From Sphaerodactylus townsendi (taxonomy: Eukaryota), in assembly GCF_021028975.2 (NCBI RefSeq), contig NC_059427.1:125488001-125552000 (forward strand): a DNA stretch of 64,000 nt, written 5' to 3'. Below the pieces are notes generated by a model. It had not been told where the DNA came from. It made no database searches and worked only from the letters and a program-made list of their open reading frames with translations. Shown here piece by piece: positions 1-64,000 of this stretch. Position numbers and translations under genes: made by a program. Numbering within the stretch: position 1 is the first letter of the stretch; the number at the start of each line of letters is the position of its first letter.

Positions 1-210
1 TTGCATATAAACTACTTAGAAAGCTGGTTGTGGATGTATCATCTTGCATAGTGGTAAAGAGATGCAGCTGCAGATCTTGTGTGCGAATATGTGGCAAAAG
101 TCATCAGTATTAGCTCACAGTCAGTTTCTCAGACCCTAGAGTATGTGGTTTAAGTGGCTAGGCAGAACTGTACACCCTGTGTGTAAAGTGTAGTCTCTTT
201 TGTCTTATAG

Positions 211-3200
211 ATGTGTGATCCTGAAGCTGTCCAGCCTGGGAATGTTCCTGCTCTTTCTGAGCCAGAGGGTCCTGTGCACAGGGAGAAGAAATGCTCCCCA
301 GTGCCAACCATGCGGTTACAACAAACTCTATCAGGTGACTGGAGATACACGGGATAATCAGGGTGCACGTTTCTGGTTCAGAGCAAATTGTGCCAAATAA
401 CATGTTCGGATGTGAAACATTCTGGAATTAGGCATCTGTCCATATGGAAGAGAATTAGTTGTCCTTGATGTGGAACGGATACACTGGTACTTTGCATATC
501 TAGCCAGTGAAAATTACTTTATATTTTTAACAGCATCTCTTTCACTAGTCTCTTTTGGCATTCCTTTCCCTGGCATCCTTCCTTGGACATTAGTGTGTCT
601 GGTTTTCATTTGTGTTGATTCCAACTCACCCTGGACTTTTTGCTTAGCTACAGTTCTGATTGTCATCCTGCAATAAGGAAATCCTGGTTGATTATGAGCC
701 ACTAGTAGTAAAGCCTACTGTACGAACAGACACAATGGGCTCTAAAAACCTGTTGGTGGGTTAATGGTGCCCACTGGGGAGGCTAAATCCTTCTGCCTTT
801 CCCCTCCTCTTGGCCCCACAATTTTCCACAGAGAATGAAAACCTAGGCTAATTATTCAATTTTTAAAAGCTTACTTACAGATTCCCACTGTTCCCCCCCC
901 CCCCTGCACAGACCAGCTCCCCTAGTTTGCAAGCATGCTCTCCTTTCTCACATTTTACACACACATAGTAGTAGTAGTATTTACTGCATTAGCCATAGGC
1001 TCCACACACACATACACAGACATATTCGGTTCTCCTAACTTTGCAAATGGGCTCTCCTTTCTCAGATTTCCCCATGCAAATAAACAGACAAGTTTCCCCA
1101 ACTTTGCTGTCTTTTCTCAGCTTCTCCCTACCCGCCCCCCACACCCCTCGAGAGGCTCTCCTAACTTTCCAAACAGGCTCATCCAGCTCAGCCCCAACTT
1201 GACAGAGTTTGTTCCATGTTTCCAGGCAGGAGGTTCTTCACAATTCATCACAAGGATCTAGTCCTGAAAGGGAGAAGCACATTATGGAGGGTGGAGGGAA
1301 ATATGGCTTCCTACTGTACTTTCCCCCCTTTTCAAAGCTCTTCACCACCAGGGAGAGGCACACAGTGGAGGGAGGAAGAGAGAATGGCTTCCTGCAGCAA
1401 GGGCTGCTGGGAAGTGTAGTTCTTGCCCCTTTGGGGCAGCTAGAATGTGGGACTTCCTGGTTAGCTGAGGACTATACTTCCCAGCAGCCCTTTTCTGATT
1501 CGTTGTTGGGAACATGCTGCTCAATTATATAGTGAGATTAAATCTTTTTGATTTTAATTCATTACAAATGACCACCTTGAATAATATACAAATTGAGTGG
1601 TGATTTTCTCCATGGAATTAGAATAAAGGGCAAACATATGCTCTGTTTGTACCATCAACCCCTATAAAATGATATTGCACACATTCACTGTGACTTTAGC
1701 TTTTAAAAACACCAATAACTCCATGTGACAGTCTATGTATATTACACTGACATAGGATAACATTCCTAGAAATAGCATTCCTTGTGTGAGTCACTCTGGT
1801 GATATTGTTGTGCCTGCAGTGCTGGGAAACTCACATTGGACAGGAGATGTATAAGATGACTGTCTTCAGCTTCTTGACCACCTTGGCATTTGCTTTCCTT
1901 ATCAGTCTGCCACGGAGGTAAGCCAAGAGATCACCACTGGTGTTCATCTACCTTAGGGTTTCCTTGACAGTGGTCCAGGGGCAGAGCGAGGGGGAACTGC
2001 GCTCGGGGCATGCCTGCGCCTGTGTCCCTGTCACGCCCCCCACTCTGGAACAACACCACCGCCACACCCCTGCACCGGCGTGCCCCCGGTGCATCACACC
2101 CTACCCCGTCCCCTTGGTGCTACGCCACTGTAGTGGTCCTTTCAAGGGCCAAGCAAGTTGTTTTCCTTATCAGTGGGTAGGGCACTTCTTTCCTTTTGGA
2201 GGTGTTATGTAGTTGATCTTCTCTGTCACTAGCTTAGTTCCCAGTAATACTGGGTGGTATGGAATAATAGCATTGGGTCAGTGGTCATCTTGTTGTTGCT
2301 GACTGGAGAACATTTGTAAAGCAAGATGTATTGCCCATGAGCAAGGGGCAGAATACATTACTTTGCTGTAGTTCACTTCCAAGGATCCAGCTTAGGTAGG
2401 AAGCTGTGTGCAGTCTTGCTGCAACTCTCTCTCTTTTACTCCCAGGCTGTTAGCTAAACATTCATCCTGTGCCCTGGCTCGCTGGCTTGGCAAAGAGGAA
2501 TTCCTGGTGCCTCACAATGTGCTGGATATTGTAGCAGTTCAAACAGTCATATGGACTGGGATCTTCTTTTGTCCTCTCCTGCCTTTGGTCGGATGTGTGG
2601 TCATCTTCCTTACATTCTATATAAAAAAGGTAAAGACTCTCTTGCATGTTTAAACAACACATACTACAAAAGGATACCAGTGGGTTTTGAGCACAACTCA
2701 GGGGATTAAGAGGTGGTATCTCAACACTTGCTAGTGATGGAGGACTTTGGCACTATATATATAGAAGTGGGGGAAATGCATTCTGTGTATGGCTGTCAAA
2801 ATATATCTCATGGAAACTGAAACTGCTGGCTGAATCCCAGAATTGTGGAGAAGTAGGGTGAAGAAAGTACTACTCTCCCTCTCTTTCCTCCTTCCTCTTC
2901 CCTAATTCCTAAATGCTAAGTGGGAACATAGGACCCTCATCCCACTATACTTCATGATTTTCATCTCTCCTAGTGACAAGAGATTACTTATGCTCCAAGA
3001 CCCCTGTGTAAAACTGCTTTCTCACACAATCTCTTTCTCTCACGCCAGTACACTTTGTTCCAGAACTGTCGGCCTTCAACTCAGCTGTTTCGAGCAACCC
3101 ATTCTAAATTCTTCTTTCAAATTATGTTACTACTAGGCTTGTTTCTGGCCTGTGCATCTCTGGGCTATGCCATCAGCAGGTAAGTGAAGGGGAAATTGAG

Positions 3201-6200
3201 GAGTAGACAATCTAGGCATAAACATTTGGTGAAACCTTTCCTTGACAGTCACTCTTTTCTCTTTCAGTGTCCGCCCATCTCAGGCCTGTGGGCTGTTTGT
3301 CAACTATTCAACTTCTTGGCAGGCCGTGCCTAAAGCAACGTCCCACCTACCTACCTGGGCACTGCTTATTTGGAATTATGCCACATCGAATATCTTCTGT
3401 CTATTACTCTTGATGCTGCTCAGGTGAGTCCCATTTGAGACGTAAGTAAAAATACATGGAGGTAGTGATGAAGGGAACACCTACATTGGGAATGAGGAAT
3501 AATTGTTTAATCTTGTTTCAGATCTCATCAGATCATGGTTCTGATGCACTTGTACCTCTGACCAACTCACTAGTTTTGAACACTGAACAACCAAACATGT
3601 GGTCTACTTAAAGTCTATTAACCAAAGCAGGTTTACCTGTTGCTCATTGGCCTGGCAACTGTCGATAGGAAAGATGACACACTGAAGTGGTTAACCTTGG
3701 CCCGATATACATGGAATGTTTATTTCGAGGCTCTTCACTGCACAGTGGGCTTGTGGTTGTAGTTTTCCTATTTACACATAAGGAGGCAGACTACAGCCTG
3801 CAGCACAGTTTGTCTGCAGAACTCTGTTGGGCCTCTGCTTCTTCCGGTTCCCTCAGTTCTACCCATCAGCTTCACCTTAAAGGCACAGATCTCACCACAC
3901 CTGGTAGTCTCAAGACTAGAGCTGAAATTCCCTGCCCCTCCTATTCCCCCTCTGCAGAAGCAGAGCAGGGGAGGTGGTATGCAGCCAAAAAGAGACCATT
4001 GTTCTGTTCCTTACAAAAGTCAACTCGTTGTTATTATTATGTTTTATGCCTGTTAAAGGTTAATAAAGATAAAGAATGTTATTATTATGTCAATATATTG
4101 ATATATCAATATGAGCATTTAGAGAAGCAGGAAGGAGCCAGCAACATAGAACAGGGGCAGTGGCGTAGCATCCACAGGGTGGGAGGGCATGATGCCCCAG
4201 GCGGAGCCGTGGTGTAGGCATGGCCAGGCCGTGGCAGGGTGTTCCAGGGCGGGGTCACTGCAGCAGGGGCACAGGGCACACGCACACCCCGGGGATAGTT
4301 TCCCCTCGCTTCGCCTCTGAACAGGGGTGAGGGGAAAGACGTGGACGGCAGTGCAAGGGAGTGGGAAGGATGGCTGTGAGTGGAGGGAAGATGTCTGGGG
4401 CAAAGCTGTGTTCACTGTCAAGTCTCCCTGCTCTAGCAGCGAAGCAAATGAAAAGCCATGCTAGAAGTGGTGTTGCTTGCTGTGGAGAGATGGAAAGTGA
4501 AAGTGGGGCTCCAGGAAATAGGTCTGTACAAGAAAGCATGCCGTGACAGACATTCATCCCCACTGTGCCGCAGACATCTTGTGCATAATCAGCCATTAGT
4601 TGCCATGTCCAGTCCTATTGCTCTCTTGGACTTAATTCAGACCATTTACTTTGATCTATAATGACCACTGGAACCAGAAACCTTTCCCTCTCCAAGAACC
4701 ATGTTCTGCCTTCAAGCTCTTTTCAAATCAGGCAAGAGAAAATAACTGATTTTCTTTGTATTTTATGCACCAATGGAATCAATGCTACGGTGCTACCAAA
4801 AGGACAGGACTCGTTTTTTAATTACAGAAAGACTCTTATCTATAGGTGTAACAATCAAGACCCAATTTTGTGCCAAAACCTTTCTGATAGTATCTCACCA
4901 GCATGGGTGATATTCATTCCCCTATCCTGTGCCTAAACCATGAAATTAAATCCCCCTTTTAAGGTAGTTGTAGTCAGGTGTGGGTCAGACCCTCACAAAC
5001 AGTGAAACCACTCCTGTAAAAGCTTTAGACTTTATTTCAGTATATAATTAAAGATTCAGGTACAAGTACTTTTTGATTAAGTTGGTAGAATAAAATAACA
5101 AAATCTAACTCCGAATACTTTTAAGTACAGTCTCAAGCAATTCCATGGCTTCAGCACATGTAAGCATGTGAGCGAGTGAGAGCTGCCTGTTTTATAGAAA
5201 TATCCCCCCCCCCCTCATGCACACACACACACACTTCCATTTTTTCAGGCGACTTTTTCATATTTGGCCAGGATGTTAACAATTAGGCCAGCTCTTTTGT
5301 TGTTCAAATCGATCTCAGAAGCTTTGATGTAAAGCCCTCTTTCACCCAACAGGATGTTTGATAATTTGACCAAATCTTAAATGTAATCCTTGATCTGTGG
5401 AATTGGTTCACATAAGGATGTCTGTCTCTCGACATCTTGAAAAACTAATTTACAGATGCTCTAGAAAATGTCAGTCTTGGCAAGAGCTCATCAATATTAT
5501 TGATGGTAATTCTATTATTGTAGTGAATGGTCTAAAACCTGATGCTCTAGGTATCATCTTGTTGAATCACTTGTATAGTCAATCCCCAACACTTTTAAAA
5601 AGCATATTATGGGTACAACAAACCTGCACAACATCTACCAGTTCACACGCAGAAAACATCTACAACATCTGCCTACATCAACATCCTCACCAGTTCACCT
5701 GATTATCAGTTTGATGCTTTGATAACATCAGCAGGACAAAAAGAGTTCACAGCTATAACTGTTGTTAAGCAGTCTTTATTTTTAAAAACTTAACTGTGAA
5801 TATGTATTGTCGAAGGCTTTTACGGCTGGAATCACTGGAGTGCTGTGTAGTTTCCGGGCTGTATGGCCGTGTTTTAGCAGCATTCTCTCCTGACATTTCG
5901 CCTGCATCTGTGGCTGGCATCTTCAGAGGATCTGATGTAGGAAAGGAAAGCAAGTGGAGTATATATACTGTGAGGTCAATAGGTGAGGCCATCTGAATAG
6001 AAGTAGCTTGGCATGTGAGTAACAATGAAGTCTGTAGCATGTAAGTCACAATGAAGATAGCAAGGTCAATAGAATAGAATAGAAGTAACCTGGCCTTTGT
6101 TCCCTTTGATTGCTATTATCTATAGTTGTCCTGTGTTTGTGTGGAGCTGATTAGTCACTGTCTTGATGCTAGTGTTTTTCAACACTGGCCGCCAAATTCT

Positions 6201-7937
6201 GTTCATTTTCATGGTTTCTTCCTTCCTTTTGAAATTGTCCATGTGCTTGTAGATTTCAATGGCTTCTCTGTGCAGTCTGACATCGTGGTTGTCAGAGTGG
6301 TCCAGAATTTCTGTGTTTTCAAATAATATTCTGTGTCCAGGTTGGTTTATCATGTGTTCTGCTATTGCTGATTTTTCTGGCTGAAATAGTCTACAGTGCC
6401 GTTCATGTTCTTTGATTCTTGTCAGAGCACTGCGTTTGGTGGTTCCTATGTAGACTTGTCCACAGCTACATGATATGTGGTAGACTCCTGCAGTAGATAG
6501 AGGATCCCTCTTATCCTTTGCTGAACGTAGCATTTGTTGAATTTTCTTAGTGGGTCTGTAGATTGTTTGTAGATTATGTTTCTTCATCAGTTTTCCTATG
6601 CGGTCAGTGGTTCCCTTAATGTATGGTAAGAACACTTTCCCTCTAGATGGCTCTTTATCTTTGTTCATGTGGCTTGTTCTTGGTCTTGCAGCTCTTTTGA
6701 TGTCTGTAGTAGAGTAACCATTAGCCTGTAGAGCCCAATTTAGGTGATTCAATTCATCTTGAAGGAGGTGAGGTTCACAAAGTCTGTTTGCGCGATCTAC
6801 CAAAGTGTTTATGGTGCTCCTTTTTTGTCCTGGATGATGATTGGAGTTTTTGTGCAGATATCTATGAGTGTGCGTAGGTTTTCTGTATACTGTGTGGCCC
6901 AATTGTTGGTTTGGTTTGCGGATGACTAAGACATCTAGAAATGGCAGTATTCCTTCATTTTCTTTTTCCATAGTAAATTGGATGTTTGGGTGGATCTTGT
7001 TGATATGGTCCAGGAACTTGTTGAGTTCTTCTTCTCCATGGCTCCAAATGATGAATGTGTCATCCACATAATGGAACCATATGGTGGGCTTTTTTGGTGC
7101 TGTTCCAGGGCTTGTTCCTCAAAGTGTTCCATATAAAAATTTGCTATTACAGGGCTAAGAGGGCTACCCATGGCTACTCCATCTTTCTGTTCATAGAATT
7201 CATTATCCCACTGGAAGTAGCTAGTAGTGAGGCAATAGTGAAACAGGGCTGTGATGTCTTTTGGGAATTTCTGGTTAATGAGTGCCATGGTGTCTGCTAT
7301 GGAGACCTTGGTGAATAGGGAAACCACATCAAAGCTGATCAGTTTGTCATTGGGGTTGAGTTTAAGATTGCTGATTTTTTTCAATGAAGTGAGCAGAGTC
7401 CTTAATGTAATGTGTAGTCAGTCCAATATGGGTTTGTAGTTGTGCAGCCAGGAATTTCGCCAAATCATATGTAGGGGATCCGATTTGACGAATAGCAATC
7501 AAAGTTAACTGTGAATATATCTATAACTGAGTTCTTGCAGCCACATTCTTAAAATCTAAAATGGCATTACTTCTTTGGTGAGTTGGTTGAGTGGGACCCA
7601 AGAGAAAGAATTGTTGCCATTAGTATGATGGTATCTTCCTTTCCCACAGCCTCATCCTCACCATCTACGTTTCTCAGGCACGAGCAAATAGACAAGAGAT
7701 TGAAAGGCTCAAGAGGCAACGAGTACAGGTGAGTGGTCCTTCAGGTATTTCAGAGGAACGTTAGCTGATCTATAATAAAAATATCCATCACTGCATCTTT
7801 AATAACCTGTGACTGGATGATGTTCTGAATTCAGTCTGTGTAACACAATTCATCTCTTCTTTGCATTCATCTAGTGTGTCCAGGAAAAATGGTGCCTGAT
7901 AAAAAAACTGACTTTGCACCTAGTAGATCTTCCATGA
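211..7937 (+). CDS. TMC8: Transmembrane channel-like 8 (EVER2), 3' part; coding exons 211-334, 1820-1917, 2446-2629, 3049-3179, 3268-3423, 7650-7728, 7875-7937 (5' exons lie upstream of the window)
   Basis: AG/GT-bounded exons splice in frame: CVILKLSSLGMF...GYNKLYQ|CWETHIGQEMYK (TMC motif)...PRR|LLAKH...EEFLVPHNVLDIVAVQTVIWTGIFFCPLLP...FYIKK|YTLFQNCRPS...|...CGLFVNYS...|LILTIYVSQARAN...|CVQEKWCLIKKLTLHLVDLP*. Position upstream of SYNGR2 fits TMC8 synteny. Confidence 0.92.
1976..2130. mobile_element. hAT-type MITE, same family as 4158-4319 but opposite orientation; a partial copy lies at ~36585-36677
   Basis: CAGGGGC...GCCACTG termini with near-identical 8-bp flanks cagtggtc/tagtggtc. Confidence 0.7.
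3699..3842 (+). repeat. Old dispersed repeat; second copy at 14589-14729
   Basis: Shared blocks ggccc..tggaa..ttatttc, ctgcacagtgggct, aaggaggc, cagttt.tctgc.gaactctg.tgggcctctgcttct. Family unknown. Confidence 0.6.
4158..4319. mobile_element. hAT-type MITE
   Basis: CAGTGGCG...CGCCTCTG termini; perfect 8-bp TSD aacagggg at 4150-4157 and 4320-4327. Confidence 0.8.
5889..5929 (-). ncRNA. Minimal type I hammerhead ribozyme motif in the Penelope pLTR
   Basis: Minus strand reads CCU-CUGAAGA-U-GCCAGC-CACAGAU-GCAGGC-GAAA-UG-UC-AGG: core, stem II, GUC triplet and stem I CCU/AGG. Confidence 0.75.
6120..7384 (-). pseudogene. Frameshifted Penelope RT/GIY-YIG ORF
   Basis: ORFs 6935-7384 and 6120-7067 are consecutive parts of one polyprotein in different frames. 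Confidence 0.9.
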
Positions 7938-8337
7938 GTTTGGTGAGAAAAGTCGTCGAGAGGAAATAAACATCTTATGAAAGGACTATACTGATATGTC
8001 AATAGCAGGAAAATTTTCCTCGCTTCTGAAGAGGGACGAGAGCTCAGAATGACCAAAATCTGCTTAGACTGGTCACAGAAGAAGCCAAGGAATCCCCTTT
8101 CTCTGGTTGGTTTTTATACTGAGCAAGGTCTCATTGTAATGGGGACAAACTGGCTCCTACATTCACTCTCTCATACCCTTGATCTGTATCTACTTTCTCA
8201 CTGTTTGTACAGGCTGCCTTACATATTGAATTATGTACCTAATATTGATCTTTCCCTCACAGTCTCACACTGGAACAAGCAGGAAGCTTGCTACTGTGTA
8301 CTAGAAATGTTGCTGTTTTGGGAAAAACAGGCATGTC

Positions 8338-8343
8338 AATAAA
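8338..8343 (+). terminator. Probable TMC8 polyadenylation signal
   Basis: AATAAA 400 bp after the stop codon. Confidence 0.5.
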
Positions 8344-9531
8344 GATATGCATGCTCATGAAACTGACATAAGAAAAAGGGTTTTCTATATTTAAAACTTA
8401 TTCAGTAGATCATGCCATCAGTCCTCATTAAAGTAGTCTGTTCACTATCCGGATTATGAATGTCTTGGACATGCAAAAGAAATCGAGTGGAATGTAATTC
8501 TGTCCCAGATATCATTATTATGGTTGTACAAATCTGTACTTAAGATATGTGTACATGATATGCATGAGGGTGAGTCTATTTGTGAGAGGTGCTGATATGG
8601 GTGCATAGGGAAAGGAATGCATGCATGAGTATATTTGGGGAGCTCCCAGAGGCGTATCTAGGGAAAATGTAGTCCAGTGCAAAATCTGAGTTTTCTGCCC
8701 CCCTGTATGGGCGGCCACCTCCTTCCCCCACCATGACCAAACAACAGTTTTTTGCACCAGGTAATCTCAAAGTCAACATCATATTATAGAACATGCATTA
8801 ACTCCGGGAAAAGGAGGAGGGGTGTGTGGGGGGGATTTCCAACCCCGCATATGTCTAAATGGCTGCAGCCCAGGGATATTTCACCCCATATGTCCCCCTG
8901 AGTGGTACGCCCAGGGGAGCTCCTAACCTTGTTTTCCATAATAGGCCAATTTATATTTTACATAGGCAATGGCAAAGCTGTTACTTTGTCCCATTGATCA
9001 GCAAGTAACTTTTCTTGGACTACTCCCTACTCTCCCTGAAATGTCTGTGTAACATCCAGCGTGCTGCAGAACCACAGACAAAAGGAATTACTAATTCCAG
9101 GAAGATAAAGCACTCTGACATAATGGTTCACCTTTGTCCTTAGGCAATCAGTGTTTGGAAATCAAGCACAGTAGTTTGATTGGGTCACATGTTTGAGTTG
9201 CTATGGGAATGATAAGGAACTGTAAAACTGAATACAAAGAAAAGAACACCATAAACCCATGCAAACCTATTCTTCCCATTCCATCTTACCAGTGCATGTA
9301 TCTTACCAGAGTGCTTAGAATTATGCCCACTGAAATCTAACACAGCAGTTGTTCTCATAAACTTTCTGGGGCAATGCCCCTCCCTCCTTTGGTGCCATAA
9401 AACTTTTTTGTTTCCTTCTAGGACCCATGCAAACTTGTAAAATTCTGAATGTCACCACACCACTCCTGGTTCATTCAATCTCAGAGATATTGGCTGCATT
9501 TAGTGCTACAGCATGAACATTCAGTCTATGT

Positions 9532-9677
9532 CAGTGGTGGCGAACCTTTGGCACTCCAGATGTTATGGACTACAATTCCCATCAGCCCCTGCCAGCATGG
9601 CCAATTGGCCATGCTGGAAGGGGCTGATGCGAATTGTAGTCCATAACATCTGGAGTGCCAAAGGTTTGCCACCATGG
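9532..9677. mobile_element. Palindromic hAT MITE
   Basis: Almost fully self-complementary around CCAATTGG; perfect 8-bp TSD gtctatgt at 9524-9531 and 9678-9685. Confidence 0.9.
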
Positions 9678-9730
9678 GTCTATGTTATGTGTGATTGAAT
9701 GCAAATCTTACATAGATAGAAGACCACTTA

Positions 9731-10000
9731 GGTAAAAGGCAAAGGTGTGAGCACTGTGTGAGCACTAGGTCATTACTAACCCATGGGGTGACATCACATC
9801 ACAACATTTACTGCACAACTTTGTTTACAGGGTTGTCTGCCATTGCCTTCCTCAGTCATCCCCAGCAAGCTGGTGATTCATTTTATTGACCTTGGAAGGA
9901 TGGAAGGCTGAGTCAACCTTGAGCTAGCTACCTGAAACCAACTTTTGTCAGGATCGAGCTCAAGTCGAGCAGAGCAACTTACCTCTCTGTACCGCGGGGC
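9731..10000 (-). mobile_element. Sauria-type SINE
   Basis: ggtaaaaggcaaaggt tail and ggaaggatggaaggctgagtcaacctt body; paralogous to 21441-21736. Confidence 0.7.
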
Positions 10001-11199
10001 TTGCTCAGAAGAAGACTTACAGCCCCATTCAGGTGGCAGGCTGCGGTGTGATGCAGCGCTGCCCCACTGCTTCCTGGCTTGTCAGGAGAATCACAACTCA
10101 AAAAAGCCTCCCCACCTCTAAGAAGCTTCTATGGGCCACAACAGACTTATGCCAAATTTTGATGGCTTAAGTCTGAAGTGCGGCCTGCCACATTAACACT
10201 GGCAAAGGCCAAGAGGGAGCTGACTAACACTGGCTCCTCCCTTGACTATGGCTCCAGTCCACACCCCCACTATGCCAGCAGCTGGCAGGCGTCCAGTAGA
10301 GTATCCCAGGGGGCCCCTGCGGTGGTCTCATGCCAATACAATTCTCCCTTCTGCCCTGTGGAGGGCAGATCCACCAGTGCAATTGCGCACCCCTCCCATG
10401 AGCAAACACCCCCCCCCCACTTTGGATGGGGCTCTTAGCCACTCATAATCCAGACTCCATTTCTGCACAGACTTATCAGATGACAGCACCTGGGATGATT
10501 ATCTGTGAATCTTCTGAACAACCAGGAGCCCTCTGGCTAGAAAATACCATCTGTTCCTCCCCATGGTCATGGATGCTCAAATAGGGAAATCCAAATTGCT
10601 GCCCCATTGTGGCTCTTACAGTCTCTGGCTGTCTGTAAAGAGTGACTGCGTAGTAGATCTCCAAGCTTGCTGCTGACAGTAAAAAAACACTATATTCCAG
10701 CTACATTTATACTGCCACTGTGATTGTGAAGCTGATGTCTTTGATTTTGCTTAGTAAGTCAGGCTGATTATGTCTGTCTCAGTGACTTTCTCCCCTCACT
10801 TGTCCCCCCCCGCCCCCGCCCCCAATCCTATCTGTGTACACAGTTTTGTTCCTATCTGGCTCAAAAAAAGCCTTTTTGTTTTGAAAAATTTTAAATAAAA
10901 ATTATTTAGCAAAAAAAAGAAGTTAACATTTGCAACAGTTAACATTTGCAACGATTTTTCTATACTGTCAAGAAGATTGTTTTCATAGTTTGTTCCTTTG
11001 CTGAACCACTTCTGAATTGTCACTTTTGCCTCTGAGTTGTATATCTTTCCATGTAATGACAAACTCCCTGAGCACTCACCCACGAGAAGGATGGCAAAAG
11101 GGAGATGAATTCTTGGGGAAGGCTTCCTGATAGCTCCTGGGGCTCAGAAGGAGTCTTGGGGGAGGATGAAGGAATTCCTCCAAGGGAAGGTAGAATTCT

Positions 11200-11275
11200 T
11201 GGTTGGCCACTGTGTGAACAGACTGCTGAACTTGACAGGCCTTGGGGTGATCCAGCATGGCTTTTCTTATATTCT
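11200..11275 (+). mobile_element. Short CR1 LINE 3' fragment
   Basis: ggttggccactgtgtgaacagactgctgaacttgacaggccttggggtgatccagcatggcttttcttatattct resembles the reverse complement of the CR1 tail at 15607. Confidence 0.65.
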
Positions 11276-11769
11276 CAAAAACTATTAAACCTGCCAGGTG
11301 TGTCAGCTCTCTCTCAGCTGCTTTCGAAGATTGAGTGACAGACTGGGGGCAGAGGGAGAAGCCTGAGGGGAATTTGAGACATAATCCAATGGTGAAAACA
11401 ATGTGAGGATTAGTAACTTTTATCAGCACCAGAACTGTGGCATATATTCCACATTACGCTTAGCAGGAACAATTCTGTGCCAGAGAAGGAGAGTGGTGAG
11501 AACCTCAGAGGCATGCTAAGAGGCTACGCTTGAAAGAGAGACCCAAGATGTTCTCCTGATGTTCTTTAAGAAATAAGATACAGGGGAAGTGAGATGTTGT
11601 GCAGAAGATTAAATCACTTTTGTCCCCTTTATGAGTGATTTATAATGTACCAACAGAAATGGGGGAAACCTGGTATAAGACAGAAACTGTAGGAAAAAAG
11701 ACTGCACTAATGAGCTTTGGTGACAATGCAATTGATTACAATGTCACCACAGCTTATTAGCATGATTCC

Positions 11770-11965
11770 CCCCCGCCCTAATCTCATCAGATCTCAGAAA
11801 CTAAGCAGAGTCAGCCCTGATTAGTAATCAGAGGGGAGACCACCAAGGAATGCCAGGGTTGTTGTGCAAAGGAAGGCAATGGCAAACCACCTCTGCTAGT
11901 CTCTATGCTTGAAAACCCTACTGGGATGCCATAAGCTTGACTGTGACCTGATGATGACACACACA
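11770..11965 (+). mobile_element. 5S rRNA-derived SINE with RTE-like 3' tail
   Basis: atctcatcagatctcagaaactaagcagagtcagccctgattagta...gggagaccaccaaggaatgccagggttg is a degenerate 5S rRNA; it is followed by aggcaatggcaaaccac...gaaaaccct and a (CA)n end. Confidence 0.75.
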
Positions 11966-12189
11966 GATCAGTGCAAATGCATACAGTTATTCCAGTTTAC
12001 TATACTCTGTCCCACCAAAAGATAAAAATGTGGTTCTGCGTTGTCAGTGGAAGACAGAGTAGTGTACCTCCATTATAGAAAAAAAGTCCTGATATTAAAA
12101 TGGCCACAGCGGATAAACCATGTGGTTCTCTGGAATCCCTTTAGCTATCACAGCGGTTTTAACTGCATTCGGCTTGGGGTCACCTAGGG

Positions 12190-12337
12190 CAGGGGTAGGG
12201 AACCTGCGGCTCTCCAGATGTTCAGGAACTACAATTCCCATCAGCCCCTACCAGCATGGCCAATTGGCCATGCTGACAGAGGCTGATGGGAATTGTAGTT
12301 CCTGAACATCTGGAGAGCCGCAGGTTCCCTACCCCTG
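12190..12337. mobile_element. Palindromic hAT MITE related to 9532-9677
   Basis: CAGGGGTAGGGAACCTG...CAGGTTCCCTACCCCTG termini; perfect TSD acctaggg at 12182-12189 and 12338-12345. Confidence 0.92.
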
Positions 12338-12507
12338 ACCTAGGGATTCTTCTCTGTCCATTGGTTTTTTCAAAACTCACACCTTCCAATTTCATTATTT
12401 TTTCCTGGTCCTCTAAAATGGCTACCACCTCCTTTCAATACAAAGTAAGTTCAGGAAGTTGCTGCAGATTAATTCAATATTGAGATTCCATCTTTCTGTG
12501 AGACAAT

Positions 12508-13049
12508 GGCCCTTTCCGCATGGGCAATAAAGAGCGCCCCAGGGATGCTAAAAACAGCGTCCCTGGAGAGGGGTTTGCATGGCCGCCGCTGCTGCATCAC
12601 AGCAGCACTGGCCTCGCAACCCCCGAGTGGCGCGAAGATGCTGCTTCCGAACCTCGCTCACTGAGCGAGGTTTTTCGGAAGCAGTGTCTTCCAACTGCTG
12701 TCATGCAAACAGCAGCGGCTGGAAGGTGCCATTTACCCCCCTCTCCCGAATGCCTTACCGTCCCCTCTGGCCTTCCAGCACATTGCACAGGCCAGGGGAC
12801 ACGCCCCCCCCCCCACCCTGCGACTCCAGAGCTGTCGCACAGGGGAGGGGGGCATGCCCCTGGCCTGTGCGACGCACTGGAAGGCCGGAGGGAACAGTAA
12901 GGTGTTTGGGGGATGGTGTAGCCTCTGGGCAGGCTGCACTGACTTCCCCACCCCACCGGGACCCGCTCTGTGCGAACGGTCCCGGGGGGCGGTGCATCAG
13001 CGTCGTTTATGCCGATGCACCCCCACAGCGTGGCCATGCGGAAACAGCC
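12508..13049. mobile_element. PIF/Harbinger-like MITE
   Basis: TIRs ggccctttccgcatgg / ccatgcggaaacagcc; 3-bp TSD AAT; internal hairpin 12752-12902; CpG-rich. Confidence 0.75.
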
Positions 13050-15302
13050 AATGTATAAGTTTGCTGAAATCCATGGGTTTATCAGAGGACTGCATTAGAG
13101 GACTGCATTAGAAGAGTCCAAGACGCTTTTATGGTGCATAAGCCCCCTTCTTTGAACTCCATAGATCCTGATGTACCTGCACCACCTCCTTTTATAGGCT
13201 CCCTTTCATCCCCAGTGCAAATCAGCCTTTCTTCCCATCCTCTTGCTACTCCTCTGCTCAAAACAACAACTGTCCATAGGTGCTTTTTCAGAGAAAAATT
13301 GTGCAGAACTGTTGGTAACATGCAGATTGGCCTGCAAATAAAAGGGCTGGCAAAAACATCTGAATATGGCTGTGGAAAATAGAACTGCTGCCAAACAGAG
13401 TAGATAATATTAGGCTAGAGTCAGGACAAGGCAGGTTCATATGCATTCATTGATGATCATTTTGCTCAATTATACTTACTTTGCATCAAGCAGTTTTCAA
13501 ACGTCTACAGAACCATGAATCCTGCTGAAACTTGACATCCCAAAATGTCTTCAGTCTGGCATCTGCTACCAACTGGGACGGTCTTTCAGTATTTTCCTTG
13601 CTTAGAATAAAAAGTGAACTCATTTGCCTAAAATAATCTGTATGCAGAATGTGAGGTTTCTAATGACACTTTTTTGCATTATTACCTGACAGTAGAAACC
13701 TTTAAAGCAGGCACAGGTTATAAGTGTTTGTTTCTGATGATCCAACTATCTGTTTTCTCTACAGCTCTTATCTCTAGCCTACAGAAGATATAGACTTATG
13801 CCCAATGACAAATGTTGTAGAGCAGAAATTCCCCACAGTTCTGCGCTCATTAGCACTTGAACAGAATTCAGATATCTTGGCAGGAAAACAAATTATCTTC
13901 TCCTAATCCCTGGACCCCCTCCAACTATCCTTCACTGTAAACACTGCTAAATACAAATATCAGGGGCAGAATGTTCTGGGCATGGACATGCAGGTAAATA
14001 GCAGGATCTAAGACCAGTGGAATGGTGGCAACAACAGGGCCATATCCAGACAGGGACTGAGATGGTACTTCTAGAAGAGCATGCGTGGGCATCATTTCAG
14101 TCAGTCCTAGTTTTTCATATTCTTTTCTATAGTATATTGCAGCCAACCCAGGTTTCCAATGGAGTGTGCACCTAACAGAGAGCTGCAGCCAATTTTAACA
14201 CTCTCATCTGGGTACATATAGCAATGTGAATTTCTAAACATGAACTGTCCCAGTCCTGGCTATGAGCATATTAAGTCTGTGAGGAAGCAGATTTGGGGTG
14301 GGGTGGGGGGTTGGGCACATGTGCATTATTGCTCCAAAAATCGAGAACAGGTAACATAATATCTTGAATTAGATCCATGTATGTCAGTGGAAAGCCTTTG
14401 CACTACAAAGAACAGAATAATTTTAGAGGCAATAATGGTCACAAGAACACATTTGTGTAACAGATAGTGAGCACTTTACAAAGCAGTTAGTGTTCAAATG
14501 GAAACACATTCACCAGCAGGCTACCTGCCCAAGCTGCAAGATACCAGCACCCCAAGGCTGCTGTTTAATCCACTGCAATGTAATCTATGGCCCATTACGC
14601 CTGGAACACTTATTTCAACACTGATCTCTGCACAGTGGGCTCTCTTCCCATTTCTCTTTTTATACTCAAGGAGGCTGCCCACAGTCTGCAAGGCAGTTTA
14701 TCTGCTGAACTCTGCTGGGCCTCTGCTTCTCCCATACACAGGGATTTTTCTGCAAAGTGTCCTAGCCAAACTGATCCACAATTTTATCCCCCTCCCCTCT
14801 TCCTCATTGTTTCCGTTTCCTCATTTTCTCCCCTCCATTCGGGGAGATTGACTACCACCCTTTTTTTCCTGATTTCTTTGGCCTTGTGTTAGTTTGCTAG
14901 ACCATCTCGATTTCTTGTCAATTACACTGGGTCTGTTGCTTCAGCAACAGAACTTCAGCATGCATTTATTTAAAAAAAGCTCCCAAAGCTTCTGATCCTT
15001 TTGAAATGGTGACGTGAAAAGTGGGAGGAATTGCTGTGATGGGGGAAAGTGGGGTAGACTACTGCAATAATAAGCAGTAAAAATATGAAGCGCTCTTAAA
15101 GCAATCGAGATCTCAAATTACAATGAACCATCATTTTTCACAGTCAATCTGAAATAAAGACAGTCTTTCACTTCCCCTGGAAAGAACCTAGACAGTGATG
15201 CTGGTATCTGAAGAGGAAGGAAAAGCCACAACCAGCCCAGGGGGGTGGGGAGACAGAAACTACCACAATATAATGTGATCCTGCAGAGGTACATCTGAGG
15301 AC

Positions 15303-15440
15303 ATGTGCAGAATAATGCACTTTCAATCCACTTTCAATGTACTTTGCAGCTGGATTTTACTGTGCGAAATAGCAAAATCCACTTGCAAACAATTGTGAAT
15401 GTATTGAAAGTGCATTATTCTGCATGTGTGGAAGGGGCCT
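15303..15440. mobile_element. Palindromic Harbinger-like MITE; partial copy at ~28093-28180
   Basis: gcagaataatgcactttcaat / attgaaagtgcattattctgc inverted arms; ggaaggggcc end. Confidence 0.65.
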
Positions 15441-15606
15441 AAGCCGAATGGGTGTAAAAGGGTTGTAATTCTGCTTAGGAGTGTACTGATATTTATTTAT
15501 TTTTATATTTATACCCCGCCCTACCCCCAAAATGTCTCGGGGTGGCTTACAGTGGCATAAAATCACTGAGTCTTCACCAGTTGGGTCTTCAAAGAAAGAC
15601 TAACCA

Positions 15607-16237
15607 GAACATAAGAAAGAGCCTGCTGGATCAGACCACAGTCCATCTAGTCCAGTACTCTGCTACTTGCAGTGGCCCACCAGGTGCCTTTGGGAGCTCA
15701 CATACAGGATGTGAAAGCAATGGCCTTCTGCTGCTGCTGCTCCAGAGCACCTAGTATGCTAAAGCATTTGCAATCTCAGATCAAAGAGGATCAAGATTGG
15801 TAGCCATAGATCGACTTCTCCATAAATCTGTCCAAGCCCTTTTTAAAGCTATCCAGGTTAGTGGCCATCACCACCTCCTGTGGCAGCATATTCCACGCAT
15901 CAATCACACCTTGCGTGAAGAAGTGTTTACTTTTATTAGTCCTAATTCTCTCCCCCCCCCCCCCCATTTTCAATGAATGCCCTCTGGTTTTAGTATTGTG
16001 AGAAAGAGAAATTTCTCTCTGTCAACATTTTCTACCCCATGCATAATTTTATAGACTTCAATCATATCCCCCCTCAGACGTCTCCTCTCCAAACTAGAGT
16101 CCCAAACGCTGCAGCCTCTCCTCGTAAGGAAGGTGCTCCAATCCTTCAATCATCCTCGTTGCCCCTCTCTGCACTTTTTCTATCTCTTCGATATCCTTTT
16201 TGAGATGGAGCGACCAGAACTGAACACAGTACTCCAA
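15607..16237 (-). mobile_element. CR1 LINE 3' fragment
   Basis: [46 protein letters not shown] and KHFFTQGVIDAWNMLPQEVV (CR1 ORF2 C-terminus) plus the 3' UTR. Confidence 0.92.
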
Positions 16238-16289
16238 GAACCTTGCCTCAGTTTTGTTGACAAGACTAAATGTTGTTGCTTCTAGCCCC

Positions 16290-17280
16290 AACTGGGCGCA
16301 AACGAGGAGCCTAGCAACCCGCCTCGCCTAAAATCCTGCCTTGGGACCTGGGCGAGCGCGCGGCCCCCACTCCCCTGCCCTCGGGTTAGGTCTCCACCCT
16401 GGAGGCGGAGCTCGTGGACGCGCAGGCACAAGTTTGGGCGAGGCGGCTTCAGCAAGTTCCGGGCCGGGACGGTGGTGGAAATCAGCGTCAGACTCATGGA
16501 GAGCGGCGGGAGCGCATATGGAGCGGCGAAGGCCGGCGGCACCTTTGACTTGTGGCGCTTCTTGCAGCAGCCACAGGTGGTGGTGCGCATCCTGAGCGCG
16601 GTGAGCGGCGGGGCTCGTAAGGCGCCAAGTGGGGGGGTGGGGGGGGGGGAGGCAGGCGGGCTGATTAATTATTTGCCGCGCCAGAGACCGTCTCGCCCTT
16701 CTTCTCGCTGTCCCGGGTGGAGTTTGGTGCGCCTGCCTTGATGGTGCGGAAGGGAGGGAGGGCGAACGAGCTGGGTAGGCTGGCCCAGGTGTTTCAGGAA
16801 CAGCTTGAGGTGGGACTATTTCATTGGAGGGGACGGCTCGTTACCGAGCCAGGCACCTGTGCCTTGGGAAGGGAGTGGCCGGTAGTGTCCTGCGGCGCTA
16901 TTCCAGAGTGGACGCCGGGGCCGATCCATCATGACTTCACAGAGGCCTGTCCCGAGCCGCTGCTAGGAGGAGTTTAGGTAGTTTGCAAAGTACCTGCGCT
17001 TCCGGACGGATCTCGTGGGACTGGCGCCCTCTCCTCCCCCCGCCCTGGTACTCTCCCCTCTGTGTGCTCAGAAGTGGAGACGTTGGTGCCCTTACATGCC
17101 TTTCCAGAACTGTGGTTAGTTAGGAGGGCTCCTCCAAGCGTCTTCGCGCTCTGGGGGGAGCCGGAGGCAATTAAACTCCCTAAAGGCCTCAGCTCTAAGT
17201 GCGGGGTTGAGGTGCAACCTGGTCATGTGGGTGTCAGCTGATGGGCAGGGGGTGAAGGAGGCGGGGGCGGCTCGTTTCAG
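16290..17280. promoter_or_regulatory. SYNGR2 CpG island/promoter
   Basis: CpG-dense stretch spanning exon 1, with GC-box-like motifs. Confidence 0.75.
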
Positions 17281-20200
17281 TGTCTGTTTACTAGCTGGTG
17301 ACAAGCATGTGAGTCTGCTTTAGGCTTCATGTTACCATGGGCGGCTGCCACCACTGCTTGGTGGGTCCATTTATTAGTGGACATTTTTGGGGGCAGGGAA
17401 TCCATCAGTGCCCTGTAACTTCTGTAGAGGGTGAGCAAGAGGGAACAGGGGAGCTAGCGGCCAAGCTGTGTCAGGCTCCAGACACTGTCCTTCCTGACCG
17501 TCAGGCTGCCTTCTGAGGAAAGGTGCATCCTGCTACCGCTGTACTTACACTTCCGCTTTCCAGCACTTCTGAAGTGCTGCTGGACTTGAAAGTAACGGTT
17601 CTACTGCTCTGTGCTCGCCAACACAATTACCGTCGCCAACACAATTACCGTCTGAAACTTCTGCTTTCTGTCTCTGCCTCAGCATTGCTTTTTTCAGATC
17701 CAAGTCTCTTTTTTCTGGACAGTGACCAAGGATGCCTAGTTGTTGACCTGTAGCTAGGACAGCAGTAGTTCATTTGAGGCCCACTTTATGTTCTGGGAGT
17801 CTTAACATAGATCTGGAGGGAATTTTTTTTTCTCAGAAAGGAAAATTTTGTTAACAGAACCCTCAGATGGTGCCTTAAATATTATGTAGCCTTCTGTCAT
17901 TTGGTGGAGATGCATCTTCAGTAGCTTTAGTGCTTCATCCCCAGTCTGCATAGTACTACAGAACTCTGCCACCTCATTTAGGCATGGTATCTTGCACTCA
18001 CCGCAGTTACCACTTCCCTTCTCCTGGGTGTGAGATGAGACTTTTGCAAATATATGGGGTCTGCAACTTGATAGTGTACACAGAATGAGAACAGCCATGT
18101 AATCTTCCAGTGTGGGCAAAGACACATGAAGATAAGTGCTGTATTGGGGTAACAAAAATGAGGAACACACATACCGGATGTGGGATACATGGCTAAGTAG
18201 CAGTGCATGTGAACAAGATATTGGTGTATGGGTGGACAGTAAGTTAAATATGAGCAGCCCGTGTGAGGCAGCAACAAAAAAGGCTAATGCAGTCTTAGGG
18301 TGTATCAACAGAGGCATGACATCCAAATCATAAAATGTCATACAAACACCATACCTCACCTGGGATATTGTGTGCAGTTCTGGAGGCCTCACTTCAAAAT
18401 GGATGTGGACAGAATGGAGCGAGTGCAGAGGAGAATGATGAGGATGATCAGGGACCTATGAGGAGAGGCTGAGAGACTTGAGAATAGTTTGGATAAGAGA
18501 AAATTAAGGGGGACATGCTTGTTCTCTGTAAGTATTTGAAGGGCTGCCACTTATGGGAGGCTAGGGAGCTGTTCCTGTTGGCAGCAGAGGGTAGGACTCA
18601 CAATAACAGATATAAATTATGAAGAGAAAGGTTCCACCTGGATATTAGGGAAAACATTTTTACAGAAAGAATTGTGCAGCAGTGGAATCAGCTGCCTAGA
18701 AAGGTGGTGAGTTACTCCTCACTGGCAGTCCTTAAACAATGGCTGGAAAACTCCTGTCTAGGATGCTCTAGGTTGGTCCTGCATTGAGCAGGGGGTTGGA
18801 TAAATGGCTTGCATGGCCCCTTCTAATTCTATAATTCTATGAGGATGTTTCAAAAGTCATGCTTACATAGATGCTTGGGGCTTGGAGGTTTGGTTGGAAT
18901 TGTTAATGGCTTCATATCCCATCCCAGATGTGTTGCTGAATCCCCTCCTTACACACTGGAAGGTGCTAGCTTTATATTCTTCCTTTGCAGGTGTTTGCAC
19001 TCATAGTTTTCTCCTGCATCATTGGGGAAGGTTACACCAACCGTCATCCATCAGAACAGCTTTATTGCATCTTTAACCATAGCGAGGATGCCTGTCGTTA
19101 TGGCATTGGAATTGGTGTGCTTGCCTTCCTGGCCTGTGTATTCTTCTTCATGGTTGATGCCTACTTCCCACAGATTAGCAGTGCCACGGATCGCAAGTAT
19201 CTCGTTATGGCAGACTTGGGCTTCTCAGGTATTTGATGCTCATGGGGGTGGTCTGAAGCAAAATATTCAAGGACTGGATATTTGTGCAGCTGCTACTGAT
19301 TTTCCTATTCCTCTCTCCTAGCATTCCCTCTCCAAAGTCTGACAGTGATGCCCTTTTCTTGCTGTCAGAATGATTCGTGTTTGGATCTGACCTGGTGCCT
19401 GTTGGAGTCTGGTTTTTTAATGAATGAAAGTACCCTACAGGAGAAATGGCTTGAGTAACAGGCCCATTCTGCATGTAGTGCTTCCTGTGGTGCTCCCAGC
19501 CCTGTGGTTCCTTCGCAGTGCAGTCGTCTTGCATTTCCCTGTTTAAACACAAGGTGGAGCCCCACTGTCTGACACACAGCCACGATCATTCTCGCAGCTA
19601 CCTGTCCCTGCTCAAAAGGCAAGATATTACCTTTTAAAAGGCAAGATATTACCTTATGTTGATATATAAATATTGTTGGGGCTGCTTTTGGTTGCTTTTG
19701 CATTTTTAGGGAAAAGCTGGCCAATGATTCCTGAAGGGGGGGGAACATTCCCCCCCCCCCCCACTCCTCTGAGGGATCCATGGCTGGCTTTTCCATAAAA
19801 AAGCAGAAGCAACCAAAAACAGCCTTAGCCGTATTGATATTATCTTTAAAGAAACAAAAAAGCAACCTTCATCTTGCCTTTTGATTGAAGTGACCCAGAA
19901 GGAGGGAAACCCTGCATTGAGGCCCCACAGTTTCCCTGCTCTCGCAATCTGCTGGGAGCTCAGAATCTCTCGCAGTTCAACTCTAATGGCATCAGTTCAA
20001 GAATCTCTGCCCCGCAGGAACCATATGCTTGCTGCGGGGAGTATGCCAGTGTACAATCAGCCACAGAAACACTAATATTGCAGTTCTTTGGCAAGAGTTC
20101 TGTTGGACAATGACTGGGATCCTGATGTTCCTCAGTATAAACAAGCACGCCCCATGCCCTGAAGAAAATATCAGCAGCTGCTTGAATGAGACTGCTAGGC

Positions 20201-23200
20201 AGTGTTAAGTGTACCCTGAAAGACTCTTGCATAGAATGGATACTGGAATCCATGTGAATCCTAGAGCTGAATGAAGTACTACACAAAGAAAAATGGTATC
20301 TGTGTACTATTTATTTATTTGTTTATTTTGTGCAATTTGTAAGCCACCTTTCACTACAGGGCTTAGGGCAGCTTCCAACATGTGAAACACGGATCATATA
20401 ATAAAAAACATTTTTTAAAAAATTCTATCCATTAGATATTAATTGGATGGATATTCATGGCATAACCTCAAAAAGTCATCCTGACTGATTGGAGAGTAAG
20501 CCTAGCTTGCTCATAATGAAATTTCCAGACAAGTCAGATCATACTCTGATGTGGCAAAGGTAAGCAACAGCTGTGATTCCCCCAGTGAGAAAGAAACTGG
20601 AGAAAGCATAATGAGAAGTTATAGTAGAATGCCCATCAGCTGGAGTTTAGCATACAAGAGTGATTGGTATGTGTATGCTGTATAGCTTTCTGTTGAGTTT
20701 TCTGCTTCCAAACTAGTGGTGTCTCAGAACAGGGGCTAACAGAAGTTTCTGTATACTGTTAATAATATATTGCAGCTTTCTGCTCCTAAGCATTCTTTTT
20801 CTTTCCAGCCCTCTGGACCTTTTTGTGGTTTATTGGATTCTGTGTGCTGACAAACCAGTGGGCATCAACATCGTCTGTGGATGTAAACATTGGGGCTGAT
20901 TCTGCTCGTGCTTCAATTGCCTTCAGTTTCTTCTCCATTTTCTCATGGGTGAGTGAGGATTACTCTCTCTGCCCCTCCCCTCCAAGAGTTCATGCTTGAA
21001 CCTTGCCAGCTAGCCAGTTCAGGTATTTATCTAGAGACTGTCGAAGGCTTTCATGGCTGGATTCAACTGGTTCTGGTGGGTTTTCCAGGCTGTGTGGCTG
21101 TGGTCTGGTAGATCTTGTTCCTAACGTTTCGCCTGCATCTGTGGCTGGCATCTTCAGAGGTGTATCCCAGTGGGAAGTCTGGACACAGTGTGTAACAGAC
21201 TTCCCTCTGTGATACACCTCTGAAGATATCAGCCACAGATGCAAGCGAAACGTTAGGAACAAGATCCACTAGACCATGGCCACACAGCCCGGAAAACCCA
21301 CCACAACCACTATTTAGAGACTGTGGGGAACTAAGTAAAAATTGGTGGTTGTTATTTTGTACCTTATCACAGCCAGAACCCGTTTGAAATCTTACCTCTG
21401 CCATTAACTGACAAGGTTGCCTTGAGCCTTTCTTGACCTTAAAAAGGTAAAGGTAGTCTTCTGTGCAAGCAACCTGTCTTTACTAACTCATAGGGTGATG
21501 TCACATCACAGTGTTTACTAGGCAGGCTATGTTAGCAGGGTGGTTTGCCATTGTCTTCCCCAATCACCTACACTCTACCCCCAGGACCCTGGATACTAAT
21601 TGTACTCTTGGAAGGATGGAAGGTTGAGTAATCTTGAGCTGGCTACCTGAAACCAACTTCCATTGGGATCGAACTCAGGTTGTGAGCAGAGCTTTGACTG
21701 TAGTAATGCAGCTTACTACACTATGCCATAGGGCTCTTTTATTCTGGGCCTAGAAAGTGCTATAGAAATAATGGTGGCCTATTTTATGGGGGAGACATGT
21801 TAGTATTAGGTAAGGTATTAGGGTACTGTACCAGAGAAATCAGTGATTTGTGGGGAGGGAATGTCACCTTGCTCTTCAGGGAATACTAGGAAGCAGCACA
21901 TTCATAAGGGGCAATATTATGATCATAGGTTTTCGACTCTCTTTGTGGTTGAAAAGCTCTTGTGACACACAAAACCTTGTAGAACTCAGCCCTCTGCCAT
22001 TGCTTTGGCACGTCTTCACAAAAATAAAGAAAAAACCAGAAACAATTTAACAAGCATAATGTTCAGATGCAAAAATTATAATTAGTACTATTTGGAGAAA
22101 AATGCCTGGAGAAAGAGGTGTAAAATCTCATGCAATCCTTGGTCCACAGAGCCTAGGCTGGAAACAACGTTGTAGTACATTCAGGAGCAAAGTAGTGGCA
22201 TTGCCAAAGTTAACAGAACAAAACCATGAAAAGTTGGGGTTCAATTCCAATTGAGACTCAGCTGCAAGTGATATTGTTCTGATTTGCCTGTAAAGTCTCA
22301 GTGACAGCATGGCAAGTGTGAACCAATCTACTTAATTAAGAGCAGGTGCACTCTAATTTGCGGGACTGGGTTTGGTTCCCCACTCTGCCACTTGAGCTGT
22401 GGAGGCTTATCTGGTGAACCAGATTAGCTTGTTCACTCCAGCACATGCCAGCTGGGTGACCTTGGGCTAGACCAGTTGTTCTACGCTCTCTCAGCCCCAC
22501 CCACCTCACAGGGTGTTTGTTGTGGGGGGGGGGGGGGAGAAGGGAAAGGAGATTGTAAACCCCTTTGAGTCTCCTTACAGAAGAGAAAGGGGGGGATATA
22601 AATCCAAACTCTTCTTCTTCATTTCTAAATACACTTAAGAATTTAAATGTAGGAAATACTGTAATTATCATTTATCTGAGCGGTAGCATTGGTGAGCTGC
22701 TGCACTCTGCTCTGCCTAGAATTTAGCAGGCCAGTGTAGCCTCTGGGGGGCTCTAACCCTTAGAGTTCGAAAATCTGCAGTAGAGAGAACCCCAAAAGGG
22801 GTATACCCTTCAGATTCTGGATATATGTGCTTGTTAATTCTGATGGAACCAATTAGTGTAAATCAAACCCTTATTCTGAACCAGTAGTCTGATTTGGAGT
22901 GTTTTGTTTTGGGGGTTTTTCAGTGGATCTGTTCAAGTTCTGTTCTAATTCAGGGTTTTTTTTAGTTCAGGTTTGAATCCTGACCATACTCGCTATCCCC
23001 TCCAAGCTACTCTAGTGGATGAATTCTCTTGTTGATCAAACAGATAACTTCCTGTCTCCGCAGGGGCTCCTGATCACTTTTGCACTTCAACGCTACCGCA
23101 TGGGTGTGCAAGATTTTGCTAACAATTACGTTGACCCGGCTCCAGATCCACCCACCCCCTACTCCAGCTATCCGAATGTCAGCCACGAAAGCTACCAGCA

Positions 23201-23261
23201 GCCCCCCTTCACTCACATGAGAGAGGACTCAGAGGGCTACCAGCCTCCACCGGTGTATTGA
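16496..23261 (+). CDS. SYNGR2: Synaptogyrin-2 (cellugyrin), 226 aa; exons 16496-16600, 18991-19228, 20809-20948, 23064-23261
   Basis: MESGGSAYGAAKAGGTFD...; MARVEL domain VFALIVFSCIIGEGY...DRKYLVMADLGFS|ALWTFLWFIGFC...FSFFSIFSW|...EGYQPPPVY*; 681 nt in frame. Confidence 0.97.
18125..18843 (+). mobile_element. Degenerate CR1 LINE 3' fragment
   Basis: DIGVWVDSKLNMSSPCEAATKKANAVLGCINRGM peptide; attctat-type tail. Confidence 0.88.
21120..21160 (-). ncRNA. Minimal hammerhead ribozyme motif, intact
   Basis: CCU-CUGAAGA-U-GCCAGC-CACAGAU-GCAGGC-GAAA-CG-UU-AGG. Confidence 0.8.
21217..21257 (+). ncRNA. Minimal hammerhead ribozyme motif with disrupted stem II
   Basis: CCU-CUGAAGA-U-AUCAGC-CACAGAU-GCAAGC-GAAA-CG-UU-AGG. 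Confidence 0.65.
21441..21736 (-). mobile_element. Sauria-type SINE
   Basis: aaaggtaaaggtagtc tail; paralogous to 9731-10000. Confidence 0.7.
21812..22146 (+). repeat. 335-bp inverted duplication, copy 1
   Basis: Reverse complement of 42869-43203 with about 10 substitutions and no indels by manual alignment. Confidence 0.95.
22336..22620 (+). mobile_element. tRNA-derived squamate SINE
   Basis: ttaagagcaggtg..ctctaat head, ctctctcagccccacccacctcacagggtg core, ggatataaatccaaactcttcttc tail; copies at 44381-44659, ~58926-59128 and 62831-63315. Confidence 0.8.
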
Positions 23262-24285
23262 CATGCTACCGTGGTTAAAAGTATCTAGCAGGGATAGCCA
23301 TGAGTGCAGTTGATTCACTGCTTGGTTGGGGAGCGGGCATCCACTGCTAAAGTGGCAAGGCTGCCAGGTGTTTTTTGTATGGGATAGGTTCAGGGATATT
23401 CCTGCTCTCCTTTGCCGTTTCTGAAAGTGGCTTCTCTTAAAGAACATGCTCTATGTTCCTTTCAGCTACGGGCTGAAAGTATTCTTTTTGGCTTGTGTGT
23501 GAATTATAAGACATGACATTGCTGGATCAGTGCAGTGGAATCCTCAAGAGTGGGCATCAGATCTCTTTGTTGTGGCATATTTCTGAGATAGGTGATACAA
23601 CTTATTTTTTCCACCAACAGCAAGTAGAGAGTTAAATGTACCATTCTTTTATTCCCTAGGGAGAACTTTGACGTTCCTAATTAAGGAATATGTTTTCCCA
23701 GATGTGCCATTATGCCACTGCCTAGATAGCCTTTTTCACTGTATTCACAACTCCCGTGTAGGGTTCAATTCCCATGGCTCCTATGGTGCTGCTTTTCTAG
23801 ATTGGGTGAAGGAGGTGTAGTTCATCCTTAGTTCTGCTTTTTCATCATGGATGGACTTGATGCCAAAGCCTATATGTGCAGGCCTTTTTGGTTCTGTAAA
23901 ACCACGTGTATATAAAAATGTGGACTTAACTACTGCAATATGAGTAGACGTTGACTGCTGTATACCTTATCTATTCAGTCCTAGTTCACAATGGGGAGAT
24001 GAAGCTTCCTTCTGGATTAGGTATTCAGACCATGAACTGCAGCTACTGATTCTGATATGCGCATATATTATGAGAAGGCATGACAGTTCCTATTCTGAGA
24101 TAGAGATACAACTTCAGGCTTTCAGTGCCAACTTTTCCTGGATAAATAAAACTTACAGGAAGAACTGTCGTCTCCTTTCTTACACAATTGCAAGCAGGTT
24201 ATCTATTTCCCAACTCTACTTGATATTAAAAAAATGTTCTCTAGTAGTAGGAAGAAGGTTCAGAAGTGTTGAGCACCAAAACTGA

Positions 24286-24291
24286 AATAAA
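24286..24291 (+). terminator. Probable SYNGR2 polyadenylation signal
   Basis: AATAAA followed by GT-rich ctgtttggcttgtgttg. Confidence 0.6.
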
Positions 24292-25622
24292 TATTTTCAC
24301 TTCTACTGTTTGGCTTGTGTTGCAGTTTGATTTGTCTTCGCACACGTTAGTGGAGATCATGCACACCTACATGGGGCAGTGTAGTTAAGGGGAAATTGTG
24401 TCTGTAGGGAATACAGTTTGAGGTCTCAGAAGCTGCCATGGCAGACAAGCGTAACGCTAAGTTGTGGTTTTTAGGGTAGTCTCACTACATCCTGCTTTTA
24501 TGACTCAACCCTCCACCCCTCCCCATTTATTGTAGCTTCAATACTTTAAGTTACTAGGGCAAAAAGGGCTTAAATGCTGTTAATACCCTTTACTCAGCTG
24601 ACTTGTAAGCTTCAAAGGAGTATTTGGCCTGTTTTCACCGATTGAGCGATACTTTGAAAATCTATGCCTAAACTTGTTTCTAAGCATGTTTCTGGTTCTG
24701 ACAAAACAACTAAATTCAAAATAAATAAACTTGAAGTACAGAAACTAAGACTACATTCAATATTTTTAAATTATTTAATAAGATTATGAACACCGGCAAG
24801 CCATAAACATCCCACAGCCTTAGTTACTATTAAAAAGAAAGCGCCATATTCCTAGCAGAGGACCAACAGTTAAAAGTGCAAAAGTATCCTCTGAAGCAGG
24901 TGCAAAAAACCCGTTTTTTGTTAATAGAGGCAACTGACACTAACAGTTCAATCCGAATAAATTAAAGACAGAACTTTAACCAAAATTGTACTATATGTAA
25001 GAATGTAGACACCAACAGTGCATCTTATACAAAGCTATTCTAGTCAATGCCCCTAAAACCAATGGGTCAAGGACTGTAGTAATTCTTTACAGGAATGCAC
25101 TGTGAACTAGTCACATCACAGAACACTTTATCCCATAATATCTAACTTGAATTAGCGAGATGCACGTATGAAGTCAATAAATAAATGCTTTTATTCAGTC
25201 TGGTCACTTCATAAGGAGTTCGATAACTCCGATTTAAGAATCCCATACCAAAGAAAGGGGTTAAACCTTTAAAAAAATTCATTTAATTAAGAGGAACTTT
25301 AAAGGATAGAATGTCGGAGTATAATTCATGCCCGGTTTTTAATTATGAAACAGGTTCTGCTAGCAAGCCCAGCTGCTCTTTACTGTTGGGGCAGTTAAAT
25401 CCAGAAGTAAAAAGGCAAGATTCATCAAGAGAAAGACAGCAACACAGGGAACTGTTTCTCAAGACAACAGGCTCCTGAAGGGATCCTCTGCTTAAATGAG
25501 GAAAACCCCCAGCCTGCTGCATTGTGCGCCTGCCTCGTTTTTCCTGGAGCAACTGCTTCCTATGCATCACCATTAATTCTGTGAGTCTGCTAAGTCCATT
25601 AAAATCTTGCTTCCCACTTCAT

Positions 25623-28600
25623 TCAGTTTGATGGGCTCCACTGCATGATCTGACGGGCAGCCAAGACCTTCCTGGGTACGGTTATCTCTAAGCCTCTGTT
25701 TCCTCCTGGTAGGTTCTCTTTGTCCTCAGGCAGTGGCTGGTGTGATCGCTTCTTAAAGTAACAGACGCGGCAGACTGAATGATATTTATCTGCCCCTCCA
25801 ATCACTTCTACCTGGTTGGACAAAAGGCGATACGTTAAATCCCTTACAAAAAAGCAGCATTATTCTGATAGTCTATAACTTATACTTTTGACACAGATGA
25901 GAACCCTTCTACAGAACAGACTCTTACCTCCTTCTCTATTCCCAGTCTTTTCGTGTAAGAGGCCTCCCGATAACACTCCATACAGACCGCATTTAATTTC
26001 ACCACACTTTCTGCTAAGGGGACCAGCTGCAAGATGTTCCCAAAGGCCTACGGTGAGAGAGTCAGGCATATCATATCTACAGTATACGAACAAATTAGAA
26101 GCCACATGGAGAGAGGAAATGTCAGCTTACCTTCCTCTGGAAGGTCCCGTCAAGGGCCGCAACAATTACTGTCTTCCCTGCATTGGCCATTGCCTCAGAA
26201 AACTCTGCAATATCTGGAAACTGGAATGAGGGGGGAAACTACATTACTGTCTCTCTGCAGCATACACACTCCTCAGAAACTATAGCACATATAGAACATC
26301 CCTCAGAAACTATAGGAAAGTATTATCCAGGAAGAAGAAAATACGTTTTCCCTGATCTTTATTAATGTACATAACTAACTTGCATATGAATTTAAGATGG
26401 GTTTCTCTTTTTCAACATGACACATGTATGAAAAAAAAATATAAGCGTGAATCCTATAACTGCATTCCATATGCATTTCACTCTGGCCCCAGAGCAGCTC
26501 GCTTATTCTGCCACTAGAACTTCAATTTACAAAAAAAACAGTGGCTGCTTAGGGGCACTTGTGCAAGCGAACATGGTAGTTGTAGAGGAAGAGAGCTACA
26601 CTACTAGAACTAAACACGTTCAGAATGTCATTGTAGGATCCAAGCTCTAGTCTTCCTTTGAGTCAAACAGAGTAAGATACGGAATATCCAGAAGTGTTCA
26701 TATGATACTCTTACCTATGTCTACTGAATATAAGTCTGTATTCTTCTGTTACTTAAGATACTGCATGCAGAGGTGCTGTAAAGGTCCCCAACTGATACAA
26801 CTAATTGAAAACTTGACAAATAACAGAAAGAACTTACAAACTGGCCCTCATCAATGCCAATCACAGCAGAGCTCAGGGCCTCTTGATGCACATCTTTGAG
26901 ATTACAAGCTGACAGGGCCTCCATGGTGTTCCTGTCCAGAAAAAGAAATGTTTCTGACATCAGAATGGCTCTGTTCCAGGTTTTTGGTCTCTGGAGAACT
27001 GTCACACAAATGAAGTCTAGCTTTGAAAAAGCTGTATTAACATAGGGCAGAATCACAACAAATTTTATGCATTGGAACGATACAGCACCTGGTCACATGT
27101 TATAGTGAATGTGCCTACATCTATTTATGAAAAAGAACAAAAAAGTGTTCATTTTACAAAAGAAACGAGACCACTACCTGTGTAAATGTGGGGTTTAAAG
27201 CCTACGTTCATATGTAAGTGCATTTAATTTACCAGGATAATTACCCATCTCATGTATAAAGAACAATCAAGTGTACACTGTGTACATCAATTATACACGT
27301 GCTCAGTATAACTTGTGAACTGGGCGATTATGTATTTTAAAATACGGTTTATTTTATTTCTATCCCACCTGCTCCCTCATTGCAGTGGGGCTTGGGGAGG
27401 TTAAAACATATAACATACATGATTAAAATCCAGTATATAAACACAAAATTAACTTCAGATTAAGACATTACATTATATAATATGGCCCTAAAAACTCCAT
27501 GATGTCACTTAATCATTTCTCCCATATGGGACGGGGAGAGACCTAGTTAGTGTCAGCCCTAGGCTGGTACTAGCATTTTGCGGGGGGAGGGTGTGTGTGG
27601 ACACATCCAGTGGCTACCAGCAGCTTCACGGAAGACCAGAAGCAACACCTCAGAAGGAAATAGGCAGGTAGATGGGGCGGTTAGCTGATGTCACAACCTG
27701 TCACTTCCCTCAACCATATGCCTGGTGGAACATCTTGGTCTTACAGGCCCTGCAGAAATAAGCTAGGTTATGCAGGGCCTGGGTCTTTCTAAAAAGAAAG
27801 TTCCACCAGGCCTGGACCACAGTTGAGAAGGCTCAGGCCCTGGTTTGGAACAGCTTCTGTGGGCCAAGAATTACCAGTTTGTTGACACCTGTGGAATGCA
27901 CAGTACTTCGGGGAAAATAGTGGGAGAGATGGAATCATAAATAGGAGGGTCCCAGACAATACATGGTCTAAATATAGTAAATATGAAGTACAGTAAAATG
28001 TTTGTTTTGTACATTAATAAAAATTAAAAAGTACAATGGTTAGGCTGTTGGATTAAGACTGAGGAGACCTAAGTTCAAATGAAGCTGACAAAGACCCCTT
28101 CTGTACATGCAGAATAATCCACTTTCACAATTGTTTGCAAGTGGATTTTGCTATTCTGCACAGTAAAATCAAATGTACTTTTAAAATATCTGGTTGTCTG
28201 TGCTCTAGCTACATATTAAGCTTTGTGTAGGGCAGTCCAAGATTACACATATCACATAAAATAATGGCAGATGAGTAGACAAAAATAATACTCATCTACA
28301 TAACGATAAAGGAGTTAATTATGAAAAACAGAAGAAGGTATCCTAGACCAGGTTGTCCATCTTTGCCTTATTGGTTTTTTTGGTATAAGCTTGTCTTGCA
28401 GAAGTAGCTCAAACTGAGCTCAACAGGACTTACTCTCAGGGAAATCTTTATAAGACTAAAGCCTGAGTCTTTTCTATCAGTCCAGTAAAGGAATTATTTA
28501 TATGCTTGTTTAATGTTCTTTACTGTGTTTGCTTAGCCATAGTAATGACACAAATATATCAAGAACCCTGATCACTAAGTTGTTTGTAAGGTATGAACTG

Positions 28601-30199
28601 GTTGTGTGGTTTAATTGAGCACATGCTAAGTATGCATATACGTCTTGCCCCAAAGTTATGATTTCTGCTTCCTCCAGAAAGCATGTCAAGAGTCTGTTTT
28701 AGCAAACAAACTGCCCTTTCTTTCCTCTAGCCAAAGGACACCATTAGAAGAAATTTACCTGTCATGTGTGGAGATCCCATTGGTACAGTAGCGTGTATCC
28801 TTGGCATACTTGATCAGCAGACATTTGTACTGTGCAATTTGGAAACGACGGACCCGGCGCATGAGTTCAGTGCTGCAAAAAAAAAAAAAAAAAGTAGGAC
28901 ATGTTTAGCAGCAGATAATAGCAAGGAGATTTGCCTATAAAAACTGTGGTCCCCCCTCTGCAAGATGGCAATATGGACATGGATGCAATCAGCTGGATGA
29001 AGACACAAACTAAAGAAGCACGTAGTCTGCTGTATCCTACCCTGTCCCGCAGGATCCATTCATGGCCCAACAGGAAGGAAGGCATTGGAAATCTTACCCT
29101 ACCTTGAATAGAGTACTCAAACTAGTTAGAAATTGTGCTGCAAGTCAGATTCAGGGTACAATAGAGTCCTTCTCAGCCATGATACAATAGATATGCAACC
29201 CCCACTCCCCCAATGTGCCTTCATACAGTTTTGCCAGGAGTGTTGGAGAGCAAGCTGTGATACTGAAGAAACAGTCAGTCAGCTATATGCCACGGGTAAG
29301 CACACACTCCCCATGCCACTTGTGGAACTAAGACTGTAGGTAGACAATACTGGTGTAATAGGCTCAACACCCAGACTGCTAATTCTAATTAGAACAATAT
29401 TGATTTTGTATACCTTTTCCCAGAGAACATGGGTCCAAAGATAACCTAAAATGGAGAGGGAACAAAGGATAAAAAAGATCAGACACATCCTCACCAAACA
29501 CTGCCCAGAGCCCTCCGGGGGTAGAGCGGTATATTAAACCTAATAAATAATAATATACTGCAAATTGGCTCCACTGAAAACATGGTGATACAGACTCTCA
29601 TCCAATTCAGGAGGTTTTCTTCTATGATATCAAAGACAAACTACTCCCCAGAGCCTCTTCCCTAGGCTGACTGTACTAACACCCAATCTGACAAACTAGT
29701 ATTACTAATTTATTGATATTCGTGTTTTTGACTTTCAACTTATCTGGGAGGCCCAGGTTTGAAAAGCAGTGCCATGGAAGCTTTCTGGGTAACGGCAGGC
29801 CAGTCGCGCACTCTTAGCCCAACCTGCACTGCAGGGTTCTTGTGAGGATATAATTGAGGAGAGGAGAACGATGTAAACCGCCGTGGGTGTTGTTTTCAGA
29901 ACAGAATGGCGGGCTACAGATTTGCTAAATGCCCTCTCCGGTTTCTGACTCTAGCAAGCCATATTATCCTATTCCCCACCCCTCCTTTCCCAGCTAGATA
30001 GACGCATCACCCAAAATCCAAACGACCCCTCTTCCCGCCCCAACCGTGTAACTCGACAACTGCAGCCCCTCCTGTCCAAAACTTTGACAAATATTCATAT
30101 TATATTAGATGCATCGTCCCCGCCCCCGCTTGCCTGTATCTGACCGCGGGCCTTGCAAGGAGACCCCGGCTGTACTCCTGGCATCCACGGGGAGTTCAT
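25623..30199 (-). CDS. TK1: Thymidine kinase 1, 234 aa; exons 30199-30134, 29445-29414, 28872-28759, 26931-26838, 26220-26131, 26047-25928, 25811-25623
   Basis: GSP..RGQIQ|[11 protein letters not shown]|TELMRR (P-loop), [22 protein letters not shown] and CRVC zinc ligands, [12 protein letters not shown] box; 705 nt in frame; intron 1 is GC-AG. Confidence 0.97.
27348..27960 (-). mobile_element. L2-like LINE 3' fragment in TK1 intron 3; similar pieces at ~36029-36310 and ~51690-52035
   Basis: tttattttatttctatcccacc tail followed by L2-like gttccaccagg..gagaaggc segments; assignment from recalled consensus only. Confidence 0.5.
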
Positions 30200-30495
30200 A
30201 ATGCTGATCCCAACCACCACTCCTTTCTCCGATCAGAACCGCTCAAACTGATTTCGGGCGAGCGCCGTTCTTGCCTCCTTTACACCCAGAACGATGGCTT
30301 GTCCAATCAGAAAGAGCCGCGCCAAGCTGGGGACAATCAAAAGAATCTCCGCCTTCTCCGAAACTTGGCGGGAACGAATTTCATAGTACGATTTTCCGCT
30401 CCCGACCTGCTCCACGAAGGGAATTTGGGGCGGCTGATTCTCTTGCGCTCTGAGATCGGCGGGAATTTTTTTTTTGTCAGACTGCGCTAAAGGTT
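30200..30495. promoter_or_regulatory. TK1/AFMID bidirectional CpG promoter
   Basis: CpG-rich; CCAAT at 30303-30307; E2F-type ttggcgggaa at 30365-30374 and ggcgggaa at 30458-30465; genes are head to head. Confidence 0.75.
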
Positions 30496-30994
30496 AATTG
30501 CCAGGAATGCCTGGATCCATTAAAATGCACCGGATAATTTAATCGATGTTCACATAACTGAAAAATGGAGGCGCCCTATGACCTGGTTAAGGATCCCAAC
30601 TGCGACTTGGAAAATTCATGCAGCTATTTGGATGGAGCAGCTGGGCAGAGATTGTATGGCCACAGAGTCTAGGCGCCAACTTCCTCCAAGGGAGCTGATC
30701 TCTGTAGTCTGGACGCTGGAGAGCAACTGTAACTGCAGGAGAGCTCCAGGCGTCTTCCTTAGAGAAAGGGCATTATCTTTTAAAGAAAAATTTTAAATGG
30801 TGGAGAGTACGTCGCTCTTTATAGTTCATAATAAACTGTTCAATCGTGCCTTTTTAATACAATCAGTCGTAGTGTGAGTGTTCATGAACCAGAGCTCTGA
30901 CAAAGTGGGTTCTGACCCACAATGAATTGGTAAATCTTCAAGCTCCCACAAGACCCTATTGTCATTTCACCCTACAACTAGCACAATTATAGTT

Positions 30995-31205
30995 AGAGAT
31001 TCCAACTGTAGGTTAGGGAATTCCTGGAGATTTGGGAATGTAGCCTGAGGAAGGCAAGGCAGAGTTGGGGAGGGGGCTCAGCAGGGTATAATGCCATACA
31101 GTGCACCCCCCAAAGCAGCCATTTTATTCAGGAGAATTGATCTCTGTTATATGGAGATCACTTATAATTTTGGGATGTTTCCCCAAAACCTGGAAGCTAG
31201 CAAGT
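30995..31205. repeat. Old abundant dispersed repeat family (gttgcca..ctggagatctc..gaactgatctc); further copies at ~31970-32165, 34095-34305, 44058-44297
   Basis: Shared motifs aattcctggagatttggga, gggtataatgccata, gcagccatttt and aactgatctct in both orientations. Confidence 0.6.
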
Positions 31206-33002
31206 CTAAATATATGATGAGAAAGTCTAGCAAAACTGATCACCACATTACTTTCTAGCTTCATCTCACACCTTGTATTGGGTACAGTTTGGTTCTCCAA
31301 AGTGTTAAGCATTGAGACAAAGTGTTTGGAATTCCACGCACACACTGGTTGTTGATTATTCAGTAGTTGTCCCTGCTGAAAGATATGAATTATTACTGTT
31401 CTTTTTCAGGGCTTCTGTGCTATCATTTGAGATATAATTAAATAGCTGTCTGATTTTGGTCACACAATGAGGAAATGGCCAGTAAACCATTACAATTACT
31501 AATGTTTCTGTTGTTTGGAATAATGGCCAGGAGGGGATGGGAGTGTTTCACAGTGAACACTGGAATCTTTTATGGCCAATTTGCATATTCAGAGGCACTA
31601 GTAAAACGTAGCTGCTATCACACCTAACCTTCCGTCTATTGGGAATCTAACTATAAACAATCTTGTTTATTCAGTGTCAGTGCTGTCTGCATGCGTGTGT
31701 TCCTCTCCTTCCCCCCCATGGCTGTATTTCTTATACTCTAACAAATTAGTATCTATGCAATTAATTTTGACTGTTTTGTATGCACATTTCATACCATGAT
31801 GATCCTGAAATCTAACAGCAATAAGAGAGCTGTAAAAAAGTATAAAAATAGCTTATTTCTGCCCCACACATTAGAGCTATATGCTCTTCTATTCATGCAA
31901 AGACTTTCCCTCTGTAAATGCTGAGTACCTTTGGACTGAACTGAGGGCCTGCATGAAGATTGCAAAATCGGTTGTCAGCCTGCAGATGGAGCCTAAATAT
32001 CTTCTGGAATTACAACTGATCTCCAGACTACAGAGAACTGTTCCCAAGGGGTTTTGGAGGGCACAGCCTATAGCATCACATCCCTGATGACCTCTCTGCC
32101 TCCTTGAACTCTACCTTCCCAAGGCCTCAAAATATCCAGGAATTTCCCCAGCCAGAGCTGGCAACTGTATGAAGCACAATTCAGACATGAAGGGGTTAAC
32201 TGTGTGCATGCTAATTAGCTACTGAGGTCAGCATTTTATGGCCACTCCATTGATTAAGCTATTGGTCAACTAACCCCAGCATTGCCTATGTGAGACTAGA
32301 CAGAAGTTATAAAATAAAGTATGTTTCTTTGTTTGAACCACCTGAGGTAAGACCTATTGCCTTGCTAGGTAGGCACCATGTAGGAGCTCATGGTACAGAG
32401 CTATGTAACAAAGTTAGTACTAGAATAGAAAGCTGTTATTTATTATTTCTTCCATGTAAACCCTCCCTAATAGATAGTAAACAGTTATATAAAAACCAAC
32501 TGTCTATTGGTTTCTTCTTCTGCTACTCTGCTAAATATATTAAGTTAAAAAGTGCAACAGGGTCTCCTCCCATCACCCCTAGACAGTTGAAGTAGAAAGG
32601 TTTCATTCCTCTCTTAGTTTTTTAGAGAATTACCTTACTACAAAGAAGTCTATCCAGAATTTGTTTATGGGTTTAAGCTTGCATCAGGAGAAAGGCAGTT
32701 TACTTAGCTTTCCTGGGATGTCTGTTCTAAAGCAAACACTGAGAATAAGTGTGACTGACTGATTTGTTTCCCATTGTGGGGTAATGTTTTAGCTTGTTTC
32801 TCTTATCAGCAATTTTACTCTGAGGCCTTGGGATTGCTGATTTAGCTCATGAACTACATAAAAGTTAAAGATTCCTTGAATAGTTTGCTCTCAAAGGTTG
32901 AATTGAGTCATGTGGTTGAAGTAACTCTAGTTTAGTGGCTCTGCAACATACACCTCCCACAGATATAAGCAATACAGAAGAGGCCATATCTGAATTGGTG
33001 AC

Positions 33003-36000
33003 ATGGGAAAGTGGCAGGAAATGACAAAGGAGGTAATGACATTTGTTAGGGGAAAACTGTGTCATTGCTTGTGTTTTACAATTACAGGCACAAACAAGAG
33101 TTGGGGCTTCTTTTGGAGAACAATGTATTCTCAAAAAGTAGCCATTTAAGATAGAATTGACATGATTTTGTTACAGCAAACAGACAAACCTTTTGACAAT
33201 CTGTTGCAGTTCAGTGCTTTCTGGATAGTTTTTCTGCCTTTTTAACAGATGTGATTGAAGTACTATGTTGCCAGCTACGTTTTCAAAAGCACTTCCCCTG
33301 TATTCTAAAACTAGACCCAATCCTGCTGTTTAAAATAGAGTAGACTAAATTTTGGTGAAATCTTGCCACAAAATAAGTCAAGGGATGGTGGTGCTGGGTG
33401 CCTGAGGTAGGTAGCGAAGACTAGGCAAAGTATTTTCCAGTACGGGGAGGGGTGGAGAAAGAGTTGAAGGGGGGAAGCTTTGTTTTTGTGAAATGTTGCT
33501 GAGGACAGGGGGGAACTGAGAATAAATTTTATGTGAAAAAAGCAAATGTAAATGTTCCTTTGCAGCTTGTGGTGGGGTTGTTGCTTAACTTATAATGAGA
33601 GAAGCACTGAGACCTTAATCTGTGAGGGAAGAGATGCCAGCACTCTGTAAACACCACTTAATTTTAAAGCTGTGAAGGAAGGGAAGAGTGATGTTGTTCA
33701 TTGGTGTGGAAACAGTATCCTGCATATGGCTGCTTAAAATGCTGTGCCAGGGGTACTCTGACTGATGTACAGCCAGGCCCTTATTGACCTGTCTCAGTGT
33801 TCCTGAGTAGCTGTAAAACAGAATCAGGGTACATATATTTGTTTCAAGTTGCACTGTTGCTTTTGCCAGCTGGAGCCATTCTGTGTAAGGTACATTTGAA
33901 TGTAGATTGTGTTTCTTCTGTCATTATCTGCAAGGCTCTGTCTACAGTCCACAGGTTCTATGGAATACTGGAGATTGTAATATGGCTGCCATTTCCTCGG
34001 GGAAGAGGAGTGGCAAAGGGATTTAAAAATCATTCATTTTTGAGCACCCCAGCCATTTGTTTGAAACAGAAAAATCTCCCATTGCCTAATATTAGGGATG
34101 TCAGTTTCAGGTTAGTAAATTCCTGGAGATTGTGGGATGGAGTCTGGGAAGGGGAGGGTTTGGGGAAGGAGAGGGGCTTCAGTGGGGTATAATGCCATAG
34201 AATCCACTGCCTAGACCAGCCATTTGCCCCAAGAAACTGATCTCTGTTGCCTGGAGAGCAGTTAATCCTAGGAGATCTCAAGCTATCACTTGGAGGTTGT
34301 CAACCACACCTAATATTAAGGTTAATCTCTAACAGTATTCAGATGGTGTTCTAGGAAGGCTTCAGGTTCATAAGAAGTTTGTCATGCTTTTATAAGTGGG
34401 GGAACTGGCAATTCCCTGAAACACAGTGTTTATTTATTTTAATATTTATATCTCACCCTTCTCTCCAATGGAAAGGGAAAGCAGTTTACATCACTCTCCC
34501 CTCCTCTATATTATCTTCACAACATCACCCCATTCTCACATTTGGAGGGCATGATCAGGATCAGGCCCTTGCAGCATTTTAAATTGTTTCAAAATGGTGG
34601 CAGTATTTCCATGCTGTGTACAAGGACACCATCTCATCAAGTCTGGTCCTCAGCAAAAGTGCAATCAGTAACTCTGCTGAAGATCACACTGGAACTTACT
34701 GTTTCCTATTACTGAGCTATTTCTGCTTTTCACTTCCTGCTACCTTTAGTCAGGCCTGTTGCAGAAAGTGGGGGCACAGAACAAGTTATAAGAGAGACTG
34801 TTGAATGTATCATTTAAAATGCATTCACTTGCTGCAAATATAGTGTGTTCTCTGAGACACATATCCTTTTTCAGGCTATAAAAACAGAAGGCAAAAGATG
34901 TGGAACCAGCTGTAATTTTATAGCTTTTTGCAGAGTTTGTCTGCCTTGCCTGTAATCCTGTCATGTAGCCAGTAATTTACAAATGTTGTTGAACTATCAT
35001 CCTTATTTCTCTGCTCTCAATTAATATGTAACTACTTGTCTATTATTGTTTGTGATTAGTGACTCTTCTGCAAAATGCTGGTGTTTCTCTACCCTGTCCC
35101 AGTTTTGTTGTTTTTGGGTAACATGGGAGATTGCTGATGTGGCCATATATGTTCTCTCTCTTTGCAGGAGCTGGAAACTCAGTACTCCCCTAGCAAGTGG
35201 TCTCTTCGGCGGGTCAAGGATGTGATTGAGGTTCATATACAGGCAACTAGTGATGGTAAAGGGTCTGAGGCAGGCTCAAACGAGATGTGACATTTATTTA
35301 GCAAGTTGTATTGGAGTTCCCCTGATCCAACTCTTTCCCCCCGCCTTGACACAGCAGCTACTGGGAAGGTATTTTCCCAAGCACCATGGGGCCAGGTTCA
35401 GATTGGAACTATGGTACAGGGAAGGAGAGCCTCTGCTTTCCCCATGCTATTTTAATGAACCAAAATGGATCCAGAAGGCACTGCAGCAGCCTGTCATGGG
35501 TCAGTGTCTGGGAATAGGGATTCCTTGGGAAAAGAGCTATGAGAGCAGACTCTCAGCTTTGTCTTATTTCCCCTGGCTACTCTGAAGATTTAAAAGTCTG
35601 CTGCCTAGCTCTGTTCCTCTCAGTTGGCCAGGATGCTGAAACCTGACAATAGCTGCCTGTAGCCTGACTCAGTACACAGCCCTACAGTAGGACCAATCTG
35701 GGGTCATTTTGGCTCTAGAAAACAGTTGGTGGAGCTGTGGTCCTGATACAAGCTGGGACCTGCAGTGCTTGGGGAAGTAAGGTCACCTATCCTGACATAT
35801 GGCTGTGAGGAAAGTGATTGGGTCTGGGGGAACCCCAACTCTCTAAGGTCAAGTGTAGCTTGCACCATACTTATGTGCCAAGTGGGAGTGGGGAGAAAGC
35901 TCCAATTTCAAGTGGAGCATTTAGTGAGAGAGGGGGGCTTCCTGAGTAAGAATGCTAGTAGACTTTGACCTGGGTGATTAAGACAGCACTTTTGTTGTTA

Positions 36001-36026
36001 ATTCAAAGTGCATCCTCTCTTTACAC

Positions 36027-36099
<73 letters not shown>

Positions 36100-38163
36100 T
36101 CGATTTGTTAGTCGCCCTCCCCCGAAGGGCTCAGGGTGATGTACAGCATTAAAATATAAACAGAAATTAAAAACCTACTATACAATATTTAAAACAAAGA
36201 CCCAGATGGTGATAAAAGTCCTCCCTCACCCCCCCCCCCCCCCCGAGCCCACTGGAGGCTGGGATGATGGAACATACTTCAGCCTGGCTGGTCAAATGCC
36301 TGGCGGAACAGGTCCTTTACTGTAAAAAAGTTTTGTGGATATGAGCTTGCACTGTAAATTTAAAACGTATGGTGGATTATGGGGACTTGGATTTTTAAAA
36401 AATGTGTACCTACGCTTGGGGTGTGTGTGTGTGAAAGACAGAGAGAAAGACTCCTTGGCTGATTTTTCACATTGAAATTGCTCCTCTGTTGCCACAGGGA
36501 ATGCCCCAGTGCAATTGGGAGTTCTTCACGGCACCCAGTGCTGCTGCATGGCTGCCACGTTTTTGCACCGGAGCCATTCCATGCAGAGGTGGAGCAAGGG
36601 GAAACACACCACCACACCTCTGCCGTGGCTCCACCCAGGGTGTCGTGCCCCTCTTGCTCCATGGGCACTTCGCCACTGGCTCCACCAATTTCCTGAACCA
36701 CAAAGGTTGAGGTTCTTTTGAAATACCCCTTTGTTGCTCTGGAGGCTTCTGCTGCCATGCAAAACTTCTCCGTAGCAGAACTGGGGGGGCATTTTTCCTG
36801 CCTCGCCGCTCTGGCCTGCCCCATCAATGGACAGGTGCTGAGAATCAGTGCCCTCTCCTCCCCTTGCAGTGAAAAAAACACAGAGGGAGAAACCTTGGTT
36901 TTTAGAAAGGAGGGAGAAACCTTGGGCAGAAAAGCGGCTTGTGCAGGCACTGCTAATGTGACGATGGCGATTCTCTTACACACGCAAGGATTTTAGATTT
37001 AGATTTTAGACAGAGAGGGGTGGAGGATGGCAATTCCATCGCACATGCAAGGATTTTAGACTGGGGGGAGGTGAGGGCACTGATTCTCAGCGCCTGTTTT
37101 CTATTCAGAGTCATTTAAAACTAAAATAGTGAAAGTGAGCGGGGGAGGGGGAACAGGGGAAGATTCAGCCAGTCAGAACACAGGAAATGAAGGTCTGCAC
37201 ATGCGAGGAAGACACTGCGGAAGAGCTTGCGATGCAAATGGAGAAGCACCAGGCTCGTGAAGAAACATTTGGGGCATAATGCGCTGGCCCTGTCTCGAAT
37301 CCCATGAAGAACCAGGGAGCAGTGAAGAGTCAACAGTGTGGCAAAAAGTGCTGCAGCAGGCACGCTCCCCGGATCTACTATGGGGCATTTTGACTGTGAA
37401 AAATCAGCCCATGTAAAGAGAGCACCAGGGCACACTGGATCACTGGATCAATGAATAGCCTCCTTCCTCCTGGGATAATATAGCAATAGTAAGACATGCT
37501 TAGTTTTTTCTCACAGTCTGGTGGAACAGTGTTCAGTTCTAATTGTACAGAGCCTTTCATCTCAGAAAAGTGGGAATGCTGCCCAGATATGATGGCTCCA
37601 TCTCTTGGGTTCTTTTCTTCATTCTGCAGCTACCCACAATGCCCAGGCTGCCACCAAGACTCTGCTGAATGTCCCTTATGGGCTTGGAGAGGGAGAGAAA
37701 CTTGATGTGTATCTTCCTAAAGAGCCCTCTCAAAGTAAGAACACAAGGGATGCATTGTAAAGAAGGGGATGGAAAGTAGCAAAATGGTGATAAGGGTGTT
37801 AGTGACCGAAGGTTTCCAGAAAGTTTAAAGCCATGCAAAAAAAAACCCCACCCTCTTCCCCACCCATGAAAAACAGAAATTTGAGGGAAAATGGAAATAT
37901 ATGCCACATTTTCGTGTCCAACCTAAATCTTTTTTGTTGCTGTAACACCATTTATAACTTAGCATATAAAATTGTATTAATTGGCATATTTGTGGAATTT
38001 ACAAGTATAAATGCTTTAGTTTCCCATGAGCAAAATTTCAAGTAGGCCAAATATTGAAACAAGGGAAATCTGCCAATTGCCACATCCTATATTATCTTAC
38101 CGCTTTTCACTTATTAAAAAATAACTTTTTATTACTTCCCCAAATGTTCCCGTTTTTAATCAG

Positions 38164-38205
<42 letters not shown>

Positions 38206-41200
38206 ACCCACACACGCACACACACACACACCCACACACACCCACACCCCCCGTTCTCAGAATTTTCTACTGGAGAAAATGAAAAAAATCCTCAGACTTT
38301 TTCATACGATACATTTTGAGTGAGTAAAACCTAGCCTTAAAAAGCAATTTGCTGATTATTTTAAAGTATTTCATAGAATGTTTTTCAGTTCCCCTCAAAA
38401 TAGTTTTCCATTGGAAAAATGGAAAATAAGTCCTCAGGGGACGAGAAGGTAGATGGGGACAAACGCCCCCTGATCTTTTCCATTCTTCTTCTGGACTTTC
38501 ACATCTCTAGTCATGACTAAGAGCCACCCTATGGGGGGGAAAAGGAACAGAAGGAGTGGGCAGTGCAGTAGCTCTAGGTGGTGGGTTTTACTGTCTGGTT
38601 ATTCACAATATCTCTTTTCAGCCTTCCCCCTGGTCCTTTACATTCATGGTGGCTATTGGCAATTGCTGAGGTGAGTTATGCTGTACATTCCTTAAGCAAG
38701 GGAGAGTAATGGCTCTGAGCTTTTGCCCACATGACTCAAATGGGAGCCTTCCTCAGACAACAGAATTCCCCATCTCCTCCACATGGGATTCCTGGTCTCC
38801 TTGTTCTTGGGACTGGGATAATGGTGGTGATGAAAGGGTGTCCAATGACCATCTTTTCCTTTTTGCCTTCCTGCTTCAAGCAAAGAGGTTTCCGGGTTTG
38901 CTGCAAGGCCTCTAGTGACCCATGGCATTGCCTTGGCTGCAGTAGACTATGATGTGGCTCCCAAAGGTAACTGGGTGGAAGTTTCCCCCCTCCCTGTTCT
39001 ATTGTTCTTGCCATATTGTGACAAACTTGGATTCTGTGCTTTTTGCTCAGGCCAGTTGGAAGAGATGGTCAGACAAGTGCGTCGTAGTGTGGCTTTTGCA
39101 GTTCAACAATACACATGGATCAGGTAGGAGTTGCTTATATGCTTGTGAGGTGCTATGTGTCTGCATGAAGCTATCTGGAGAAGGGCTGCAAAGGCAGAGG
39201 ATCAGAAGGTGTAAAATCTCCCACACCTCCCTTCTACCCAGGGTGTGTGTGTGTCTGTGTAAATATATGTATGTACACACATATACATACTAGCAGCCAA
39301 ATTGTATGGCTTAATAAAATGGGCTCTAGCAGGAAGGGGGAGAGATACATTGTCTTTCCTGCCTGACTGCCTTCTCTGCTCCCCTATTTTCTTTGCTACT
39401 GCTTCCCTCTCCCCCCCTCCCAATTCACCTCTTGGTTCGGGGTGTGAGAGGATGGATGGGGGAGGCTTGTGGAATGCTTGTGCCATCCCAGGGTGATATG
39501 TGTGTGTGTGTATGGGGGGGGGGGGGGAATGGTCTCTCTGGATCTCAGAGTTCAACTGTTTACATTCTTGTCAGAAGTTTTGACTGCCTGAGTATGTGAG
39601 TGACAGGCTGGGAGTCCATCTACTCCTATCACTCATATACTCAAACTCTGTGAGAGATTAACATTTTACAGTCAGGCTTTTTTGCCTCTGCATGCTGCTT
39701 AGATCTGTCACACGGGCATCCTAGGGAGTAGCATCCTACCCAAGTCCAGCAAGGGGTTGATAGATGCCTCTGCTACCATTTGAGTTCTGGCAGTGCAATT
39801 CTACCGTCTTCTCTCTGCTCATTGCAACTCCATCTCATTTGCTCCTAGTGATGTTTATCTGCTTGGGCATTCAGCAGGAGCTCACTTGGCAGCCATGGTG
39901 CTTTCCACAGACTGGACAGAGTTTGACGTTGTGCCAAACATCAAAGGTAACTGTCTGGGATTTTCCACACCTTCCCTTTGTAGCTCTGTGAAATATCAGA
40001 TCAAATGTCCTTAATGGTCAAAATTGCTTCAGCATGACTTTTCTTTACTAAGGCTTTGTGGGTTTGTCTCTTTTCTTCTCAGGAGCCTTTCTGGTGAGTG
40101 GCGTGTATGACCTGGAGCCTATAATGCACACCTATGTCAATGATGTACTGCACATAAACCGGTGAGAGCTTAGAACAGGAGTGTACACAACTTGCAGAGG
40201 CTAGCAAAATGGGACTACTTGAGACACTGTTTCTTCTGTGCTTGCTTCTCTTGCCTGCCGTTGATAGCCTACAGCAAAGATATGGATGGGTCACTAATAT
40301 CTTTGTGACCAAGGCATTGGGGCCATTCGGCTCCCTGCTCATGAACAGGCACACTAGGTGCCAAAGAAGTTGCCATATTCATTCCACAGAAGGTTGTTTG
40401 GTCTCCTGTCAGCTGAATATCACTGCCTTAGGGCTTCACTTCATACAAATTGAACACAAGTATGAATGGTGGGTTGGAGATACACATAGCCACGCAGCAA
40501 GTTTGAGTTCTGTTCTATTTTATTATCCTGGGTTGCCCCAAGATAAACATCTGGCTTTTGTCTCCAAATACATTCAATCCCCACTCTATTTGTCTCTCTT
40601 CACTGTCCCACAGAATCTATTCTCATGAACATGTTGCCAACTGTGCCCGCATTTTGTTCACATTTTTATCACAACATACAATCTAGTTTGACCACCTAAA
40701 TCCACACGCACGCACACACGCACGTGCACACACACACACAGAGTTCTTCCATATCCAAAGACTCTGCTTTCTTACTTGCATCTTAGAGGCTTGTAAAAAG
40801 GTGTTCTATGCAAAAACTAGAATCTCCTTGCTTTAACAGAAGCGCTGCCCACTCCATCTGACTCTGTCTTCTTCTGATCTCTGCATGATATATTACCTAT
40901 TTGACTTTTCCTAGGGAAGTGGTCCAGTCAAACAGTCCTTTGCAGCGTGCCCATAAGTTGGAGGGCAAGAAGGGTTGCCGTGTACTAATTGCTGTGGCAC
41001 AACATGACTCTCCTGAATTTCACAGACAATCCTGGGAGTACTTTGAGGTATGCATGTAGGTGGATCTCCACTCTTCCTCCAAATCTCAGTTGTCTAGTCA
41101 TCAAACAAATATATTTCTAGACACCAGCAACAAATAGGTTCAGGACAGTTTTGTTAAATGCCTTCTTCCTCACAGGCTGTACGCTCAGCTGGCTGGAGTG

Positions 41201-41924
41201 CCTCCTTTCTGGACATCGCAGACAGAGATCACTTTGATGTGGCTGAGAAACTTTCCCAAGAGGACTATGTTCTCACACAGGTATAAAAGTAACATGAGGC
41301 TGCTGCTTCAGGCAGAGTACAATACCCTGCCTCTCAAGAATCAGTGATTAATTTGTGTGGCTTGGAGAACTGGTAATAGTAGCTAGAAGCAAGCAAGACT
41401 TCTGAAGATGCTGGTACAAAAATGATTGGATTTACCAAGCTTAGCTTTGCTATCAGTGTAAAAGGTGTCAACCAAATACCCCCTTCACACAAACACCTTG
41501 CACCATGTGAGCTATTTTCCTACGTGATGTGATTCCATGCTGGTAGATTATTCTGATATTCTGATTATTCTGATGGTCATTGTGGTGATGATCCCAAAGT
41601 ATTGTTCAGCCATTATTGCCATCTGTACAAATCAAATAGGAAAGATACACACAATTGGCTTTGTGGTTGGAATAATACCCTGGAATCCCAAGTGGCATGA
41701 GATTTCCCCATAGAGAAGTATCGGTAGGTCCTGTGATGTGGTGTGAGAGACAGACAGACCCAACTCTGGTTTCATTATTTGCCTCTTGCATATTTCTCTG
41801 AACTCTAAAGCAGTTCATGTACTTTCAAAATGCTTGTACCATCTGTTCAACACAGACATATCTCTGACTTGTGCTTTTTTTCTTGATGATTCAGGTTATT
41901 TTGAATATGATTTCAGGAGAGTGA
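33003..41924 (+). CDS. AFMID: Kynurenine formamidase (arylformamidase), 291 aa; exons 33003-33032, 35168-35255, 37630-37734, 38622-38670, 38881-38966, 39051-39123, 39849-39946, 40083-40161, 40915-41047, 41176-41280, 41895-41924
   Basis: [10 protein letters not shown]|[11 protein letters not shown]; HGGYWQ oxyanion motif; GHSAG nucleophile; HDSPEF Asp; DHFD His; 876 nt in frame. Confidence 0.95.
36029..36100. repeat. (TTTA)n microsatellite at a retroelement tail
   Basis: Tandem TTTA run. Confidence 0.95.
38166..38247. repeat. Imperfect (CA)n microsatellite
   Basis: Tandem CA run. Confidence 0.95.
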
Positions 41925-42308
41925 CTGGTTGGACAACAACAGAGCTCTCAGGCCAAAGTTTTCTGCTCCATCTGTGAACATGTCTGCATCATTCATACAT
42001 TGCCTTTTTCTTGAATGTCTGTCTGCAGTGCCTTCGTCTTTCAAACGGAGAATGGCCTTCCTCTCGTACTCTCCTTTTCTGACTACAGTTGTAGCCAATC
42101 CTGAGGGTTTTTTTTTTTGGAAAAGCAACATCTGTTTTGATCTGAGTCATACTCTTCCTCCTTGATTTTCTGCAAGGTATACTTGAAGGGAATGTAGTTC
42201 CTTATATGTGGACTGCATGAGTCACACATGGAAACAGCCTCCTAAGTAGACTTTAAATTCCTCTTCTGTGAAAAAAACTGCTTTCTTCCAGCTTATTGGG
42301 AACATTAA

Positions 42309-42314
42309 AATAAA
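42309..42314 (+). terminator. Probable AFMID polyadenylation signal
   Basis: AATAAA overlapping ATTAAA, 385 bp after the stop codon. Confidence 0.55.
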
Positions 42315-42868
42315 ATTGGGGCATAAATTTTAACTGGATTCCTGTTATAAATCACTTGTTCCCAGGAGCTGGTCTGGCAATGAAGCTGAGCACATAATTA
42401 TTGCATAAATCACTACCTTTCCTTATTGTTTGAGCTGTCAGCTGAAGAACATGGTCTTTCTCTTATGGTACAATCTGAATACTTACTAAAACCTTGGGTC
42501 CATATCACACTACCTAATATGGAGGCAGATATTTAGTGTTACTGTTACTGTTCACTGTGGCAAAATGTTTTTTCCCCCAATTCTGCTACCTGATTTTTAT
42601 TTTTTTTAGAAATCTGGAGATACCAGAGACTGGTGCCTCCTCACAAATGTTTAGCAGGGCCAGGGGGCCTGTTCCTTGATTCCTTCCTGCACAATTGAAT
42701 TCCTGCACTGTTTCCTTCCTGCACAATTGAAAGGCAGTCTGCTGGGTATCTGAGTGCTGTCCAGAGTTTATTTAGGGCAGAAAAGCAGCTAGAGTGAGGT
42801 GCATCTGCTCAATTCATTAAGAATGTGAATGCTTCAGACCAGAGGCATAGCAAGGGAAGGCATAGGCA

Positions 42869-43203
42869 TGGACCAAGGATTGCATGAGATTTTATACCTC
42901 TTTCTCCAGGCATTTTTCTTCAAATTGTACTAATTATAATTTTTGCATCTGAACATTATGCTTGTTAAATTGTTTCTGGTTTTTTCTTTATTTTTGTGAA
43001 GACATGCCAAAGCAATGGCAGAGGGCTGAGTTCTACACGGTTTTGTGCTTCACAAGAGCTTTTCAACCACAAAGAGAGTCGAAAACCTATGATCATAGTA
43101 TTGTCCCTTATGAATGTGCTGCTTCCTAGTATTCCCTGAAGAGCAAGGTGACATTCCCTCCCCACAAATCACTGATTTCTCTGGTACAGTATCCTAATAC
43201 CTT
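42869..43203 (-). repeat. 335-bp inverted duplication, copy 2
   Basis: See 21812-22146. Confidence 0.95.
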
Positions 43204-44380
43204 TCTCGGGTCAGAGACATAGAAGGGGGAAATGGTGCCTGGGGCAACAACTGCTCCCCACTTAACTTAGCTGGTGGTGGTGGTCCCAGGCAGCCTGGCT
43301 GGGCCAGGTCTGACCAAGTGGGGCCGGGCTGAGAGGCGCCCTCACCAGGCCGAGCCAAGGGGGAAAGGAGGGGGGAATTTCTGTCCCCTTTGTGACCAAA
43401 CAGGGACTGCCCGGGGCATTTGCCCCCAGGCTGCCCCATGGAAGCTCCACGTCTGCTTCAGACCAGATCGAAAACCTGTTCTGAGCTACTGTAGAATCTG
43501 GACTACATTTATACTGCTGCTGTTTTTTTTTTTTTAGTTTCCCCCAAAATGACTTCCACAGGAACTGAACAGAATATCTCACTCCTCACACCTCATGGGA
43601 AGCAGGATAGCCTGAAGGGAATAGAACCAAATTATGATTGAGGAAAACCCAGTTGCTCACCAGTCCTCATTCCCTAGTGAAAAGCTCTTTTATATGGATG
43701 AGGGAAGCCAATAACAATCCCTGCCTTACAGTGGCCCGAACCACTTTCCAGACAGCTTGCCATGTTCCAAGGAAAGTCCTGGCAGGCACCATGCTGCCCA
43801 TAAGTACCACATAGTACAACCTTGCTTTTTAGATTATTTATATTTAGCAATACACAATGGCAGGAGTTGGTGTTTTAATTTGCTGAGAGTAGGTTTTCCA
43901 TAACCATGATCCAGATGTCAAAATGTCTCTTATTTTACAGCAGTTCTGCAAAACACCTTTCTTGAGGGCATGTGTAAACCTGGTTGTTTAATATATCTTG
44001 GGTTACATTCCTACATGTACCAACTTGAAAACATGTTCCATAAAATTGAATAGGACCAGAGTTGTCAACTTCCAGGTGGAAGCTGGAGATCTCCTGGAAT
44101 TATGAATGATCTCTAGGCAACACAGATAGTTAATTTATTCAAACATTTTTCCACTTCTCCTGGGAAAAAATGGCTGCTTTGGAAGGTAGACTGTTTGGCA
44201 TTATATCCTACTGAGGTCCATCCCCTTCCTAAACTTCATCCTCCTTGGCTCAGCCTTCAAATCTCCACGTATTTCTGAACCTGAAGTTGGTAACTCTAAG
44301 TAGATTTACCTCTAAGTAAATACACTCAGGTGTGTGCTGCACATTGTTTTATTGTCCTATAGGAGAATCAAAGGGACTTC

Positions 44381-44659
44381 ATATTTCCCCTTTTTCTCCT
44401 GCAAGTAGACTCAAAGGGGCTTACAAACTCCTTTCCCTTCCCCCGTCACAATAAACACCCTGTGAGGTAGGTGGGGCTGAGAGAGTTCAGAAGAACTGTG
44501 ACTAGCCCAAGATCACCCAGCTACTGTGCGTTGGAGTGTACAGGCTAATCTGAATACCCCAGATAAGCCTCCACAGCTCAGGTGGCAGAGCGGGGAATCA
44601 AACCCAGTTCCTCCAGATTAGAGTACACCTGCTCTTAACCACTATGCCACTACTGCTCC
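44381..44659 (-). mobile_element. tRNA-derived squamate SINE
   Basis: Reverse-complement match to 22336-22620. Confidence 0.8.
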
Positions 44660-45663
44660 ACTGTTTAGCTGGGACAGTTCTTCTGCTGCCACATTCTCTG
44701 TTTCCTCATGCTCCTGCTGTTAGATTTCGTTTAGAGTCATGGATGTGCCCAGTAGTGTGTGTGAATGCAGTTTATAGAAACTTCTCCAGAGACATAAATG
44801 TAAAAGGTAAAACTTACATTTATTCAATCATCTTCAGTTCACAACTTTGTTCCAAGAAAAGGTAGATAGAAAGAACCCTAGTCTAAAGAGATTACTTTCC
44901 CTACAACAAGTGGGCACAACTAACGTGCCATCACGTGTGTGGAGGTGAGAGGATGCTGCAGTGGGAAAGGCCCCACTGAGCAGGCTGCCATTAACCATGC
45001 GCTCGGGTCAAAGGCTAGAGCAGAAGTGAAGCTAGCATGGGGAAGAAAGGAAGTTCGTGGGTGGTCTCCTGGCCCAGACAAGGAGGGCAAACAAGAGAGG
45101 CAACATCACAGTTAGAGTGAGATACACAGCACCCCCCAGCGTCCAGGCATGCAGAAGTCGCTTATTCCAACAGCTGCCGTGTGGATGCTAACTTCCAGGT
45201 GGGATCACAACGTACAAACAAACAAAAAGGTGAAACAAAAGACCTGAAAACTAACTACTTTGCACCTGGTGGCTTTGCACCTGGTGGCTTGCAGGACAAA
45301 AGTACTGAATAATCCCCAAGATAAATAAAAGCTTGTTCCTGTCACAAACAGTGCTTTGCAATCTCAGTTTTAATCTAAACAAAGTACAAGCGTATGCTAA
45401 ATGAATGAGTTTTGTCCTTGATGCAAATTGTGTCTTACAATTTCAGTAGTCTTGATGAAGTCTAAATTTATGCTGTAAATGAGTCCATGTTCATATACTT
45501 GTTTTCTCAGTGTCTGGTGCTTCAGGCTGGTCTCACCAGCTGTATTACTTTACAAAACAAGATAAACAGTAACAAATAAATGATATAGTTACCATCCAAG
45601 ACTGCATTTTGACTCTGTTCCTCATTAAGCCTGCTAAAAACTACAAGTCAGTATGGTGTAATG

Positions 45664-46034
45664 CAGCCAGGGTCTCCAAAGTGGATAATATAAGACCCCT
45701 GGGGGTCAATGGGACTATCCAAGGGGTCAATAAATGCCATGGGGTCAAAAGGGGGTCGATAGACATTGGGCTTGATTATGAACTTTTGGGGTCAAAGCTG
45801 ACATTTGTATAAGAAATAGAAATACATTAAATGATACAATAAATTTAAATTGTAACTTATTGATGCACGGCTGCTACATAGCCCCGATTGGATGTTACAT
45901 GTTATTGTTATGCAAATAAAGGAATGTATTATTGCTAATATTTATTTAGTTATTTATTTTACATATCTAGGGATCGATGAGGGATCAAGGATCCCATGAA
46001 GGGGTTGATGGTCTAAAATGTTTGGGGGCTCCTG
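45664..46034. mobile_element. hAT MITE nested in an older inverted-repeat element (45613-46214)
   Basis: 8-bp TSD gtgtaatg at 45656-45663 and 46035-46042; cagggtctccaaa / tttgggggctcctg termini. Confidence 0.75.
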
Positions 46035-46541
46035 GTGTAATGCGTAGTCTATAAGCAAGATACTGCCATCTTCAGGTGATTTTGTTTAGTTACTCAGGGG
46101 CAGGACTCCTGTACATTTACTCAGCATCATACCCGGATTAATTAGAATCACCTGAAGATGGCAGCATTTTGTTTATATCACAGAGATAGGAGATTAGGCT
46201 TAATGAGGAACAGGTTGTATCCCACTGAGATCCCTCTTATCCCCTGTCTCTATCCCCAAATCTCCAGGAACTTAACAACGTGGGGCTGGCAACTCTGTCC
46301 TGCCATGCCTGATGGTTTTTCTACAAACTGCTGTTAAAGGATGCTAGAAGGTACAGTAGCCCCAGACTCCATCTTTTCAGGGGTCGGAGCCTTATATATA
46401 TATTTCAACAGAGAATGCAATGTTGCTTTAAAAATCCAGTTGTACATCACTTGAGTTTGAGAAGGAGCAGCAACACGGTCCATCCCACCCAAAGGCTTTG
46501 AAAAGTTTGCAAAACGTTTTGCAAACATTTTGAAAATAAAT

Positions 46542-46676
46542 CAGTGGTGGGATTCAGCAGGTTTGCACCACTTTGGCAGAACCGGTTGTTAAACTAGTGC
46601 CCGTAAACAACCAGTTGTTAAATTATTTGAATCCCACCACCAGAACCAGTTGTTAAATTATTTGAATCCCACTGCT
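46542..46676. mobile_element. hAT-type MITE with duplicated right end
   Basis: cagtggtgggattca at the left; aaccagttgttaaattatttgaatcccac occurs twice at the right. Confidence 0.65.
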
Positions 46677-47839
46677 ACATAAAATGGTGGGAAGCCAGAG
46701 AATCATCCTAAAATGGTGGCTGACAGGAGAATCAAAAGTATCAGAGTAGAAGTGGCCGGGGTCAGGGAGACTGCAAAATTGGGTGGGAAAAATGAAATGT
46801 TTCCTGCTTTCCACACAAGCAAGCAGGCAATGTTTGAAAAACGTTTCAGGGAAAAAGAACGCTAGAATGCGTTTTCAACGTAAAACATTGTAAGGGGGAA
46901 AAAGTGTTCAAAATGAAAGCTGTGCTGAATTCCAACTGGAAACTTTTATATTTCAGCCTTTAAACGTTTCATTTGTGTTGTTCAGAATCGACTGCAGTCT
47001 CCACCGTGCTTATTCTCAGTGTTCTGTTATTCACTGACAAACTGTTATTCACTGAGAAAGCTAATCAATCTTAAGTGCTAAATTCTTTATTTCTGTCTGT
47101 GTGTGGCTGGGACGGGGAAGGGAAGGTATTAACTGAAACATTTTACAGATGAAAATTGGTACTTTTTGTAACATCCCAGTTTTCATCCCAAGGATAATTG
47201 TTCAAGGCCCGCCCCATTGTGCACACTGGGCCTGCTGTGTGTTGTGTTTATTTACTATACACCAGACACTTCACAATATACCTTAGCAGTACAAATATGC
47301 AAAACAGCTAGCTGTGAACATCATGGCTTCTTAGAGTTGAGATGTGAGCATTAAATAACATGAATCCATTCTTCATGCTGAGATTTAAATTGCAACGACT
47401 TGAGGAGGAAGCAAAATGCTGACAAATAATATATTTTTAAAAACTACCCTGCCATTACAACCATTTTAAAAAGATGTACTCAAAGGACAGAGGGGCAATG
47501 CTTTCTGAAGGACAGAGGAGAACATGGGCCAGATGGAAAGTATGTAGATTCCCTTAAAAATACACATTAGAACAGGATTATTCAATGAGCAAATGAACTT
47601 TTGAGGAGTAAAACTTTGAAGTACTTTGAAGATGACTTTGAAGTACTGCTTTGAAGAAGAGCTAATAACCCTGATTGATATAAAAATCTGATCTGATATA
47701 AAAATGGTGGCATTCAAAGCAGGCTTGGTACCATTTTAGTTTTCCAGTACTGCTGCTGATCTGAAAAGTCACAGTTAATGAAAAAAAAATCTACTGAAAT
47801 AGCATTCATTAGGAAACTAGCTAAGATTTCGGGAGAACA

Positions 47840-47967
47840 AGCCACTCGCCCGCGAGCTTACTGTAGAGACTACAACTCCCAGAAATCCTTTGGCGCAGTA
47901 TAACCCAAGATGCTCTGCGGGTCTGTCTCATATTTCCCGCTGTCGTTTAAACACGGCTGTGTTCGTT
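47840..47967 (+). promoter_or_regulatory. BIRC5 core promoter
   Basis: ACTACAACTCCCA at 47869-47881 (ZNF143/THAP11-type); E2F-type TTTGGCGC at 47889-47896 and TTTCCCGC at 47933-47940; CHR-like TTTAAA at 47946-47951. Confidence 0.7.
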
Positions 47968-50900
47968 ATGGCTGCTCAGGCGCCTGGGTGGGCGAAGCTG
48001 TTCCTTGCAGAGTATCGTGTGGATACTTTCGCACAATGGCCTTTCAACGACGGCTGCCTTTGTACTCCGGAGCAGGTTAGAAGGGTGCAACCAAGAGGAT
48101 GCTCTGCTGCATGTTCCACTTCTTGCAGGCTCTCCTTTGAAAGGCAAACCAAAGTGGGAAGGCTTTGAACTCTAATAAGAAAACAGTGGCTAAACTGGGA
48201 TTTTATTGAGCGGGAGGTGAAGATGCTGCAGACTGGCACAGCCAGAAGTGTGGCCCAGAGAACCAGTTGATAGCCAGCTACGTGGAAAGAATATCCAGTT
48301 AGCCGCCAAGTGGGGACTAATTGGGTTTTTGTTTTGGTTTGTTGACTGTGCTTCCTGTTCTTGTGTTGCACTCTCTTCTAAGACAAATAAATCTTAAGAA
48401 ACATTTTTGAGCTCTTTAGTGCTTACCAAATTGCAAGAACCAGTATTACTCTACCCACATTGATACTAAGCCTATCTTGCAGGGCTGGTGTATTTATAGG
48501 TTAGTTTCCCACCACTGCGGCAAACCAGGAGGTTGGAAAGCCAAAGTTCTGCCAGTTGGGGAGAACTTGCTGACAAATGGTTTTATGTTATTTTTGCTGT
48601 AATGCTATCTTAAATATTTTATGTCAGTTCTCACATAGGTGTTTCTTATCATTTTGAAAATGGATGTTTTGATTATTCTGGTGAATCCATAAATGTTTAT
48701 GTATTATTTTCTTAACTGTAATTCCACAGAAGGCCAGTGCCAAGTAGTAATGAATGAATGGGATTTGATAAGTGTATGTGATTGAGAGATATATTGCTTC
48801 AGTACATAAGAAACTCTGGGCCATGGGAACGTGCAGTTAAGCAATCTCTCCTGTGCTTCCTGCTACGAAACTTAGGATATGTACCATGTCCTTGTTGAAT
48901 AATTCTCTTTGGGGAAAGGCCTTGGATCAGTGGTAGACAAGTTTTTGCCATGCAATTTCTGGCATTGCCATTGAGATCCAATACAGTGTAGTCAATAGAG
49001 TGATGCATTAGGACCTTGAATGGCCAAGGTTTAAATCCTCACATCTACCATAGCAGCTTGCTAGCAGATCTTGGGCCCATCATAAACCCTCAGCCTGGCC
49101 TATCTTACAGGGTTGCTGTGAGAAACTGGAGGGGAGAATGATGTTCTAACCTGTTTTAAATCCAAATGGGGGAGAAAAGTGAGATATAAATAAATAAATA
49201 AATAAATGAAACTGCATTTGAAAGGATCTGCTGGTAGGTGATGTGGAAGACCATCGCTTGTGATGCTGAAGAGCCATTGTCAGTCAAAGTAGACAAGACC
49301 GACCTGGGTGGAACTGATGGTCTGATTCAGTACAAAGCTGCTTCATGTGTTCATTTCCCAACCCAGATGGCAAAAGCTGGATTCATTCACTGTCCTGGTG
49401 ACAATGCCCCCGATGTGGTGCAGTGCTTCTTCTGTTTTAAAGAATTAGAGGGATGGGAGCCTGATGACGACCCTATGTGAGTATCTTGCAATCAGATTCT
49501 TGTTTGCTAGCCGAGATCTAGTGCTTAGGATGAAGTACGTTGATGTTGTTGAAAGTCAATGATTGATGTGAGCTCTACAAGATTTTTGCAGCCAGAATTA
49601 ACAGGGAGTCCGAATACAAGTGGTGGCCTTCACAGATCTCAGGATCCTGCCAACATCACTCCTGGTAACAAGTGAAAATAATCCATAAATGGACCAGATG
49701 GTACACCACACACTTCTGCTGCCTGAGCTGCATTACAACTGGTATCCAAATCTGAATGTATTTGAAAAAGTTGATCAGCAAAACAACTTGGTAAAAGTGT
49801 CACAACTTATCAGATTCTGAGAATTTAAAGACTTAAGAGTTGGCAGGTGTCGGACTACCAATGAGCCAGTTATGAACTAGCTGCTACAGTAGTGGAGAAA
49901 TAAGATTTATTTGCTGCTGTAATGCTTGCCTCACAGGCCTTCCAGTCAACTTTATAACTCATTGTGTCCAATCCACCTTTTCTCCGTCCTCTTTAAGTAA
50001 TCCAGTTCCATGGTAAATCAAGGTGTTAAAGGCTATATTGATGGTGGAAAGATGGGGGGGGGGGTCAAAGACCTTTCCGGGGCTTTGGGGTGGTAGCAAT
50101 GCCAAGCCCCGTGTTCTGAACCAGTACTCAACAGCACAAATCAGAATTGTTATAATTTTTATTTAAATGAAAGGTTGCAAAATAACAGCTTTAAAAATAG
50201 GCAGTGAATATAAAATCATACAGACTCACAACGAAACAATAAAGTACACTTATGTACTAAAAGAAATACTGGCTAAAACCATAATAGAAATCCATAGTGC
50301 TTAGGCAAAGTTCTTCAAGGAAAGTAGAGGCAAAAAAAGACCAAAGATAAAGAAAAAAATATCTGCTAACTCTAATGGGATTAATTTATGACAAAAGCTG
50401 GCCACACCAAATAATTACCAATTAATCAATTAGGTATCAAGTTAGTGAGAACTCTCTGGAAGATAAGCAAATTACCCATCCCTTTGAAACTTTCAATTAG
50501 GGCTTTTGTTGATCAGTTGAATCCAGCTCAAAATAACTGGAGATAACTCCATGTTCACAATGAGGAATCTGACCTTTGTGATGGTACAGCTTATCTCTAT
50601 CTAGAAGCACCTGCAACTAAGCTATGTGAAAAACATGAGAGACAAGATTTTTTAAAATAAAATTTACAAAACAAAAAACAAAATGGTGTCTCTTTGGGCA
50701 TAGCAATGTACAAGCAAAATAGTTATTCTCATCACTGTGGGGGAGGGGCAATTCTATGCATAGCCTCCTGGAACTTTCCCCTCCAACTAACATTGTCTCA
50801 TTGTTGCTGACCCTTCACCCTTCTAACTATTTGTGGCAGGCTCAGGCAGCTTCCGAACTATTCTGGGCAGGTTTCCCTGCTTTTGCAGTGACTGAGCTGT

Positions 50901-52363
50901 TTTGATGGTAGCGTATGAGGTGTTTTATGCTGGCTTGCTCAGCCTTGCAAACTCCAGAAAGGTGAAAAGAGCTTTTTTCCCCCTATGGAAAAAAAACCCT
51001 ATTCAAGGCACCACTGAGGCAAATTCAACAAACAAAAGTAACATTTATCGAAGAAACTAGATGGGATCAGGAACTATTTCAGTGGATGGAAATCAGGTGG
51101 GAATTAATTATACACAAATATCAGTTTTGGCACAGGCCCAGTTCTTAATCCAACTTTAAGTTTCTTCCATTGCTTAAATATGATGAGAAGTTCTTTACTT
51201 TAAGATGGTCCAGTAAGACATTAATGCACAGAACTGCACAGCCAGTCGTATTAAATGGATCAATCTTGACTGCGAGGCTTAACAGACTTTCCCTAACTGA
51301 CGCAGTGACAGCGACTGCTGTGTGCATATCCTCTGGAAGGCTCCCATGCTTGCAGAATGCCCAAGGCAAAAATGTTCAGGAAGGCCTTTTTACAAAGAGA
51401 TTAGAACAACAGTATAATGAAACAGTACAGGAGGTCACTTCTTGGCAGGGCTTCTTAACCTTTGCATGCCCATTGCTCTAATATTGTTTATCCTCTTAAT
51501 TTTTAGGGAAGAGCACCGAAAACACTCCCCCAGCTGTGTATTTCTTGCTCTCCAGAAGGATGTGGCCGACTTGAAAATGCACGAGTTCTTAAAACTGCAG
51601 AGGGAGAGAATGAAGAACTATACGGTATGGATGTCATGTCCCTGACCTTTTGAAACTAAAATTAATAGTTGTTTAAAACATTGATTAGCCATCTTTCTAC
51701 TTTTTATAAGAACTCATCATGGCTTACAATGTAAATAATAAAATACTTAAAATCACTAGTTTAAAAAAAATTGAAAATGGTAATAGGAAGAAAAACTAAT
51801 CAAACGCCATAAACTGTCTTCGGCTGCCTCCTTGACATCAAGAATGATGGGGTGAGGGGGCACCTCCCTGGGGGCTCCTTCCATAACCATAAGGCTATTA
51901 CTGAAAAGGGCTTCTCTTGTGTGTCCATCAAATGAGCTTCTTTAATGAAACAGTGATTTTAGTTCCCAAGCAGGACCATATGGGAGAAGATAGATAGTCT
52001 TTCAGATACCCTGGCCCTGAGCCATGTAACACATTGTCTCATGATCATAGACCCTTCTGCCTAATTTGCAAGCGATGTTTTCGTCACTGTGTTGTAACTA
52101 AGCCAATTTCTTCTTTGTATCTTGCCTGATATCACGATATCATATCGTTTGCCAGTTCTTTGCTGCTTTGAGTGAATTGTCATACCCATCCTTTCCACAG
52201 TAAAACCCTCTACAGTTTTTTCCCCTAGAACTGGAAATGCCTTATTTTAACAGGATTTTTTCCCTCTTGTCTTTCTTAGAAAAAGCTCGTCATGCAGAAA
52301 GCAAATGACTTTGGGAAGTATGTATCAAATGTGCGCTCGGAAATCAACCGACTTCTTAAATAA
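47968..52363 (+). CDS. BIRC5: Survivin, 139 aa; exons 47968-48075, 49367-49476, 51507-51624, 52280-52363
   Basis: BIR domain [15 protein letters not shown]|[29 protein letters not shown]|[10 protein letters not shown] plus the C-terminal helix; 420 nt in frame; AATAAA at 52520-52525. Confidence 0.97.
49226..49354 (+). mobile_element. CR1-type 3' tail abutting the BIRC5 exon 2 acceptor
   Basis: gtagacaagac..ggtctgattcagtacaaagctgcttcatgtgttca; a related inverted copy lies at ~54520-54615. Confidence 0.6.
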
Positions 52364-55300
52364 AACTCTGCACTCTTGGACATTGTGGGCTTATGGGTTG
52401 TTGAAGTGCTGCTTACTAACTGGCTGTGAGCAGATGGTAAATAGTTATGTGGCTGAATTTCTGCCCAAATGTTAAGAGCTTCCTGTTTCTCTTCTCTGTG
52501 GATACCGCCTTGTTTTTTTAATAAATATTATTCTCTTCAAATATTGTACTTGGTCCTGATGGGAAATTGTAGTCCATGAACATTTGAAGCACCAGAGTTG
52601 GACACCTCTGCCCTACAGGCTGAATAAAGAGGTCTGCAAGTTTCTTTTCGTCCCAGTGGGTGTTGGGGGGTGGGGCACACCAGTAGCCATAATCCCCTCT
52701 CAGCCCTCTGACTGCATCCTCTGATTGGCTTGCTCCCCTCATAGCCTTAAATCAAAAGGGAAGGGATTTGTTGCCACCCAGGCTGGGCTTCTTTTGCCAG
52801 TTCCCATCCTGTACTCTCTGACATTGGTGGTGCGGTGCTTCCTCATCTGGTCCTTTTAAAGAGAATGCAGCAAATTGTTTGTGTTCTCTCATGCAAACTT
52901 CCTGTCTTTTAAGAGGCCAGGCCTTCTCCCTGCTGCTGTTTTAAGTTGACCACTCCTCAACTTGAGGTGAGGTGGCAAGTCAGAAGCCTCGTTTGAGCAG
53001 TTACCTCCTTCTACCCAAAGTACCTAGCAATGAGTTCCCAGTCCCGAGGTGGAACAGTGCTCTGATACCCTAAGATAACAAGCCAGGGAGCTGCATTGTA
53101 TAAATGGGATATCTATGGTGATTTCCGCACAGCATAATTATAGCATCTTGAGGATGTTATTTAGATGTTTTGGGGGGAAGTTTGCACAGCCTTCTCTCCC
53201 AAAAGGTTTTCAGGCCACTTTATTTTTATCAACCTGGGTTTTTTGAAAACTGATTAATTAGTGATCTTTTTTCCCCCTTAAAATGAGTTGAAAACATTTC
53301 CTGCTTGTCCTGTGTGAATTCTTGGGCTGGTCAGAACCTCTGGATACCAGTTTGCTGCTGGTATTGATACACAGAAAGAAGTGGGGAGCAGAAGGGAGAG
53401 AAACCTTGCTGGAGACCTGAGTAACCTATTTCTTGCAGTGCAGAAAGCCTTTCTTACCACGAGGACCAATAGTTGGGTGTTGAGCAATGACAACATTTTG
53501 TAGGAAGATGGTGTTTGCACTATAACTTCCAATGGAGCTTGTGCCTAGTTCTTATTTTTATTCACACAGAACTTTTCCTCCAGTGGACCCAAAGAAGAAT
53601 CCAACATCAATTTCCAATGTATCCTTATGACCACCACCCAGCGAGGTAGATTATGTTAAGAGAGACCGCGAGTCTGGCTCAGGATCATACAGTGAGTTTC
53701 CATTCCAGAGTAGAGATTTCAGCCTTGGTCTACCAACTGCTAGTCTGACACTTTATCCACTATGCCAGAAGTCCCCAACATTGTGCTTATGGGCACCATG
53801 GCACCCAAGGACACTGTTCCTGGTATTCATCAAATATGTTCAGGAAGTAGGTGGGGCTTTCTGGGGATATAATTGCTTTGGCCACTGGGGATAAAACTGC
53901 TTTGGCAGTAGCTGCCTCTATAACACACAGTCTTCTCTTTCTAGGAAATTCTAAAAAAGAATGCTAATATGTCAATAGTGAGGTAAATGGATTAGTTTCC
54001 AGTGAATAGCATAAGATTAATTTGTCTTCACCTCTTGCCAAAAATTATATGATAATTGGTCTCATCCATAACATGTGTCAAATTGGCTTTTAGGTGCTGG
54101 AGATGTAAGCAGCTGAGCCTGAAAGTGCCATTTTAAAGAGTTTGTGAAGCACCTAATAATGGAGAAGAATATGTTTTTATATTGTAATCTGAAGAAGTTG
54201 AATATACAATAATTCTTGCATTATTTTCTGCATTTGCAAATTCCATTCCGTTTTCAACTAGGTCATAGTTCTTTGATTGCAGTGTCATGATGCGCTTTTA
54301 AATAAGCATACAGCAGTGTTGTGATCCAACTGATCATACGATGTATGTATGTCATATGATTCTGGGTTTAGCCAGATGAAAGATTTACCTGCAGTTTTTT
54401 AATGTCAGGGTTTCCCCAAAGCATCAACTCTACATATACATTTGGATCACATTTTTGAGCTAGTTCAATACCCTTTTGTATTCTTTCAGTTCTGACTGGC
54501 CATTGATAAATTCTTAGAACAAACATAGAAAACTGCCCCTTACTGAGTGAGATTATTGGTCTAACAAGGTTAGTAACTGTCTAGTAGCTGTTCTCCAGGC
54601 AGAGGCCTCTCACATCACCTGTGACCCAATCATTTTGGGGATTGAACCTGCCTGCGACTCTGAATCCAAAGCGGGTGTTCTACCACTGAGCCGTGGTGTG
54701 TAGCCCTTCAGCAAGGCAACTCTTGGGTTCCTCAAGGATAACCTTCCTAGTGTTTCCTCTGTGACTGAGTGCTGAGGTCTAAGCAGAAGTACTATTCTAT
54801 CACATTCAATGGAGACAACTATTTGCAGTGTGTAGCCAGAACATGAACAAGCTGAGTAATGTGAACGTGTAGTCAAATACCAAAATACAGTGTCTTCCTG
54901 CCATTCCAGGTTACTCTGTTTGGAGCATAGTAATGTGTCATTTGAGAAAGAGCTATGGTATTGGCAGTGTATTAAACAAGTAACTACTTGTCAACATGAA
55001 GTTACTTCCAAGTAAATGTTTCATCCTATTAACATCCATAGGAATTACATAGTTGAGAGGGATGCAGGAGTTGTATTTGTGTGAAATAGCTTTAGGAAAA
55101 GGGGAGTCTGGCCAGAGTTTCTGCCTAAGGAGGGAGTATTGCATAACTGGTCCCAAGTTCTGCCACTTCTTCCCAAGTGTCTTTTTGAAAGGAATGATGG
55201 TATGAATCAAGACTAGAATTGGTGACCATTCACTGCTATGATCATATCTGGTAGGAACTAATTTTCTTATTGCTGAATGGGGAGGTGTTCTTGCACAGCA

Positions 55301-55541
55301 ACCGTGTCAACTGCAGGCACCTAATCACATTGTGAAAGTTGACTGAGAGGTCACCAAATCTTTCTTCCAGAGATGACAGGATAAACTAGACATTTCTGTC
55401 TGTTAGCCTGTCTGGGGGATTGTAAGCACTTTCTGTTGAGAGCTGGCAATGAACTAGCAGTGCTGCTGCATTTTCCAGATGAGATTTAACTTTGTGCTTT
55501 CATTTGGTGGTGAAGGCATACTGGCCCCCTAGAACATAAGC

Positions 55542-55795
55542 CAGTGATGGCGAACCTAGCTTGATTCTGCTGGTGTGTCACCCTCCACCTCAAACAAAAG
55601 GGAAACAATTATTTATATATTAATTCATTAAAAATATATATATAGTCCAACCATGAGAGGTGCTATGTATTATATAAAGAGATATCTATACAAAAATGAC
55701 TCATACTTCAAACAGGAAGGATAGTTGTCATGTATTGGTGAATGCTGGTGTATCACCCAAAATGTCATAGATGTGTCATAGGTTCGCCATCACTG
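55542..55795. mobile_element. hAT-type MITE
   Basis: Perfect 17-bp TIR cagtgatggcgaaccta / taggttcgccatcactg; TSD not clear. Confidence 0.75.
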
Positions 55796-58700
55796 GCATG
55801 CACCAACAGAAGAAATAACAGGCTCTTGTTGAAACGGCTCTTCAACAAGCACTTTTAGTAAATCCTATTTTGGTTGTCTAGCACCAAGTTCTACAGTAGC
55901 TGTTGTCCTTTTTGCCAGAACCAGCATAGCCGGAGGCAGAGGGGGGTGACCTAAAAGGAGGACTTCGGGGTACCCTTAAAGGGCAGCCAATAGAATGTCC
56001 TTGTTACAGTAGCAAGGGGGCAATGGTGCCTTTTCTCACTGAGAAACTCTCTTAGACCAAGGATTCCCCGGACAGTACTCTGGTAACCAACTGCCACCAC
56101 TCACGACCTCCTGGGAATGTCTAGACTGACCTGCTGAGAGAATAATCTTCCATGACTATGCTACAGCAATAACAAAATATAACCAACATTGTAGCATCAT
56201 GTAGTCTAGCACAGGGGGGAAGAGATTAAGAGAAAATGTTCTCAGAGGAATAGACTGTTGTGACTGAAACCAAAAGAATGTCTTTATAAAAAGGTTTACT
56301 GTAAAGCAGAGGAATAGAAGAAAAGGGAAAGGGTAGCTGGATTAAAAATGGGTGGGAAAAGGATAGAACAAAAAAGAGAAACACACAACAACAACACAGA
56401 TATTCAGATGAAAAGCAATACAGTTGAACTAACCAAATACTTTTTACCTATGATGAGCAGGTTCCTCAAAGTATGCAATTATTTAATGTTAAGAGATTGA
56501 AGGCGTGGTGAGCTCCAACCCAAGCTCCTGTGAGCCCAGTTTCCACTGAAGACAATAGAAATCCCTAATGTCCAGATATTTGTGCTAAGTAGAGTTGGAC
56601 CTAAGCCATCCTCCTTTTTAAGAGTGACAAATTGATTTCTCCAATCCCATACAAATCTCTGACCCTGACGTCTGAAGCTACTTTTACCAGTCACAGGCAT
56701 ACGCAATATAGTTCCACCCCCATCAAACACTGATGGATCTGAACTTTCATGACAAATAGGTAGTCCGGCCCAGATTGGATTGTCATTTGTCCAAAAGAGA
56801 TTACATCTGCCAGGATAGTTCAATGTGGAATGGAAATAAATGGCTCATTCTAATGGAATCTATTGGGGCCCCAAGATTCCAGAAACTCTAGACACTCTTG
56901 AGCTTTAGTAAGTTTTAGGGTTTCTGTTATAGTTCTATTTTGCATCAGAATACCTAGGACTATCCGTGTTCATGGCTGAAGACATGGCTGAACAAACTTT
57001 AGCAGGGGGTGGGGGTTTTTTTTGTTACAATTGGCCTTTCCGTAGGTCAACTTCCTGTACCACCATGGCCTGTATTGCAGTGAATAAACAGGATGTCACT
57101 CTCAGTAGTGGATGTGTGGAGCTACAACTAACAAGGGGTTGCAGGTTGAATGAACCCAGATCATAGCTGTGCTGAGTCTCTTCAGCAAGAAATTAGAAAT
57201 GTTTGATAAGTATGTGTATCGGGAGATGTTGTGTCTCAAAGGAGGCAGCAGTCCTCTGCCATGGGTAAATTGGTAGGGACTGTATGATTTGAATTTTCCC
57301 GCAGGCTTTTCCTTGGAAGGCCATTAATCACAAGATTCCGGTTTCGAACTTATTGAATAAATGAGTGTCTTTAAGCTCGTGCAGCGTGCCTTTCTTCAAG
57401 AATATAACAAGAGGCTTGCTGACTCAAAACAGTGGTCCAGGTAGTCTAGCTGGCAAGGCATCTCGGAAAGCCCACAACTGAGGCCAGTTCCTTCCTATGT
57501 TGTTGCCAATCAGGTGCATATTGCCTAGAACACAGAGGTCCCATTTAACTATCCATGAGTTTGCTGAATCCTTTTCAGAAACCCTCATAGCTAATGTCCA
57601 TCAGCAAAACACTCTATCGCCCACCAGGCCATGTCAGAACTCCATGTGTGCCTGCAGGCTCCAAAAGGTTGGAGACCCCCGTCATACCCCTTTGACTTTC
57701 CCTGCTCCCTTAGCTTTCTGAACTACACAGTAAGCCCCCCTGTCTTGGCCGAGATGCTTCTAGCATTTACATGAAAGTGACTGTACCAGTTGGTTTCCGT
57801 ATCCAATAGCCTTAGTCATGCAAGTTTTCTCCCTGTGACCTGTGGTCTCCTGCCATAATCTCACTGTCAAATCCTATCTTGTCTCTATGCAGATTAGCCT
57901 GTCTAGTTACCTTTTCATCATTTCAGGATGACTCACTCCTAAAACAAATGCTGTCTTGAGGTTTGTTTGAAGCTGTTCTGCAGTCCTTTAAAAATACTTA
58001 ATGGCACTAGATTGGTTCTATTTCAGGTAAAGAGGAGCCCAAATTTTCGTATCCGGTCAGCTTGCCTTCAACCATCTCCAAGGTCTAGCAGCCTAAATTG
58101 AAATTTTTCCTCCTGCTATGGTTATTACATCCAGTATTGTCAGCTGTCTGGGTAACCTTTCATGTGCAACAAAGAGTTCTGAAGTGCTACTTTGGAGGTC
58201 CTGAGTTTTAACCTGCTGTCTAGCAACATTTCACATCTCCACGACCTCCCTTACCTCTGGGCTTCCCTTTTGAGCAGACCTAAGCCATAGCATTTCTCCC
58301 TTTAAAAATGAAACCTTTTGAATCCTTCAGTGTGCTGTCACATGGACTCAAAGCAAGGAAGAAGTGGGATGATGGATTTGGGATTGGGATTGGCCCAGAT
58401 TGGCTGTAGGGAACCCATGTGCATGATTAAAGCAATAGCACAGTCTGAGAATGTCTTCCTGGGACTTGCACTGCAGGGTTGCGGAATAAAAATCTTGACA
58501 TGTTCTTTAGAGATTCCTACCCACTCTTTCTTGTAAGACTGCTGCCCAACTTCATCAGACATTTTGCCCCGGGCACCATTCCCCGCCCCTCCCCATGCCA
58601 CTGCTTAGCCACCGGGCAGGTGTAGTGATGAGTCTTGGTTTAGGTAGCTTAAGAAGAAGACTAGACAAATTCATATGGGATACATTCACCAATCACGGTT

Positions 58701-59129
58701 ACTATTTGTAGTGGTTGAACGGATCTCTGGCATTAATCCATTACATCCCAGGGTGCGGGGGATGTCCCATTAGGATGGAATAGGCTGCTTGCTTAAGTCT
58801 GGAGGTTCTTCTATTCTTATGGGATGTACTTAGGAGTAAATGCATAGACAGGATTGGATGGCAAGTTTCTCCTGTTCTTGCCCTGACATCTCAGCCTGGC
58901 CAATGGAGCATTTCCTCCCAGGCTGGCAGAGAGAGTCAGCGTCGTGTAGGAGTTCAGAGTGGCAGATTCTAATCTGGAGGGGCGGGTTGGATTCTCCACT
59001 CCTCCACAAGAAGCCTGCTGGATGACTTTGGAGCAGTCACAGTTCTCTCAGAACTCTCTCAGTGCCTGCAGAGACAGACAAGCACCTCTGAACTTCCATT
59101 GCTTTGGAAACCCCATGAATCGGCTGTAA

Positions 59130-62184
<3,055 letters not shown>

Positions 62185-62830
62185 GTGAGTGATGCCATCA
62201 TCAGAGTGGTGGTTGACTGGTGGTGGTGGGAGCCGATTTGCCTTTCTAGGATTTGCTGCACAGGACAAAATGTCTTTGAATTCTTGCTCACATCTGGCTG
62301 TTAAGAGTGAATTTGGCAGAACCTATTGTTAGTGCCAGGTTGCAGCTGCCAGTTGACTAGAGAGTAGTAACTGTCAAGGTGCCAGACAATGGCTATTTGT
62401 GTTCTTATTGCCATGGGAACTGTGTTCTCATTACTACCTCCTGACCGGTTCTCTTCCTAGTCTTTCAGTTTCTTTGCTTAGTTGAGGCTTCAATGCGATG
62501 AGCCACAGTGGCACAAATACTATTCAGAAACTTTGTGCTGCCTGGTCCTCACAGACAGTGTGTCAGTTGCCAGAGAGATCTTGCTAAGACTTCAATAAGT
62601 TCTGGTGGCAGTTTTTTGTTAACCATATCAACAGGATACAACTAGCGTGCCAGGCTAGGGCATGTCTTTGCACACTGACGTCATTTAGAGGTGGTTTGAA
62701 TGAAATAGATATGTGGCATTGCCAGTCCCGTTGGGAATGTACCATTCCAGACTGGGAGATTACATATGTGAATGCTCCTCCACATAAAAAAAAAACCACA
62801 CACCCTGTTTTTGGAAAACTAATATGTAAA

Positions 62831-63315
62831 GGAAGAAGAATAAGAATTTGGATTTACTGTGTTTCCCCGAATATAAGACAGTGTCTTATATTAATTTTTG
62901 CTCCCAAAGATGTACTATGTCTTATTTTCAGGGGATGTCTTCTATTTCTGTACTCTGTTCGTCAGGCATCCTTCCAAACAAAAACTTTGCTACGTCTTAC
63001 TTTTGGGGGATGCCTTATATTTCGTACTTCAGCAAAACCTCTACTACGTCTTATTTTCCGGGGATGTCTTATATTCGGGGAAACAGGGTATATCCCTCTT
63101 TCTCTCCTATACCTCTCCTTTCTCTCCCGCTGAAAGTGGTTTACAAGCTCCTTTCCCTTCCTCTCCCCACAGCAGACCCCTTGTGAGGTAGGTGGGGCTG
63201 AGAGAGTTCTGAACGAACTGTGACTAGCCCAAAGTCACCCAGCGGGAATGTAGGAGTGGGGAAACACATCTGGTTCACCAGATTAGAGTCCATCTGCTCT
63301 TAACCACTATACCAC
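62831..63315 (-). mobile_element. tRNA-derived squamate SINE interrupted by a MITE
   Basis: Tail gaagaagaataagaatttggatt-TA resumes as TA-tatccctctttctctcc after 63088. Confidence 0.75.
62857..63088. mobile_element. Tc1/mariner-superfamily (Tc2/pogo-like) MITE
   Basis: TIR core tgtttccccgaatataagaca at both ends; TA duplication; three internal gtcttattttc.ggggatgtctt units. Confidence 0.8.
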
Positions 63316-64000
63316 TATAGTGACTTGCAAGTTTTTAAAGTACATTTCACCATCTGGAATTTGAAGTGGAATTATTCCATCAGGGTTGTCCTATATGATA
63401 ACCAATTTAGTATCATTAGTATAATAGGCATTCTATAGAATATATGACACTGTCGAGGCTCAGAGAGTTAACCATCTAAGTTGAAAAAAGGAAAACATTA
63501 GCAAACATAGCCTGCTAAACGAATACTGAGAAATGGTAAATGGGAGCTATCTTCTAAGCCGAAAAAATGGAGGTGTGGGGGCTATGGTTGGCAGGACCCC
63601 CTTTGGCCCAGATCTCATCAGTGTTCCACGAGTTCATTTCATTTGAGCAGCCAGGAACTTTTCTGGAGCTTGACCACTCAAGTCTTCTGCAGGCTTCCTA
63701 GGAATCCGATGGGTAAAGGAAACAAGAAACTCTGAACAACCGGTTCACCCTGTAAAGCAATCAGCATTTAAAAGTCTGTGTCTTCACCCGTGACCTTCCA
63801 ACCTTTGATCAGAGTGGATCAGTGGTACAGTCGCTGACTACTGTCCTCCAGATCATCTGTGATTTACTTCATTCCACAATATTTTATCTTTAGTGGGATT
63901 CTAGGGACCTAAGTCTACAACTCATAGTGTGCAGGAACCGATATTTACTGTAACAGCCTCAGCTTCTGTGTTCTGTAGCAATTGAGTTCAGAAGCAGGTC

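Follow-up and report, generated by a model that had tools for sequence, protein, structure and literature searches.

A palindromic insert in a synaptogyrin-like intron as the probable stub of a single Penelope-like element integration

The window analysed here, 64,000 nt of Sphaerodactylus townsendi DNA (contig NC_059427.1), holds a short palindromic insert with a hammerhead motif on each strand, and the question that this locus raises is whether the insert is a mobile element in its own right, as the sequence-only reading of the window had proposed, or a remnant left behind by an element of a known kind. Its features, together with those of a coding Penelope-like element (PLE) in the same window, are as follows.

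5796-7500, minus strand: 5'-truncated coding PLE copy with the RT and GIY-YIG region, in a broken frame and of a different subfamily
20808-20948, plus strand: host exon, MARVEL-domain and synaptogyrin-like by Pfam match, ending in a GT donor
21028-21041, no strand: left copy of the target-site duplication, TATCTAGAGACTGT, 13/14 identical with 21311-21324
21042-21067, minus strand: 'tail', an extra 26 nt of the PLE ORF start, ~+85 to +113 from the ATG by alignment, at the left end only
21068-21181, minus strand: left arm, pseudo-LTR (pLTR) from ~-31 to ORF +84, PLE sense on the minus strand, ATG at 21151-21149
21124-21157, minus strand: left-arm minimal hammerhead motif, equal to the subfamily consensus (pattern scan and alignment)
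21182-21195, no strand: centre or turn, containing the 11-nt palindrome ACACAGTGTGT at 21183-21193
21196-21310, plus strand: right arm, PLE sense on the plus strand, pLTR to ~ORF +84, no tail
21220-21253, plus strand: right-arm hammerhead motif, on the host-sense strand (pattern scan, family majority and alignment)
21311-21324, no strand: right copy of the target-site duplication, TATTTAGAGACTGT (direct-repeat comparison)

The insert spans 21042-21310 (269 bp) and begins 80 nt into the intron that follows the host exon, whose match to the MARVEL domain (E 2e-7, just below the Pfam cut-off) fits a synaptogyrin. Its inverted arms (21068-21181 and 21196-21309, 114 nt each) are 90% complementary, differ at 11 positions when aligned and are separated by a 14-nt spacer, in which ACACA-G-TGTGT forms the centre of the palindrome, whilst the whole is flanked by the 13/14 direct repeat; the ~270-bp length, the 114-nt arms with 11 differences, the acaca-g-tgtgt centre and the 14-bp duplication given in the sequence-only reading were all reproduced. 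Two of its descriptions stood in part. The two pLTR ends are indeed inverted but not fully symmetric, the 26 nt at 21042-21067 extending the left arm and having no counterpart on the right, and the insert, said to have no ORF, is functionally non-coding but the minus strand of its left arm still carries the PLE ATG and, with it, ~37 codons of the beginning of the ORF. Only the first 28-37 codons of the PLE ORF remain per arm, the RT and GIY-YIG ORF being absent from the unit. The final 3 bases of the left duplication copy (...CGACA) are equally attributable to the end of the element, relatives of which end ...GCCTTCGACA, giving a tail of 26 nt, or of 29 nt when the shared bases are included. 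Both outer junctions were confirmed by read-derived contigs, and its own centre was spanned by none of the read-derived contigs listed.

Read in the sense direction, each arm consists of ~30-45 nt of pLTR, the hammerhead motif and the PLE ORF start, with the ATG placed inside the motif (CUGAAG-AUG). The arms are 80% alike to the 3' end of the coding PLE copy and 87% alike to the start of the Liasis PLE, and are alignable with Anolis and Pogona copies. The coding copy displays a native pLTR, hammerhead and tail at its 3' end (5796-6120), and proteins of Anolis sagrei, Pogona and Liasis match its RT/GIY-YIG region at 85%, 71% and 68% identity, respectively. The left arm terminates in ...GCCTTCGACA, ~+113 from the ATG, a terminus common to the full copies in the window and in Anolis, and the right arm terminates at ~+84 in an AC-rich stretch, so that the outer ends of the two arms lie ~29 nt apart in template position. 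As the coding copy ends likewise and is 80% alike, both 3' ends of the palindrome must face outward, with both copies 5'-truncated at the centre. Judged by this homology, each arm represents the stretch in which pLTR meets ORF start in a Poseidon-type PLE, in keeping with the earlier view that the insert derives from Penelope pLTRs with minimal hammerheads and is related to, yet distinct from, the coding element (there placed at 5807-7504). At the centre, contigs that fit the insert from 21179-21182 rightward carry upstream sequence (...CCCTTCTCACTA) which aligns with the native Liasis and Pogona pLTRs downstream of a TATA-like motif, so the central ACACAGTGTGT is native pLTR sequence, ~30 nt after that motif. 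This would place ACACAGTGTGT where the pLTR transcription start is expected, a position suggested solely by the TATA-like motif ~30 nt upstream. A fold-back DNA transposon or MITE was rejected as an identity for the insert, since its arms are PLE sequence with PLE 3' boundaries.

Insertions of this architecture have been described before. Most PLE insertions are truncated (PMC8557442), and they often carry an inverted 5'-truncated copy, with a 30-40-bp 'tail' confined to one end and a short duplication flanking the unit (PMC8557442, PMC3846280); a tail at one end only is also reported in PMC11167929, and palindromes occur at inverted PLE junctions (PMC3846280). The insert likewise has two copies head to head with their 3' ends outward inside a single target-site duplication, arms homologous to the pLTR/ORF-start junction and a one-sided tail. 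With the inverted-pLTR units of the Penelope/Poseidon clade (PMC8557442 Fig. 2, PMC3846280 Fig. 2) it shares the outward 5'-truncated head-to-head copies, the ~30-bp tail at one end, the variable short duplication, the junction palindrome and the hammerhead at the pLTR/ORF junction, but it differs from them in that its copies are only ~125-155 nt long, with no ORF and no direct pLTR pair, which makes it the smallest form. The insert is thus an already described kind of PLE insertion remnant, and a new class of ambisense ribozyme element is unsupported.

An experimentally characterised relative is the Poseidon protein of Anolis carolinensis (PAc), which when purified cuts and extends both target strands in vitro, starting reverse transcription internally at two sites, the sequence between which is the tail (PMC11167929). 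The PAc ORF starts at hammerhead stem II, the cut site lies 26 nt downstream of the ATG, and the ribozyme needs the PAc protein in vitro (PMC11167929). The left arm matches this layout, with C3 to G8 upstream of the ATG, the end of GAAACGUU 26 nt downstream of it and ~29 nt of template between the two outer ends of the insert. Compared with PAc (PMC11167929; copies in loci L006-L011 of the survey below), the insert shares the ORF start inside the hammerhead (CUGARG-AUG), the predicted cut 26 nt after the ATG, 3' boundaries near +84 and +113-120, a one-sided A+T-rich target and the involvement of both target strands; in contrast, its subfamily is at most ~80% alike, its H17 is U rather than C, its stem II carries an A.A mismatch and its ribozyme is a predicted one, that of PAc having been tested. 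Retrozymes (plant LTR; animal non-LTR, bioRxiv 10.64898/2026.07.22.740005) are likewise hammerhead-bearing, non-coding relatives of PLE pLTRs, but their repeats are direct or tandem, and double self-cleavage turns their RNA into circles, whereas the insert is an inverted pair with one motif decayed. Retrozyme identity was rejected, the repeats being inverted and no tandem copy being present in the 64-kb window.

To place the insert among its relatives, contigs carrying three species labels (organisms A, B and C) and one RNA run were aligned to 20960-21500 at a likeness of at least 85%; contigs of the PLE repeat are ~100 nt long, and the listing shows only a few of the 245,000 pieces. Summed word depth, which is not a copy number, was 1e6-4e7 on the arms vs. 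~50-70 on the flanks, and the repeat family of which the arms are part is very large. Hundreds of family contigs terminate at 21039, near 21068-21076 and at 21309, where they adjoin unrelated A+T-rich sequence, so both outer ends of the insert are canonical family boundaries. Contigs of organisms A and B run from the unique flank into the left arm, and those of A, B and C run from it into the right arm; as flank contigs of all three enter the insert, the insertion is fixed and older than the split of B/C from the window, whose flank differs from that of B/C at 6 sites and by 2 indels in 187 nt. 

The two arms have decayed separately. Relative to the family majority the left arm has the private changes 21167C and 21171T, and the right arm 21228A, 21229T, 21244A and 21270T (the family majority at 21228, 21229 and 21244 is G, C and G), whilst at one site where the family had CG, one arm now reads CA and the other TG (21099/21100 vs. 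21277/21278). This opposite loss of CpG, together with the private changes, implies arms that were alike at birth and decayed independently afterwards. Three of the ~6 private changes fall within 12 stem positions, a weak oddity noticed after the fact (~0.03, rough Poisson).

Given a family of this size, two unrelated events could also have produced the palindrome, either a second PLE fragment landing beside an older one or an inverted duplication, at the DNA level, of one truncated insertion, and the extreme abundance of PLE fragments, seen in the depth of the arms relative to the flanks, would speak for such an origin. Yet a single 13/14 duplication brackets the whole palindrome, with no second duplication inside, inverted duplication at the DNA level would leave the flank inverted and not directly repeated, and the single-duplication design recurs in eight other units, which together leave such a coincidence highly improbable.

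We consider the insert to be the dead-on-arrival product of a single Poseidon-type PLE integration by two-strand priming, with a probability of roughly 0.55. The element endonuclease would make a 14-bp staggered cut, and the two 3' ends exposed by it would then serve as primers for reverse transcription of element RNA, from the two internal start sites already known, the start near +113 of the ORF keeping the tail and that near +84 lacking it. Each cDNA would copy the first ~125-155 nt of the template (ORF start, hammerhead and ~30-45 nt of pLTR) and stop near the expected pLTR transcription start, at about -31 to -45, after which the two cDNAs, which have the same polarity, would be connected head to head, at the native palindrome ACACAGTGTGT or within it, and the gaps filled. 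The outcome would be a 269-bp non-coding palindrome within one duplication, unable to move as a unit and left to neutral decay in the synaptogyrin-like intron. What we infer here is that both strands were primed, where the RNA 5' end lies and how the cDNAs were joined. The canonical +84 and +113 boundaries at the outer ends are expected of two reverse-transcription starts and not of a copied hairpin. L1 twin-priming inversions offer a parallel, in that two cDNAs from the two ends of a staggered break are joined in inverted orientation within one duplication; in L1, however, annealing of the second primer is internal to that same RNA, and an inversion with deletion or duplication results, not two outward-facing copies of one 3' segment. 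One feature of the insert sits less easily with two-strand priming: two cDNAs truncated independently of each other would not be expected to give symmetric arms, unless both reached the same RNA 5' end or another cause such as self-priming was at work.

Comparable units were sought in 258 kb around PLE genes (three loci of Anolis sagrei, one of Liasis, one of Pogona and six of Anolis carolinensis), with every 3' unit positioned relative to its ATG; the survey covered these loci and the window. It yielded three mini fold-backs and one 3.7-kb fold-back that are symmetric to within 2-10 nt, and these are listed with that of the window.

Window 21042-21310: duplication 13/14, arms 90% identical, centre ~-42 from the ATG
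L001:2120-2391: duplication 12/12, arms 96% identical, centre -37/-32
L003:5598-5808: duplication 12/13, arms 98% identical, centre -1/-7
L011:12910-13162: no duplication found, arms 92% identical, centre -18/-15
L008:8111-11857: duplication of 9 bp, arms 100% identical, centre ~1.7 kb upstream

All four surveyed symmetric fold-backs are in Anolis, so the comparison is with Anolis and not with the window's own genome. The largest, in L008, is 3.7 kb long with arms of 1851 nt and a loop of 10 nt. Five more head-to-head units in the 258 kb are asymmetric, with duplications of 10-13 bp; duplications of 9-13 bp accompany eight of the nine surveyed units, the sole exception being L011:12910-13162, around which none was found. 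Exactly one end bears a tail in nine of ten units (the nine surveyed and the window copy), and again it is L011:12910-13162 that departs from the pattern, appearing tailed at both ends. The centres of the four surveyed fold-backs lie at about -35, -16, -4 and ~1.7 kb upstream and vary even within one subfamily, and arm identity tracks apparent age, from young to old 100%, 98%, 96%, 92% and, in the window, 90%.

These results bear directly on the proposal that the insert is an ambisense, hairpin-shaped, non-autonomous element, in which a hairpin transcribed from either strand would be copied whole by PLE enzymes in trans, spread as a family and present a ribozyme on both strands. A few contigs of 86-90% identity do bridge a similar centre, which means that similar junctions are present elsewhere in the Sphaerodactylus townsendi genome, and for mobilisation in trans pLTR sequences by themselves can be enough (PMC3846280). 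A copied hairpin, however, would have one canonical reverse-transcription start and one template-5' end, whereas both ends of the insert are canonical starts, and the Anolis fold-backs differ in their centres and belong to different subfamilies. The fall of arm identity with age fits arms that were identical at birth, and the changes specific to one arm are family minorities at the levels expected from parallel decay. Varying centres, and arm identity rising from old to young, are therefore a poor fit to a single hairpin master family and point to an integration by-product instead. The minimal template defined in vitro, moreover, has to include the initial 172 nt of the ORF (PMC11167929), which neither arm has, and the plus-strand motif is broken (see below). 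With canonical 3' ends, varying centres and a published PLE architecture all against it, we regard mobilisation of the insert as a hairpin in trans as improbable. Exact patterns for the centre and the hammerhead core had no match in metagenome or viral contigs, collections that apparently hold no squamate DNA and so have no bearing on copy number.

The same fold-backs bring self-priming into consideration, a snap-back route to the same dead-on-arrival insertion in which one cDNA runs from +113 to about -40, the reverse transcriptase then copies its own cDNA, and the copy-back halts short of the tail and is connected to the opposite side of the staggered break, leaving a palindrome with a tiny loop. 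Loops of 1-10 nt are found in all five symmetric fold-backs, over arms ranging from 86 to 1851 nt, and would follow automatically from a snap-back; self-priming has been inferred for Penelope elements from palindromes at inverted junctions (PMC3846280), and the apparent tails at both ends of L011:12910-13162 are what a complete copy-back would give. On the other hand, self-priming leaves unexplained why synthesis stops ~29 nt before the template end, exactly at the other start site, in four of the five symmetric cases, it cannot yield the asymmetric units with a tailed short arm and a tail-less long arm (L009, L011), and a 5-bp stem with a 1-nt loop, as at the centre of the window copy, cannot form within one strand. 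We view it as a possible but somewhat doubtful route. Two-strand priming and self-priming alike make the insert a dead-on-arrival PLE stub. Run-off at one fixed RNA 5' end was rejected as the sole cause of the symmetry, given centres at -35 and -4 within one Anolis sagrei subfamily and arms of 1851 nt.

The hammerhead motifs give a separate view of what the insert could do. The pattern CTGANGA-N(10-30)-GAAACGT occurs twice in the 64 kb, once per strand, against a chance expectation of 0.02, at 21124-21157 (minus) and 21220-21253 (plus), so that a CUGAAGA...GAAACGUU motif lies on each strand. The conserved core (C3 U4 G5 A6 N7 G8 A9, G12 A13 A14, A15.1, U16.1, H17) is present in both arms, with an extra U after A9 that is found in both arms and all aligned relatives. 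The left-arm motif reads CUGAAGA, the extra U, a 6-bp stem II with one A.A mismatch, GAAA and ACGU, with a predicted cut after GAAACGUU; five of its six stem II pairs can form, and the A.A is shared with the subfamily. Stem II of the plus-strand copy retains three of six pairs, with 10.1-11.1 (G10.1-C11.1) and 10.3-11.3 broken, and has three private substitutions (21228A, 21229T, 21244A), of which two break pairs; its start codon is lost as well (ATG to ATA). The claim of one CUGAAGA hammerhead per arm is thus right as to the core letters, but stem II of the plus-strand copy has decayed. Across ten sequences (the insert motif with nine relatives aligned), pairing in stem II holds in 92% of cells vs. 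at most 42% when the partner is slid, whilst covariation is weak to modest, one pair being changed on both sides. Helix I has three conserved pairs only, and the ACGU palindrome, through which a helix III could form in a dimer, is in place; a motif with helix III reduced to this palindrome would require a dimer (PMC4209133). No Rfam hammerhead model matched, either at the gathering threshold or at E up to 10, as expected of motifs without helix III. In the one RNA run, read ends showed no pile-up at the expected cut site, and PMC11167929 likewise reports no such clustering of read ends.

Folding predictions favour the palindrome over either ribozyme. The predicted fold of the whole insert, taken as one RNA, is a hairpin with an energy of -207.9 kcal/mol (z -23); for a single arm the value is -10 to -13 kcal/mol, which shuffled sequence equals. 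The predicted hairpin beats either hammerhead fold by ~195 kcal/mol and would bury both motifs. The expectation of a long dsRNA in the transcript is upheld by this predicted duplex; that of a ribozyme whichever strand is transcribed is not, given the broken plus-strand stem II, including G10.1-C11.1, and the ~195 kcal/mol by which the hairpin outcompetes it. A microRNA or another curated hairpin RNA was rejected, the best Rfam match (MIR173, 38 bits vs. a threshold of 70) being below threshold and such matches reflecting hairpin shape only. A near-perfect duplex of ~115 bp, 80 nt behind a splice donor, is a possible substrate for RNA editing or a source of splicing effects. RNA run depth was zero on both intron flanks. 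The A>G and T>C differences in the arms, of the kind that A-to-I editing would give, occurred in similar shares in DNA contigs, which makes them differences between paralogous copies.

The locus itself is of little weight, being an old, fixed and decayed intronic copy in a very large repeat family, and its interest lies in the small class of structures to which it belongs. Tentatively, PLE integration may produce symmetric mini fold-backs regularly and by rule, with one tailed end, one tail-less end and a turn at most ~45 nt upstream of the ATG. They could arise if, on both target strands, the enzyme began at whichever start site lies closest to the 5' end of its mRNA and ran off at the cap. 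It is less likely that some of them form a self-propagating hairpin family. If the product is rule-bound, a fossil census recording centre, tail state and duplication length could separate twin priming from self-priming, an open point in the PLE cycle. Mini fold-backs serve as natural records of PLE integration, and their regularities, namely symmetry, one tail and duplications of 9-14 bp, agree with the two-strand cutting and extension shown in vitro in 2024.

All six long head-to-head units of PAc, the Anolis carolinensis Poseidon-type Penelope-like element (PLE), are bounded by 9-13-bp duplications (loci L006-L011), and in each exactly one end bears the tail, the stretch of ORF start between the two reverse-transcription start sites. 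When these units are taken together with the four mini fold-backs (the window palindrome at 21042-21310, two in Anolis sagrei at L001 and L003, and one in A. carolinensis at L011), exactly one end is tailed in 9 of 10 units, so the start site used at one end of a PLE insertion does not look independent of the one used at the other. One of the long units is a symmetric fold-back:

L008:8111-11857 (Anolis carolinensis, CM069367.1): 3.7-kb PLE fold-back.

Its arms, of 1851 nt each, share 100% identity around a 10-nt loop, the target duplication is 9 bp, and the tail is present at one end only, in what looks like a very young event. Symmetry this exact over such long arms favours either self-priming or the copying of a single truncated RNA to its end.

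The palindrome arms (window 21031-21195) are 87% similar to the start of a python PLE (Liasis olivaceus, L004:11089-11173), and share just 80% similarity with the window's own PLE copy, at a distance of 15 kb:

5796-7500, - strand: 5'-truncated PLE copy whose reading frame is broken, the RT and GIY-YIG regions falling in two frames that overlap.

Several Poseidon lineages appear to be common to squamates. The protein of the truncated copy is 85% identical to Anolis sagrei models, which is unexpectedly close if the host is a gecko, and could reflect old shared lineages or horizontal transfer. Its RT/EN region also shares 60% identity with a protein recorded under Escherichia coli (P0005, 'hypothetical protein, partial') on a 2.6-kb contig, a bacterial entry that has probably been contaminated by animal DNA.

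In the host-sense (right) arm of the palindrome, three of the ~6 private changes (21228, 21229 and 21244) lie in stem II of the hammerhead, which comprises 12 positions, and the antisense arm has no private changes in hammerhead stem II. The clustering could be chance, at a probability of roughly 0.03 calculated after the fact, or it could reflect mild selection against a predicted self-cleaving motif in the pre-mRNA. The same intron also contains another short, high-copy repeat of ~40 bp (21435-21472), where summed word depth is near 1e4 vs. ~50 in the surrounding sequence.
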